A program made the translations under genes and the position numbers. Of a DNA stretch of 64,000 nucleotides, positions 1 through 64,000 are shown one piece after another; position 1 is the first letter of the stretch; the number at the start of each line of letters is the position of its first letter. A model generated the notes under the pieces. That model searched no databases and was not told the origin of the DNA. It worked only from the letters and a program-made list of their open reading frames with translations. The stretch is taken from assembly GCA_001929475.1 (NCBI GenBank), contig LXFE01000515.1, forward strand, positions 1-64,000, read 5' to 3'. The DNA is from Neolecta irregularis DAH-3. Taxonomy: Eukaryota.

Positions 1-54
1 CATCATCCAGGAACTAGCCCTTTATATATACAAAGTAAGACTATATAATAATAC

Positions 55-170
55 CTATATGAAACCTATATGCATATGAGACATATATGCATATGAGACA
101 TATAGACAATATAATAAGTCTGAGACAATATAATAAGTCCCAGACATTATAATAAGTTCAAGACATTGTA
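55..170. repeat. Degenerate tandem repeat (ATATGCATATGAGAC x2, then ~19-20 nt AGACAATATAATAAGTC-like units x3-4)
   Basis: Repeated units are directly visible in the sequence. Confidence 0.8.
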
Positions 171-263
171 ACCACATGCTGACCGAGAACCCGGTTCATC
201 AATACAAATTAAATTGATCTTGGTAATATAACAGGCAATCTAAGTGTTTTGTATTTCTTGACT

Positions 264-1374
264 CTAAAACTGATCTTTGAATCTCTCACAATAATTTTGG
301 AGCAGGTCTACTGTAAGGGCGGAGCCTAGGCCATTTAAAAATGCAATAAGTTGCCATGCTTACCTCCACAAATAATCACAACTACTGTACTATTCTTGGT
401 CAAATCTGGCAAGATCTTGCGAATCGCTCCTGTGTATGCTATGGCCAAAGATGCTCCACATGCGGGTTCTACGAGCATCTGATGATCCTCTTGAAGAGAG
501 TTAAAAAGTACCACAATAACTCATACCCGAGAACCTCCAGCAAGCATTGACAGCTTGAGCGTCCGTGACAAGATACGGAATTGTGTGATGTTTTTGTGCT
601 AGTGTCAAACATGTTTGACTAATGATTGTGGAGCCAAGAGTCGTTGCTACAGTGTTAATCTCAGGTATTCGCACAAGTTTTCCCAAAGTATAAGCCGCAT
701 TGAAGGATGCAGCACCCTCGGTTTCCACTGCAACAACTGGCACTCTGTCCCAGCCATTTTCATCAAGTCCTTTAATGATACCGGCAAGCAGACCACCACC
801 ACCTACTGAGCAGATTATTGCGTCCGGAGGACTTGGTAATTGCGCTCGCAGCTCAAATGATAATGATGAATTCCCCTGAACGACATCATCGTGGTCAAAA
901 GGCGGGCAATAAACTCCTCGAGCATCCTCTGCAGCCAATTCACGAGTATATATGTCGGTCTCATTCCATACTCGCCCATGGACACGAACCTCTGCCCCTG
1001 CAGTCTTTATTTTCGATTTCATATACTCGCTGGTCGTTAATGGCACAACGATGGTGCTTGGACATTCTAGAGTATGGGCGGCAAACGCAACAGCAAGTCC
1101 TGCATTTCCTCCGCTAGAGGAGTAAAAGTGAGGCTTATTGGAATCTGATGGAAGAGAGTCAACTGCACGTTTGCATAACAGCCCAAGACCACTATAGTTA
1201 AACCAGCCTCGGGGTCTAAGGAAATTACCGTGACTTGAAGGATCCACTTGGTTGTAAATTTTCGAGTTTTAGATAGACTTTACAATTGGCCCAAAGACTC
1301 AGAACACGGGATTCGATTAAGGGTGTTTCTGAATACAACGACGTCAAAGGGACAGTTTCCAATACTGGTGTCAT
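264..1374 (-). CDS. L-serine/threonine dehydratase (PLP-dependent, fold type II); 3 introns
   Basis: Spliced translation MTPVLET...KLENLQPSGSFKSR|GLG, with SSSGGNAG, SVGGGGL, LVEPACGA and IICGG motifs. Confidence 0.92.
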
Positions 1375-1633
1375 TGTGTGTGGAATACTTTGAGACTTGG
1401 GCAAAACTGTAGTCTAAGCTGAGGGACCTGACAACAAGGGCATTCAAGGTCTATAAGCTTTATTCCTAGGTCTTCTATCGAGTTCTAATGACTATCTATT
1501 TGTCTCATACTGTCTTATACTGTCCTGCACTCAATCACTCTGACTCAGATTACAAATGCCAAGTCACGTTTTAGGAGAGGGACTGATAGGGTGCCGTTGG
1601 TTTCGCTACTCTTGTCAAGATAACCACCAGATC

Positions 1634-2452
1634 ATGGCAGTGTCCTTACAATCCACATTTGAATGTTTTCGAGACCATATAGATGATCACGTAGCGGTCC
1701 GCCGATATATGTGTTCTAACCTTCCAAGAACGACCGCAGGGAACGTTTGGTAAAGATTTCTCGGTACGCAAATTCGCAAAGCGTGATGTTTGACATATTG
1801 AGTGATATTACCGCATTGAGCAAGAAAATAATATTTTCTCTCCATCGAATAGCGATCACGCAGACGGAGAATCCGCCAAAGGAAGTTTTGGAACAAATGA
1901 GGAAACGAGAAGAAGAAATACAGGTGTTGTTCCAGAAAGCGATTCCAGACTTGTGTGGCTCGAATACGTGGAGATATCATAGACAGATAAGCCCCGCGTT
2001 GCAAGAATGGGTATTCCTTTCTTTGACCAAGTTGATACAAATGACTGCAGATTGAAGCAATGACGTTCAAGTCCTACATATTAAACTCAAGAATTCCCAC
2101 GCTCGAAGAACTTCAATCTTTGATTCCACGGATTGCTGTTTCGAATTCAGATTATCTTCTTGGCCTTGGCGATCTTACAGGCGAACTGATGCGACGAGCA
2201 ATTAACAACGTTTCACTTCCAGGCGGACCCGTTGAAACAAAGCGGATCGCAGGCGTATTACGATATATTCAATCAGAGATGGAAGGGTTGAGTTTAGGTT
2301 TCGTAATCAAAGACTTCAGTCAAAAAATCGAAACTCTGCGATCTTCGACGGCAAAAGTAGAAGATGCGGTTTATTCAGCTACATTAAGACCAGAAGGATT
2401 CGGTGTAGAGTATATCCCAGCAGAAGAACAAAGTACACATAGGCGTGAATAG
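1634..2452 (+). CDS. Translin-associated factor X (TRAX); 3 introns
   Basis: FRDHIDDH|NDRRERLVKISR|DITALSKKIIFSLHR, ISPALQEW|IEAMTF and DYLLGLGDLTGELMR are typical TRAX motifs. Confidence 0.9.
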
Positions 2453-2537
2453 CAGAATAACTACAGTTAAATAATACCCACGCAAAACCCCTTCCATCTT
2501 ATACAACGCGCCAAAAAGTGTACTGATACAGCCAAAT

Positions 2538-4028
2538 TCAAAGCAGTTTATCTACTTTCTCCAAAAACCCATTAAACGCCTTCAATTGACCCGCTAAACC
2601 GTTCTCTCCACAGACATTTTGTCGTAGTGCCATCGCGAGAGTTTCCGTACCGACAAGTTCGCCTTCATTCACAGCTGATTCTTTCAACTGTTCAAACATT
2701 TCCGCAAAAGATTGTATCTCCGCCATTTCCTAAACAGTCAACATCGTAATTATAAAGGTCAAAAGCGGACCTTGAACTTCAAACTATCGGCTTCATGACG
2801 CCGACGTACCTGTTCCTTCCGCGCTTTGACCTCTGCAATTCGCTTCTTCGTTTCCACGAGCTGTAGCTTCAAATTTGATTTTCTTTTCTGAGCTCTTTTC
2901 AAGGCGGCATTGAGTGATGAGTTTTGATCGAGGGTGTCAGTCTTGAGTTAGCTGCAGATAAAAACAATGGGATATACCATGAGTAATAGTCTTGCTTGAA
3001 TTTCCTCTTCAAAAGTTTCAAGAATCTTTCGTTGTCGACTGTCGATATCGTCGTACATTGAGGCCAGAATATCGCTTATCGCGGTCGCCACGACATCAAT
3101 CTCATTGATATGTTTTTGTCCACTTTTAGTTTTATAAACATTAACATGAATTGGTTCATCAGAGTCCGATTCAGATTTCGAAGGAGTTTTTTTCCGGCGT
3201 TTCCTAGGTTTAGGAGTTGGTTGATGGGATTGCGAAATATCAATTTCGGGGGTCTCTGAAGGATGTAATGAAGGTTGTTCTTCGTTCAAGGTAACGGGCA
3301 TGACTTTTTGCTTATGAGGATTTGGGGATAGTGGTTCGGGTGTTTCTTCAACTTCTGCACGCTTTCTGCGCTTTTGCGATGAGCGATGGGATGGTATAAA
3401 GGAAGTTCTAGAGCGAAAGATTGAAGGTTGAGGAGATGCACCGAGTGATATGGAACGGTTCCCTTTAATAAAAGATGGTGTTTCCACATTCTCTGTTGAT
3501 ATTGTGTTCCAATTGCTTTTTCGCGATTGGGGAATTTCTTGGATGATTTCTTCGTCTTCGTGCTCCTGTTGCAACGATTTTGGAAAAGAGTCTGGAATCT
3601 CGTCGGTCAAATCTTGTTTTGACGGCGGATTCTGAATCAATTCAAATATATTTTCGCCTTTTCTGGGGTCGGCCCTCGATAGGCTCGGGTCTTTTTTGCT
3701 TGCTCCAAGACTTTGTGGTCGTTCCTGGTCCATCTCTTTCGGTGTTGCATACTTGTCGGGAGAAGGTTGTCTCGCCAATTTGCGCACAGGTGTCCTGCCA
3801 TTCTGTTTCTTTAGCGGTTTGATCTTGAAGACGACATCTTTCGGTAGATAATACTTGCTCCAAGGTCAGTTTTGTAATTCCGAGACGACAATATACCCTG
3901 CGCCACGCAATCTCTCCTGCAGCCGCTGTTGATAACGGTCAGGAAGGCCATTTTCGCGCTGTTTCTGCGCTGGATCCGGGTCTAGATGTCAATTTTTAAT
4001 GAGACAATGGCGATAGAATACCCGTCAT
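2538..4028 (-). CDS. Probable inner-kinetochore CENP-U/Ame1-like protein
   Basis: Spliced N-terminus MTDPDP...YQQRLQERLRGAG resembles the RLRG/RQRGAG N-terminal motif of fungal Ame1/CENP-U. It is followed by a disordered middle and a C-terminal coiled coil ending QLKAFNGFLEK. Confidence 0.6.
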
Positions 4029-4130
4029 GGGCGCGGGGTTTTGTTGTGGAGTCGCGGTTTGGGTCCCAAAACTCTTCACAACGCCTCGAATCGCCTTGTG
4101 ATCTTTTTCAACTTTTCCTCATTTTGCCTT

Positions 4131-4604
4131 ATGTGGCCCTTTTCCAGCGATACAGACAAGGCCGCCAATGTTCTCAGCTCTCTCGACCCAGATATCCGCC
4201 AATTCCTTAACGAAAATCTGCCAGCGCCAAGTCCTCGCGATTCGCAGCCCAAGCAGCGACAAACAGATATTGCTGAGGGTCGCGATGGTTTTATGGCTGC
4301 TGGAAAACGGGTGGCAGAACAGCGAAGAGCAATTTCCAGGGCTGCGAGAGCAAATTGTGCAGCAGAAGAATTTGAATTGCATGATTGTTATATGAACGGT
4401 TCCTGGAAAGATACGCAAACGCTATGTGATCGCTGGAGAACAAGATTTTGGAGATGTGTCGATGCACAAAAACACACCCTTGCAACCTTTGATTATGGTA
4501 ATCCGAACAATGGCGAGAAATTAAACGATATCATCCAAGGCAAGGCCGATAATCTTTTCCAGAAATATCTAAAACAGACCAATCAAGACCACATGGAGAA
4601 ATAG
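4131..4604 (+). CDS. Conserved fungal twin CX9C protein (putative mitochondrial intermembrane space)
   Basis: Starts MWPFSS...LDPDIRQFL. Contains CAAEEFELHDC and CDRWRTRFWRC (two C-x9-C motifs). Confidence 0.7.
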   Translation: MWPFSSDTDKAANVLSSLDPDIRQFLNENLPAPSPRDSQPKQRQTDIAEGRDGFMAAGKRVAEQRRAISRAARANCAAEEFELHDCYMNGSWKDTQTLCDRWRTRFWRCVDAQKHTLATFDYGNPNNGEKLNDIIQGKADNLFQKYLKQTNQDHMEK

Positions 4605-4786
4605 ATTAGAATTAAGACGGTATATATGGAGTTTTTGCGTATGCTTCGGCTTTTCCTCAACTTCTTATATTTGAGATAGGAAATCAGGTTTGTGTAGTCG
4701 AATATTTTTCTGATACTGCTCTTGTTCAGTTCAGTACTCCTGGTTTACTGCTTTCTCTTCATTATGGGTTACATATGTTTACCATA

Positions 4787-5852
4787 TCACTCTAACTCAT
4801 CATCGCGGAATATCGCAACTTTTATCTCGCCGTCTTTCGCATATCCACGAAACATTCCATCACAATTAAAGTCCATAGCCCATTTTCCCCTGTTATCCAA
4901 GACAATAACACCTCCAGCTGCGGCTTCATTCCAAAGCTCACCAACTGCATTTCGGGAAGCTTTTTTCAGGCTCAGACCGCGCTTTACACTTTCAACAACA
5001 GTCCTCGCAGTACCCAATCGAATAAACCAATCTCCATCTCCAGTTCCACTGACTCCAACCTTTCTCGTTCGTCGTAGAATCCTAGTCTTCCACAAATCTG
5101 CCCAGTATCCGGCTCCAGCAACAGGTGTATCTCCAATCCTCCCACTAAATTTATTCGTGAGGCCACCCGTACTTGTTGCCACAGAGATCTCCCCAAAGAT
5201 ATCGAGGGCAACCGCACCAACAGTCCCTCGAGGTAAACTCATATCTCCAGTTTGTTTATGCTCCTGCCATCTTTTATCCGTATAAAAGTACTCTTGATTA
5301 ACCAATTCCAACCCCAGTTCCTTGGCTAAATCTTCCGCTTTGACATCTGATATAAACGCGTGAGGACACAAATCCCTTCTCGTCAATAGTGCCTTTACGA
5401 GAAGAATCGGATTCTTAACATGTCGAAGTAACGTTGCGCTCATCGTTCGGCGAGTCGCATTGGTAGTCATCACACTTGCCTCTAGTTCATTTGTCCCATC
5501 TTCAGTGAATACAGCGCCTTTCCCAGCATTAAAAAGTGGCGAATTTTCCATATAGGCTACTGCTGCACATACTGCATCTAGTGAGGTTCCCTCTTGTTCC
5601 AGAATTCTATTTCCTAGATATTAATCAACATCAGAAAGTGTGTATGCCTGTTTTAAGAGCCTCTCGTAGTCCTGCGCGATACTGAGAAAGCAGATCTTTG
5701 GGGGTGTCGCGTGAAATTGTCCCTGCTCCACCATGGATCAGAAGATATGTGTTTGAGGGTAACATTCTACGAGTCGGATGAAGAGATCTCTGGGATGCAT
5801 TTAAAGCCTTTTCTGTAGAAAGTTTCTCAGTGATTTCGGGATAACATATCAT
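4787..5852 (-). CDS. Isoaspartyl peptidase / plant-type L-asparaginase (Ntn hydrolase); alternative start at 5765
   Basis: LIHGGAG, ENSPLFNAGKGAV, GTVGAVALD (Thr nucleophile), ATSTGG, GRIGDTP and SGTGDG motifs. Confidence 0.93.
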
Positions 5853-6057
5853 GGCTTGGGTGGGTCCAAGTCAAGGCGAAACTGGGGTCGTCGACAATCT
5901 TCGATAGTAGAAAAAAGCCAGAAGTAATTATATAACGAGTGGTAATAGCAAGTTTCTAATATTTTTCTATGCTGAAGACTTCATCCATGTTGAAAATAAC
6001 ATCGGATCCATATGAACTTAGGTATACAATTCCCGAAAAGACTTTTGAATGCAATGT

Positions 6058-7741
6058 TCATCCATCCAACCTAGCAGCTTTAAAACGACTCATCTTTCTT
6101 TTCTTCCCATTTCCATCCTCAATATATTCTTCGTGCAAGGGTAAAATTTCCCCGTCGTATTCAATATATCCACCTTTCTCAGCAATCATCTTTTGCCTCA
6201 ATCGGTGATATTCTATGGCAATTTCCTTTTCATGAAGATCTGCGTTGAGGTCATCGTCAGAAACTTGTTCAGGTTCAACATGTTCTATCACAGTCATTTT
6301 CATGATTGTCGATGCCTGAGTCGAAACCGGCTTCGCTGGAGCTTTCTTTAGCACAGATTTTATTGAATTGATGAAGGGTGAGGTCATTTGATCTTGCGAG
6401 AGAGAGCTTTCGATTACAATACTCTTTATTTCAGGTGGATTTTTCTCAGAAGTCGGTTTCTCGGATGGCTCCGCTACTGCATGTTCTACGATTTCACTCT
6501 TTACAGGTATTTTCGATATCTTGTGGTCCGAGGATAACTCGTTTCCGATCGTATCTTTTACCGGTGATGACAATTTCTTGATAAATTTCTCTGGTGGTAT
6601 CTTGTCAGTTAAGCAAGACTCATTTCGTGATGTTCTTTCTTGCTTAAATCTCGACACTTTTTTGGCAACTCGATTTGTATCTCCATCGCTAGCTTGTACT
6701 GGCGAAGATCGTCGATTCCACCGTGATTTTTCTGGAATTGCTAGCTTCTCGTTATCCACAGTTCCCTCTTCAAACCGAACTCTTCTTGTTCCGGTTGCTT
6801 CTGATGTCAAAACTGGCTTTTCAGGCAGTGTATATTTTGTCATTCCATATTCGTCCTCCGATTCATCTGTCGGTATATCAGAGTATTCCAAGTCATCGTC
6901 GCCTGATGAGTACTCGATGTTCAGCTCACCGACAATATGTTCCATTTCTGCCAATTCATCATATTCAGCCTGCTCGAAATCATCTATTTCTTCTTCATCG
7001 GAATATGACGTAATCTCAGCTTCTTTTGACAATTTCCTTTTTTCATCAAGTTCAATTTTATCGATCATTGTGTGGAGTTCATCCAGTGAGTGAGCGGTCA
7101 TCGGGTTTGCTGTTGATTGAGGATGTATCGGAACGTTACTGGCTATGTCATGTCAGCTCAGGTTCCAAAAGGAGCGGTTACAAATTATGTTATCTTCATC
7201 GTCGAGGACCTCTTGTATATCTATAATAGGCAAACCATCTTCATTGACGATCTTCTAATAAGATTCATCCAGACTTTGTCACATACCTGATGATATTCAT
7301 TGAGTTCAGGAAGAGCACTCTTCTTCTCACTGAGATCTTTTATCTGAGCATCAATCCTCTTGATGTTTTGCCGAATATCTGATAGATTAGCAAATGCTGT
7401 GAGACATAACCAACTATCTATTCTTAAATCGACGACATGGAGAGCTTGTTTCGTCGACATTTCTGCAGACCAATCTTCGCCGATTATTGCTGCCAACTCA
7501 TCTGTATGTGCCAACTTTCCGGTCTCAGAAGATTTTTTCTCAAAAGGTACCTACAATGTTCAGCTTGTGTCATTTCTTTTGACGCTCCTCAACTTACCAC
7601 AACATCTTTCATCGACATATCCGGCATCTCTTCTAGGAACTTATTCAGCTTGATATAATCGTTATCAGAAGCAACATATTTGGCCATTTCCTGCTCGAGA
7701 TCCGCTATTTTAGCGTCTATAAATCGAACGATAACATCCAT
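6058..7741 (-). CDS. BUD27: URI/Bud27 unconventional prefoldin
   Basis: N-terminal prefoldin-like helices (DYIKLNKFLEEMPD, IIGEDWSAEMSTKQA), an acidic middle region, and C-terminal EIAIEYHRLR...KMSRFKAAR. Confidence 0.8.
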
Positions 7742-7786
7742 TTTATGTTGAAAGAGTAGTAGTGGGTTGTCGTTTGCAGTCTTCAC

Positions 7787-8886
7787 ATGAGACCCCCTTC
7801 AGTGAAATCGTCCACCGAGAACCAACTTGACTTGAAATGCCCCGTTTGCAAATCAGACAAGTATCTAAATCCAAGATTGAAATTAGTTATCAATGGGCAA
7901 TGCTACCACAAAATGTGCACGACCTGTCGGGATCGGCTATACCAACACAATACCCCCGCTCCATGTCCCGTCTGCGGAACAATCCTTCGCGCTAGAGATT
8001 TCAGAGAACAGACTTTTGAGGATACCGGCGTTGAACGGGAAGTAGATGTGCGGAAACGGATGGCCAGGATATTCAATAAAGCGCAAGACGATTTTGATGA
8101 TTTGAGGGATTACAATGATTATCTCGAGCAGGTGGAAGAACTAAGTATATTTTCCGTAAAACAGCACTCCTAATGGACAGCTTTCAATCTTGTATATCGC
8201 GTTGACGTGGAACAGACAGAAGCTCGAGTAGCGAAATATGAAGCCGAAAATAAAATTAGTATTCAGTACAACACTGAACGATCGCAATATGAAGCTTCAG
8301 AATTACAAAGAAGAGAACAAGAACAACAGCGTGAACGTCAGCTACAGAAGGATTTGGCTATACAAGAAGAATTAGACCAGAAAATTGAACTGGAAGAGAA
8401 GAAGTCTGATCTCATTAGAGAATTGGCAAGACTTTGATAGGGTAAACAATATTTCTAACAAGAAGGCATCAAGCAGCAAACCCGCAGATTCAATCATCCT
8501 TCACAACAACCAGATTTCTTATAGAAGATCAAACGCTCGCAAACTGCAACGCGTCGAACAAGCTCATACTAACGTCGACCCATTGTCGTTCATTCCCACT
8601 CGAAGAGCACTCAATGAAGACGATCATCTCCCTTTCGATCCATTTGGTGGATATGGGGAAGACACACCTCTATACACTCTTCGAGATGACTACGAAGATT
8701 TGTAAGTTACACTCATAAGGAGAAGGTACTGAGACTCCTAGACATTTAGTTGCTATTGGTAAAGATATTTCTGCTCAGGCTGGCGGTTTTTCGGTTCAAG
8801 ATGCCCATAGACGCGCATTGTTTGCAGCATTCTCAGGTTTGGGTTGTTTCATTAGTTTAGAGAAAGCGGATCAGGTCATAGAATAG
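7787..8886 (+). CDS. TFB3: TFIIH/CAK assembly factor MAT1
   Basis: RING CPVCKSDKYLNP...CYHKMC...CPVC, then FEDTGVEREVDVRKR and YNDYLEQVEE. C-terminal AGGFS...RALFAAFSGLG. Confidence 0.95.
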
Positions 8887-9208
8887 AGATGTTGGTATGC
8901 ATTTCGGTGCAATTGAATTTTGATATAAATTTGTCAAACTACTGAAATTTGTTGTATGCTCATGTCACAAAGAACCCTTGATAGTGGCTGGAACTTTCAC
9001 AGTGACTCGAAGAATAAGAGAAACTCAATCTGTAAAACATTGACTAAACGAGAAGTCATCAAATATTTGCAATTTGAAAAGAGAGAAGTAAAAAGGACCC
9101 TGACGTAAACCGCTGCCCGTATTTCTACACGAATAAAGACATTATCATTGCAGGGTTGATAAAAATGAAGTATGAATACATTCAAGAAACAAACAAAAAA
9201 TTTTGAGT

Positions 9209-12134
9209 CTACACTTCAAGCCAAGGTCTTCCCGCTGGTGCACTAGGTCGATTGATTTGTCGTCTTGAGATCGGAGTTTGACTCGGATCGTCTTTAACAG
9301 CTTCCAAAGCATCATAAAGTGCATAAATCTGGTCAGCTTTCGCCTCCAACTGTTCGATGACTTCTCGGAGTCTATCGGCGATGGCTTTACGTTTTCGTTT
9401 ACCATAACCGGGATCGAGTGATTCGTATGTATCAATGAGCTCGTGGTATTGCCTATGCTTTAGTTCAGGGTAAGGAAACGGCGATCACAATTTGAGATGA
9501 CGGAATTCATCTTCTAATTGAGTTAGGACGCTGGTCAAAGCAACGCCTGGCGGCATTGAGGGGCGAATAGACTCCTCATCTATGAAATCTTTTTCGATAT
9601 TGATGCGGGCCCTGGGGGGAAACAACATGGTATCATCGAGATCTGCGATATTAACACCAGACATCTCATGTCAACATACCAGTTTCAATAGGCTCATCTG
9701 CATGTTTGTGCTTCCTGGAACAAATTGTACAGCTCGATGGATTGTGACGGGCGAGATTATCGATGATTTTCTGAACACCGGCATTAACTCTAGCTTTTGG
9801 TCCAGATCGTCGAGGTGCTGAAATCTTGTATTCTCGAGATTTTGGACGAGGCACCTCGGAATACTCAACAGCATCAATCCATTTAGATTGTTTGTGTTTT
9901 GGCTTTCTTGCCTGAGAATGTTAGACGAGTAGGTGAGTGAGAAATACTCCCTTGACTGGCACCACAACTTCCTCTTCACTCTCAGAGTCTTCTTCCATCT
10001 CCTCCGAGTCTTCATCGTAAACGCTATCCACTGATGATTCGTCCTCATCCTCCGTCTCTATGACGACTGGACGACGTTTCCTGATTGTAGCTCGACGCTT
10101 CGGCTTCTCTTTAGTATCGATCTGGATTTCAATAGTCTTCTTGTGTTTTCTGGGTTCTGTGCCGATTCGTTTGTTAACCATCTTTACCGGAGCTGGAGCA
10201 GATGCAGCACTGGTGCTCTGCTTCTTCTTGGCAGAAGTTCGAGAGTTCCGCGCTGCCTCAATCTCTCTTTGCACGCGAGCCAATTCTTCCGAGTCGTAAA
10301 AGCTCTCCCGAGTTGTATCTTCAAGGCCAGAGTCTGCATGTCTCCTTGATGAATCTTGGATTTGAACTTTTCTTGGTGTTGAAGTAGTCTTAGGGGTGTT
10401 TCGAATTTTGTCAACATGGTTTTTGACACGATCCTGAGCCTCTTTACTTCGTTCTTTTAGCAACTTTTCTTTGTACATAGTCCTTATTGTTTCAAGCTCT
10501 TGGCGTAGTCGCTCATTCTCAGTTTTGAGATTATCAATGTCAGAAAGTGCCTGAGCAAGAGCTCGAATAGCTTCGCTTCGTTCTTCACCAAGGTTTTGTG
10601 TAAAGACTCTATCGGCATCCATTTGACGTTCGAGTAGATCAATTTTAGCTTTAAGAGAAGCAATTGTATTTTCGAGCTCTAAAAGGTTAAAATAACCCGT
10701 ACCGTATTCGCTTACTTTTCCGTTCCAACGCATGGTCCATGCGCTGTTTTTCTACCAACTCCTCCAATTGATCTGCATGTTCATTTGCACTTCCTAAGGC
10801 ACTATCTGGGCGGGGTTTCTTGAGCTGTTCGTCTAGCTCACGAGCACGACTCTGTTCAGCTTGCAAAACATCCCTTGTTCTACGCAGTTCAGCTTCCAGA
10901 TTCTGCGTCCGAATATGAGCAGATGTGTTTTGCGATTCGAGGTAGGTGACTTTATCTTGCAAAGTCCGCAAAGCTAGTAAGATGGCTTACATATAAGTTT
11001 GCGGCTTTTATGAAGATTTTGGTACCTTGATCGTCGGCAGATATGGGTATAGATGAGATAGGATTATGCTGAGAGGAACGATGGCCAACATCCGTCATCA
11101 AATTGGACATATCAGGAAGATTTGGAATTCTGAAGGATTGAGTCATCGGGTAAGTTCCAGTTGGGTTTGTGGAATGTTCAGGCCTGCGATAGGCATTTGT
11201 GTTCTTATCAAGCCCCAGCTCGCGGAGAAGAGCATTTGTAGACTTGAAAGCATGAGGAGCACTAGTGGAAGGGTGATTGTCCAATTGGCGTTTTATCAGC
11301 TCATTATCTGATTTACTACGTTGTTGATAGTCTGTGCGGTTTTGGACTCCGTGACTCTTCTTAAGTCGAGCGAGAGCGGGACTTTTAGCACTTGCGAAAC
11401 GTTTATCATTGGAGCTGCGAGGCCGTTCAGCTCCTGCATCATAATCCGCAGAATCATCAGCAATCCTCTGAAGAGCATCGATAATACGACTCTGGCCGCT
11501 GTTTGGTTCTATTTGCTTTGTCCGCTTGTTTTGGGGTGTTTCGACAATTTTTTGAGACTTCCATTCATATGATTTGTCTTTGTTTGCTCCAATTGGGGAG
11601 TGGCGGTTTTCGGTATTGCCACCGATATCTCTAAAATCTGTGGATATGCTAGAATTGGAAGCTGGACTTCGCAACCTTGAGGCGAGATCCCGTTCTGAGA
11701 CGAGAGGTTGACCAGAAGCCGAGCGCGCATTCCGAGCACTGAAATCTAGAGACCCGACCTGTAAGTTTTAAGCATGCATACCGTTTAGGTGATGGGCGTA
11801 CCCCTGTAGTTCCCAAAGATTTACCTAGACCTATTTCAATACTGTTGTCGGTAAATTCGCTGGGACCCATACTGAAGTCTTTGAAGTGTTTGCTTAGACT
11901 CCTCGAGTCCGGAGTCTTGTCGAAGAATTCAAACTTGCTGTTCGGAGTGACTCTGTCCGCCCGAAAGTCAGTTGTTCCGGTATGGTCTTCGGTCCGTGGC
12001 AGATCATCAAACGACAAGTCATTAAGCTCCCGCTCAAGTTCTTGCTCGAGCCTGATCCTATCGCGTTCATTGTAATCGGTGGGTATTGTAATAGAGGGCT
12101 CTGCGTCTAGGAAGGGCTTACTGCCATCAGGCAT
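9209..12134 (-). CDS. Spindle pole body Ppc89/Cep57-like coiled-coil protein; several introns
   Basis: Coiled coils, an HNPSSCTIC motif, and C-terminal IRPSMPPGVALTSVLTQLEDEFRHLK...LEAKADQIYALYD resembling the Cep57 microtubule-binding domain. Confidence 0.75.
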
Positions 12135-12464
12135 GTTGGGATGACCGATCCCCAAGACAGTAACCCGGCAACAATCAGAAAAGAAAAGCGATCAAAGTTC
12201 CTGACTCTATGTGGCAAGCAGACAAGGATACTATAGGAAGCGGGATGAATGGAAGCGGGATAAAAAGTTGGAGGTTGATTGCAGAAAACAACAAAGAACC
12301 AAACGCGTGAAGCTCACCGCCATAGAACGCAATCTAGGACATTTGAATATACATATTTTCTGCACTTGTTATTTTATTTTACCTATCTCTTCGTATATTC
12401 TATAGCTAGTAGGTCAAGATATCTGGGCTTGTGTCCAGACGAGAATCTTACTGAAAATTCAGAT

Positions 12465-14208
12465 ATGCCGAAACCCTCGCATGACAAAGAAAGCCCGAGT
12501 CCTAGTGCTCAGATCCATGCAATAGGCTCCCCAAATGGCTTTCTCCAGAACTGTCCGTCTGAAATTCTCAATCAGATTGTCCGCTTCTTCTGCGAATACA
12601 GAAATGATATAGCACACCAATCGCGCCTCTGGAATCTGATGCGAACATGTAAACAGCTATATCGCGTCATTATTCCCATTTTATATCAGAAACCGCAATT
12701 CAATTCGCTCAAACATTTCAAATGCTTCTTGACCTGTCTCACGAATTCAGATAATCGAAAGCTAGTCGTACACTGGCCGTATCTTGGAGATTTAGACGAA
12801 AATTTAAAGGATGATTCTGGAACGATATTATTGACATACACTGCTACACTGCTACGGTTAATCAAGGACTACATCGTATGGTTGGACCTTAAGGATTTGA
12901 GTTCGCGTCAATTGTCGGAACTGGAGACACAGATCAATAACGAACGAATTGTATTTCCACGGTTGACAAAGGTCGATTGGACTCTTTCCGTGATATATGC
13001 TAACAAGCAAGATTAGTGTATGCTCTGATTATCGGAAAATGGCTCGACCTGTTGGCACTTTATCTTTCGATCCTATTATCAATTACCTATACCTCTTTCC
13101 AAACATCACCGAACTACAATACTGTAACCATGCTGCTTTTGCAGCACTCGATCAAAAACGAATTCATAATTTAAAAGTTTCTCAGATTCATCATGTTGAA
13201 GTTATCGGTTATTTCGACCATAAGATCGCCGATGCAATCGTGCTTAATCTTTCTACTTGGGGAACACTGAGAAGCTTGAAAATTGCGAAAATCCCAGGCC
13301 GAGAGGCAGTAGTCCGATTTTGGCCGGCATATCGAAAGTTGAGCAGAGCACTTGAGAGCCGTATTGGATTCACAAGCTATGATATTCGTCAACCAAGCTT
13401 CGATATTCATTGGGCCAATTTCTTCGACGAAGAGAACTCTTTAGACACATTTCGCTGGTTTTTGACTAAATTTCCACATTGGAAGGGTTGCATTGTCTTT
13501 GATAGCTCTGACGATATTGATTCAGCCTTGTCAATGCTCCAGTCCGAAATTCACAAACTTAACGAACGGGGTATTTCGATCGGCTTTCAGCCTACCGATG
13601 TCGATGATGTAGAGAATATCGAATGGCATGACACTCAACATATCAGTCTCCTCCTGGCAGAAGATACTGATAACGAATTTATAGATCCAATTCTCAATCA
13701 GATGACACTCGCGGCAAAACTTAGATCCTTGCGCCTCGTTGGTAATAACAACGCCTACAAAAACTGTATCTCGCTAGCTGCGCTATTTAAAGGATTACTG
13801 AATGTCTCTCGCACACTGACGAGTTTAACAGTGGATCTTTATTGTATTGAGCAACTCTGTACATCGACCACTCAGCTAGATATCAATGGCGCTGTCTTTG
13901 CCCTTCCTTCGATTACGGCATGTTCTGTCTTAGAAAAGCTTCGCTTGGTTAACGGAGATATCAACGCTGATTTTCATGGGAACTATATCGCTATGACGGT
14001 CAGATCATTTCAGCGGGAATTACCTAGATTGGAAGTTTGGGAATGGGAAGTCGCATCATTCAAACCTAGAGAACAAATGGCATGGATTCCGTATAACCGT
14101 GCTCTTGAAGACCATACAAGGTGTTTACTTACAAAATTTTCTGTGGAAATGGCTATCTTTGCGAGATTTCGACTCAAGTGGAGGTTCATAGTCGAGGACA
14201 CCCCTTGA
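12465..14208 (+). CDS. F-box-like/LRR-like protein, lineage-specific; one intron at ~12972-13011
   Basis: LQNCPSEILNQIV...LMRTCKQLYRVIIPILY is F-box-like. The two ORFs join through a GT...GCTAAC...AAG intron. Confidence 0.7.
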
Positions 14209-14419
14209 AATGAGATTCTAGTCATTCCAGAGAACGATGCAGGTCTAATATTATGTATACATGTCGTGGACAAGGGATAGATAGAAATCATTTCAAGGTT
14301 CTCTGGGAAAAAAATAATTTCTGATCAGTACGCTAACTATATCAATTGCTGGAAGGAGCGTTGGAAAAGCAGGTGTAGATCACAAAGATATGGAGAGTCA
14401 AAACTGAAGAAATAATGTT

Positions 14420-16598
14420 TTATGATTCTGTGAATTGAAGACCCCGCATAACGCCTTCACGACGCCTATTGAGCAGGTCGCTTTCCTGCATGACAAATCT
14501 TTCCCATGTGTCATGACCTTCCTTGTTTTGAGGTATCATTGCTGAGATAGGAAGGGTCGGACCCATTGGAAATAGAAGAGAATTACTGCTCTTCATTTCA
14601 ACCGGCTCATCGTCGTCTTCAAAACTTGGTGAAATAAAAGATTGATCATCTAAAATCTCTTTCAGCCAACCTCGGCATTTTGAAATGGCTTTCTTGGCTT
14701 CAGGAAGAATAAATGCCATTTGAAAAAAGCCATGAGAGACACCACGAAGTAACACTATTTCAATCCAATCATTTTCCGAGCTGCTTAACGAAGTCATTTG
14801 AAGGTTCTGACGACGATTTAATGCGGCTCTCTTAGCTTCCCTGATTCGCCCAGCTAGAAGGACCTATCATGAGCGTGGCTTGAAGTTTTAACCTTACCGT
14901 ATCATCCACCATTGCATCCTTCTCCCCACAAAGAAGATATGTTTTAGGGAATTTAGCAAGGACTTCAGTAGGTGCTCTTAGAGGACATAAGAGATAATCG
15001 GTCTCGAAATTTGGTCGATTTTGTGGACCAACATATAGTAATACCATGGCTCGAAGCTTTAGTCAGCACCTGGTATACAGGCAAAAGGTTCATACCATTT
15101 CAGGGCTCAAAATTCTATCCTGGAAGAAACTCACGCGACTGGTCATGGCAAGTTTTGTTCTAGCGTTTTTCATCCTTGGCGTAGGAGAAAAACATTTCTC
15201 TGCCTCCTTTGGAGGTGGCGTTTGAAATATCTTGACTAATGACTTTCGTGGTGAATAGTTATCAGAGTATGGCTGAAGAACGCTTTTTCTCTTTTCATAA
15301 TTCAGCTTTGAATCTATCACTGCATCGGAGACATCTCGTACACTTTCTTGTCGAAGTAAGCACATATTTTCGTTTGTCATCCAGCATGTTAGGTTAAGAT
15401 CAAGAGCAGGGTAAACAAGGACAAGTCCAGCTGGTATAGGTATATCGAGATGCTCTGTCAGCAATAGAATTATCAGGCTAGTCGCAAGATTACCCCCACT
15501 GTCCAATCAGAGAAAAGTATCATAGGGATTTTCATACGCAGAATCTCCTGCAAAAGCAATTGTTAGTGGTTGTGAATGCTCGAATCCAATGATTGCACCG
15601 TTAGTTTTCACTATCTCGAGATACAGATCTCGACATTCGTATAATGCATAGGGAAATGGATACTCAGGTGCTTTCCTAAAGCTCAGCACGGAATATTGGA
15701 ATTTGCTTACTTGTAATTAATTGCGACTACCGGTACGTTCAACTCACTAGCCCATGCAAAAGTGACTTCTTCATAGCATTCCGGATTCGTGGAGATAAAA
15801 CCCCCACCATGAATGAAGAATACAAGCTTCCGCTGAAACTTGAGTTCTTCTTCTGATCCATTGAAATATATCCAAACTTCGGAAGGTTCGGCCGAGTTAC
15901 GCGGGATGACGATTTTCCGCTTGATTTTTAAGCGAGGCTTTGAAAGACCAACGAAAAATTTGAGGTATGGTGAAGACACTTTTGCCAGGGAGACTCTCAA
16001 TTGCTCTACAGTAGCAGTACATTTAATTTTTCGAACCTGCAGTCCTGTGAGTGAATTGATATAAATTCAACATGCCTTCTCATCCGCTTGATCTGCGAAT
16101 ATCATATAATAGGCGCTGAAGAGAATGCTTGCGATATCACGAAGCCATCTAGGTCTCAGAGGCATCGCGGTCCAGAAACCAGCATCGCTAGAGTCAAATC
16201 TAGTCCTCAGAAGCACAATTTTACAGTGCAGTAAGCACCCAGGTAGCGCGATAAAACGATCTGGAATACTAAGCGATTAGATTTGAGCCGTCCATTGCAA
16301 AGTACCAAACGTGCAAGCGGTTCCGGGCTTCCCAGTCCAATCATTTTGTCCAGGTTTTTAAGCAGATACATTCCGGACATAGTCATACACATCACCTGCC
16401 ACGATGTAAACTGCTTGGAGAAACGCTTTGAGAGCTTTCTAATAATATGTGGTCCATGCTGGTGGCCTCGGCGGAGATATGTGATCCAAGCCAGAAGAAC
16501 AAGCAGGACTTGGATTCGCTTGACGCCTTGGGACGGGCGACCGAGAAGATCGTCAATCTTGGTGGTTAGCAGATAAAACGAATTGCGAGGCATGCCAT
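14420..16598 (-). CDS. Hormone-sensitive-lipase (GDXG) family alpha/beta hydrolase
   Basis: FIHGGGF, KAPEYPFP, AGDSA|GGNL, DYLLCPL and VSHGF motifs. N-terminus M|IDDLLGRPS. Confidence 0.9.
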
Positions 16599-17404
16599 AA
16601 AGAATGTCAAGTCTTTGGGGATTGTCAGAATGGAAACTATCACATGCTTTTGTTCCTATTTCAGGTAGGTGCTTCCGCCATGTCATGTCACGCGCAGTGT
16701 GTCCACCCGCCCGCCCGCAACCGTCAGAGATCCTCCGGCGGGCTGCTAAAAACGAGGAGGCTCGATCTTTTAACCATCTATGTAGGTGCAATCCCGAATT
16801 CACTAAATAACCAAAATTGTTAATATAAAATAATTTCTATCTGGCCATTTCTTTAGTTGGTGTAAGTAGCGACATACTCGCCAAATTCACGAATCATAGG
16901 GATCCCTGTGTCACATGATCCGCGACAACAGCAGAACTTAGAGCTAAAGGCAATCAATCCACTGTTATTCAGCCAACCAATGGAGTCAAACGAAACGACC
17001 ACTATTGAAGTCAAGATGGAACCTTTGAGGAAGCTTCACACAGGAGTGCAATATTCAAAACACATCATAGGAAAATGTAATTACCACGAGCATATGCACC
17101 TTGACGAGGGCTTTACAGGGAAGGCGGGCGGGGTTGGACTCACTGGTCACGCGGGCAAACAATTATTTTTGAATCCTTCCTTATTCTCGCCATTTAGTTG
17201 CTAATCTGGGATCTATAGATCTTTAACAGCCAATAGAAGGAAGAAATAATGTTCAAGGTGTCATCTCATAGCTACTCGAAGCAGCATCTCAGCTCACATT
17301 AGAATAGATCCAAATCGAATAGAGGATATGACCTTATTCAAATACAGGATACCACGTACACATGAAATATATTCTAAATCTATAATATAGCCAAAGATTA
17401 GACT

Positions 17405-19357
17405 CTAGACTGGTATATCCGCCATAGCTGTATTCATCTGTCCAACCCAACAATATCTTCCAAAGCACGACTTGCAAGTCTCAGTCTGTTCCCAACCCAA
17501 TCGTTCTATGCCCTTGTAGATGAGAGCACAACCCAAGCAAACACTCCAGTTCTCGTCGATCTTATTGTTTCCCATCGTAGCAACGTTGAATCCATTTTGG
17601 ACCATACTCGCCGTGACTTCATTCGAGTATGTAGTTGTATTCATTGTGTTAATGTTGCTGTCGAAGGAGTAGGCACTGTTTGGAAGATAGACAATGAGAA
17701 CAGATTCAGGCTCATTACAGCCAAAGAAAACAGGTTTGGTCGTTAATCCGTTGTTAAGAAACGTCACAGTATCCGGAACTTTGGGCATGCGTCGCCCATT
17801 CTTCCTGTCGACTTTACTTCTGTTGTATGCTGCAACCATGGCGGTCCCATCTGGGTAGTCATTAATGTCTGAGCTCGAATCAACAGCAATAATGACGTCG
17901 ACATTTCGATTGGGATTCATCAAAGGCCAAATGGGGAGATTAAGGCCGCTGGTCGCTCCATCGACCATGTTGATGGTTTTATCCTCAGCAACACTGTTCT
18001 GTTCTTTATTAAATCCTTTAAAGACATTCGGAAACTGTGTTAATTAATTGTATCATAAAACCTGAGCACATACTGCAGATAATTTCCAGTTGCTTTCGTC
18101 CATCAAACTCTCCATATTAAGATTGCTGAGGTACTGACCAACAAAGGGAATATTACTCATGTTGAGCTTTCCGAATATAACAGCTCCAATCATAGCTGAA
18201 GAGGTGCCAGTGACAAAGCTTCATATTAGTATATCCTGAATATCGGAATCGGTACCCTGCATTATCGAGACCAGTAACACATTTCCCAGTAGCATGACCA
18301 TCTTCATCGACTTCAGTGCCTAGATATTTCATGGACGAAAAAGACCCAATATTATCATCCCACGAGCCCATCTCATCTACAGTGAATTCATACTAAAACA
18401 TGAGGGGAGTATTGCAAATGAGGCTTATACGATTGTAGAATTCGTTGGAAATAAGGCACTTGGTTTAAACCCATTGGGAACACCTTCACCCACAGAAATA
18501 ACATATGGTATTGCGTGATTCTTCCAACTATTGGTTTCTGCAATTGAAGAGAAGGTAACATGTAGTCCATCATCTGCTAGCAGGTGTTTCGACATCATCC
18601 GGCCCCTTGAATTCAGTTTTGCTTAACCCGGGAAATACCAAAAGTCTGTGAGAGAAATGGGAAATCCAGCCCATCTCTTGGCAGCAATTTCTCCTGCCAT
18701 TCTTGCATAATACTTAGCATTCTCCCAAGTAGTGTCGAATGGCGTGAATATACTAAGTGGCATCTTAAATACGTCCCGAACGAGGGTTTCAATGTCTGCA
18801 AAATCGTTCGAAGCCATTGAAGTAGTAAGCCAAGAGCCTCCAGAGACGCCTGAGAAGTAATCTGCAAGCTGCACTATTCCACCAGTCTTGGCATCTTTAG
18901 ATTCATCAAAACGATTGTCGAAAGCTTTGTAGGCACCGCCGCCTGTAAGCATAGCTCGATATCCTCCGCCACTGATGGCAATGCCAACAGATGGAATCTT
19001 AGATGTATCCTCGAGAAACTTTGTAACATCAAAGTTGTCAAGGGCAAGGCGTTCAAGGTAATCTTTCCATACTTGGACTGTGACATTTTGTCGATTCATG
19101 ATGTATTCAGCTTCGTCAGCATTAATACCCTATGAAAGAGATCAGCGAATACAGTTTGCCAAGAACAGTACCGTCGTGGCTTTCCTCACAATCTTCTTGT
19201 AAGAGCAGTCTCCTTCTCGTGGCATGTATCTCTTAACGAGCATGTGTCCATGAGGAACAGCAAGAGTCGCTAAAGAATGTCAAACAAGTTTCATAAACCT
19301 CTGCAGCTTACATGCAATGAATGAAAGGCACGCTATGGTAAACCCAGGAAAGTGCAT
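17405..19357 (-). CDS. Secreted lysophospholipase / phospholipase B
   Basis: Signal peptide MHFPGFTIACLSFIA, SGGGYRAM, GVSGGSW nucleophile motif, VDVIIAVDSS and C-terminal Cys cluster. Confidence 0.92.
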
Positions 19358-20065
19358 CTTTGGGAGATTAGAGGGGTGGAAAGTCGGGGAAAAGGACGAG
19401 GGGTTTTAAGGAAATCTTGACATATGTGGAGTGTCTCAGATTTTGAGACTCTTATGTCTGAGTATGCTTCCCCAATAAATAAATACCGAAGAGCCATATG
19501 CTCCCAAATATTTTTATCTGACATATTGTTGTCATATTGAGTAAAAGAATGGAATACCCTAATCTTTTCTGGCATTCATATTTTCCGGGTGACGTTGTTG
19601 GAGAGTGCATTTCTTTACTCTCCCTTACGACGTAGACTTTTCAAATGAATTGAGCTAAATGTCGAATTTGAAGATCCTCGTGATGAATGTTGACTGGTGT
19701 CGCCAGAAGTATTGTGGAAAAGTCTATTGCCTAGAGGCATTCTGCAGAGTAGGTCGTTTCCCAGTACTTTTCAAACCTTCCGGAAACCGTCAATTGTAAT
19801 CAACGAACCCATTACTAACAATCATGCTCTTTAGAAGAGAACCCGATACTGAGAATTTCATAGGGATGTACCAATTCAAGGTTTTTGTAATTTGAACCTT
19901 TATGGAGTGTTTAGGGATTGCGGCCTCAACGATCGATTGGCGCAGTACCTCCAGAAGACTATACTTCAAAAGGGTCTATGCAAAATGAGATATTTATCTC
20001 GACAAGAGTTTACAAATAACTATGGGTAGACCGTAGAAAACCATAATCATATCTCATGCCCAACC

Positions 20066-20527
20066 CTATCCCGCTCGACATAAAGGTTCGCCTCCAACTC
20101 TCAGACGAATGGCGTCCCTAGCTTCTAGTATGCCCTTGTCCGTCGATACAACAAGAATTTCTCCTGGTTGAAGATAGTGAATCGTCCCGACTCGTTTTCC
20201 GATTACCAGCCGTTTCAGTTCCTCGGCTGACATCCACATCCGTCTACCAGGTTTACTTACAATGCCCATTTTTCCAATAACGGGATGCATTTCGCGGTAC
20301 TTGAGACCAAGCCATATCCTCCTCGTTGCGACATTTTCTTGTGTAGTGGGAGTGTATTCTTGATCAGGACCGGTAATGGATCCACGCTGAACAGACGATA
20401 TCAAGCCTTGCTGGTAAAGAACAAAGGCTATCCCAAGGTTGACCTTGCTATTTGGGACGGACATGAGCCCCATTCTTGCGCGACAGGCATTTTGGATGTG
20501 TGAGCATAGATGGTGAACTGGGGCCAT
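20066..20527 (-). CDS. MRPS8: Mitochondrial ribosomal protein S8
   Basis: HLCSHIQNA, YTPTTQENVATRRIWLGLKY, SKPGRR and GGEPLCR motifs. Confidence 0.95.
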   Translation of the reverse strand: MAPVHHLCSHIQNACRARMGLMSVPNSKVNLGIAFVLYQQGLISSVQRGSITGPDQEYTPTTQENVATRRIWLGLKYREMHPVIGKMGIVSKPGRRMWMSAEELKRLVIGKRVGTIHYLQPGEILVVSTDKGILEARDAIRLRVGGEPLCRAG

Positions 20528-20707
20528 AATTAACGATCCGCAACGAGAAAATGAGATCAGACGAGTTGCCACTCAAGTTATTGCAGGTGTCTTGGAATAT
20601 GGTAAACCGCAGCTAAAGAAGCGAAAGGCGATCTGAAAATTTCAGCTGCTTCGACAAGTAATGGTTGCCAGAGACGCGTGACCTTGCTGGACTTTGATTC
20701 TTGAGAG

Positions 20708-21266
20708 ATGAACACCACACCTCCCGCTAATGCAAATAATAAGAATAACACCTTCAAACTACCACCAGCTCGTTCAAATGCCCAATTGATGCCTTCATCT
20801 GGATTGTCTGCATCTACACTCGCAAAACCACGGCAGAAAGTTGTGCTTACACCAGGACATTCGCCGCTGGACTGGGCGACATTGAAATCTTCTGGGATCA
20901 ATCTTCGGGTAGATTTGTTTCTAGTACATTCTCTGACATGGAATCAGGGTATAAGTGTTCCACAGCTCCTCCGATTGCCTCCATCAGAACTCAAAAAGCA
21001 TCGAAAGAAGAATGATGCGTGGATGGCTTTTCATAACATGGTATACAATGTCACTGCATATCTACCGTTCCACCCCGGTGGAGAGAAAGAACTTATGCGA
21101 GCTGCAGGAAGAGATGGTACAAAACTCTTCAGTACAAGTTTCTGCTTGACTATGGGACTAACTTGCCATAGTGGAGACTCATTCGTGGGTCAATATAAAT
21201 AATATGCTAGACAAGTGTCTTGTGGGCTTTCTTATTCCAGAGCCTGATGATAATGGCGAAGAGTGA
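20708..21266 (+). CDS. Cytochrome b5-like heme-binding domain protein (Irc21-like)
   Basis: KVVLTPGHSPLDW, YLPFHPGG, AGRDGTKLF and HSWVN motifs. Confidence 0.88.
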
Positions 21267-21943
21267 ATTAGCATACCATTGTTTGGCGGGCGCTCATACG
21301 TTTTGGGGACATTTTTTAGTGCATATATTATTCGGAATCTAGTTAGAGTCAACGGGTAGTCCGTCGGCAGGAAAATCAATACACCACTTAGCGATCTATA
21401 TATGATCTCCTAAATTTCTCAGAAATTATTTGTTGACCCTCGTACCTATACGATGGCATCCTGGGTCAAGTCTTCGCTCATTTTCGGTTACTGTGATATA
21501 CGGATCTCTTACTAGGGAACGTTGTCAATCTGCTTTTTTCAACTTTCCAACCATAATTTACCTCCACTTTTCTCTCACTTTCGATTTCAAAAGAATCCCT
21601 ATCTTCTCTGCTTGGTCTTTTCACGCCACCATCTCGTTGCCTTCACCGTGTCTAATGTTGACTTTGCCCTCTTGTGTATTTTCTTCAGGAAACCCTATCG
21701 GGAGGAACGGGTGCCGGCAAATAAGGAACAACCCGCAGGATCACGCCTTATTTCGGTCATACAGAATTTACTAATATACGTCCACCGAGTCCAGTTATGT
21801 TATCGAGCGAGGCAATCTTATAGACATGGTAAGCTGCATTTTGTCATGTAAAATAGAGATTAACTATGTTCCAAAACAATACTGTTTTTCCACATACATA
21901 AGTGTAACCAAGCAAGATCCAAAACCCCATACCCTTGAATAAT

Positions 21944-24900
21944 TTAAGTTTCAAAAAAAGAAGTAGTGGAAGTGCAATGATTTGTAGCTTCTTCCTCTTC
22001 ATCAAAAATTGCACCACTGTCATATCTCTCCCTCACTCTGGTCAGCTGGGGCGTTCCACCGGGAAAATTCGCTAAACCCTTATCATTATCAGTGGACGGG
22101 CTGAAAGAAATTCTTACAATGTTTGTATCTGTGATTTGAGTTTTTACAGGAAATAGCGTCTTCATTGTTGTTTGAACTTGCTCGAGTTTATGGCGCACGG
22201 TCTCAACACTGCCTTGGGCTTCCTTATGCTCTCGGGAAAGCTTATTGTACTCCGAATGGATTGTACGGTAGTGTCTAGATTGTCAAATCTGCCAGCGACA
22301 ATGACAGATATACGTCAGGACTTTTTCCAAATTCATGTCGATGATCTTCTTCTCTCGGCTTACTTTTTGAAGTCTCTCATTGATCTCTTGATATGAGCTA
22401 CTGAGCTCTTGCTTATGAGAGTCTAGATTACAAATTCGCAATTCAAGGTCGGCAATTACACCTTCAAGTCGTTCTCTTTCTGCGAGAAATGACTGCTCCA
22501 GATAAGTCATCTGCCGTTTGACATGCTCAATCTCGCCTTGTTTTTTTGAAAGATCAAGGCTCAGCTGTTTCTCATGGGTCTGAGCGGTCTCTAATTCTCG
22601 TTGCAACCTTTCAACTTCTCTGGTGAGACGTTGATTATCTTCATGGCTGAGATTGAGCTGCATCAACATATCTTCTTTGGTATTGTCGGCAGCCTTTTTT
22701 TCTGCGCGTCGATTTCTTTCCAGAATTTTGAGTTTAGCTAGCCAATCGGTGGTTTGAGCCTCAAATTCTCCCTTGAGTCGCTCAAAAGCTCCCTTAAAAA
22801 TGTCTTCATTTTTCGCCATTGATTCTTTGAGACTTGAGACTTCTGTCTGAAGGTCTTTTTCTGTATCTCGATATGTTGATCGTACATGCTCGATGTTTGC
22901 TTCAAGATGGATGATACGGGCTTCATAAGAAGCTTTTTCAGAATGGGCTTCCTGAGTGAGACCATCTCTCTCGACTTGTAACTGTTCTAGTTCATCTTGC
23001 AATCCCTGCATAACTTCAGCATGTTCTTCTTCATCTTCGCGAAGCGCGAGCTCAAGTTCAGCAATACGAAGTTTGGCGGCGTTGATCTCCTCTTGTTTGG
23101 TAGCGAGTTCCTTGACATGGATTGTCGCAAGATGACGGATATGTTCTTGGAGAGCAGATTTTTCGACCTCAACTTTCTCCAAAGCAGTTTCCAGATCTTG
23201 TATGCGAGAAAATTTCAGTTTCACATCATTCGAAGCATTTTCAAGTCGTTCTTCCAGATCCTCCTTCTCATTCTTGAAAATTTCCAGTTCGTCCGCCATT
23301 CGCGATCCCCAAAATTGGTCTTTATGCTCAACTTGCTTCCGAGCTTCTGAAACGACGTTATGAAGAATCAGAGTTTCTGTACCAGCTTCCTCCACAACTC
23401 GATTCAAGTTTTCGATCTTGAAGTTTTTTTGAACTAGCTCTTCGCTGACAGATTGTAAGCTCTTCTTAAGTTTTTCTAGTTCTCTGGTCAACGCCTCTTG
23501 ATCGTCAATCAAGACTCTCTGTGATAAATGACTGCTCTCGAGCTCAGACTCCAATCTCTCGATAATCTTTTCCTGGCGGTCTACTGTGTCTTCTAGAAGG
23601 ATGCTTTTTGTCTTGAAAGAATTCATCTCTTCTGCAAGCTGTCGACGAATATTCCCAATTCCGGAGGCGTACAAGGTCGTGATTTGTTCAAAGTCTTGCT
23701 GATGTTCTTCGAGCTCTTTTCTTAGAGCTGCAATTGTCTTGGGTGCACAAGTCAGAATCCCCTCGAGATTTATCTGTAGGGCTTGAACCTGATGTTTCAG
23801 TTCATTGACGCGACCAAGGAGTTGAGGCGTCAGATATTCAACTCCAACTTCCAAAACAGTCGATGACAATGTTTCGTCATTGAGAAGGACTCTGGTAACT
23901 GAGATGAGTGCAGATTTTATACGCTCGTCGGCTTCAGTGAGCCGCATATTTTCATCTGTGGTATGATCAAGAGATTCTTGGATAGATTCGGTGAATTCAA
24001 TGAGCTCGGTTACACATGCGACGAGATCCTCTTGAGTAGCTCGACCATAGTGAGAGAGAAGACTGTCAACAGAAAATTTTATGGTATTTAATCGGTCCAC
24101 TTCCGATTGAAGTGATTTAATGCTCCCAATATAGTCATCAATACGAGTGCTGAGATGATCCTCAGTCCTCGAGGCTTGCAATAATCGTCTCTCGATCTGT
24201 GCTTTGTTTAACGAAAGATCCAAGATATTGGAGCGAAGAGGACAAGCAACCTCGTCTATCATAGATTCTATCGAGATATCTGTTTGTACCTGAACATTGT
24301 CAAGCCCTGGGGCAGCCTGCCATCCAGCATCTTTATATTGAGGGGCTGCTTGAACGAGGATCGAGACACCACAAGGCACGTCTGTTTGAACTGCAAAATG
24401 TTTATTCGAAGGCTGGATTTGCAATCCGATATCCGAGTTATTGCGAAAATTTTGCATTTCAGGTGGATCGAGCGCCTGCTGCATAGTTCTTGTGGTTACA
24501 AAAGTGGTTGTGATAGTGTTTTCATTGCTGGAAGCAGGTTGAGAGCTATAACCATCGTCTTTGCGCGAATATGGTCTATTAACGCTAGCAAGTGGAAGTT
24601 GGGTATGCTGGTCTTTTACCGCTGAAAAGTTTGTTGGTTCCCGAGTATCCATGTGCGAATCATTGCCATCATCAGAATACGAAGGGTGGTCATCGTAATT
24701 GGTGGGTTGATCGTCATAGTAATCGTCCTTACTCATGTCTCCCTGATACATGGGCGCATCTTCAAATGTATCGTCGTCGTCTGGGGCCGAGACAGGAGTA
24801 TGCAAATCTCGATCATCGGAACGTTCCAAAAACTTTTGATTGATGGAGATAACTGTATTCATTTCAGCAATTTGTCTCTCGAGCTCCTTGATGTGTTCTT

Positions 24901-25399
24901 CGTTCAACCCATCATGTTGTCTAGTTTCCGCGAGATTTTCTTCCAGTTGTTGAACGATATTTATTTTTGATTTCAGGTCAGTTTGCAATTGAAGTTGCAT
25001 TTCACATAGTTGGGCCTCAAGTCAGCGTACAGTCGTAAAAGCATGTTATCGAACCTTTGTGTATTTCATCAATGACTCTGACGGATTCGATACGCCTTTT
25101 GGTTTTCGCTTTTGCACTCGTCCATCGCTACTAGATCGACGGGAATGTGTATACGATAGCATTTGCAATTCGACCGAGTCGTTTTTAATCGTCGCTCGTC
25201 GCGCTGCTCGTGTTGCACGTTCCGAGGGACTTCGGTTCACCAGGACAGGTGTCGATGTGAGTTGGGGCACCAAATTTGATCTTCGCCGCTTTTGCAAACT
25301 GACTCTTGTTACCGGCAGTAATAGCTTTGGTGTCTCTTCTCGTTTTCGTTTTCTCGTAATTCCAGTGGGACCAGGCGCTGTCATCGTAAATGCAGCCAT
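21944..25399 (-). CDS. Large coiled-coil protein with basic N-terminus; at least 2 introns
   Basis: A 905-codon internal exon rich in heptad repeats. Flanking exons join through short GT-AG introns. Confidence 0.8.
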
Positions 25400-26964
25400 G
25401 CGACTCGAAGCATTTTTGTAAACTGTATCACAATTTCGAAGATTCTCGGGCAGTACAACTCGTTCTTGTTTCAAGAAAATCTTTAATTGTGGCGAACTTT
25501 TAGTGATCAGCAAATCGATCAGAATTCGCAAAGTACATTGCATAACGACAGGTGCCAGTCTGATGCAGCCAACCACTTGCTACAAGGTTCTCACAAGTCT
25601 ATATCATCAGTACATCATTCTTCAAAGGCATTTTACTGTCTTCAAACGCTTAGCCCACCCGTTAGGTAGTCTAGTGTCGGTTTGATTGCATGTATATTCT
25701 ACATGATTTCCTTTTGACTGGTTATCTCAATGCCTCATCCCATAGCGCGTACGAATGCCAGAGAAATGAACAGAGCGCTTTTCCCTGCTCAAAAGGTCCA
25801 GCGATTCAATGACCCTGTCCCGGTACAACATATCGAGTTCCAAAAAAGACAAGAGAAAACACAGATGGTTTAGGGGAAAATTGACGTCTGAGAATTGGCC
25901 GACGTGTGTGGAAGCCGTAATAGGCTAGCGTTACGGTACTTGGCACATATCCTGCTCAAAAAACAAATTTACATCCGCAAATCGAACGTCGCCCATGTCA
26001 GATTCGCATATGTGGCCAAGATTAACGGACCAGTTTGAAATATGATTTCTCCTTCGAGGCCAGTAACTCATTTGGAACCGGGACGCTCTTGTAATGTTGG
26101 TAGCATGACTCTGCCTCGAAGAGAGGATAAACAGTCCTTAACGTGATCTAGATTCACAAAAGGCACAGTTTGCTTAGTTGGCATATCTCTACAAACTGAC
26201 AGGACCTCTTCATTTGAGCTGCCAAGGATGAAGAATGCCTCCAAACAAAATCCCAACTTTGTGAGACATTGAAACCAAAGCCATTTGTGGAAGCGTTCGA
26301 AATAGACGCATCTCCATCTGTATGCCTACGAGCCTTGTTTCAGGAGAGAAATTAATACAAGTGCGTCTTCAGTTGAAACCGCTGCATCGTAAAACAGCAA
26401 CCTTCACAATCCATATTCGAATCCACGCAATTGGGAAATTTACGAGTAGTCTGTTTTCCCATCGCAGATAGTGACATGGTGGTTGTTTTGACTTTTCATC
26501 TCAGCAGCCGCCTTGATGCTCGGACCACTTGCTTAGAGAAACACCAATGTCTTTCCAACAAACTATCCTCGATAACTCGCACCGATAACATTCTGAATCG
26601 TCTGAATTTCAAAACAAGCACTAATGTCATTATTAGGATTACCTGGAGCTGGCGACAGGTAACATCAGATGTTTCTCTTACTAGGGCCTTTCCTCATCTA
26701 TTTTACCAAATGTCAGTCGCGCTGGTCCCCGGGATGGCACTGGGCGTTAGCCTAAAGCCATTGGATTTTGAGGAACAAAGCTAATGATGAGCCAAAACTC
26801 GATTTGCAGTAGCTCGTCGTACTCGATCTTTGTATCTTAAAACAAATCACATCAAATTTCGCAGCATAGTTTTCGTCATTCTCACCATTTGCAACTAGGC
26901 GCCAACGTAATTTCACCCGGAGTTTGTTATAAGTTGGCCCGTTTGCGACTTTTCATCAAAAATC

Positions 26965-27915
26965 ATGAAGAACAATAACCTTAGAATCAACGCTATGCCA
27001 TGCGCCGCAACCGAAGCCGACGAAGAAGCCTTTTCTAGTCTTACCCGCCGTTCCTGTATCACAGATCCCATCGCATCTATCAATCGCCCAACATTGCCAC
27101 TTCCACCAGCGCTCTCAGTATCAAGCCAACTGCCGTCGAGATCTTGGTATTCTGTCAGTCTACCATCCATCTCTGCATTGACAGCAGAAGTTAATCCACA
27201 AGGACAACTGTATATGAGGCTCGGGCCCTCTAATCCTGGAAGAAAACGGCCATCTTCTACGTTTGCGTCTCATGAGTACGAGACAACACCGTCTCCTACA
27301 TCCTCTGTAGACATGGAAAGCTATCTACAAGTTCAGCGCCCCGGGCTACGCAGAATGCACTCGCTCGAGAACTACAGGACTCCCTACAGCCGGGAACAAC
27401 AGAGCTCAAGTATCCGCACTGTTTCCGGCAAGCCAGACGATCATCCACCTTTGCTCAGTATAAATGCGCTTCGTTCTCAACGCGCATCACTTTCATCATC
27501 AATTTCGAGTCGTTCTCCAGCATTTCCATCTACCCCACAACTTACAGTACAGCCTTCGAATATGCCTTCATCGTTTCGATGTCCTCCACTGCCGCCCATT
27601 GAGCCTGGAGCGAAGAACACTTCCTTTTCCACTTCACTGTTTCCATCTGCAAAAGGTGGTCTGCCAACAGATGATGATGACAACCCTCTCCAAGGTCGTC
27701 CTAAATCCAACGATTTTGTCGATGAGAAAAGAAAACGTAATGCCACCGCATCGGCTAGGTTTAGGCTTCGCCGAAAAGAACGAGAGCGTGAGATGGCTGC
27801 ACGGATCGCGCAGTTGGAAGAAGATTTGAAGAAAGTATCTGAAGAACGCGACAAATGGAAAGGTACTGCGCAGTCCCAAATGGGGTCTTCCCAAAGTCGA
27901 ATGGACACATCCTAA
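26965..27915 (+). CDS. bZIP transcription factor
   Basis: C-terminal basic region KRKRNATASARFRLRRKERE followed by a leucine zipper. S/P-rich N-terminus. Confidence 0.9.
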   Translation: MKNNNLRINAMPCAATEADEEAFSSLTRRSCITDPIASINRPTLPLPPALSVSSQLPSRSWYSVSLPSISALTAEVNPQGQLYMRLGPSNPGRKRPSSTFASHEYETTPSPTSSVDMESYLQVQRPGLRRMHSLENYRTPYSREQQSSSIRTVSGKPDDHPPLLSINALRSQRASLSSSISSRSPAFPSTPQLTVQPSNMPSSFRCPPLPPIEPGAKNTSFSTSLFPSAKGGLPTDDDDNPLQGRPKSNDFVDEKRKRNATASARFRLRRKEREREMAARIAQLEEDLKKVSEERDKWKGTAQSQMGSSQSRMDTS

Positions 27916-29064
27916 TTTTTTATTGGAGATATATCATGTGGTTAATATTGTGGATATCAGTAATGTGTATGGTGCGAATGGTGTTTGTTATTAGGACTGT
28001 AGATCTAATATCTAATTTTTGGTTGAAGAATTGAAAGAGAAAGATATAGTATGAACGTACACAAGTGATGCCGGCTCCAGCAAATGGTTTCTATCAACGG
28101 TATTGCTGAAATGTAACAGTTTAGTTTGGGCCAGGCCGAAGTAGTGTGCAGCTCAATTATTCAGATCAAGACTACATCATTGGTGTAACGCCTGGTCTTC
28201 CACTTTAGAATGATAAGAAACAGTCGAAATTGGCCAGCTTTTAACGCGCTGGATTAAACTAAACTCAAAGAGTACATCACATAATTAGTTGGGGCAGGAA
28301 ATGTAGATCATATCCAGAAGGTTTCTTACTGTAATTCTACCCAACATTAATGAGCGCCGGAAATTCCTGTCAATTGCTCTGTTAGAACTGAGGGTTCGGT
28401 TTCAGGCTATTTGCTATCGAATTGATCAATATTGAAAGGGCCAGTTGCACAAAGTCTGCTGGCCTGAATCACCCGCTTAGCATCGAGTCTGGCTCGTGCA
28501 AAAAAGAAGTCGGGGCTATTCAGATGATTGAGTTTTAGATAGTGTTAGCCACTTATTGCTTAAAATATACCAAAAGTCGTAGAAACAGCGCATCATCTGA
28601 CACCGGAAACGCGAGAAATAATATCCCTAGAAGGGTTTCAACCTTTAGCTGTGAACCTTGAAAAAAGCGACCAACTTCAACCTAAAGCGTAAAAATCCTG
28701 TTCAGATGAACCGAATAAAAATTACAGGGCTCGTAGCATAAAACGTCACAAAAAAAGTCTGTTACTAGTGAACATCAATAAATATTCTACAGGTAGATAA
28801 GAGTGATTACAGATCGTTATTTGAGTTCCGAGCCTATAGCCGCTTGAAATAGTAGTATAGAGGGCATGTATCTTTCAATACCATAGAGAACCATATACCC
28901 AACGCCAGAGCAGGGTTGGCAGACTTTCCTTGTTTCGACCGGCAAAAACAATGGACAAGGATCTTTTTTTAGCTCTCTGTATTTCGAGCAAGGAATTCTT
29001 AGCGCCCGTAGAAGAATGCAACAAAAGCGTCCGATGTGGAATTTATCAATTCATATCCTGAACG

Positions 29065-31246
29065 ATGACACTCAACAATCCCATGAAATCCCCGGCTATT
29101 TCTAAGGCATCAACCGTTTTGGATGAAGATGGGCGTCAACTGGTACGAATCTCAGCGGAGCATTGACATTCCTTCGTCCTTTCATCTGTGAGTAGAGGTG
29201 ATGAAAAGTTTACCCACCAAACGACGCTGCAAGAAACAATGACAGTGGGGTGCCCCTAAAAAGGCTGAGATGATACCCATTGAACTTGCCTCACGGTAAT
29301 GCGTGCGAAAGGATTTGTCATTGCTTCTTGCGCTGTACGTTTCCAGGTTTTCGGCTAACCATCTGCAGCATGCTATAGGTTACACTCAGGTGCATTGTTA
29401 TGTTGATATATCGACCTAACAAGTAGACTTTGAAACGGTCCTTTGATTTGTTTGAAAGCTTTGCTGCCAGCTTTGGTATATCCTGCGTCATGGCAAGCCA
29501 GCTTATGGACAGCGGCAGTTTATGTCTTTTCAGGTCTTCGATTCCTGTTCAGCACTTCAATTGCTGCCGGAGGGCCTGCAGCATACTGGTGGACCGGTCT
29601 TTTTGGAAAAACAACTGATTTAAGGTCATCATATATTATCTGTGTGATCTTTACGTTGGTCACCGCTGCAGTTCTCGCAGAGATATGTTCGGCTTTGCCA
29701 GCTGCTGGCTCCGTCTATCTGTGAATCTTCCGTCTATCTAAAAGTTTATATTGGTAGCTGGGCTGCTTCGTCAGGTGGACTAAAATATGGTCGTTTCTTT
29801 GGTTTCCTAACTGCTTGGTGTACGAGATTCTACATGCATTAGATACTTACTCGCAAGGGGCAATTACCGCATGGGCCACTTTTGTTGCAAGCCTTTCACA
29901 AGTCGTCATGTACTTTGCACTTTCTGTATTCTACTAAACCATTCTTCAACTTATCGCAAAGGAACTCACAATCTTTGATGTTGAATCCTTTCCACAAACA
30001 CCAACCGATATCAAATTTAGAGCAGTCGTGTGGATTGGCGGCCAAATCGTTCTCGCAGTTATGATTGGCCTGAATTTGGTCTCTCCAGGCCATTACAAGT
30101 TCATTTTCCGTTTCGCTACTGCGATGATTATGCTCGACTTTTTTCTCAACTTAATTTGGCTTCCGATTGGCGTTAATAGGACGTATGGTTTTCAAAGCGC
30201 CAAGTTCGTTTTCACGAAAACGTATAACAAAACTGGAGCATCGCCCGTTTGGAATTGGATGTTGAGTTTCTTTGCAACAGGCGGTGCACTTGTTGGTTTT
30301 GATGCGTCCGGTCACATTGCCGAGGAAACGCACAATGCTGTATCTCCTATACTGCACAATTCTCGTTGATTGTTTAGAGTTTAGTCGCTGCCCGCGGTGT
30401 ATTCTTGAGTGCATTAATGAGCTGTGTCTTTGGATTTCCATTTATCATGCTTTTCCTCTTTTGCACAGCAAGTTGAACAATTCTTCATCATAGTAACGAG
30501 CCAGCCTGATGTCGACCAATTATTTGCTCTTGACACCCCCCAACCAATAGTTCAATTCTATGCATTGTCTCTTGGTCAACACGGACACGTCCTTATGAAC
30601 GTTGTTCTTATTATTGCCATGATTTTGGTACATTTCTTTTAATCATGGCTAACAATAGAATGGTGCGGTATCCACAGTTGCTGCCTCCCGATTGGTCTAC
30701 GCAATTGCTCGAGATGGAATTTTACCCTTTTCTGGGTATATTCGTCGACTTGCGCCTAATGGTCAACCTCGCAATGCTATTTTCGTGATCTGGGGAGTAG
30801 GAGCCACTTTGCTCTTCACGATTTTAGGCAGCCCTGTTGCATTTAACAGCCTAGTTTCCGCAGCTGGAATGCCGACCTTTGCTTCTTGGGCTCTTATTGC
30901 ATGTATGCGTATTAATTACATGTTCAATCTGGCTAATCGGCCAGTTGGCCGAGCATTTATCACACCAAACAATTTCAAGAACCCACGATGGTCCCTTGGA
31001 AAGTTTTCAAGGCCCTTTCGTGTCCTGGCATTCATTTACACCTCGTTCATGTGTTGTGTCCTTTGTTCGCCTCTCCAGTTTCCGGTAACGATTGATACAT
31101 TCAACTTTTGTCCCATTATATTCCTTGTGGTTACGATATTGGCTGTCATTTCATGGTGGCTCACGCCAGAAGACAATTGGTTGGAAAAAAGATTCATTCA
31201 ACATATACAGGAAGACAAACTCTTATATCCACAACTTCAAAAGTAA
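29065..31246 (+). CDS. APC-superfamily permease (UGA4/HNM1/Thi9-like); many introns; candidate thiamine-related transporter
   Basis: DEDGRQL|HAIGYTQ|TLKRSFDLFESF, LAEICSALPAAGSVY, GFDASGHIAEET, SRLVYAIARDG and WSLGKFS motifs, with multiple TM helices. Confidence 0.9.
29229..29331 (+). promoter_or_regulatory. TPP riboswitch aptamer in intron 1 of the permease
   Basis: Core reads GGGGTG-CCCCT AAAA AGG-CTGAGA-TGATACCC-ATTGAACTTG-CCT-CACG GTAAT G CGTG-CGAAAGGA. It is closed by P1 GCAAGAAACAATGACA (29229-29244) pairing with TGTCATTGCTTCTTGC (29316-29331). Confidence 0.9.
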
Positions 31247-32995
31247 AACCAAGCGCCAAAGACCAATGAATATACAAAACTGTATTGGTTCTATAGAATG
31301 AATATGGACGCGCATTCTACTGTTATTAGTTGTGATTACCATGAAAGATTACCTCTAGATCACCCCAATGTTTGTTTTGAGGATGATGACAATGTTGAGG
31401 TGCATGAACTATTGGAGGCCTTGCGTTTCACTTCTTTCCGCTTCTTGCAGACCTTTCGCTCGACATATCTGTAAATGAAATATACGGCGATATCCAAAGT
31501 GGCGTCTTTGAGTGCCTGGACAGGGGAAGGCATGTTGTGCATTGATGGAGTGATAAGGACAAAGGGGGCGGTCAAGTTACTTTATAGGGTATATCTTTAC
31601 AGTCAGTGCGTCATCTGGGTACCCGTTGCGTCGTTCCTGAGCGAGATTCCAGCCGTAGTGATTAAAATCAGCAAGAAGGCTGGCATTCAAATCGCAAAGG
31701 GCAATACTCATATTATATGCTACTCAATATGGCAGCACCTGAATCATGACAGATGAGATGGCCCGTCATGAATACTCGGCATCCGCATATTCGAGGCCAA
31801 TGGGATTATTGTGTCTGGGTGGGTCATCCGCCACAAATGACAAACATGAAACGAGTCCCCTAATTCCAGTCCAAGATTTATATCGGCATTCTTTAGAATT
31901 ATCAAAATAACCCTACTTTATTGTGCGTTTTGCTTTCCTTTTGGTGTTTTGGCATGTAATTTATGTATTAATCAGAGTCTTGACTCAAGTCTCGTTTCGG
32001 GTACCTTGACCGTGTGGCACCGCTGACGAGATATTGCAAATTTCAACTTTAATTCCGTCAACCCATTCATTCACCTGTCCCTATTCCTCCTTGACCGGAT
32101 CCAGGATGATGATGGCGGGTATTTCCTTTTTTCCTTTTTTTTCAATTATCTATTTATCTCTACTTCCGGGGAGGCTGGTAGCCTGCTGCGCAGCCATCGA
32201 CCGCTCCCGGATTTTCCTCCTCTGTAATATCTCGTCGACTGCTCTTTCCATTTGATACCAGCCTGCTGCTGGCGGCTATTAAAAGGGCTGGTCTTCTGTT
32301 TTGTTAGTGTATTAATCTATTTCCGTTTCTAAGTCTTGAGGGCCCAAGAGACTGAAATCCTGGACGACCACGCTCACCAATCAACAATCTATAAACCTAT
32401 AAACCCTTGCAACATCTAACTACACCCTGCGTGCAACAACCGCTTCGCACAATTACAACTTTGACAGCCCCCTCTAGACTACATTACGTCATGTTTTTTT
32501 CTAGCAGATCATTTTGAAGAATGACACATTTAAACTATACTGGAATATATAGACTGGAATCCATAGAATTTCTAGACCCTTGTTCTTGTATTGCAGTCAC
32601 GGGCCTGCAACCACCCTACGCGTCTGTGGTACGAAAATGATATTGTAATCTTTTGGAGGATATTTTCAAGTGGTCTCTTGTTTGGCTTTTCCTTTGGTCA
32701 AAGTCTCAGTTTCTATAACCAAAGCTGCTGTTCTGTTTTCTATAAGTAGACCTGTAGGTGCTTGCTTGTAAGACCGATGAATAATGCTCTATTCATCCAG
32801 CAAAGGAATCTTACCATCGTTTTTTCTCGGTTTATACAAGTCATCTAAGTCTGCAAAGCTCTACAATTGCAGTCTGCGTGTAACACGCCCTTTCCGGGAA
32901 ATATCTCACTAACAAGTAACGTACAGTAGTCTCATTGAATCTCTCTTACAAACCACACAAGGATAAAGATATTTTTCGAAAAACGATGACAATTG

Positions 32996-33866
32996 TTAAT
33001 CAATAGACTCCTCTTCCAACCCTATGATGAACTCCCAATCTTCCTTGGAGACTTTTGATACACTCAACTGAGATCTCTTCAACATCTCCAAATTACTCAG
33101 TTGAGTAAATTTATATTGTTTCAAATTGGTCAGTGTGATTATTCGGTTTAAGTGACGCGTGAATTGAACGTCGACCATAAACCACCTTGGATCCTCTTTT
33201 TGCGATTTATGATCGAAATATGGATGATTTTCATCCCATGCTGTGTCTATTTGTATTAATAAAGTTGGGAGTGTCGGGAGCGTGCAATCTGGATATGCTT
33301 CTTTGATGATCTCCAATTTTGTTAGCATCAAAATCGACTGCAAGTGAATTACCTCTACGACACCTGTATATTGTATTTAGCCCCAAATATGTTTGTTATG
33401 GGAAGGGGGGACATACCTACGATTCCTGGGTTTTTGCAATTACTATGGTAAAAAAATGCCAAATCGCCTTTTTTCATTCCATACCACATATTATTCCTCG
33501 CTTCATAATTGCGCTTGATGATTAGGAAATACAATCGTTCTCATCCTTTTAATACCACGCCTTCCCAACTAGACGTTCTATATCACGGCTTTAGCATCGC
33601 GGTGGAAGAGAGAGAGGTATACCCCAGTTTCTCGAGATCATGGATACTGAATTTAACGTCCTTTCCTTTTACAATTCTGGTTTCTGGTTCCGCTTTAATT
33701 AGCCAGTATCGTTTCCCCCCGATTTCTCTCTCCAAATGATCAGAATATTATTATTATTTTATATTGAGAGAAATACTTTATACGGCTGTTCAAGTTGATA
33801 CTCTTTTTCCTTTAAACGTTTCGATTGGATGGTTTCATCGTTGGTGGGTTTGCGCTTAGGGGGCAT
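32996..33866 (-). CDS. EVE domain protein (THYN1-like)
   Basis: RYWLIKAEPE, KFSIHDL, WEGVV.., FFYHSNCK.PGI, HPYFDHKS, PRWFMVDV and QLSVSKV motifs. Confidence 0.9.
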
Positions 33867-33901
33867 GGGAGAAGGTGAACTCAGTCAGACGATCACCACT
33901 A

Positions 33902-34609
33902 ATGATCTATCTCGTCCATCGAACCCTGGTCTCGAAAATATTTCCATTGCTGATACGAAAATATGTAAACCCGGTAATCGATCCAAAGATTGGGCCACTA
34001 AGGGACGCGTTTCGGTTACATGTGTATTCGGGTACCTTGTTCGAGGAGATATTTTATTAATCTGACTTAGAGCCGTTGAAAATATATGTTATTGGTGCCA
34101 AAGTTTTGTCGATGGCACTTCTTGCTTGTGGAGTTGGAATATGTTGGATTGAGCGAAATGAATTTACGTTATTTCAAGGGACTATGATTCGTACGTGTTG
34201 TTTTTTGAGGAATGTTGATGAAGTAGTTGGGGTGGCATCGGTATATCCGATATTGATTCACAAACTTATGATTTCGGTTACGGTGTTGGATACGTATCTG
34301 GTTCTTCCCAAGAGCGCGAAATTAGGCAAAGTTTATCGAATGCCTATTACAAAATTAGCGGATGATGCGGTAATTCAGTTTGAGACGTTGGGATGGCTTG
34401 GTCTACGAAAGAAGACGAGGGTTTCTTTGGAAAATTTGAAGCCGATTAAGCCAAACTGGTATTCTAACAAATGGAGGAATTTACAAACTATTGAGGGGCC
34501 AAAGAGGTATTTTATGATTACGAAAAATGAAAAGATGCCGCCATTGATGAGACAATTCTGGAAAAAAGTCACACAACAGACACCCATCAAAGATATGTCT
34601 ACTAAATAA
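33902..34609 (+). CDS. Hypothetical two-TM protein, probably mitochondrial
   Basis: Basic/hydroxylated N-terminus, two hydrophobic segments, plausible short introns, and FETLGWLG before a basic tail. Confidence 0.55.
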
Positions 34610-34612
34610 GAC

Positions 34613-35132
34613 TTATAATTCATCTTTTTGTTCCTTATGCCCAAAAATCTTTAGCAGTTCAACTTCAAAAACAAGGGTGCTTCCAGGTGTGATGACGCCC
34701 ATGGCTCGGTCTCCTACACTGTTAGTGACAACACTGGGGGGTAAGAGAACCGTATGCCATGTCGGCGGGAATAACAAGCTTTCGCTTATCTCCGACGCAC
34801 ATATCTAGCAAGCCTTGATCCCATCCTTTGATAACTTGGCCGACACCGAGAACGAAATCAAAAGGTTGGTTTCTGCTTGTTAGCACGAGATGGATGAGAG
34901 CATACCGATCATATGAGGCATCGAATTTGGTTCCATCTTCGAAGAGCGTTCCAACGTAGTTCATGCTGAGCTTATCTCCCTTTTGGGTTTTGCGGGTGCA
35001 GTCTTCAGCTTTTCTTAATATGCCTGTCTGTATTAAAGTAGAAAAAGGTTAATCTATGCCAATTTGAAGAGTCTTTGGCGGCTCTGCGGCCAGAACGGCG
35101 AATGCATAGAGGGCGAGCGTGAATAGTTTCAT
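34613..35132 (-). CDS. FPR2: ER FKBP-type peptidyl-prolyl isomerase
   Basis: Signal peptide, [31 protein letters not shown], and C-terminal KDEL. Confidence 0.93.
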
Positions 35133-35344
35133 TGAGGGGTATTTCAAGTAGGAGTCACTTTTTATACCACGTGGATGAGATTACACAAAAGAAGCAGATA
35201 CATACACAAGATATTAACAAGCAACGCTGTATTAGCAAAAGGAGATAATCTACAACTCGTCATCTGGAGTTGGCACTCTGAGTCTCTTTCGAGAATGCAT
35301 TTTTGTGGGCTGCAGCTGGAACAGGTGAGTCTGGCTGTTTTTGT

Positions 35345-35839
35345 CTACTCCCTGTTCAAAGAGGTGGGGCTGTTCGTGGGGTCGTTCCTGGACTGGGGCG
35401 GAAAGCATAGCTTTGTAAGCTGTTTGTTGGGTGAGATAGGCGTGAGTTTGAGCTATGGCTCTTGCATGGGCTTTAAGGGTGATATCTGTGCGTTGGGCGG
35501 ACTGGATGCATTGGAACCGGAGGGAGTTTATGTGGACTGGGATGGCGTCAAGGGCGGATTTAACAGACTGGCGGTCCTCTGTAGAGGACTGGCGGTTCTT
35601 GTCGACGATGAATGCGGTTTTGACGAGACTGTGGATGAGTGAATAGCGGGGTGGGGGGAGTACCGTTGCTGGAGATTGGCGATGGTGGAGGTGAGAAGGT
35701 CAATGATATTGCTCTGGACGTCTAGGCGGCGGTGGAGATGGGATATTTGGAGGAGCAGAGTGTCAATTGAGGGATGTGGATGTGGATGTGGTTCTGTTTG
35801 AGTGGAGGGAGATGGAGATGGAGATGTAGAGTTGGTCAT
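35345..35839 (-). CDS. Orphan hypothetical protein (one inferred intron)
   Basis: ATG exon plus a ~35-nt GT-AG intron gives an open second exon with C-ending codon bias. No recognisable family. Confidence 0.4.
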
Positions 35840-36075
35840 GGTAGTACGGAATGAATAGGGATGGAGTGGTGAGTAAGAGGGATAGAGGAGAGGGGAGGAG
35901 AGGAGAGAAAGAGGAGATTCGATAAAAGATACAAAGATCAAGTGCAATGCAGTTTGCAGTAACTGCTGGTGTCCCTGTCCGCTCACAGTGCACTCCTCCA
36001 CTCTTACCTCTCCCCTCATCCACTTCTCCTATTTCTGCCACCACTTTACTCCTACTACCATTTGTACTAACCCCC

Positions 36076-37011
36076 ATGCACGTCCACAGATACATCCTCT
36101 CGCTGCTTCTCCCTGCTGCATTTGCGATACAATGGTCCTTTGACGATGCCGAGCTGCGCTTGACAGGCGAGTCTGCGGCCCGCAGTTACGTGCTTTCGCC
36201 TACAACTCTACTAGCCACCCCGCTGACCTTGGGACCGTCCGACTCGCTCACTCTGACATTGCGGGCTCATGACGGGACGAAACACTCGCGGCCGCATCAG
36301 GCCTCGCTTCTGGTGCGCGACCCAGTGTCTGGCCTAGAGTCGCATTTTGTTATTGCGGCACGGGATTCGGGCAATGCATCGCTTTCACTGGTAATTTTCT
36401 GGTTCTATTTGTGACTGACGGTGGCAGAAACGCATTGATATTCCTGCGCTGCTGCTATCCGCGGAGGTTGTGACACTTACTGTCGTTCTCGCTTCCTTTA
36501 GTTCATCCGCGCCGCTCGCCCATGACATCGCCCAGCTCCACTTGCCCTCTCCATCACCACCATCACCACCATCGTCGTCGCTGCTCCCGGAAATTGTGCA
36601 TACATTCCGCCCTGATCCGCCGCTGCCTCACACAGTTGTAGCCGCTGTGAGTGCTCTGCTGCCAGTCATCGCCGGTCTGTGTCTCATCGCCGTAGTACGT
36701 ATATTTGTCGTCATTTCTCACATATACAGTGGTTCTATGCAGGCGCAAACATGACCGCCATGACCCGCGCAGTCGCCGCCGCTCCAATTGCTCATCCGCT
36801 CTTTTTCGTCTCCCTCGCCGCCTACGAGTGCCTCTTCTACACCTACTGGATCTCCGCTGGCCTCCTCCGTGTCCTTGTCTATGCCGCAGCACTCGCTCCC
36901 ATCACATTCTTCTCCGGCAGGCGAGCCCTGGGAGAAACTATGGACAGGCGCAGGACATACGAGCAGTGTCAGGACGTTTGTGGAAGCTCCCGTCTCGCCT
37001 CCTTTAGATAG
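36076..37011 (+). CDS. SWP1: Oligosaccharyltransferase delta subunit (ribophorin II)
   Basis: Signal peptide, W...RPHQASLLV, LPEIVHTFRPDP, and three C-terminal TM helices ending GRRAL. Confidence 0.9.
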
Positions 37012-37195
37012 ACTGAGTATATGCATCAATATAAAAAATATTGGACCGAAGATACGTCTTTTGTAGAGCATATAAGTAGTGCATATAAACACTGGTGCTG
37101 CCACCAGAATCGTAGTCCATCTGTGTGGTCAGTATTTCAGTTAGACAGGCACACCTTCTCGCAGCAGCTTTATAAGGCTTTGTTGTTGGATTCAT
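36969..37195 (-). CDS. Small (~50 aa) single-TM fungal protein
   Basis: MNPTTKPYKAAARR|WTTILVAAPVFICTTYMLYKR|LYLKEARRELPQTS. Two short GT-AG introns with CTGAC/TTGAT branch sites. Confidence 0.6.
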
Positions 37196-37287
37196 ATACA
37201 GTCTGGTGAAAGACCAAAAAGTGTCCAGATGTATTCTTGTAGAAGTAGGTTGAACGTTACGTCCAACCTCATCCCCTCCCTTCTACC

Positions 37288-37925
37288 ATGTTTGAAAACA
37301 AAAATGAGGTCATTAACGGTTCCCCTCCCAAATCCCAATCCCAGACTAACAGAACTAGCCTGGGACCAAGTCCGCAGTGACAAATCTGAAATTGACTGGT
37401 AGTTTTTCCATTCATCCAGAATTGACAAACTTCCAGGCTTCTCCTCAGTTATAAAGACTCCAAAAGCAACAGTTTAGCATTAACAGCAACCGGCTCAGGA
37501 GGTCTGCAGGAACTAAAAGTATCCCGTGCACTCTGCCATACTTCGTACCGACCGTTTTAGGGGAACCTCGATATCGCAGATGCCCAGTTTGGTTATATCA
37601 GAATGACCTACGCCAATGACATCCACAGTCGGCGTATCAAATTCGCTTTAATCACATGGATCGGTATCCTTGAACGGTTTACGTTGCTGAATATCAAGGT
37701 GAACAGTGCAAAGTCATGAGAAAAGCGCGCATGTCAATTCATGCAGCTGATGTGAAAAATGTAATCAGGAATTACTCAATTGAAGTCTCTGCAACACATT
37801 TAGAAGGTTTTCCTCCATCATTCTCTTGCGGCGTTCTGATAAAGCTAGATTTGATTGAAGATGATATTGTTTCGAGAATGAGGATAGCAGGAGGCGCGAA
37901 TTACGATGCACAGGTAATGAAATAG
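37288..37925 (+). CDS. Coactosin-like ADF-H actin-binding protein; 5 introns
   Basis: AWDQVRSDKSEIDWLLLSY, TGSGGLQEL, QFGYIR, KFALITWIG, VMRKAR and AGGANYD motifs. Confidence 0.9.
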
Positions 37926-38106
37926 TCAACTCTTTAGCCTTGTCGTCTCTCTTTTTTTTCCGCAGTGATTTAAGCATGGGACGGTTATACTTGAATGGTT
38001 GGTTATCACGGAATGTGAGTCATCGCAAGTTTTTGTGTACTAAGACCATTCTCCTGTCTTTTCGTGATACCGCATTCTTATATAGAATGCATCGTAGAGA
38101 TCGTAC

Positions 38107-39088
38107 TCACCCTTTCGTTGTTTCATGGCGAATGGAGAGATTCTTAAGCTCGGCTAAAAGTGTGTCGAAACCTATACATTCCCAGAATTCGTTGTTAATA
38201 TCCGGCATTCGCGATATACTAAACGTAGTAAAGCAAAGATCGCTAAAGGTATCGTCAGCCTCGAAATTCTGCGGCAAAGGTCGACAATCCAAATAATCTT
38301 GTCATCTCAGTATCAGGCAAACAGCCATTTAATACCAGAAATGGCAAAAATACATGGAAACTCTCTTTTCATCTTCTTTTTGGAATTCCGTTCAACGTAT
38401 GAAGATAGATTATTCCCTAGTATTCCAACGTTTCCAAGCATCTCTGCAGACCAATTCGCCCGCAATACAGCTTCATAAAGAACCGCATCGCAAAAAGGCA
38501 TATAAAAAAGTGTAGTTTCTCGCACAGTATAATCATATGCCTAAATATCAACACCTCTTTAAATCCAAATAGATCAAGCCAACCTTGTCAGGGGGGATAA
38601 CATCAATATCCAAAGACTTTAACAATTCAATATCTTGAATTTGAAATACCGGATCATAAGCAAATCGGTTCCGTGAAATCTATGGTATCAAAACAGATGT
38701 ATCATTTGGGGTATTACCCGAAACATGTGGAAAGTCTCTATCGCAAGGGCTAATTGGGATAACGGCCGACGAAAACTTAATGAACCGAGACCAAAACATA
38801 TTGCTTTTACAGGCAAAAACGACGACTGCATTTCGATAAACCCATTAATCATTTCTATAAATTTTTAGTCTCTTTCCCATATAAAAAGAATAGTGAAGAG
38901 ATAAAAAAAATTGGAGTATCTGTAATTATAGAAAAGAAATTAAAAAATGTTATACCGCGATAATCTTGAAAAAATTGCGAGCGTAATAGAATATCGACCT
39001 GTGTTGGAAATAATTCTCTGGGATGGCTAGATATTTTTGGTTTTCTTTGAAGTCGGGTGGGTCTTTGAATGTAAGTGAATTCAGACAT
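38107..39088 (-). CDS. SRR1/BER1 domain protein
   Basis: ICFGLGS, FQLAL, AYDPVF, TLFYMPFCD.VLYE.VLRANW, GNNLSSY and TFSDL motifs. Confidence 0.85.
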
Positions 39089-39280
39089 TGATCATTAGGG
39101 AATGACGTTGAAATGTCGGTCCTTTCTCCTTGATTATTTCCCGTTTAATCGAAAGTTCCTGGATAATTTCCTTGCTTATATTGTTTTCACTAACATGAAC
39201 TGGAGGAACGCTATACTTTTTTATTCTGTAATAAAAGATGTTTTATGATTTTTGAGAATGATTATTGTGGGGAAGTTGTG

Positions 39281-39366
39281 CAAGTACAAATACGACTAAG
39301 GTTGATTCGCTAGCCTAAGTATTGTGTACTTCTTGGGGGCATACCTACCCTAAGTATTGTGTACTT
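39281..39366. repeat. 18-nt direct repeat CCTAAGTATTGTGTACTT (39314-39331, 39349-39366) with a degenerate inverted copy at ~39281-39293
   Basis: Directly visible in the sequence. Confidence 0.85.
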
Positions 39367-39569
39367 GGGCTAGGTATATCTATCTATGCTTCCTGTATAC
39401 TCTGCTTGTAATGGCCGCAATATTATCCCACGCCTCCTTGTCGTATTGGTAAGATTAGCCAACGGGGGTATAAGCTCAGCGGCATTTAACCGACACCCCC
39501 CGAAACCCGCCACCAAAAAAAAGAAATTGTGCGCCACATATATTTGTCAACCCAATGTTCGATTCACAG

Positions 39570-39790
39570 TTTAACTGCCATTCAAACATGCAGCTATCAA
39601 TACTAGCTCTTTCTAATGCCTTTGCTGTCTTTTTAGCTTCTAATTCTGGTGCTCTAGCTACGAATTTTGCCATTTGTTGAGTTGCTTCATCAATCACCTG
39701 TCGAATTTGTTCAATATTGGCAAATCGGCTATTTGGGTCAATTGAATTTTTTGTAAACGCCACAAAACGGGTTCGGCGCCACACAGAAAT
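39570..39790 (-). mobile_element. Possible relic of a pogo/Fot1-like DNA transposase C-terminus
   Basis: IDPNSRFANIEQIRQ...SCMFEWQL resembles C-terminal tails I recall from fungal pogo/Fot1-type transposases. It lies in an AT-rich, repeat-containing interval and no DDE core is visible. Confidence 0.45.
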
Positions 39791-39989
39791 AAAAGAAATT
39801 ACCTTTTTGTTCAACAACACCACAAAGGTCGGACAAGGTTGCTACTCGGTAGTACTATTGTAGCAGTGGTTGATAATATTGCTGAATATGTTCTTGAATA
39901 AGAGATGAGCAAATCTCTTCGGGATTCATATCCGTTTGCCGTAGCAAAGGCCTTTGTGTGTCTGTCGCATGGAGCAGTCCCCTGCCGCG

Positions 39990-40891
39990 TTTCTGCTTGC
40001 CATCCACCTAACAACCCGGCTCGCAGCAGCAAAGGCTTTTGTGCACGAATTTTCAGTACGGCACAGTCCTCGCGACCCAATGCAAGCTTGCAGAACCCCT
40101 TGTACTCCTCAGCATCGTCAAGTGGGTCTGGAACCGCATCGCTGGTGACGTCATCTCCTGCGAGATCTTTTGCCGCGAAGAAGCCGCCCTACCACACCCC
40201 TCAGACACCTTCCAGACCACTCTCACCCTTGTCAGCCAGGAGCGCTACCCCTTGTTCTCCAGCTATTCGAATTTCTCGCAGCCATCGCTGCAAACAGAGG
40301 CTGCAATTGCCTTCCTGGAAGCAAAGTCTCCCCTATCTGCTCCTGGTTCACCTTTGAGCTCGACAAAGGCTCAGACGGCTTCTATTCTGGCTATGAGTCC
40401 TTCCAGCAGTATATCCCTTAACCGGAGCTGCCTGCTAACCCGTTAGCATCGCAGATGCCGCCTAGAACATCTTCCTCGTCTACCTGAGATCCATGACCCT
40501 CGGATACTGGTTGCGGTAATGCAAGTGTGCTTTTGAATGGATTGCTGGCTGAGTGCAGAACCACCAGGAATCGCCGGCCACGCTCGAAGTCTGCCCTGCT
40601 GCAGCATGCCCCTCAGATGCATACCTCCTTCACATAGCCACTCCTCAACCCTCCCATGCATCCTTGAAAATCTCCTCACAGAACACAGAAACTCGTTATC
40701 CCTTGTCCCGCACTACCTACCAGCTCCACTCCATCCTCGAAACCTCCCTCCTCCTCGACAGAGTCACCCCAAGCCCCTTTTCCCTCCTCAAACGCGCCCG
40801 CCGACACATCTACAATGACTCCTACACTCTCGCCAAACTCTATACCTGCGCTCACGATCCCTCAAAGTGTCTCTCAGACAAATGCGTGTGA
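39990..40891 (+). pseudogene. Degenerate intron-containing gene of unknown family
   Basis: Coding-like C-ending codon bias and a canonical intron at ~40409-40446 (GT...GCTAAC...TAG). The biased frame has an in-frame TAG at 40463-40465 and apparent frameshifts. Confidence 0.4.
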
Positions 40892-41270
40892 GGCTTGAAA
40901 TATATAGTCACCATAAACAGCTCGCTCCTATGCAGGTCCCAGATGGCAAAAGGCCTCGCAGAGTTCACTTCCTCCTGATTCATAAACTTTCTTTTTGATG
41001 ATTCAATCACTACAGGAAGGGGTCAATTCCTATACAATGACTTTCCCTCTTCCCGTATCGAAAATACTTTGTTCCTTTTATCCCCCCAACAACCCTTCCC
41101 TTCCCCCACCCTACTCGTTTTTGTGTCTCCTGCGGTAGTCCTCGACACTCACAACATGCTCTAGCTCTTTTTCACTCAACTTCAAAGAGGTTTAGTTTGC
41201 AGTGGGCGAGTTAGCTATTGAAACGACTGTCACTCATAGAGAGAGAAATGCATATTCTAGGCAATACTTA

Positions 41271-42428
41271 TTAACTATGAGAATTCCCAGTTATGCATGA
41301 AATATCAAGTCGACGGAAAACCATTTTATGATCAAATGCAAGCCAATTGATAATGACCATGTCATACGAAATAATAATCACTGCTCTGTCAGTTATTTAT
41401 ACCCACTTTAGAAATCAACTTGTCACGTCAATCCAGCTGGCTAACAATAAGCGAACCCGAAAAAAACGACTCACGAGACTGAAAATAGATCTCTGAAATT
41501 TGACCTTTTCCTCGACAAACAGGTCGATTTGGAAAATCTGGATCTGGAGTATCTTCGATTTTTAAGGTAATTTTGAATGATGATTCGCCTCGGGGAACAT
41601 TAATATCCCCTGGACATGAGTAAACAAAGATAATTTGGCATATTTCATACCAGTCAGCTTTACCGCATCAATTGTGGTCACATCAGGCTGACTGAACCAT
41701 ATAAATTCATTCCCGTGAGGTCCATAACTCGCTGCCCACATTCCTCGAAAAGGTCGATCGGGATGTGGTTGCCACATCCTCGGATCAAGTTTATAAAATA
41801 ATAAATTCCGATATCGTCCAGAAGTATCAATTCCGACACAATCGGAAGCAAGCTGGAAAAATCTCGTTGAAAGGTTGTCAATAGAAGTTTGACAGTGGCC
41901 AGTAGACACATTCAATATTGATCTCGAAATACGAGCTTCTGCAGGGATATTTCTTGGAGGAAATTCGTCACCGTCTTTATATCGACTAGAATATTTGCCT
42001 CTAGTTACGATCGACTCGTCGATTCGTTCAATCAGTGAGATACCATCACTCCTGGAAAATGAAATAGGATTCAAGTGAAGTGCTGTTGATTCCCCATCTC
42101 TCGTAATATCCAAGAATCGAAATTGATAAGACTTTGTAGAGAGTTGATAGAAAATGTACACGAGCGCTCCTTCGAAATCCTCATCACATAACCAAATTCC
42201 ACGTAGATAGCCATGTCGATGGAGAGCCTGTTGATAAAACTTCCGATACGACAGGTAAGGATACGGTGATTGATATGTATCAACGCCACATCTCGATTTC
42301 CATAACGAGTCGTCCTTTGTCAAAATGTTTAGGTATTTAGATGTGATGGAAACACAAACAAGAGATTTAGTGGGGAGAAGGCGCAAAATCGAAAGGAGAA
42401 TTTCAGATGGTAGAGATCGCAATGTCAT
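41271..42428 (-). CDS. F-box protein with FBXO31-like C-terminal domain
   Basis: LRSLPSEILLSIL F-box, then PFRGMWAASYGPHGNEF and AVKLTG|DINVPRGE. Confidence 0.85.
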
Positions 42429-42648
42429 CAGACTTGTTTAGTGACCCAATCTTGCTTCCTTTAAAAAACAGATTAATCATCAAGTGGTAAACCACGAATG
42501 AGAAAATATGATATTAATCCAGTGTAAATGTTATGTGTAATTATAACTCACTAATGGATGATTATTCGCACAAATCATCCGAGTCTAACACATAACCCAG
42601 TTTTGAACCACTCCGGTAGAAGACTAACAATAACAACAAAACAATATT

Positions 42649-44304
42649 TCATAGCTCGCTTCTCGGCATTGATGAGGATGGATGATGAGCTGTAGAATCA
42701 AATGTTTTAAAAAGTCTTGATGGAATGCTCTTCAGGGCTGTGGGAATATCTGCACCGAAACACCATGCAACGAAAAGCATCAATCCACCAATCGCGAGCC
42801 ATGCGCACACAGCCGCAAAAATGATTATTCTGGTATCTTTGTCAATTTGAGCCTGCTCTTCCGGAGACAATATGACGCACTGTTCACCAGCAGGCACGGG
42901 TCCATGGGAAAGACATTTAGGCACTCGATTCCGAGGGAAGACAGTTTCGTACCATTGCTCAACCTATTGCCGTGAGCTTGAATATATGTACAATAACCAC
43001 CTTTGCACATTCAATGCTGATTTTAAGAAAATTTGGGTCTTTGGGTGTATTTTTAAAGTGTATTTCTCGAACATATTGAAGAAAAATCTGTGCGACAACA
43101 CGCTGGTTGCCCATCTTCATAATCATCTAAAACGTAAACTTGAGGCTAATGAAAAATGAGCATACGTCGCATGCCTGGCCCTTTCGAATTTTAACATTGG
43201 TATGGAATACATTTCGATTTCGAAAGACAAGAGCCAATGTAGCGATAGCCATGACCTGGGGAATCGCACAAAAGTTGAATATCGATTGATCTTTTAGGCC
43301 ACATAGGTAAACCAAAGAATCCCGACTATGTTCCAATGCATCGAGGACCATATCCGATAAACATGCTAAAGCTGATTCTTCGTTCTTAGGATCGGTGAAA
43401 TCTGAGAGATCATTTGCGTATTTGCTCCAAATTTCTTTTGGCCAGAAACGTCGTCCGTCATCAAGATCTTCGCGGTAATCACGAATGATGTTTGTCTTTT
43501 GAAGGAAAAGACCCATAGAATTGGATCTATTCGTTAACGGTCACTGTAAATGGGAGCAAACAAATCATCCATATCGGCATATCGCTTGTCTTCGAGGCCA
43601 CTTGCAGCAAATAGCTGACTTAGTCCTTCACCAACTAAGCCAGCAACATAATGACAGTATACATCGTAATCCCTGATAGTGTTGATGCCATTCTTATTGT
43701 GGTCCGCATTATCTATGTATGCTGCCATTCCTTTACCCATTCGTTCCGTGGATTTTCGAATTACTTCCTGATACTGGGGGTTAATCGTAGCGTATTCTTG
43801 TAGAACGGTGTCAAATTCCACAAGGAGTCGTCGATCTTTTTCATTAGGGCCGCCTGAGAAGTCAAAACAATTACATGGAGATTGCACTTGCATTCTTCAA
43901 ACGTCCAGTGTTCTCTACTAAGATATGTGTGAAATTCAGGAAGCATCCTCAACTTGGTTTCGATGGGAATAGTCATATCATCTTCAATCGTATCGAGTCC
44001 CCGTAAAATGAGATAAAAGATCATGACCTTGAAATCTGTAAGTGATATGTCGCCTTTATTGCAACAAACTGGCTCTCTGAGTTCCGGCTTCAGTTCTTGA
44101 ATGACTGAACTAAAGCTGCGCGAGGTCTGGACCAGAAACTCATAGCATCTCCTACGAGTAGTGGATTCAAGCTCTGGTATTCTTCTATTCAGGGGCGAGT
44201 AGTACAGTTTATACTGGACAATTGCTCGCAGCTCCGATGGACTATGAATCAGATTATTTCCATGCTAGAAATACGCACCGCAACAAGTAGGATAGAAGAG
44301 ACAT
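42649..44304 (-). CDS. ERG9: Squalene synthase
   Basis: [50 protein letters not shown] and [13 protein letters not shown] motifs, plus a C-terminal TM anchor. Confidence 0.96.
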
Positions 44305-44551
44305 AAAGACAGGAGTATGAGGCGGAACTCTTTATATGCAAAATGCTTAGCTGTCCTGGTGGAAGGCCAATTTGCTTTGTATGTACAAGTGACTTCTATA
44401 ATTTGCCAGATGACTGTCGAGTACATTCTGTTGTGTTCCTTATATACACAGGCTTGCTTATCCTATATATATACGGTGTAGAATATTCAGAGCATGTTTG
44501 TTTTGTTGCCACATCTCGTGCGACGAGTAACCAGTCTACTTTTGCACTTTT

Positions 44552-46051
44552 ATGTCGTCCACATTTATCTGTGAAGCATCTTCAGCTTTGGGCCCTGTAT
44601 CTGGCGCAAGTTCTCCTGTTTCGCCTCGATGCAACAGCGAAACTGCTATCGAAGAAGGTCGTGCTTCAGTTGCCGATCCGCTTTCGCTTGGAACATGGAA
44701 ACGGACAGAGGAGGAAATATCGGGTTTGCGTAAGCGGGCTTCTAATAATGCTGGGGGAAGGAAGATACAGGCGTTTTACAGAGAGCAAAACGAACAAATT
44801 GAAAGGCTACTCCAGCCTGCAGAAGAACAGGAACGCGAAGCTGAAGAAGCAACTGAGCGGAATTCTTTCAAAGTACTCTGTCCAAATATCGAGTTTTTTT
44901 AAATTCGCAAGATCAAAGTTGTGATTTATGGAAGTCTAGTCGCGAATATCATGCTCTTTGTTCTTCAGTTATTCGCAGCTGTTATAAGTGGCTCTCTTTC
45001 TCTTTTCGCCACGGCTGCAGACGCATTCATGGATCTGGTTAGTAGCATTGTTCTTGCATGGACGAACAGGCTGGCTTCAAGAAACAACTATTTGTTGTAT
45101 CCCACAGTATGCCTTTTTGTTCCTTTTTTACCTAACTCATGCAGGGCAAAAGCAGACTTGAAACAGTTGGAATCATTATCTTCAGCTCGCATGCCCCTGC
45201 ACATGTTTTACACTGACATGTCAAGACTCATGTCGACGGTTTCAGTCCAACTAATAGTTATTGTCCTCTTTAGCATTTACTAAATCCAGATTGAATCTGC
45301 TCGAGAATTAATGTCTCATCAGTCCAGTCAAAAAGAAAGCATTCATATTCTTGCATTAGCATTCGTTGGGGTTGCATGTACGATCCAATCTCTAAAATCT
45401 TTTAACCATCAAAGTGGGTTCAAAAGCTCTTTTATTCATTTACTGTAAAGGGGTTTATTTGACATCAAAAGCCAAGACAGCAGAGATTCTTGCTCAAGAT
45501 CACCGAAATGATATCCTAGTTAATGGCTTTGGTCTCACGACATCTCTTTGTGGCTCTCGTATTGTCTGGTGGATTGATCCAGCTGGTGCAATCGCTGTGG
45601 CTGTTTTCATACTGTGTTCCTGGGGAATGACGGCATTCGAACAGATAGAGTTCTTGGTGGGAAAATCTGCCGACCCAGCTTTCCTCCAACGGCTGACATA
45701 CTTGGGTATCTCTCTTTGGTGTATTCTGTCCTAAAGTTAGCCGTTACTCATGACGAACGAATCAAGCAGGTAGATACATGTAGAGCATACTATTCTGGTG
45801 CAACCCTTTTTGTTGAGGTCGATATTGTGTTGGATCCTTTTTGTCCACTGCACATAGCACATGATGTTGGTGAAAGTACTCATCAGTCTACAATTGCAAG
45901 CTGATTGGCAGGCTTACAAACAAAGATTGAAAGTCTACCCGATGTTGAACGCGCTTTTGTTCATCTTGACTATGAAACGGATCATAGACCGTATGTATTA
46001 TGTTTATTCAAAGTCTGACATGATTGCAGGGAGCACAGAAAGTATACTTAA
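44552..46051 (+). CDS. Cation diffusion facilitator (Mn-CDF/MTP8-like) transporter
   Basis: FYREQNEQIE, SLSLFATAADAFMDL, AQDHRND, WWIDPAGA, VEVDIV, HDVGE and ERAFVHLDYE motifs. Confidence 0.92.
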
Positions 46052-46464
46052 ATCTATGGAACACAGATTTGGGAAGTCTTTTAATTATCTCAATATGGTG
46101 AACTATAGTTTTGAGTGTTATTGTTAGAGTCTACTGGCTGATGTGATGAGTGGTTAACTCTCTCACACAAAGACACTGAGATGACTTCATTTACTTTTGC
46201 CCCGTAACACGGCTCACAAGGAATATTGAAAATCGATGTGGAATTTGACAAATGGTGGCGATAAAGAAAGAAAAAACTCGCGTTATTAGTTTATCACCGC
46301 AGTATGGATAATTAAGGGCTGTTGTGTATTTAGGGGCATTTTGCTCTCACGTTACCTTGGACTACACTACTTATTTGCTTAGTCAAATCCTTTTGATTTA
46401 AACCATCAGATTTTCTCGGGTAGAACCAAGCCGGGCCCGTATCGTCAATTGATCTACCTGTAGA

Positions 46465-48527
46465 ATGAAGGCAGAAACACTACAAGTTCATTGGCACGAG
46501 ACTCAGCCTATTTACAGCGCTCATTTCGAACCGTCTGGGAAAGGTCGACTAGCTACTGCCGGTGGGGACAATATTGTTCGGGTTTAATCCCTTTATTCTT
46601 CTTTATACCAATGATAGGTCTGGAAACTGGAGAGAAATGACGATGGAACGCATGTTGTGAGTTTTTTAAGCACCTTGGCAAAGCACACCCAAGCCGTCAA
46701 TGTAGTTCGATTCAGCCCAAAAGGTATGTCTGAATCAGATTTCTAACAGACCTTACTCGAAGGAAATCAAATTGCGTCTGCTGGAGATGACGGAAATGTC
46801 CTTATTTGGGTACCTTCAGAAACAAGGGAACATGTTCTTGGTGAAACATCCGCCGATCTGGAAGATGAGAAAGAGAATTGGAGAGTGAAACATATGTGCC
46901 GCTCGACCGGTTCTGAGATTTATGACCTGGCTTGGTCGCCTGATGGCACCTTCATAATTACCGGATCAATGGATAATATTGCACGGATTTATGACGCAAG
47001 GGACGGTACGCTACCGCATAGTCTGCAGAGTTTTTAAGCCTCAGGAAATGTCGTTCGGCAAATTGCCGATCATCAGCATTATGTCCAAGGGGTTGCTTGG
47101 GATCCGCTTAATGAATTCATTGCTACGCAGAGCAGCGACCGGTCGGTTCATATATACGCCCTCAAGAACGCAGATGGACAGTTCTCCCTTTCTCATTATA
47201 ACAGGTCAATGAAAATTGAACTTCCAAGTCGCCGCATTTCTAATGGAAGCCCTGCTCCGCCCGATTTTATGAAACCTCCAGTCTCAGCAACTTCTGCCTT
47301 GAGTGAATCGATTGCTTCTCCTGTAACTTCGACTCCCGGTACTCCGACCAGTATGCAACCTCCAATGACTCACTCAAGACGGTCTTCGTTTAGCAATTCG
47401 CCGGCATTTCGAAGATCTGCAAGTCCCTCGCCTGCATTCCCGCTCCCTGCCGTTAAACCAATGTCCCCGAGAATGACGGAACCGCGGACCGTCCCACTCT
47501 ATTATAATGAAGCTCTGGCAAGCTTCTTTAGAAGATTGACGTTTGCACCTGACGGGAGTTTGCTCTTTACACCAGCTGGGAAGTTGAAGAGAACGAGTAC
47601 ATCGGATGCAAGAGATTTGACAAACGAAAAGACGGACGACATAATCAACACAGTCTTCATCTATAGTAGAGCAGGCTTGAAGAAGTGACATCCATCCGTC
47701 ACATTACTTGCTGAATTTCATAGACCCCCTATTGCTCACTTACCGGGCCACAAGAAACCTGCGATTGCCATAAAGTGTTCGCCTATTTACTACAAACTTC
47801 GCAAAGCAGAAGTTTCGACAACTCGGCTTACAATGGATACATCTTCGGCTAATAAACCCACCCTTGGACTTCCGGAAGCAGACTTCGAGACATCGGCGTC
47901 CAAGTCAAAAGAACCTCTACCTCCTGCCTTTGCGCTTCCTTATCGGATGATTTATGCTGTCGCTACACAAGATGCCGTAGTTATATACGATACGCAACAA
48001 CATAGTCCGCTTTATATCCTGAGCAATTTGCATTATGCAACATTCACAGATTTAAGCTGGTAGGTTTGACTGGTGTTTTTACTAATCTGAATCTTAGGAC
48101 GCCTGATGGCCGTACATTATTGATGACATCAAATGATGGATTCTGTTCAGTTATCTCTTTTGACCCTGAAGAACTTGGTGAAATCCATCCTGGACCCTCT
48201 CCTCCAGTCACAGTGGGAAAACATGGTCCTCAAAGTCCAAAACTCGCCAGGGCCTCTAGTCCTGCCAGGTCAAATTCCACAAGTTCTGTAGCAACATTGA
48301 GCAGTTTTGGGATTGTCCCAGGGAATATGCCACCCGCTGCAGTATCGTCTGCGATTGGTTCTACATCTCCTCAAACGTCTTACTCAACTATGTTTCAAGT
48401 TCCTGAAATGGTTCTTGGAAAACGAGATGCGGAAATACCTTCAGGCTCTGAGAATGGCTCGGCTGTGAAAAAAAGACGCCTTACACCGACTTTCGTGGGG
48501 GATTTGAACGAAAATCAGAATCACTGA
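46465..48527 (+). CDS. CAC2: Chromatin assembly factor 1 subunit B (p60)
   Basis: [55 protein letters not shown], and C-terminal B-domain KKRRLTPT. Confidence 0.95.
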
Positions 48528-48789
48528 GCATCAGATTCTCGTTTTTATTGGTGTGTACAGGGTATCAAGGGGTCTTTTTGTCTAAAATGAGGTTTTCTGG
48601 GGCGCATTGAGGATGAACTTTGTTATTCAAATTAAAAAAACCAATTACATCTGCAAGTTTGAGTTGCGCGTGTTTACTGGCGTTGTTTATTTTCCTGCCA
48701 ACCTTCAGCATTTTTCCTCCACCGACTCGACGCAACCTCCGGTCAGTTGAATCGACTTGTTCCATCTGCATATTTTCTTTCTTTAAGTA

Positions 48790-51700
48790 ATGGCAGGAGG
48801 AGGCCCACGATATCAGGGTGTAGCTGCAAATCATGCCCGAACTAGCTCAACAGTCTCCAGAGTTCTGTCTCAAACATCATCTCAGTCATCAAACGTAGCA
48901 TCACCGTCGCTTCACGGTAACAACAAGCGCCCTTTAAGTGCAGCTGCTCAACATACAGCGACGAACAAACGCAAAGAACGCGAGTTTGAGAAATCCAGAG
49001 ATCAGGAATCATTGATCGAGAACAAAGAGACAAACATTCAAGTTGTTCTGCGGTGTCGAGGTCGAAATGAACGAGAGATCCGGGAAAACAGCAGCGTCGT
49101 AGTTTCTGCTCCAGACGGTGCAAGAGGACGAGATTTGTGCGTCCAAACTAGCTCATCTACGCCTTTAAGCAACAAAATATATACTTTCGATCGTGTTTTT
49201 GGACCTGAGGCTGACCAAGAGATGGTATTCGATGACGTGGTCCAGCCGATGCTCGAGGAGGTGCTTTCTGGATATAATTGTACTGTCTTTGCCTATGGAC
49301 AAACAGGAACCGGTAAAACGTGAGTCTGATTGTTATAAACAGATACTTATACATCAGATATACTATGAGTGGAGATGTCATTGACATCTTGGGTTCATAT
49401 TCCCCGAACGCGGGGATAATTCCACGGACGCTTTACAAGCTTTTCAGCGCCCTTGATGCAGCCAATACAGAATATTCAGTTAAATGTTCTTTTATTGAAT
49501 TGTATAACGAGGATCTACGTGATCTGCTGTCGATCGATGAAGAGGTCAAATTACGAATGTTCGAAGACTCGTCAAAACGTAGCGTATTAATTCAAGGCAT
49601 GGAAGAAGTAGTTATCAGTTCAGCTGCAGACGGAGTCAAATATCTCCAGAGTGGAACGGAGAAACGACAGGTTGCCGCCACCAGGAGTAACGAATTTTCA
49701 AGGTATCTACGATCACCCATAGCGTTGGCTCATACTGTTAGTCGGTCCCATACTGTCTTTACAATACTTGTACATATCAAGGAAACTGCTGAAGGCGATG
49801 ATGTTCTTCGAGTTGGAAAATTAAATTTGGTCGACCTCGCTGGTTCGGAGAATATCAGTCGGTCTGGTGCAGAAAACAAACGGGCTCGGGAAGCTGGTAT
49901 GATCAATCAAAGTTTATTAACCCTCGGACGAGTCATTAATGCTTTGGTTGAGCACTCGCCGCACATACCATACCGGTATATCCAAGGCCAATCCTGTCTT
50001 ACATTGCAGTGAATCGAAGTTGACCAGACTTTTACAAGACTCTCTCGGTGGTAGAACCAAGACATGTATAATTGCCACTGTCTCTCCAGCCAGAGTCAAT
50101 CTGGAGGAGACTGTCAGTACTCTTGATTACGCATACAAGGCGAAGAACATCCACAACAAACCCCAAATGAATAAAATGATGACTAAGAAAGCTTTGATCA
50201 AAGATTATATTATGGAGATTGAGAAATTGAAGCATGATCTTATAGTCCGTCGTTGGTTGTGCATTTTGCTAATAACCAGGCATCGAGGCAAAAGACTGGT
50301 GTTTACCTGTCGAATGAAACATACGAAGAACTAACTCTGGAGAATGAGAGTCGACGAGTGCTCCTCGACGAAAAGGAAAGAAAAACGCTTGCTCTTGAGA
50401 ATTCACTTAAAGCTACTCGCGAACAATTCGAGCAAAACATCAAATTGTTCATGGAAACTAAAAGCCACCTTGAGAAGACACATGTATGACATACATTTCT
50501 CTGCAACCTCTAACTGATTCAGAGCACTCTTAATGAAACTCGACAAACGCTTGGCCGTACTGAGCAGAGCCTCTTTCATGTCAAACAAAATCTTGCCGAA
50601 GAAACAGTCCTGCGCAAGGCACACCAGGCTACAGAAACAAATCTCGATGATGTTGCGCAAAATCTCAAGAGTAAACTCGACGAATCAGTCGGTGATATTT
50701 TCAAGCTTCACGCAAAGGTTGAAAGGAAATCTCATATTGAGTCGCATAATAAAGAGAGGTGGTCAGAATTACAAAGTTTGATGGGAGATCAACTAGCACT
50801 TATCGAAACACGCATTGATGACTTTGCCAAGAGTCAACTGATATTTTCGGATTCCATGACTGGAAGACTGACTGGATTTATCGTAAAAGAAATGAAAAGA
50901 TTAACTGATAATTATCAATATGTTGAAGGTCAGTTTCGAAAGTTCAACGAACAACAAGGCAAACTTACGGACTCATTGGGGGATAGTAGGACCCAAGCTG
51001 AGGCTGTAGTGGGAGAAATCAAGGCTTTGAGAGAAGAAGTCAAAGGAAGACTTGGTGAAGGGTTGAAGGGTCTTAATAAAGCAGCCGAGAGGATTGCGGG
51101 AGAAGTTGTTGGCGAACTTATTGAATTTCAACAGCAGGTATCATGACATTCAGGTGTATTGCTAAAACCAAGATCAACGCCTCATACAATCAGCTTGGTC
51201 ATGAAATTAAATTCCTCTTCGACGATACCAATCGTCACATACGATCCCAAACACAAGAAATTGTCAATCTCAAAACACAGCTTGCCGAAGCATCGCAAAG
51301 GGCCACATGTCATCTTACTACTACAAGCGACAATCTCAAAGAAGCAATTGAAGAGGAGACACTGATTCGACTGCAAGAACGCGACCATCTCCTCAAACAG
51401 ATATCTTGCATGGTCTGTGATATAGTCGATTCTCAGGAGCGTCGTCTTAATGGACGGATTTTTAGCATACAAAATGGCCTCATCATAGCTACTCAGGAGG
51501 CTGGACGCAATGCAGTTCAGCAGTCAGATGCATTAGACGTTCTTGTTGAAAAGGAAGCAATGTTTTCGAAGAAAATTCATGCACAGAAGGAGGATGTCAA
51601 ACGCACGATGGTTCGGGCGGCACAAACTGCAGACGTCAAGGGACTTCAAATCCAGCAGAGCACTAGAGCTATTCATGCCGAGACCACCACTCTGGTCGAG

Positions 51701-52291
51701 ACGCAAATTCAAGATGTTGATGTCCAAATGGCTGCTCTGGACGAGTTCGTCGTTCGAGGTATGGACACCTCTGCAAATCACTGATTTACAGATATAGCCG
51801 GAGAACAGATTGTGAGGGGTCACGATTTGCACAGCCAGCTTGTTGAAGCATCTGGCCAGACTATGTGGAAAGCGCAGTCGACTCTCTCATCTGAACTCGG
51901 AGGAATGAAGAAAGATGTTGAAATTTTCGGGAGGGACGGCCTCAACACATCAGAAGATCAGAAACCGTTTATCAGACAGTTTTGCAATACAGCACTGGAG
52001 AACTTCTCTTCGCTTAGACACACACTGACAAGTGCTGCAATTTCGGAAGACACTTCCACAGGCCAAACTCCTCGAAAGAAGGAATATCCCTATCCTTCAA
52101 CTTGGAATCTTACAAGACCTCATGACGAAATGCTGGCCCATCTACGACGCACTCCCTTGGGAAAAATCGATCCTAATAAGACAAGTAACACACCTAATGG
52201 AATTCTGTTGAAAATTGTTCCCCCAAGTGCAAATTCTCAAGACGTTCCCCGACTCGGTGAAAACGAAAACGACATGATGGTAGAAACGTAG
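48790..52291 (+). CDS. Kinesin-5 (BimC/Cut7)
   Basis: [46 protein letters not shown], and BimC box [10 protein letters not shown]. Confidence 0.96.
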
Positions 52292-52492
52292 GAAATCAAG
52301 CACAGACATTCTCCTTCGAAAATCATGTTTATTACACCTTTCTCCACCACTGTATATAATTTTTCACATTAATGGATTAGTGACTATGGACAAATATACC
52401 AACTACTCCGTTCAACCGTTCCCACCCGTTCCTACCCATTTATTACAACTTCATTCGCTAAAGGGCGAATTTAATCGCGGCAAGTTTTGTAA

Positions 52493-53001
52493 TTAAGATT
52501 GTGCGACAGAGGTCCGACGATCGGCGTCCCGAGAAGTTCTTGACTTCTCCGTTAGGTCGATCACTTTCCTTAAATTTGCATTCCTTCCAATAAGTCTAGA
52601 GATACAAGTATACCGTACCTTTCATTGAAGATCCTTACCATTTCGCAAACACCCAGGTCTTGCGGAACGGCATTTTCTCGAGATATCCCGTCCATTCGAA
52701 TGATTTGGCCGTCGGTTGCCTTCACATGTTCTGCAGGCATCCACGACGGGGATTCTTCGATCCGCACTTCAAGTAGCTGCCAATCCTCTGCTAGCGACTG
52801 TGCAGAAACAATGCTACGGCCCGTCGAATCAAAGTCGAGAATAATAGGTCGGGAGTCGATGTGATGAGCTTTCAAGTCGTGTAACGATACTGGATCGTCA
52901 TCGGAAAAGATATAGTGCACTCTGGGGTATATCGGAGTACTCGACTTGCCGTTGAAGAACATAATCATTGGAGGCCTGAAATGATCTTTTGATGCCTGCA
53001 T
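52493..53001 (-). CDS. Atg31-like small protein
   Basis: PRVHYIFSDDD...IILDFD...AQSLAEDWQLL parallels the Atg31 pattern (YIFED...IIVxLD...LISDxYxLL). C-terminal helix FNERNANLRKVI. Confidence 0.5.
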
Positions 53002-53301
53002 ATCTGTATTCGTGATGGTGGGGAGAGGCCGAGGAATCTCCGCTAAACAGCGATAAACAGGTTTTTCAATGGAAAAGAAATAAAAGAAATAAGCCAAAAT
53101 CCGCTAAAATATTGTCTTAAAAAGATCAAAGAGTTTTGATGTTTCTAGAATATGATGCTCTATCAAAGCCAAATGACTTTTCTCCAAAACCTGATTACGT
53201 CTCCCTGCCCCACAATCACGTTCAGCTACTTGCTCTTTGCCCGTGCATCCATTTATTTTTGGTCTCTACTGAAAGACTGAAAGAGAAAGAAATGTCATAT
53301 A

Positions 53302-54235
53302 ATGCCCGACGCTTCTTCCCAAGAAAAAGTCCTTTTTGCTATTTACATCTGTTGACGATAGGCGCTTCGTCATGCTAAACTATATGAAGCTCTCGCAACC
53401 GCGAGACTAAACTACGAAGTATCTGAACTCGAATCCCGAGTCGCTGGGCAGAACCAATCCGTTCCTCGATCTACCCAATCTATAAAATGTGTGATAGATG
53501 CCGCTGTTCTCACAGAGGCGCTCGATATAGTCAAAGGCTGGAACGTAGAGTCGATCGTTCCATTAGAAGGTACATTTACAAGGAAGCATTATTGATATTA
53601 ATCAATAAGCCTTAAGTCACCTTGACCGATTGAAGAAAGGCGGTGAACATGTCAACATCAAAGCACGAGAAGCCATTCGATTTCTTGAGCGTTGTCAAAC
53701 CAGGAAAACCAAACGCGAAAGTGGCATTCGGATCCAATCTGAGAAAGAAAAGCTTTCGTCATGGACAGTATGCGAGAAATTCTTTCAAAAATCAACATCC
53801 ATTATTTCTCGAAGTCCTCTTAAGTCATCTTCAGTCTGTTCGAATCACAAACAGACTATTACAGAGGGCAGCCAGGAATCAGAAAACGATGTTCCAATCT
53901 TTGAATTTCAAAATACACCGCGCTATATTCGTGGATCTCTTGGACTCTTTCTTTTTCTTCAAGAACACACCAATCGCTCAGAAACGACCAAGCTTATCAC
54001 CAATGACCGTGTCCTTTCTGAATGGGCCTTGAAGTTCTCGATCACAACACTTACCCCGAGTGATATGGATGCAATCTTGGCTCAACAAGCTTCGAAGAAA
54101 CGGAATCAGCGAAAAGGGACTTCAAAATCTCCTGTTGTCGTACCGGTCAATGTGGTTTCTCGAAATGGTAATACTGGATTTTGCCGTGGCCCATCCAGGG
54201 GTCGCGGCGCCGGTACTTTGTGGACCGAAACGTGA
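53302..54235 (+). CDS. SMG5/6-like (Nmd4-like) PIN-domain protein
   Basis: CVIDAAVL, IVPLE|ALSHLDRLKKG, AREAIRFLE and LITND motifs, with a C-terminal GRGAGTLW. Confidence 0.7.
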
Positions 54236-54372
54236 ATCTTACCCTTGGAGATACGAAGCAGCTCACCTTTGTGCGCAGAGCTCATCGATTTACTCTGCTG
54301 TAAATATATTCGATGATATTGGGATAGCAAGGCATAGCCAAACTTGAAGTTTTCATTCTCCTATTTATTCCA

Positions 54373-57300
54373 TTATTTATGACAACTCTGTAAGTGAATC
54401 GTTTGGATGTCTTGGCATGCCTCTGCCAAAATCCATACATTGACCCCAAAGAATATCATTCCGGCGAGCCATAAACCTGGAAAGAATGTATTTCGGCCTA
54501 GAATCTCGAGGTTAATGGCTTGATGAATCCAGATGCCCTCAACTTCTCAGTAGCAAGAATGGTAGGGGTTTTACCTGCGATCCAGCCCAAAAAATAAAGG
54601 CGGTGATTCCGATTCTTGGTCTCTGAATGAAATTCGAGAACGGTAGAAAAAGAGGAAGGAAGACAAGATACCACATGTAATACTGTTATTGTCAGTTCCA
54701 AGCAATGTAACTACCCAACCTGACTAGTACAGACTTTATTAAACGCAACAAATGCAAATGTCTGAAGAAAGATAGTAGCGGGAAGATTGATCTTTGCAAA
54801 TGCCAGCGGTATCAACGCGAGACTTGTTAAAAGCTGAGGTATAAATGCGAGTGAGGAAAAAGAAAAAGCATTTCCACGAGCTGAAGCAAAATACAGTGCT
54901 AGGTGATATGGAGAAAAATTGTGTCGGTGGTCAGAGCGGATGAAATGGTAAAGATACGTATGCTCGAGGAAAGATGCACCATACCTATCAGTTAGAATGC
55001 CATCACCAAATTTAAGGCCATACAGATAATACATTCCAGAATTCAGTAGACCAAAAGTTAGGAGACTGACAATTCCTAGTGTCATTCGATCTCGATTGAA
55101 AAAAAAAGTGATTCGAGATATAATAGTTGTATGTTGCATAAAACTGGCACATTCTGTATACTTCTCATCCATCGCCCAGATAAGACTTGTTGAATAGAGA
55201 AAGGGATAGATTTTGGAATGAACAGCTAGTCCGAGCCAAAGACCCATCAGGATAGTTCGTCGCTTGCTAAAAGAGTCGAGAATCAGTAAAGTCAACGCGC
55301 CAAGTAATCCTTCCACATTCCCTCTTGTGCTTATCACTGCGACCATGGGATTCAGTGTCCATATGCACGAATATAAAACCGCCTTTCGTTGAGGAAGTCC
55401 CATCCGCCTAAGAAGTTTAATTATGATATATCCGGACAGAAGATCCCCAAAGGCGAAGAGAACCTTTCCAAAATGTTTCCATAGTCCTCCCCATGTATTC
55501 GGATAAAGCATCCAGGCGAGTAAAGGAGTGTATCGATATGTCTCGCGTTCGTAAGGAGATCCCCCTTTCGCAAAGAACGAAGCCGCATCGCTAAACACAA
55601 AGTAATCAACATCGGTATATTTTAAGTGCGAATGGCCGTCCTGCCAAATTCCGTATACGAGAAGTATTGCGCGAAGCAAGAACCCAACGAGCATTACAAT
55701 ATTGATAGCATTGATGTTGTAAATGCTCTTAAACAGTACCCAAAATCGACGCGTTCGAGAAATACTCGATCTTAAAGGATAGTCTCCGTCTTTGGTACAC
55801 TTATTAGAGACTTCCCTGCCAATTTCGTAATAAGTGGATGTCATTGCATAAACTCCAGGACGAAGTTCATTGGGAATTCTTTCGATGCTATGCTTAGATG
55901 ATGTGTAAATCATATTGGCACGTTGCATAATTTGTTTAGCGTACTTTTTTAGTGGAAGATGTGAAGTTTTGCGAACTATGGAGGAGCTGTTTGAAGACAA
56001 CCCAATGGATATCAACTGCTCTCTATCCTCTAAAGATGAGAACTGAGAACTCGGAATGTATGTCCGTCCCTTTAGGGCATCTGTCAGAATATCGCGGGAG
56101 ATGTTTACTAACTGGAGGACCTGCTATGTTGAGCAGGAAAAACCAATATGTCTTACCTCTCCCATTTTCCTCGCATCTTTGATTAAGTCGTCGGGAAAAG
56201 GCGAAGAAACATCTGGGTCATGAAGCATTATCCATGTGCAGATCTCCGCTACACTACTTGCTACACCTTCACAGTATTTGTGCAACGTCTCGATGTCTGT
56301 GATTTCAAGCTCCTTGGTTGAATTAGAATCCTCGGAAAGTCCTGGAATATCCATTTCAAGTCCATTAAACAATTCCAAGAATGGCTCGCGCGGAACTTTG
56401 GACGCCAAAACTTTCAAGGCGGCTCGAGATATCGAAAGATCTGGGATTGTTCTATTTAGATCTGGCATCTGTCCCCTTCGAAATTCTTCCTTCGAAAGAA
56501 ATGAGGTTTGGACAAAATCACGTAGAGTTTCAAGTCTCCTACGGCGTTCGAGATTGCTTTCGTGAATATTTTCATCTACTATATCATCGGCGATGCGGCA
56601 GAGAGCATATGCAACGCTGAGATCTTGTCGGATGTTTTCAGGATATAAAAAACTAGAGGTGTGAAATGAACTGGAAGCGTTCTTCAGAACCTTGTTACAA
56701 TAATCGATATCATCAATCAACGACTGATCGATCCTCTCATGGTACATAAAAGATGCTTGAAGCAATTGAAAGAAGTAGCTCAATTTGTGGCTTGGTGCAT
56801 TTTTAGTCGACTTGAGGTACAAGATTGTTGTTGCCCGATCAAATCCTGCGCAGCCTAAAATGACGATTACATTCGTGAACGCGAAGAAAATTGCTTCTTC
56901 AATGGGAAGATACTCCCATAATTCATAGCCAGTGCGTGTGGAGTCGGCAATTTTCCAGACCTTGTCCCTGATGGCAATCGTATCTACTACCCACAAAAAG
57001 ACAGTTGGAATAATGAGCGAGATAACCGATGATCTCCACCTTCGAAGAGCGAATGGTCCCGCAACCCACCAAAGAAACGCAAAGACAGGGAATATCCAGG
57101 CAAGTATCATTCCCAAATAGAATGTTGGTGTACCGATTTGGGCGAGTTCCCACCCTATTGCCGCCGTGGCTATCGACACGAGAATGGGTACATGTTGCAG
57201 GACCCATGCTTGTCGATACGGCTTGAGTGCCATGATAGCAGGTTCCTCGAATCGGCAGACCATTGAGTAAAAGATCGAAGTTGAGAGAGTTTGAATGACG

Positions 57301-57651
57301 ATGAACATGTACTCTTCAATGGGTATGTGTAAAACGGTAGCTAATACGCTCTTCGATCCATAGCTCCAAGCACCATTTTTTATGACATAGCTATCCCTAG
57401 CCTGTCAGTTCTGTTGATGAAGCATAAACTTTTACCAGGATGTCGTGTAAAGAAGTGCTACTACGGTAAGAAATTTCCATTTGATGGCATCAAAGCGAGT
57501 CTGTAACGGTCGATATAACAACCAGAGACCAAGCAATAGCGGGAGAGTATAAAGGAGATGACTGAAGAGGGTCAATACTGCAATACATAAGACAGACTCA
57601 CATCTGCAAGTAAGCACTTGGGAAAGCTGTAGGTTCGGCTTGTCGAAACAT
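54373..57651 (-). CDS. Fusion ORF: bifunctional lycopene cyclase/phytoene synthase (CrtYB/Al-2 type) joined in frame to GPI mannosyltransferase I (PIG-M/Gpi14)
   Basis: Cyclase motifs: HLLYTLP, TTSWDSY...AWSY, IPIEEYMF, VDTIAI...W, LPIEEAIFF. Synthase motifs: ASSSF, CRIADDIVD, YCEGVASSV, LQLVNISRDI.TDA..GRTYIP. PIG-M motifs follow without a stop: KYTDVDY.VFSDAA, SPYERETYRYTPLL, LNPMVAVISTRG, HSKIYP, RSDHRHNFS, FNKVCTSQY. Confidence 0.9.
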
Positions 57652-58180
57652 TGGTCGCTCGTGGAGATGCTAGTTTGAGCGAATAACTGGTTGAGGCTTG
57701 AAAATGTTGTACAGAGCAATGTGCCTCTTTCATTTAATCATCCCGTCGTTCTGTTTCACGTAATTATCGCGAGGTGGAATCTCAGTGCTGTCCAAGAGGC
57801 AAATTGCAAACTGGGACTCGATCCGATCACGATCTCCACATCTCGAACAGTCTAAACGTCTTCCGGTGACCTGAATATCCGCAGACATGTTTATTTGTTT
57901 ATATACATAAAATGACAAATACCGTCGTAACCCCCCGGAGCGGATGTATTAGCATTCTAACTAAACTTGATATTGTATTGCATAATAGATTCGTTCCATT
58001 TGGAACTTCGTGAAAATCTACAATTCTGACATTCGGTGTAGCGGTTTTTGTCGGGTTCGGATGCCAATGAACCTGTTCCAAACGAATTTGACAACCCTCG
58101 AATTCAGGACTCCACTACAACCAAAGCTTACTACCATTACTTTACGAATATAATCCTATTCACGTGCTTGCTCTGCTTAC

Positions 58181-58485
58181 ATGGTACTCTATTGCGCTTA
58201 TTTAGGTTGTGCCGACTCGTTAGGTTTTAGGAAGAGTATTCCATTATGGCGTTGACGCAGTCCTCGTCTCGGCTCTGCTAGCGAGCATTAAGCGGTCTAC
58301 TGGGCTCCAGTAGGATACAAAACTCTCATGGGATGAGACTAACAGTTTCAAGGGTAAAGACTGAGACCATCAACAACAACGAGATCAAAAGAGCAATGAC
58401 TCGTTACTTGGACGTGGGTGAATGGGTCTTGAACACAAGTATCGCCTTCATGGCAACATCTTCCTACTTTGAAAGGAAGCAGTGA
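58181..58485 (+). CDS. DUF1748 family small protein
   Basis: M|VLGRVFHYGVDAVLVSALLASIKRSTGL|...YLDVGEWV...SSYFER, with two introns. Confidence 0.85.
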
Positions 58486-58749
58486 GTTCAAAAACCCAGC
58501 GGCTTGCTAGTTATGATGAATGTAATATCTCACCATCATCGGTCATTTCGGTAACTGAGAAACTCTGAAGGATGGGATCAGATAATATATTGATTATCTT
58601 TTTGCTAGTCAAACGAGGAAGTCTATATAATGGACACCTATTTCTATATGCTTTATGAATGTCATTTTACAAAATATGCGCCTCGTTCCTTGCTACCTTT
58701 CACCATGGAATCCTCCAAAATATCACTCGTAGATCATCTGCTGACAGAT

Positions 58750-61327
58750 TCATCGAATTTGGTTCGCGCTGAAAGCTGTCTTTGCCAGAGGACTGCTAAT
58801 GCTTGGTGCAAATTGCAGAGATTTTCGGCGAGCAATTTCAACCTTCTTCAGAATGTTTATATTAAGAGGACAGAACAAGGCTAAAAGTAATCAGCATTCA
58901 TGGGCTTGTAAATACGACGATTACTTTTTCCCGGACATGTCTGCGGAACTCGTGCTAGAGTAGGGGCGTCCTTGGCAGCTGGAGTTACATCGGCGATGGT
59001 TGACAAGGTTTTGGTTTCCATAGATTTACGGCGCTGAGAGATCAACAAATGAGCGTGCATGCTTGGATCCTACTCTATGACTGTAGGGGATTTGTTCAAC
59101 ACTGATCTCGAAGCCAGCTTCTTCGACTTGACGGCCTACTTTCTCACAGGCCATAACCCATGATAATCCGACGCATTTAACAGCTCCATTCGTTTCTTTG
59201 ATCTTGGCTAACGTTCGCGGACTTCCGTCCTTGAAGATTACATGAGTAATATTATGATTGCTCCTATCATGATTGCTATTCCATGACTTAGCAATTCGAC
59301 CGCCGAGGGATTTGATCAAATCGACGAAAGGCGCTGAAGCATCGTCCCCGTCAACTAATCAAAGTTAGCACTGACACGTGTATGCAAAAATTACTGGTTC
59401 GCACATCGAGATAAACAACGATGTTCTGCAATACACTGTGTCTATCTACCAGACCATCTGGTGTCGCGTAAAGTTCAGCTTTTATGGGCGATAGCTCCGT
59501 TGTTGCCGATTTTGATTTTCGAAGAGGTTTTGAACGTACCGGCAGGACATCATTATTATCTTGGTGAGGGAATTCAAAGGAATTCAGAGATTCCAGTTGA
59601 GTGGTATTAGTAGTTTTGCTTTTTTGGGAAGATTTATATTCGGAGTTGTGTGTGACTGGGGTCAGTTGATCTTGAGGACTATCTTTCAGACAAGTCTCGA
59701 GCGCAGGCGGTGAGGTTCGCTTCGATTTGCTCCCAAGTCGGAGATCGGAGAAAGAATAACGCAGCGGATCAATTGGAACCAATTTGTCCGAAAAATATAA
59801 AGTATCTGGTAGTATGTCGCTGGCCGGACCACATTCAGTACTCAAAGGCGATGATGCACTTCGAGATCTCGTCAATCGAGGTAGTTTACTTTCTGAGGTC
59901 AAGACATTCGAGAATTCCGAGGTGTCAGAACCTGAATGACGGTGATATAAAGACACTTCGGCCGTTTCATTTTCTCTCAAATATTCCAAGGGTTTTGTTT
60001 TATGGCGAAGACAGCTACGAGGAGTTTTGACGGTAGTACTTGGCAATCTTTGGGCTGGAGGTTCTGTCGCCGTGATGACGCCCACTTCTTCGGAATCGAT
60101 TGTAGCTAAACTACTCAGAGACTTCCTTCGTAATGCTAACCGAGACCCATCTTTAGGTAAGGATCGCGGAGGAGTTTGAATCTGTACCGTTTTTCGCTTC
60201 AATGCTCGAGGTGGAGAATCGTCCGTATAATGCTCGGACTCGACTGGAATATCTATGATTTTTTGATTATATATGCTATTTGGCATGGTGCGAGATTCTG
60301 CACTTTTCTTGTGCTTGAGTAAAGGCGAGGGCGATATCTGTTCCTCTACCTCTGATGGAGATCGACTTGGACTTCGACTTCGGTATAATCTGTTGAAGAC
60401 GCCATCGCTTTCTTCACATGGCTCTGAAGAAGATGAAATATGCCGAGAAGATGGTTTATTTCGGGTTGGTCGCGATGGAGTTTCGTCAGCATCCTTCAAA
60501 GGAACGAAGAAATCCAACGACTTGTTCGTCTTGAGAATGGACTTCGTGACATGCAGAGAACTGTCTTCAGCTTCGCGGGTTTGATCTCGTGCAAGAGTGG
60601 CGGGGTTCAATATTCGCAAAGGTTTTGATAACGGAGTTTGATGTCTTGGCTGAATCCTTGTTGGGCTACCCATTCTTCTATTTGATTTTGGTATTTCTGG
60701 AAGAACGTAGTTGTCCTCGAATATGTCCGATTCAACATCAACGAACGGTGTCTTAGTGCGAATTGGGCTTCCCATCCGTCCAGGGGTATTATGAATTTCC
60801 TTTGGTGCCTCAATGAGCTGATCCAACTGAATTTCGGTCAAATTATGCGGGATTCTACGTGAAGGACCTCCGAGCTTGGAGAAGTTTTGCGGTGCCAAGT
60901 GCGTATTGGAAATCCGTTGACTCAATGAATCGATCGAAGATAAGGATGTAGTTTGTCGAAGAGGTTTTCGAAGACTTGATCGAGTGGCCAACTCTGGTTC
61001 TTCAGCATTCTTTTTCGAGGTTGTAGCAGGCGTCATGGAAACTCTTGTCGGACCGGAAGCGAGACCTTTGTTCGGTACTGGGTCATTGTTCTCTTTTCCA
61101 ATAGAGGGCTTAGAACGTCTGAGGGATGCTGTTGCTTGGGCTTTAACCGGGAACCTTTGAGCTTTTCCCAAACCGCCTCTTTGTAACTCTAGTTGGTCGT
61201 TGCCCGAATAAATTGTAGTCTTCTTTCGACCCTTCCATTCGTATTTAATACGCCATTCCGGCTCAACGTGTTCCTCTTTAGCCCTTGCTCGAGTCATTAT
61301 TCGTCGTTCTGATTGTTGGCTGGTCAT
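58750..61327 (-). CDS. BRCT-domain protein (long disordered N-terminus, single C-terminal BRCT)
   Basis: LQNIVVYLDVRT, LGGRIAKSW, ITHVIFKDGS, CVGLSWVMACE, and C-terminal ARRKSLQFAP..SSPL. Confidence 0.85.
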
Positions 61328-62119
61328 TTCGATCCAATGACGAGCAATAGGGGAGTCACTTTTGGTGGAAGGGGTTTGTTGTTTACAAAACGAGTTTGAA
61401 TTTTTGTTCTGGTCAAACACCGACACGCGGTGCGAACATGGTCCGGCAAAGACTTGATATGCGTCATTCTAATAAATCTCGCCCCTATATAGAGTCTTCC
61501 TATGTTTAGTTATTCTATCAATTTTTGCACAAGCTTCAACGCAGACTGAGTTTCCAATGGTGTTTAGCGCGTTCTGTTGCCAAGATAACATGTGAAATAA
61601 AAGGCAGTAGGAATTCACTCTAGCCTTGCGATTTTTGCTTGCGCTAAGTATTGAAGCTTGAGGTCCTGAAGCAAATCAAGGTTCATATTTGCGATTTCAG
61701 GATCGCTTCCCGCTGAAGTCTCATGCCTACCCAAGACTTTCGTCTAAGGGAAATTAGATTTTGACTGCGAGCTGCTTTGGAATTCAGACAATGAATTCTA
61801 GATTTTGTTGTAATACAAATCCAGTTTTCTCACCAGTCTTAGCTTTATTGCATTTTGAAGTTTATAAATGTTTTAGTCATACCTCGTGTGTACACCTGTG
61901 AAACAATTACTTGTGGTCCTCTGCACTCACCGCTCCTCAGGCGACTCAACAAGATTCAGATTCATCAATCTATGCCTGTGGCGATGTGGCCCGTATCTAA
62001 AATACAGGCCGATTCAAGAGACCCATAATTAGCCATCAAGCACGAATAAGCGAAAACAGAACATCATCCCGAGGGTCCATACTAGAGTAGATAAGGGGTA
62101 GCTAAAAGTACCCTTGTAA

Positions 62120-63512
62120 TTAAAAAACAGAACCCAACATATCTATCCATTGACACAAGACAGCATTTCCTTCGTCTTCCACGACCTTTTGAAAATCTTC
62201 CCATCCCAGTCTTTTGTTTGGATAATCTGCAAATATTTTATCAACGAGTTCGTGAGCGGAAAGAAGAGCAGTTTGTTCCATGACAGCTGCATATTCTTCG
62301 TTCATGTGAGAGTGCGACTGCCGAGGCGGGATTAAAGGCATTGTCAAGCTTTTTTCTCGGTGTCGAGCATCTGCAGAAACCGGAGTTACATTGAATGTTG
62401 TAGAAATCGGATTTGAACCATGGCCAGTGGTTTCTTGAAGAGTGGCAGCATCAACATATTCATCCGCCAACATCGATTTAATAACGTCCTGAACAAGACT
62501 TCGAGAAAGAGTGTGCTGGGCTTTAAGCATTTCAAGAACCTGGGTTTTTGAAATAAAGTCTTTGTTTTCCCAATTGTATCCATTGAAAACAGCTTCCCTT
62601 AGTCAGAGTCTTGTTGCTGATAATACCTCTCACTTTTTCTATATGATCTGTCTTTCCCGTCAAAATGTGAATTCCGCGAAGATACTCTGTAAAAGAGATA
62701 ACTCCATCATCATCCTGATCGTAAAATGAGAATAAGCGATGAAAAACAAGATTTGAAGCTTGTCCTAGTTGTCCTAAACAAGCGAGAAACGCAATCTTAT
62801 CAATCCCACAATTAATCCCAAGGTTGTCCTCGCAATTTACAGACGCGATACAGCTGAACTGATCATAGGCAGCATCAAGCTCGGGCTCCTTGTCTTTCGT
62901 CAGAGGAAAGAGGATAAATAGATCTACCATATCCCATCTCTTCAAGTGTTTTCTTTTGTTCCTTTGTTAATCGTGGAGGAACAACAAGATTAGGATTGCC
63001 TAGACATTATTTTGAATTCATCCCTTGATCTAACCAGGATATGCAGGTTTAATGATAGTTTTTGGATTACCTAGAGTAGGTAATGGAATGCGAACTTTGA
63101 AAAATAAATGACTCTTAGCATGAGTTGAGATCGCTTCACATTGATCGCAAAGATCGTAATCTACGCAGTTTGAGCATCGATATCGAACCCCGCGAATCGG
63201 AGAAACATTGCACGAATTACAGCTTATACCGCGATGAACATATCCTTCCTTTTTTGCGTGATCCTACTGGTCAAGGTAAAGCACTCTGACCCAAACCTCT
63301 GCAATGTGATAAAGCAGCTTTAATAGTTGTTCCTCATCACTGGGATTCGAAGGTAGTGCTGCTGAAGCTCCGTTTGAGGTTTGTGACGAATGTTCGTACG
63401 TTTCTGGAGAAGGACGCAGATGGAGATTTCTGGCGAAAGCCCGATATATCTGAACTACAGCGATGGCTCCGATAACGCTGCTTGCTGCTATGATATATGG
63501 TTTCCGGAGCAT
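62120..63512 (-). CDS. ZZ zinc finger / EF-hand protein with N-terminal TM anchor
   Basis: HRGISCNSC...IRGVRYRCSNCVDYDLCDQCE..H..SHLFFK (ZZ finger) and YDQDDDGVISFTEY (EF-hand). Confidence 0.88.
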
Positions 63513-63675
63513 TACATAGTTATAGAATCCAAAGAGGTTTCTGTGGAGCCCACTTATATAAGTTACAAGCCGCACCAAGTTACTGCTCTGGTTTTACAGT
63601 TTTCATTGTCAATTCGACCTAGAAGACTAGAACACATAGTGCTTTTACTTATATATTGATTATTTTTTGATATAT

Positions 63676-64000
63676 TCAAACATGAGCCCAGGCCGTCCTG
63701 CGAGCAAGAAGAGCGCCTGCATAAAAAACTCCGAGCCCTGTGATCAAAAGACCGCCATAGGCGGCCGTTGTAAGTAGTCTGCCTTGCCTTTCGCTTTTTT
63801 TCTTTGCCTCAGAATATGGTTTATTACTGAAACTGACCATCGTATACAAAGGAACAACTCCAAGGCTAGGCACTCGTGCGTACAAAAACTCCTCAATTTT
63901 CTTCCGAAGCAGATATGATCTTCTCGTAACTCCAGCTCGCATCTCGACGAAGTTCTGCATTGCGAGATCGCAAATAGCATTGAGATCGACTTTTCTGGAA
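63676..64000 (-). CDS. BNA4: Kynurenine 3-monooxygenase, C-terminal part (5' end outside window)
   Basis: DLNAICDLAMQNFVEMR...YLLRKKIE...PLYTMVSFS..PYSEA followed by a C-terminal TM helix. Confidence 0.9.
   Translation of the reverse strand, partial: SRKVDLNAICDLAMQNFVEMRAGVTRRSYLLRKKIEEFLYARVPSLGVVPLYTMVSFSNKPYSEAKKKSERQGRLLTTAAYGGLLITGLGVFYAGALLARRTAWAHV

What the first reader, a model, noticed from the sequence alone, without database searches (positions are those of the whole stretch)
29143..29368. Intronic TPP riboswitch with competing 5' splice sites controlling an APC-family permease
Seen: intron 1 is 226 nt, against about 35-45 nt elsewhere, and contains a complete TPP aptamer. Donors occur at 29143 (GTACGA, productive, phase 0), 29188 (GTGAGT) and 29335 (GTACGT). 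The last lies 4 nt after the 3' arm of the 16-bp P1 and would define a normal-sized 34-nt intron using the same GCTAAC branch and CAG acceptor. Using a downstream donor retains an in-frame TGA at 29164-29166. Known: Neurospora NMT1, THI4 and NCU01977 are regulated by intronic TPP riboswitches through alternative 5' splice sites, and S. pombe Thi9 is an APC-family thiamine transporter. Inference: this gene imports thiamine or a precursor and is switched off by splicing, through a donor located 3' of the aptamer.
Basis: partly seen in the sequence, partly recalled or inferred. Interest (0 to 1): 0.85.

Follow-up and report, generated by a model that had tools for sequence, protein, structure and literature searches.

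The report
Thiamine riboswitch in a Neolecta transporter intron

Summary
A TPP aptamer (RF00059, 56.1 bits, threshold 54.3) lies at 29236-29331. It sits inside a 226-nt first intron of a 12-exon APC permease gene whose other ten introns are 31-42 nt. The exons are identical to the Neolecta irregularis DAH-3 protein named 'thi9'.

This gene class is already in print as a riboswitch group (THI9 / TPPsw-AA), so the find is a new member of a known kind.

The proposed mechanism, switching off through the donor at 29335, is not supported:
- That donor is paired in an extension of P1 in both Neolecta species.
- All three RNA-derived contigs of a sister species have the other ten introns removed but keep intron 1, including the 34-nt mini-intron.
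- The donor at 29188 is not conserved.

Something new did turn up. The first ~50 nt of the intron are complementary to the 3' half of the aptamer plus the P1 3' shoulder (-37 to -42 kcal/mol; 0 of 400-500 shuffles). A basidiomycete-like homologue shows the same complementarity. This resembles the long-distance switch of Neurospora NCU01977.

My best reading (about 0.5): low TPP favours the bridge and productive splicing. High TPP locks the aptamer, the intron is retained, and translation stops at TGA 29164.

No RNA data for this organism could be obtained.

The parts
29065..29142 (+). Exon 1 of the permease gene (ATG to codon 26, ending ...DEDGRQL, phase 0)
   Evidence: Sequence; ORF frame. 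The sister species has the same 26-codon exon. The alignment to Saitoella, Protomyces and Savitreella proteins is gap-free across the junction. L020, L044 and L066 have homologous exon-1 ends (...EDEKLL...SDERYL...QDELQL).
29143..29368 (+). Intron 1, 226 nt, carrying the riboswitch
   Evidence: It is exactly 226 nt in the sister-species contig L001 as well. The ten other introns are 31-42 nt.
29143..29148 (+). Distal, productive 5' splice site GTACGA
   Evidence: Only this donor joined to 29369 gives the open, homologue-collinear protein. It is conserved in L001.
29164..29166 (+). In-frame TGA, met if the 5' part of intron 1 stays in the mRNA
   Evidence: L001 has an in-frame TAA at a different place (L001 170-172, read).
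29149..29197 (+). Alpha-like strand: intron 5' segment complementary to the aptamer 3' half and P1 3' shoulder. It includes the block 29172-29194, which is 21/23 identical in the sister species.
   Evidence: RNAduplex gives -37.1 kcal/mol and 31 bp with both donors excluded, z -5.6. None of 400 dinucleotide shuffles and none of 400 natural decoys reach it. With the donors included the value is -41.9, with 0/500 shuffles and 0/600 decoys. Alternative Fold 2 is; block conservation is.
29188..29193 (+).
   Evidence: It is ATGAGT in L001. In Fold 2 it is paired with 29290-29296.
29219..29226 (+). 5' strand of P0, the extension of P1 that pairs with the 29335 donor
   Evidence: MFE helices 29219-29223/29338-29342 and 29224-29226/29334-29336. 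L001 has 195-199/314-318 and 201-203/311-313. CCAAACGA at 29217-29224 is invariant between the two species inside a diverged stretch.
29236..29331 (+). TPP aptamer (RF00059), with a short P3 and no P3a
   Evidence: Orthologous or homologous-site aptamers occur in L001 (65.6 bits), L020 (59.9), L044 (59.0) and L066 (55.4). Six of 13 consensus pairs show compensatory changes among the five.
29228..29245 (+). P1 5' strand (extended P1)
29285..29338 (+). Alpha-prime: aptamer 3' half (P4/P5 3' strands), P1 3' shoulder, GCGCU and the start of the 29335 donor. This segment can pair either within the aptamer/P1/P0 fold or with 29143-29197.
   Evidence: In the best duplexes 38 positions are paired in the window and 35 in L001, and 25 are shared.
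29335..29340 (+). Proximal donor GTACGT of a canonical-looking 34-nt mini-intron. It is predicted to be paired in both alternative folds and is unspliced in the sister-species RNA contigs.
   Evidence: It lies within the 50-nt run 29297-29346 that is identical in L001. The mini-intron is retained in L001 and in the ORFs of all 3 contigs of the cluster. The deposited model P0001 uses it.
29354..29368 (+). Branch-site motif GCTAAC and 3' splice site CAG, shared by the long intron and the mini-intron
   Evidence: Comparable CTAAC/CTAAT/CTTAC motifs lie 5-10 nt before the acceptors of the other introns.
29369..29389 (+). 21-nt micro-exon 2 (HAIGYTQ)
   Evidence: A 21-nt exon encoding xxLGYKQ at the same place is flanked by introns on both sides in L044 and L066. 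L020 has the same codons but no intron 2.
29390..31246 (+). Rest of the gene: introns 2-11 and exons 3-12, to the stop codon. Intron 9 (30468-30504) is GC-AG.
   Evidence: Exon list. Pfam PF13520 (8.5e-14) and PF00324 (2.2e-7) match the last exon.

Best explanation
This is the Neolecta member of the THI9-type (amino-acid-transporter-family) group of fungal TPP riboswitches. A TPP aptamer sits in the phase-0 first intron of a Thi9-like APC permease gene. A functional protein needs the whole 226-nt intron removed, from the distal donor at 29143 to the acceptor at 29368.

The intron can adopt two mutually exclusive folds.

Fold 2, the bridge (inferred to be favoured when TPP is low). The aptamer's 3' half, the P1 3' shoulder and the start of the proximal donor (29285-29338) pair with the first ~50 nt of the intron (29143-29197). 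This dismantles the aptamer and loops out about 140 nt. It places the distal donor about 30 nt from the acceptor, which is the normal intron geometry of this genome. Splicing is then productive.

Fold 1, the aptamer (inferred to be locked by TPP). The aptamer forms with its 17-bp P1 and the P0 extension. The bridge cannot form, and P0 keeps the proximal donor GUACGU at 29335 paired. The distal donor is left stranded far from the branch site. Intron 1 stays in the mRNA, translation stops at TGA 29164, and no transporter is made.

Shown here:
- the aptamer and the gene model
- both sets of complementarity, with their statistics
- conservation in a sister species and in a distant homologue
- natural RNA-derived contigs that retain intron 1

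Inferred, not shown:
- that TPP chooses between the folds
- the direction of the switch
- thiamine as the substrate
For: 1. Aptamer. It reaches the Rfam threshold in the window and at the homologous intron position in 4 of 80 related loci. Six of 13 consensus pairs covary.

2. Gene model. The model is 12 exons and 528 aa. Intron 1 is 226 nt against 31-42 nt for the other ten introns. The productive junction is collinear with homologues.

3. Bridge in the window.
- The duplex between 29143-29197 and 29283-29343 is -41.9 kcal/mol. None of 500 dinucleotide shuffles and none of 600 natural decoys reach it.
- With both donors excluded it is -37.1 kcal/mol and 31 bp, z -5.6, with 0/400 shuffles and 0/400 decoys.
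- The same 5' segment against the aptamer's 5' half is unremarkable: 46/400.
- As a whole-intron structure the bridge costs only 3.9 kcal/mol more than the MFE (-57.7 vs -61.6). Its helices hold a mean pair probability of 0.17 in the ligand-free ensemble.

4. Bridge in other loci.
- L066, whose nearest named relatives are Thelephora and Mycena: -40.3 kcal/mol, 1/500 and 0/400 shuffles, 0/326 and 0/400 decoys.
- L001: -28.0 kcal/mol, 3/500 and 2/400 shuffles, collinear with the window; 25 positions are paired in both.
- L044 contains an 11-bp match between a segment 29 nt after its donor and its P1 3' shoulder.

5. Geometry. In the window the strand starts 0-10 nt after the donor and alpha-prime ends 30 nt before the acceptor. 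NCU01977 has both distances under 60 nt, and there alpha/alpha-prime pairing was shown by mutagenesis to promote the distal donor at low thiamin (PMC3597705 section 10).

6. Intron retention in natural RNA. L001 has all ten other introns removed and all 226 nt of intron 1 present. All 4 ORFs on the 3 contigs of that protein cluster begin inside the retained 3' part of intron 1. No member has the productive N-terminus.

7. P0 pairs the 29335 donor in both species despite three substitutions in its 5' strand.
Against: - No RNA data for this organism and no thiamine-dependent data of any kind could be obtained.
- The bridge is much weaker in the sister species. Without the flanks it is -21.1 kcal/mol, reached by 13/400 shuffles and 73/400 window decoys. 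With the flanks, 28/400 decoys reach it. As a whole-intron fold it is 10.3 kcal/mol worse than the MFE.
- The bridge is only marginal in L044 (24/400).
- L020 has no bridge of this type (137/500). Instead a helix flanks the aptamer and does not compete with P1.
- Nearest-neighbour energies favour the P1/P0 fold even without ligand (P1 0.77, P0 0.79). A 17-bp P1 is long for a switching helix.
- In the window the bridge pairs the first five bases of the distal donor itself. Forcing the aptamer raises that donor's predicted accessibility (0.43 to 0.59) and penalising the aptamer lowers it (0.36). This would fit the opposite polarity.
- The predicted accessibility of the 29335 donor (0.31) lies inside the range of the ten constitutive donors (0.19-0.87). 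Masking by P0 is therefore not demonstrated by thermodynamics alone.
- The three retained-intron contigs may come from related samples. Assembly reports one isoform per locus.
- The apparent compensatory change at 29296/29186 is a register shift, not a strict covariation.
Confidence: 0.5

Rival explanations
1. TPP binding diverts splicing from the distal donor 29143 to the proximal donor 29335 (or 29188). This removes only a short intron and leaves the TGA-containing segment in the mRNA.
For: - The 29335 donor, with GCTAAC and CAG, forms a 34-nt unit within the size range of the gene's other introns (31-42 nt).
- It lies in a 50-nt run that is identical in the sister species.
- The deposited model P0001 splices 29334^29369.
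- The layout matches Mukherjee's predicted Type III (PMC5882874 section 7).
- In the window, GUGAG at 29188 can pair with the P5 strand 29290-29296, as in the NMT1-type masking of a proximal donor.
Against: - The 29335 donor is paired in P0, which stacks on P1, in both species. Forcing the aptamer lowers its predicted accessibility from 0.31 to 0.23.
- All 3 sister-species RNA-derived contigs keep the mini-intron while every other intron is gone.
- GTGAGT at 29188 is ATGAGT in the sister species.
- None of L020, L044 and L066 has a clear consensus donor at a workable distance 3' of the aptamer.
- P0001 also mis-models introns 9 and 11, so it looks like an ab initio model. The annotation methods are in a supplement I could not open.
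Confidence: 0.17
2. Opposite polarity. The bridge masks the distal donor when TPP is low, and TPP binding frees it. The permease is then induced by TPP, and retained-intron RNA is the low-TPP form.
For: - In the window the bridge pairs G29143-G29147.
- The distal donor's predicted accessibility is highest with the aptamer forced: 0.59, against 0.43 free and 0.36 with the aptamer penalised.
- In L001's aptamer-type MFE the donor's +3 to +7 bases are instead paired in a local hairpin. Structure near this donor is therefore variable.
Against: - It makes no regulatory sense for a thiamine importer.
- In NCU01977, which has the same geometry, alpha/alpha-prime pairing raises distal-donor use and thiamin represses (PMC3597705).
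- The donor-donor pairing is a 5-bp terminal helix of a palindromic GUAC and is absent in L001.
- The bridge remains highly significant with both donors excluded.
Confidence: 0.1
3. No switching. The aptamer with its 17-bp P1 is constitutively folded, or is a decaying relic. Intron 1 is simply a slow, often-retained long intron, and the 5' complementarity is incidental.
For: - P1/P0 dominate the ligand-free ensemble (0.77 and 0.79).
- The whole-intron MFE is not exceptional (z -0.74).
- The window's Rfam score is only 1.8 bits above threshold.
- A 2022 paper notes that THI9-class riboswitches lack experimental validation (PMC8786325 passage).
Against: - The aptamer is kept at the same intron position in lineages as far apart as Neolecta and an agaricomycete-like fungus, with compensatory changes in P3-P5.
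- The aptamer and its 3' flank are far better conserved between the two Neolecta species than the rest of the intron.
- Complementarity of z -5.6 in the window and z -3.8 in L066 is hard to credit to chance.
Confidence: 0.08

Closest known systems
THI9-type / 'TPPsw-AA' group of fungal TPP riboswitches (Moldovan, Petrova & Gelfand 2018, as cited by Donovan et al. 2018 PMC5997356; Mukherjee et al. 2018 PMC5882874; ACS Omega 2024 PMC11683625)
   Same: A TPP aptamer is associated with an amino-acid-permease-family gene homologous to S. pombe Thi9. Donovan's text says Thi9 orthologues in other Taphrinomycotina, Pezizomycotina and basidiomycetes carry riboswitches. The ACS Omega paper lists amino-acid transporters as one of five established groups.
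   Different: - My searches found no paper linking Neolecta to a riboswitch. 'Neolecta' plus 'riboswitch' returned one irrelevant paper.
- The Moldovan paper is not held, so it may already list this gene.
- Mukherjee et al. state that this class is absent in Ascomycota and that long-distance pairing is used by no gene class other than the urea-transporter family. The present data disagree on both points.
- The class was still described as experimentally unvalidated in 2022.
Neurospora crassa NCU01977 (DUR31-type) TPP riboswitch, long-distance alpha/alpha-prime mechanism (Li & Breaker 2013, PMC3597705; sections read)
   Same: - The aptamer lies in a large intron between coding exons.
- A segment just after the distal donor is complementary to the P1 3' shoulder.
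- Both elements lie within 60 nt of their splice sites.
- Non-productive products include the fully unspliced intron.
- An in-frame stop ends the non-productive reading frame.
   Different: - The gene family differs (sodium:solute symporter vs APC).
- The separation is about 140 nt rather than about 530 nt.
- The complementarity here is far longer (31-38 bp in interrupted helices against about 11 bp). It reaches into the P4/P5 strands.
- The host genome has 31-42-nt introns.
- There is a canonical-looking proximal donor 3' of the aptamer, paired in a P1 extension. NCU01977 has nothing equivalent; its alternative donors S2-S4 are all upstream of the aptamer.
N. crassa NMT1 / THI4 riboswitches (Cheah et al. 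2007, as summarised in PMC3597705 and PMC5882874; the original was not read)
   Same: An aptamer strand (P4/P5) is complementary to a region around an upstream alternative donor. In the window, 29186-29192 pairs with 29290-29296.
   Different: Those aptamers sit in 5'-UTR introns and act through uORFs; here the intron interrupts the coding sequence. The upstream donor here is not conserved.
Schizosaccharomyces pombe Thi9 thiamine transporter (Vogl et al. 2008; known to me only through citations)
   Same: APC-type permease. The nearest database entry to the window's protein is named after it.
   Different: S. pombe Thi9 itself was not among the listed hits. Orthology and substrate were therefore not tested here. 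From recall, S. pombe regulates thi9 transcriptionally and has no TPP riboswitch.

Membership tests
TPP riboswitch aptamer (Rfam RF00059) | Covariance-model score at or above the curated gathering threshold over the full model | tested here: met
   56.1 bits against 54.3, model positions 1-105/105, E 2.7e-8. The orthologue in L001 scores 65.6 bits.
TPP riboswitch aptamer (Rfam RF00059) | Helices maintained by compensatory substitutions among homologues | tested here: met
   Five aptamers from homologous intron positions were compared. Of 13 consensus pairs, 6 have both-sided changes that keep the pair, in P3, P4 and P5.
TPP riboswitch aptamer (Rfam RF00059) | Specific binding of thiamine pyrophosphate | not testable with these tools
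   Needs in-line probing or ITC.
Fungal THI9-type (TPPsw-AA) riboswitch group | The aptamer is embedded in a gene of the amino-acid/polyamine permease family | tested here: met
   PF13520 (8.5e-14) and PF00324 (2.2e-7) match the last exon. The full-length spliced model aligns over about 500 residues to fungal permeases at 50-58% identity.
Fungal THI9-type (TPPsw-AA) riboswitch group | The gene is an orthologue of S. pombe Thi9 and transports thiamine | not tested
   Only automatic source names point to Thi9: 'Thiamine transporter thi9' for P0001, P0007-P0011 and P0038. The S. pombe protein was not among the listed hits, so no tree was built. No uptake data exist.
Long-distance (Type II, NCU01977-like) splicing switch | The aptamer lies in a large intron separating coding exons, and the distal donor gives the only open frame | tested here: met
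Long-distance (Type II, NCU01977-like) splicing switch | An element within about 60 nt of the distal donor is complementary to the P1 3' shoulder, so that it competes with P1 | tested here: met
   Window: -37.1 to -41.9 kcal/mol, 0 of 400-500 shuffles and 0 of 400-600 natural decoys. The pairing uses 29315-29332, the P1 3' strand.
Long-distance (Type II, NCU01977-like) splicing switch | The complementarity is conserved in homologous riboswitch introns | tested here: inconclusive
   Of five introns, two are strong (window, L066) and two are marginal (L001: 2-3 of 400-500 shuffles but 28/400 decoys; L044: 24/400). One lacks it (L020, 137/500).
Long-distance (Type II, NCU01977-like) splicing switch | Thiamine lowers distal-donor use and raises unspliced or alternatively spliced RNA | not testable with these tools
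   No RNA run was listed. Intron-1-retaining RNA contigs exist in the sister species, but the thiamine status of those samples is unknown.
Type III scheme of Mukherjee et al. 2018 | Internal intron of 200-400 nt, two alternative donors, and an in-frame stop upstream of the aptamer | tested here: met
   The intron is 226 nt, with donors at 29143 and 29188 and TGA at 29164. The second donor is not conserved. The scheme itself is a prediction without experiments.
NMT1/THI4-type (Type I) switch | The aptamer lies in a 5'-UTR intron and acts through a uORF | tested here: not met
   The intron lies between codons 26 and 27 of the coding sequence.

The most novel reading that the evidence does not exclude
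In a fungus whose introns are only about 31-42 nt long, the riboswitch does not choose between two live donors. It works by intron-geometry mimicry.

A 31-38-bp bridge between the start of the intron and the aptamer's 3' half collapses the 226-nt intron. The distal donor then occupies the spatial position of a canonical 34-nt mini-intron's donor. That mini-intron donor (29335), which lies 3' of the aptamer, is kept silent in both states: by the bridge at low TPP and by the P1 extension P0 at high TPP.

The same bridging principle would then be ancestral to THI9-type riboswitches in both ascomycetes and basidiomycetes. That would contradict the published statement that only the urea-transporter class uses long-distance pairing.
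Probability: 0.3. Interest if true: 0.6.

Novelty: new member of a known kind. Interest (0 to 1): 0.4.

Why it matters
TPP riboswitches are the only riboswitch class established in eukaryotes. Only a few have a worked-out mechanism (NMT1, THI4, NCU01977/DUR31, plant THIC). The THI9/amino-acid-transporter group is known only from genome scans and has been called unvalidated.

This locus adds three things:
- a clean Taphrinomycotina example, with natural RNA-derived contigs of a sister species that retain exactly the riboswitch intron
- statistically strong long-range complementarity in this class, which one survey said was restricted to another gene family
- a compact 226-nt test object in which a fully canonical mini-intron is apparently silenced by RNA structure

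Practically, the deposited gene model for this protein starts inside the aptamer and should be corrected.

None of this changes the general picture of how fungal TPP riboswitches work.

Tried and rejected
Searches and tools that gave nothing:
- No whole genome is held for the window.
- No RNA holder was listed for 28900-31300. Read laying therefore could not be used.
- Moldovan et al. 2018 is not held.
- Supplements are closed, so I could not see the Neolecta annotation methods or the riboswitch lists of Mukherjee and Donovan.

Analyses that were weak or uninformative:
- Whole-intron folding energy is not unusual: z -0.74.
- Duplex tests against sub-regions only were weaker than the combined target:
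  - P1 3' shoulder: window 5/300, L001 80/300
  - P4/P5: 42/300 and 22/300
  - P2/P3 and the P1 5' shoulder: not significant
- A regex pre-filter for aptamers found only L001 and missed the three others that Rfam found. I dropped it.
- Predicted accessibility of the 29335 donor (0.31) is not lower than that of the constitutive donors (0.19-0.87). I do not use accessibility as evidence for masking.
- I repeated it with fewer shuffles.

Readings I considered and rejected or could not test:
- I first read G29296/C29186 versus A272/U162 as a compensatory pair. Positional homology in alignment A2 shows a one-base register shift instead, so I do not claim covariation.
- P0001's start codon inside the aptamer (29299) would give an in-frame alternative N-terminus after 29334^29369 splicing. 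I considered a translational role for the aptamer. Many upstream ATGs precede it, and there is no evidence that this junction is used.
- Skipping of the 21-nt micro-exon, which would stay in frame, was considered but cannot be tested here.
- Neighbouring ORFs show no thiamine link. Of 6 ORFs scanned, the only Pfam hit is an EVE domain at 32996-33376 (-).
- S. pombe Thi9 did not appear among the 37 and 120 listed homologues, so no orthology tree was made.
Full report
**What is there**

Rfam finds one family in the 64-kb window. It is a full-length TPP aptamer (RF00059) at 29236-29331 on the + strand, scoring 56.1 bits against a gathering score of 54.3 (E 2.7e-8).

The surrounding gene is an APC-family permease. 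Pfam PF13520 and PF00324 match the last exon. The best database relative is 'Thiamine transporter thi9 [Neolecta irregularis DAH-3]' (P0001). Its exons are letter-identical to the window, so the window is that organism or a near-identical strain.

I built a gene model using a transcript-derived protein of a sister species (P0002) as guide. It has 12 exons and 528 codons with one terminal stop.
- Intron 1 is 29143-29368, 226 nt.
- The ten other introns are 31-42 nt. One of them (30468-30504) is a GC-AG intron.
- Joining 29142 to 29369 gives ...DEDGRQL|HAIGYTQ|TLKRSF.... This aligns without gaps to Saitoella, Protomyces, Savitreella and other homologues.

The TGA at 29164-29166 is in frame. P1 is 8 + 9 bp around one A-C mismatch.

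**A sister species and RNA-derived contigs**

A scan of metagenome contigs with a profile of the family returned 80 loci. L001 (1922 nt) encodes a protein about 87-89% identical to the window's. It starts 40 nt before the ATG and ends 48 nt after the stop.

In L001 the coding sequence downstream of intron 1 is one continuous 1596-nt frame. All ten short introns are therefore absent, and it is RNA-derived. Yet it contains all of intron 1, which is again exactly 226 nt. Its aptamer scores 65.6 bits.

The 90%-identity protein cluster around it has four ORFs on three contigs (1974, 1922 and 1735 nt). All begin inside the retained 3' part of intron 1 and read through the 34-nt mini-intron. No member has the productive N-terminus.

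So 3 of 3 contigs on record retain the riboswitch intron, and none has used the donor that corresponds to 29335. There are two caveats. The contigs may come from related samples, and assemblies report one isoform per locus.

**Conservation within intron 1**

The window and L001 are 85% identical over the aligned region, but the identity is uneven.
- The run 29297-29346 (50 nt) is identical. It covers the aptamer's 3' part, the P1 3' strand, GCGCU, the GTACGT donor and six further bases.
- The block 29172-29194 is 21/23 identical.
- CCAAACGA at 29217-29224 is invariant.
- The stretches between these are diverged.

**An old arrangement**

RF00059 reaches threshold in 4 of the 80 loci: L001, L020, L044 and L066. 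In each case it lies in the intron that follows a short first exon ending ...(D/E)xxxL. That intron precedes 21 nt encoding xxLGYKQ.

These introns are 193, 324 and 300 nt. L066's closest named relatives are agaricomycetes. L044's and L020's are ascomycetes.

Among the five aptamers, 6 of 13 consensus pairs keep pairing through double substitutions.

**Two alternative folds**

In the minimum-energy fold of both Neolecta introns, P1 is prolonged by a helix I call P0. It pairs the GUACGU donor.
- In the window, P0 is 29219-29223/29338-29342 plus 29224-29226/29334-29336.
- In L001, it is 195-199/314-318 plus 201-203/311-313.
- This holds despite three substitutions in the 5' strand.

If the native aptamer pairs are penalised, the window's intron refolds at a cost of only 3.9 kcal/mol (-57.7 against -61.6). 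The new structure pairs 29143-29192 with 29290-29338 in seven helices totalling 34 bp. L001 gives a collinear structure at a cost of 10.3 kcal/mol.

As a bimolecular test, I compared the first 55 nt of the intron with the aptamer 3' half plus P1 3' shoulder.
- Window: -41.9 kcal/mol. None of 500 dinucleotide shuffles and none of 600 natural 55-mers from the window reach it.
- Window with both donors excluded: -37.1 kcal/mol, 31 bp, z -5.6, 0/400 shuffles and 0/400 decoys.
- L066: -40.3 kcal/mol, with 1/500 and 0/400 shuffles and 0/326 and 0/400 decoys.
- L001: -28.0 kcal/mol, with 3/500 and 2/400 shuffles but 28/400 window decoys. Without the flanks it is -21.1, with 13/400 shuffles and 73/400 decoys.
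- L044: -36.1 kcal/mol, reached by 24/400 shuffles. It contains an 11-bp match between a segment 29 nt after the donor and its P1 3' shoulder.
- L020: nothing of this kind (137/500). Instead a helix flanks the aptamer.
- Controls against the aptamer's 5' half: unremarkable, at 46/400 and 312/400.

Of the alpha-prime positions, 38 are paired in the window and 35 in L001; 25 are shared.

**Comparison with known mechanisms**

In NCU01977 of Neurospora, an element alpha lies less than 60 nt after the distal donor. At low thiamin it pairs with the P1 3' shoulder (alpha-prime), less than 60 nt before the acceptor, and promotes the distal donor. TPP binding captures alpha-prime in P1, and alternatively spliced and unspliced RNAs with stop codons accumulate. 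Deletions and compensatory mutants showed this (PMC3597705, abstract and section 10).

The Neolecta intron has the same logic and geometry, with differences.
- The complementarity is longer.
- The loop is shorter.
- The gene family is different.
- There is an added canonical-looking proximal donor 3' of the aptamer.

In the bridge fold, the distal donor ends up about 30 nt from the acceptor. That is the normal intron size of this gene.

**Direction and outcome**

I infer that low TPP favours the bridge and productive splicing. High TPP would lock the aptamer/P1/P0 fold and lead to intron retention and a stop at 29164. This rests on three things: the NCU01977 precedent, regulatory sense for an importer, and the retained-intron contigs.

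The evidence against is real.
- The nearest-neighbour model favours P1/P0 even without ligand (0.77 and 0.79, against 0.17 for the bridge).
- The bridge is much weaker in L001.
- In the window the bridge pairs the first bases of the distal donor. That donor's predicted accessibility is highest with the aptamer forced (0.59, against 0.43 and 0.36).
- The 29335 donor's predicted accessibility (0.31) is within the range of constitutive donors (0.19-0.87).

I put 0.1 on reversed polarity and 0.08 on no switching. The rest goes to mixtures, such as cryptic upstream donors acting together with retention.

**What is known**

I read passages of Donovan et al. 2018 (PMC5997356).
- THI9 is one of five fungal riboswitch gene groups identified by Moldovan et al. 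2018.
- Thi9 orthologues in other Taphrinomycotina, Pezizomycotina and basidiomycetes contain riboswitches.

The ACS Omega 2024 paper (PMC11683625, passages) lists 'TPPsw-AA' among five established groups.

Mukherjee et al. 2018 (PMC5882874, passages and section 7) make three relevant statements.
- They describe the amino-acid-transporter class as absent in Ascomycota.
- They say no gene class other than the urea transporters uses long-distance pairing.
- They define a predicted, untested Type III: internal intron of 200-400 nt, two donors, in-frame stop.

A 2022 paper notes that the thi9 class lacks experimental validation (PMC8786325 passage).

My library searches found no paper that describes a Neolecta riboswitch.
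- 'Neolecta' + 'riboswitch' returned 1 irrelevant paper.
- 'thi9' + 'riboswitch' returned 4 papers.

Moldovan et al. is not held, and supplements are closed. The gene may already be listed there, and that paper may already discuss pairing in this class.

**Verdict**

This is a true TPP riboswitch in a known gene class: a new member of a known kind.

The most interesting residue has two parts. One is the strong long-range complementarity in this class. The other is a canonical mini-intron that stays unspliced in natural RNA, apparently because its donor is structurally hidden.

Thiamine as the substrate and orthology to S. pombe Thi9 rest on database names and on the literature. They were not tested here.

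Noticed in passing
window 29299-29368 and the whole gene 29065-31246: The deposited protein model P0001 (506 aa) starts at an ATG inside the aptamer (29299) and splices 29334^29369. It also misses the GC-AG intron 30468-30504 and uses a different junction at intron 11. The homology-guided model is 528 aa and starts at 29065.
   Followed up: yes
window 30468-30504: Intron 9 has a GC donor (GCAAGT...CAG, 37 nt). The sister-species transcript shows that this interval is removed.
   Followed up: partly
window 29369-29389; L044 4946-4966; L066 4947-4967: A 21-nt micro-exon encoding xxLGYxQ is flanked by two phase-0 introns. It is conserved from Neolecta to an agaricomycete-like fungus. L020 has lost the downstream intron. 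Skipping the micro-exon would stay in frame.
   Followed up: partly
window 29143-29147 and 29334-29338: The distal and proximal donors share GUAC(G), which is self-complementary. The two donors can therefore pair with each other (5 bp) at the end of the bridge fold. This is not possible in the same way in L001's best duplex.
   Followed up: partly
window 29016 and 29034 (upstream ATGs); L001 1-40: Two out-of-frame ATGs lie 31 and 49 nt upstream of the start codon. The sister-species transcript contig begins only about 40 nt upstream of its ATG and lacks the nearer one, so they may lie outside the mRNA.
   Followed up: no
L020 4802-4811 and 4975-4985; 4821-4839 and 4954-4970: In L020 the distal donor GUUAGUUAAG is complementary to the branch-site region CUUAGGCUAAC. 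A 9-bp helix (ACAUAGAAU/AUUCUAUGU) brackets the aptamer outside P1. This is a different way of bridging the intron ends and does not compete with the aptamer (-24.7 kcal/mol, 15/500 shuffles).
   Followed up: partly
P0155/P0156 (JGI/IMG contig of 1735 nt): One of the sister-species contigs has a frameshift consistent with a one-base indel a few codons after the intron-8 junction, which splits the ORF in two. It is probably an assembly or sequencing error.
   Followed up: no
window 32996-33376 (-): This ORF has an EVE domain (PF01878, 6.1e-17). None of the six neighbouring ORFs scanned has a thiamine-related family.
   Followed up: no

What the first reader, a model, noticed from the sequence alone, without database searches (positions are those of the whole stretch)
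54373..57651. Carotenoid lycopene cyclase/phytoene synthase fused in frame to GPI mannosyltransferase I (PIG-M/Gpi14)
Seen: one exon (ORF 54711-56015) runs from the phytoene synthase C-terminus (...SRTRRFWVLFKSIY) straight into the first TM helix of PIG-M (NINAINIVMLVGFLLRAILLVYG..QD...KYTDVDY) at about 55720. There is no stop codon, no linker and no evident splice signal. Both halves keep their key motifs (DDIVD and NISRDI for the synthase; the DxD motif TDVDY for PIG-M). Known: fungal CrtYB/Al-2 makes pigments and is dispensable, whereas Gpi14 is an essential ER glycosyltransferase that uses dolichol-phosphate-mannose. Inference: this three-activity polypeptide is topologically plausible (membrane cyclase, cytosolic synthase, cytosolic PIG-M N-terminus). 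It would anchor carotenogenesis in the ER and tie a pigment gene to an essential one. I do not know of this fusion being described.
Basis: partly seen in the sequence, partly recalled or inferred. Interest (0 to 1): 0.9.

Follow-up and report, generated by a model that had tools for sequence, protein, structure and literature searches.

The report
Carotenoid enzyme fused to GPI mannosyltransferase
In the fungus Neolecta irregularis one gene joins the pigment-making enzyme CrtYB to the GPI-anchor enzyme Gpi14/PIG-M, relatives share the fusion, and fission yeast Gpi14 seems to carry a dead remnant of the pigment part.

Summary
On the minus strand, a stop-free frame (54711-56123, 470 codons) runs from the phytoene synthase C-terminus into the first membrane helix of PIG-M. 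With five 36-40 nt introns removed, the gene (57651-54373) encodes a 1029-residue protein that aligns end to end with fused proteins of other fungi.

The window is Neolecta irregularis DAH-3. The same architecture is predicted in Saitoella, Protomyces, Taphrina, Savitreella and nine unnamed sequences, with a linker of near-constant length. 5 of these 14 have no methionine in the 50 residues before the conserved YG at the end of the first PIG-M helix. An assembly error or a merged gene model is therefore very unlikely.

All four Schizosaccharomyces Gpi14 proteins examined, S. pombe included, carry a 395-440-residue N-terminal extension. It looks like a degenerate CrtYB.

No RNA or protein evidence could be obtained. 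Eight targeted full-text searches found no description of the fusion. I read it as one ER-membrane polypeptide with three activities, and as a new variant of known kinds.

The parts
54373..57651 (-). Whole CrtYB-Gpi14 gene, ATG 57651-57649 to TAA 54375-54373. Six exons: 57651-57602, 57561-57436, 57396-56157, 56120-54720, 54682-54575, 54537-54373. 1029 residues.
   Evidence: spliced CDS of 3090 nt with no internal stop. It aligns 14-1019 with Protomyces P0128 residues 4-964, and 14-1013 with Saitoella P0122 residues 6-1034.
57562..57601 (-). Intron 1, 40 nt (GTGAGT...CAG)
   Evidence: Removing it restores the conserved N-terminus (..YLQIHLLYTLP..), as in the relatives.
57397..57435 (-). Intron 2, 39 nt (GTAAAA...TAG), contains an in-frame stop
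56121..56156 (-). Intron 3, 36 nt, inside the phytoene synthase domain
   Evidence: Removal gives ..MGEVLQLVNISRDI.., which matches the conserved MGVVLQLTN(I/V)ARDI of the relatives.
54683..54719 (-). Intron 4, 37 nt, inside PIG-M. It is missed by the public model, which ends ...TSQVG.
54538..54574 (-). Intron 5, 37 nt, inside PIG-M
   Evidence: The last exon hits PF05007 profile positions 219-257.
56814..57651 (-). Lycopene cyclase part (residues 1-253). About six hydrophobic segments and two PxEE motifs at residues 84 and 223.
   Evidence: (PF18916, 21 bits, below cutoff)
55803..56687 (-). Phytoene synthase domain (residues 296-578), with DDIVD at 329-333 and NISRD at 478-482
   Evidence: A PDB sequence search with P0121 hits phytoene synthase 5iys_A at 4.8e-11.
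55701..55802 (-). Linker between the end of the synthase domain and PIG-M helix 1 (residues 579-612). The junction ...FKSIY/NINAIN... lies near 55720.
   Evidence: The linker has the same length in 13 of 14 carotenoid-type fusions; Saitoella has a 14-residue insert.
54376..55700 (-). PIG-M/Gpi14 part (residues 613-1029): helix 1 at 613-631, TDVDY at 641-645, HRHNFS at 870
   Evidence: PDB sequence search hits GPI mannosyltransferase 1, 23gx_B at 1.5e-65 and 9wno_A at 2.2e-60.
55692..55694 (-). In-frame ATG (Met615) inside PIG-M helix 1. It is the only candidate internal start near the junction in this species.

Best explanation
This is a genuine, ancient gene fusion. One mRNA and one reading frame encode an ER-membrane polypeptide of 1029 residues with three parts. 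The first is a two-repeat membrane lycopene cyclase. The second is a cytosolic phytoene synthase. The third, reached through a short conserved linker, is the multi-spanning GPI mannosyltransferase I (PIG-M/Gpi14), whose DxD loop follows its first helix.

The PIG-M part is made only as the C-terminal half of this protein. It has lost its own start codon and presumably its own promoter. The fusion most likely arose once, in an early member of the Taphrinomycotina.

Pigmented lineages (Neolecta, Saitoella, Taphrina, Protomyces, Savitreella) keep all three activities. Fission yeasts lost carotenoid synthesis but still translate Gpi14 through a degenerate CrtYB remnant. The two Pneumocystis models seen carry no such extension.

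Shown: the open frame, the domains and motifs, the conservation of the architecture, and the likeness of the fission-yeast extension to CrtYB. Inferred: single-polypeptide translation, activity of each part, ER location, and a single origin.
For: 1. The frame is uninterrupted across the junction and the six-exon model has no stop.
2. Both families score above Pfam cutoffs in the junction-spanning frame. They also do so in 13 of 13 carotenoid-type relatives scanned.
3. Public predicted proteins with the same order exist for Neolecta (100% identical), Saitoella, Protomyces, Taphrina and Savitreella, plus nine unnamed sequences. Several of the unnamed ones are 957-978 residues long.
4. In the junction alignment the linker has constant length in 13 of 14.
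5. 5 of 14 have no Met in the 50 residues before the YG that ends PIG-M helix 1, and 8 of 14 have none between -29 and -3. In those 8 the next Met lies 2-97 residues after the YG, so starting there would drop helix 1 in all 8 and the DxD loop in the 7 where it lies 28 or more residues on.
6. S. pombe (815 residues), S. japonicus (781), S. osmophilus (824) and S. octosporus (824) Gpi14 all carry an open N-terminal extension of 395-440 residues.
7. That extension matches CrtYB. BLASTP of residues 1-128 against Protomyces 1-131 gives E 2e-9. hhalign of four fission-yeast extensions against nine CrtYB parts gives probability 95.8% and E 6.5e-9.
8. The first VPxEE motif and the xYxP(S/T) junction motif are kept in 4 of 4, while the second PxEE and both Asp-rich synthase motifs are lost in 4 of 4.
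9. For S. pombe residues 1-430, the nearest ESM Atlas structural clusters are 'Bifunctional lycopene cyclase/phytoene synthase' (TM by query 0.56, 306 aligned) and bacterial lycopene cyclase domain proteins.
10. Control: 0 of 80 metagenome loci encoding PIG-M relatives have any CrtYB-like sequence upstream, and 44 of them have at least 2 kb upstream.
Against: - No transcript or protein evidence was obtained.
- For every species other than Neolecta I saw only predicted proteins, not DNA. A model that splices over a stop cannot be formally excluded for each one.
- Neolecta itself has an in-frame Met615, 13 residues before the YG, so internal initiation cannot be excluded in this species.
- The synthase part of the fission-yeast extension is not detectable. 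Pfam finds no PF00494 in 0 of 4.
- AlphaFold models of S. pombe Gpi14 have low confidence there, and Foldseek against the PDB returned only GPI-MT I, PIG-U and ALG-type hits.
- HMM scores of the extension against CrtYB are low. They are 12.6 and 6.3 bits against a best of 5.4 among 1000 shuffles. With a poorer profile one shuffle (8.1 bits) fell between the two real sequences (9.0 and 6.8 bits).
- The single-gene PIG-M tree does not recover a monophyletic Taphrinomycotina, so a single origin rests on the accepted phylogeny rather than on this tree.
Confidence: 0.8

Rival explanations
1. Polyprotein. The fused frame is translated as one chain but is then cut near the conserved linker, so the cell ends up with separate CrtYB and Gpi14 proteins. 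The fusion would then matter only for co-expression and membrane insertion.
For: The linker has a conserved short motif ((H)xYxP followed by S/T-rich residues) of constant length, kept even in fission yeasts. That could be a processing site. Proteolytic separation of the two CarRA domains in Mucorales has been proposed; this is recalled and I read no paper on it here.
Against: No tool result bears on cleavage. A conserved linker is equally expected for an uncleaved two-domain membrane protein. In fission yeast a cleaved, functionless remnant would be expected to shrink, yet 395-440 residues are kept in 4 of 4 species.
Confidence: 0.1
2. Overlapping genes. The frame is open by accident or for CrtYB's benefit, but functional Gpi14 is made from its own internal promoter and start codon (Met615 in Neolecta). 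The CrtYB readthrough product would be irrelevant for GPI synthesis.
For: Neolecta and five other carotenoid-type sequences have a Met 13-25 residues before the YG of helix 1.
Against: 8 of 14 carotenoid-type sequences and S. osmophilus have no Met placed so as to include helix 1. The fission-yeast extension stays open over 395-440 codons in four species although its catalytic motifs are gone. That is not expected of an untranslated leader. Non-AUG initiation was not examined.
Confidence: 0.07
3. Artefact. An assembly collapse or sequencing error removed the stop codon and intergenic spacer between two neighbouring genes, and gene predictors elsewhere merged neighbours.
For: Merged PIG-M models do occur. 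Pneumocystis models join PIG-M to SCO1/SenC and tRNA-synthetase domains. The public Neolecta model is wrong at both ends.
Against: The same junction, with the same linker length, appears in 14 independent sequences from separate named species and assemblies or metagenomes. Four curated or reference fission-yeast proteins have a collinear extension.
Confidence: 0.03

Closest known systems
Fungal bifunctional lycopene cyclase/phytoene synthase (CrtYB of Xanthophyllomyces, AL-2 of Neurospora, CarRA/CarRP of Mucorales; names recalled)
   Same: The N-terminal 578 residues have the same order. There are two membrane cyclase repeats with PxEE motifs, then an SQS_PSY domain with both Asp-rich motifs. 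The UniRef name of the public protein is 'Bifunctional lycopene cyclase/phy...'.
   Different: The known enzymes are stand-alone proteins of roughly 600 residues (recalled; the two ESM Atlas clusters of that name have 580 and 599 residues). Here the chain has no stop and continues for 450 more residues into PIG-M.
GPI mannosyltransferase I catalytic subunit (PIG-M / Gpi14, GT50); solved structures 9wno_A (Candida glabrata, with Dol-P-Man), 23gx_B, 23gf_B
   Same: The PF05007 match covers the whole profile across three exons. The TD(V/I)DY motif after helix 1 and the HRHNFSPY motif are both present. Sequence E-values to the solved enzymes are 1.5e-65 to 2.2e-60.
   Different: Stand-alone PIG-M proteins begin about 5-35 residues before helix 1. 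Here helix 1 is preceded by 612 residues of CrtYB. 0 of 80 metagenome PIG-M loci show that arrangement.
Schizosaccharomyces Gpi14 (S. pombe NP_596260.1, 815 residues, 'putative pig-M family mannosyltransferase')
   Same: It has the same overall length class and the same junction motif. Its N-terminus aligns collinearly with the cyclase part of CrtYB, and the first VPxEE motif is kept.
   Different: The second PxEE and both Asp-rich synthase motifs are lost, and Pfam finds no carotenoid domain. The extension evolves fast, at 16-66% identity between species against 53-91% for the PIG-M part.
Other carotenoid multi-enzyme fusions (for example the thraustochytrid CrtIBY; recalled, not examined here)
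   Same: Several steps of one pathway are fused into one polypeptide.
   Different: Those fusions join enzymes of the same pathway. This one joins a dispensable pigment pathway to GPI-anchor synthesis, which is reported to be essential (recalled).

Membership tests
Fungal CrtYB/AL-2/CarRA bifunctional enzyme | Two lycopene cyclase repeats in the membrane, each with a PxEE motif | tested here: met
   PxEE at residues 84 and 223, and about six hydrophobic segments in residues 14-253. Both motifs are conserved in the relatives whose models include those positions. The Pfam PF18916 match is only 21 bits, below its 27-bit cutoff.
Fungal CrtYB/AL-2/CarRA bifunctional enzyme | SQS_PSY domain with both Asp-rich substrate-binding motifs | tested here: met
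   PF00494 scores 82.8 and 41.5 bits over the two exons, covering profile positions 1-247 of 263. DDIVD and NISRDILTD are present. Phytoene synthase 5iys_A matches at 4.8e-11.
Fungal CrtYB/AL-2/CarRA bifunctional enzyme | Stand-alone protein ending shortly after the synthase domain | tested here: not met
   There is no stop. The frame continues into PIG-M.
Fungal CrtYB/AL-2/CarRA bifunctional enzyme | Converts GGPP to phytoene and cyclises lycopene | not testable with these tools
   This needs expression with crtE/crtI in a reporter host.
PIG-M / Gpi14 (GT50) | PF05007 mannosyltransferase domain over its full length | tested here: met
   155.6 bits (profile 1-184) in exon 4 and 35.3 bits (profile 219-257) in exon 6. 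The spliced protein aligns to the end of the relatives.
PIG-M / Gpi14 (GT50) | DxD motif in the loop after the first membrane helix | tested here: met
   TDVDY at residues 641-645, ten residues after helix 1 (613-631). The motif is invariant in all 26 aligned sequences.
PIG-M / Gpi14 (GT50) | Close sequence relation to structurally solved GPI-MT I | tested here: met
   23gx_B at 1.5e-65 and 9wno_A at 2.2e-60.
PIG-M / Gpi14 (GT50) | Works with the partner subunit PIG-X/Pbn1 and transfers the first mannose from Dol-P-Man | not tested
   The genome of the window is not held, so Pbn1 could not be sought. Activity needs a gpi14 complementation assay.

The most novel reading that the evidence does not exclude
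The CrtYB module has become a built-in structural or regulatory part of GPI mannosyltransferase I in this subphylum. It might act as a membrane scaffold that positions or stabilises PIG-M, or it might sense polyprenyl lipids. On this reading, even fission yeasts, which make no carotenoids, cannot discard it, and the unexplained N-terminal half of S. pombe Gpi14 is a repurposed pigment enzyme. Carotenoid synthesis and GPI-anchor synthesis would then be physically and perhaps metabolically coupled at the ER through shared isoprenoid-derived substrates (GGPP and dolichol-phosphate-mannose).
Probability: 0.25. Interest if true: 0.85.

Novelty: new variant of a known kind. Interest (0 to 1): 0.72.

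Why it matters
Gpi14/PIG-M carries out the first mannosylation of GPI anchors and is reported to be essential (recalled). CrtYB is a dispensable pigment enzyme.

A fusion of the two held across several classes of early-diverging ascomycetes is an unusual 'Rosetta stone' link between unrelated pathways. It also shows how a dispensable gene can be locked in place by an essential one.

It gives a concrete origin for the unexplained 395-440-residue N-terminal half of fission-yeast Gpi14. That origin can be tested directly in S. pombe by truncation.

It also corrects the public Neolecta gene model, from 899 to 1029 residues. In addition, it warns that carotenoid gene inventories and GPI-pathway inventories in these fungi point to the same locus.

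Tried and rejected
- **RNA evidence.** No RNA holder was listed for 54300-57700.
- **Whole genome.** The genome of the window is not held. A second stand-alone GPI14 or crtYB in Neolecta could therefore not be sought. No second protein named Neolecta appeared among the 120 listed hits.
- **DNA-level check in a second species.** The metagenome scan returned 80 PIG-M loci. None carried a CrtYB part. This is useful as a control, but it gave no second fused locus to read.
- **Word-indexed search.** A search with S. osmophilus residues 1-440 found only itself and S. octosporus.
- **HMM tests.** The first HMM was built from 14 CrtYB parts, many of them N-terminally truncated. It did not separate the fission-yeast extensions from 1000 shuffles (9.0 and 6.8 bits against a best shuffle of 8.1). 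A profile of nine sequences with N-termini longer than the truncated models ranked them first and second (12.6 and 6.3 against 5.4).
- **Structure predictions.** I made two AlphaFold models of S. pombe Gpi14, one without and one with carotenoid-type homologues in the alignment. The N-terminal half had low to moderate confidence in both. Foldseek against the PDB gave no isoprenoid-synthase hit. Retention of the synthase fold in fission yeast is therefore not shown.
- **Hidden intron at the junction.** Three GT..AG candidates with a branch-like motif were found, and none was credible.
- **Carotenoid gene cluster.** Pfam on ten large neighbouring frames found no phytoene desaturase next to the gene.
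- **Literature.** I ran these searches: Neolecta + carotenoid (9 papers; I saw the listing only, apart from passages of one paper, PMC7980564, read); gpi14 + phytoene synthase (0); Taphrinomycotina + lycopene cyclase + phytoene synthase (1); PIG-M + lycopene cyclase (1, a microalgal carotenoid review judged from its title and abstract start only); gpi14 + pombe + carotenoid (0); Saitoella + phytoene synthase (0); GPI mannosyltransferase + phytoene (1, irrelevant); a recalled S. pombe systematic name (0). In the Taphrina deformans genome paper (PMC3648899) I read only the passages found. They list TAPDE_005571 as lycopene cyclase/phytoene synthase and do not mention PIG-M. Supplementary files were not opened and may bear on this.
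Full report
**What is in the sequence**

The feature lies on the minus strand. A stop-to-stop frame of 470 codons (54711-56123) reads from the last third of a phytoene synthase domain straight into the first membrane helix and DxD loop of PIG-M (...SRTRRFWVLFKSIYNINAINIVMLVGFLLRAILLVYGIWQDGHSHLKYTDVDY...), with no stop.

In this single frame Pfam scores both SQS_PSY (PF00494, 41.5 bits, profile positions 151-247 of 263) and PIG-M (PF05007, 155.6 bits). The frame upstream (56124-57404) holds the first 150 profile positions of SQS_PSY (82.8 bits) and a sub-threshold lycopene cyclase match.

**Gene model**

Reading the DNA, I placed five very short introns of 40, 39, 36, 37 and 37 nt, each with a branch-like CTRAC/TGAC element. 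Removing them gives a CDS of 3090 nt and 1029 residues with no internal stop, running from ATG 57651 to TAA 54373.

The product aligns end to end with the fused proteins of Protomyces (14-1019 against 4-964) and Saitoella (14-1013 against 6-1034). The public model of this gene (899 residues) is 100% identical over 880 residues. It misses the first two exons and stops early because it reads into intron 4.

The key motifs are present: PxEE at residues 84 and 223, DDIVD at 329, NISRD at 478, TDVDY at 641 and HRHNFS at 870. There are about six hydrophobic segments in residues 14-253, and the first PIG-M helix lies at 613-631.

A scan for a hidden intron at the junction gave three weak candidates. 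All three would remove conserved residues.

**Whose genome, and is the fusion found elsewhere?**

The junction-spanning frame is 100% identical to a protein of Neolecta irregularis DAH-3. NCBI names it 'GPI mannosyltransferase 1' and UniRef names it 'Bifunctional lycopene cyclase/phy...'.

Proteins with PF00494 followed by PF05007, covering 99% of the query, are also on record for:
- Saitoella complicata (1058 residues)
- Protomyces lactucae-debilis (965)
- Savitreella phatthalungensis (917)
- Taphrina deformans (816, N-terminally short)
- nine unnamed sequences

Thirteen of thirteen relatives scanned have both domains above the Pfam cutoffs. The named species belong to the classes Neolectomycetes, Saitoellomycetes and Taphrinomycetes of the subphylum Taphrinomycotina. 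I looked up the lineage of Savitreella and the list of classes; the placement of the other genera is recalled from their class names.

In a tree of the PIG-M parts, all unnamed fusions fall inside the Taphrinomycetes group (support 100/99). Two rows with no motif match (P0152, P0158) were left out.

As a control, I took 80 metagenome loci encoding PIG-M relatives. A tblastn with the whole Protomyces fusion found no match before residue 605. So 0 of 80 have a CrtYB part, and 44 of those have at least 2 kb of upstream sequence.

**The junction**

In the alignment of 14 carotenoid-type fusions, the stretch from the conserved YP(L/M)RA(R/K)L of the synthase tail to the YGxWQD of PIG-M helix 1 has the same length in 13 of 14. 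Saitoella has a 14-residue insert. A short (H)xYxP motif sits in the middle.

Five of the 14 have no methionine at all in the 50 residues before the YG, and 8 of 14 have none between -29 and -3. In those eight the next methionine lies 2 to 97 residues after the YG. Starting there would remove helix 1 in all eight, and the DxD loop as well in the seven where it lies 28 or more residues on. In these organisms PIG-M can hardly be made except as part of the long protein.

Neolecta does have Met615, 13 residues before the YG. For this one species an internal start cannot be excluded on sequence alone.

**Fission yeast**

The 'longer' search also returned two Schizosaccharomyces PIG-M proteins of 824 residues in which Pfam sees only PF05007, in the C-terminal half. 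An exhaustive HMMER search with one of them, followed by a cluster look-up, added S. pombe (NP_596260.1, 815 residues) and S. japonicus (781). All four have an open N-terminal extension of about 395-440 residues.

Evidence that the extension derives from CrtYB:
- Its first 128 residues match the first 131 of the Protomyces fusion (BLASTP E 2e-9), starting at the very N-terminus (M.TYL..).
- A profile of the four extensions matches a profile of nine CrtYB parts with hhalign probability 95.8% and E 6.5e-9. With two sequences the figures were 89.4% and 2e-6.
- The first VPxEE motif and the xYxP(S/T) junction motif are kept in 4 of 4.
- The second PxEE and both Asp-rich synthase motifs are lost in 4 of 4.
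- For S. pombe residues 1-430, the nearest ESM Atlas structural clusters are two clusters named 'Bifunctional lycopene cyclase/phytoene synthase' (TM by query 0.56 and 0.55). Next come bacterial lycopene cyclase domain proteins (TM by row 0.75). This is a lead from models that used no alignment of mine.

Weaker or negative results:
- HMM scores are low: 12.6 and 6.3 bits against 5.4 for the best of 1000 shuffles. With a poorer profile one shuffle (8.1 bits) scored between the two real sequences, 9.0 and 6.8 bits.
- Pfam finds no carotenoid domain in 0 of 4.
- My two AlphaFold models of S. pombe Gpi14 are poorly confident in the putative synthase remnant. Foldseek against the PDB gives only GPI-MT I (9wno_A, E 5e-19 and 3e-17), PIG-U and ALG-type transferases.

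I therefore regard the cyclase-derived origin of the extension as well supported. Retention of a synthase fold is not shown.

The extension evolves fast, at 16-66% identity against 53-91% for the PIG-M part. Yet it stays open in all four species, which fits a sequence that must be translated to reach the Gpi14 part.

The two Pneumocystis models seen begin about 25 residues before helix 1 and carry no such extension. They are otherwise merged with unrelated downstream domains.

**How it most likely works**

Shown: one open frame, three intact sets of catalytic motifs, and a conserved architecture.

Inferred from what is known of the families (recalled): phytoene synthase acts on cytosolic GGPP, and the PIG-M DxD loop faces the ER lumen after a cytosolic N-terminus. 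The order membrane cyclase, then soluble synthase, then PIG-M helix 1 is therefore topologically consistent. It would place carotenoid synthesis at the ER membrane.

I think the fusion most likely arose by loss of the stop codon and spacer between two neighbouring genes in an early member of the Taphrinomycotina. After that, Gpi14 depended on the CrtYB promoter and start codon. Pigmented lineages keep everything, and fission yeasts let the pigment domains decay but could not delete them cleanly. Whether the CrtYB module now contributes to GPI-MT I function is open; this is the novel case.

The rivals are post-translational cleavage at the linker, internal initiation, and artefact. They are listed with their odds in the rival explanations.

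**Known or new?**

Both halves are clear members of known families by the membership tests. The architecture is visible in public databases under automatic names.

I found no paper describing it. Eight targeted full-text searches returned nothing relevant. The passages I read in the Taphrina deformans genome paper list the gene only as lycopene cyclase/phytoene synthase. Supplements, and papers outside the held library, were not seen.

I rate it a new variant of known kinds.

**Limits**

- No RNA run was listed.
- The genome of the window is not held.
- No second fused locus could be read as DNA.

Noticed in passing
window 54373-57651 (-): The public Neolecta irregularis model of this gene (P0121, 899 residues) is truncated at both ends. 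It starts inside exon 2/3 with a spurious N-terminus and ends ...TSQVG because intron 4 (54719-54683) is read through. The corrected product has 1029 residues.
   Followed up: yes
window 57562-57601, 57397-57435, 56121-56156, 54683-54719, 54538-54574: All five introns of this gene are only 36-40 nt long, and most have a CTRAC/TGAC-like branch element 7-12 nt before the 3' AG. Introns this short may be commonly missed by gene predictors in this genome.
   Followed up: partly
P0306 (S. pombe NP_596260.1), P0161, P0146, P0147: Gpi14 of four Schizosaccharomyces species has a 395-440-residue N-terminal extension. It looks like a degenerate CrtYB: the first VPxEE motif is kept and the synthase Asp-rich motifs are lost.
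   Followed up: yes
P0131, P0132, P0134, P0135, P0138, P0141 (Colletotrichum species): Six Colletotrichum PIG-M models of 1113-1225 residues also carry FHA (PF00498) and/or PF16508 domains. This recurs across species and could be another real fusion or a repeated merged gene model.
   Followed up: no
P0145, P0148 (Pneumocystis): These PIG-M models of 1094-1096 residues continue into SCO1/SenC and tRNA-synthetase domains. They are probably merged neighbouring genes. They show no CrtYB-like N-terminal extension.
   Followed up: partly
window 48787-50012 (+): Two adjacent frames hold the halves of a kinesin motor domain (PF00225, 77.6 and 181.8 bits), presumably split by a short intron.
   Followed up: no
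window 59351-61468 (-): A 705-codon open frame just upstream of the fusion gene has no Pfam family at E <= 0.001.
   Followed up: no
window 47038-47688 (+) and 62532-62966 (-): A WD40 / CAF1B-HIR1 beta-propeller fragment and an EF-hand-containing frame. No phytoene desaturase or other carotenoid gene was seen among the ten neighbouring frames scanned.
   Followed up: no
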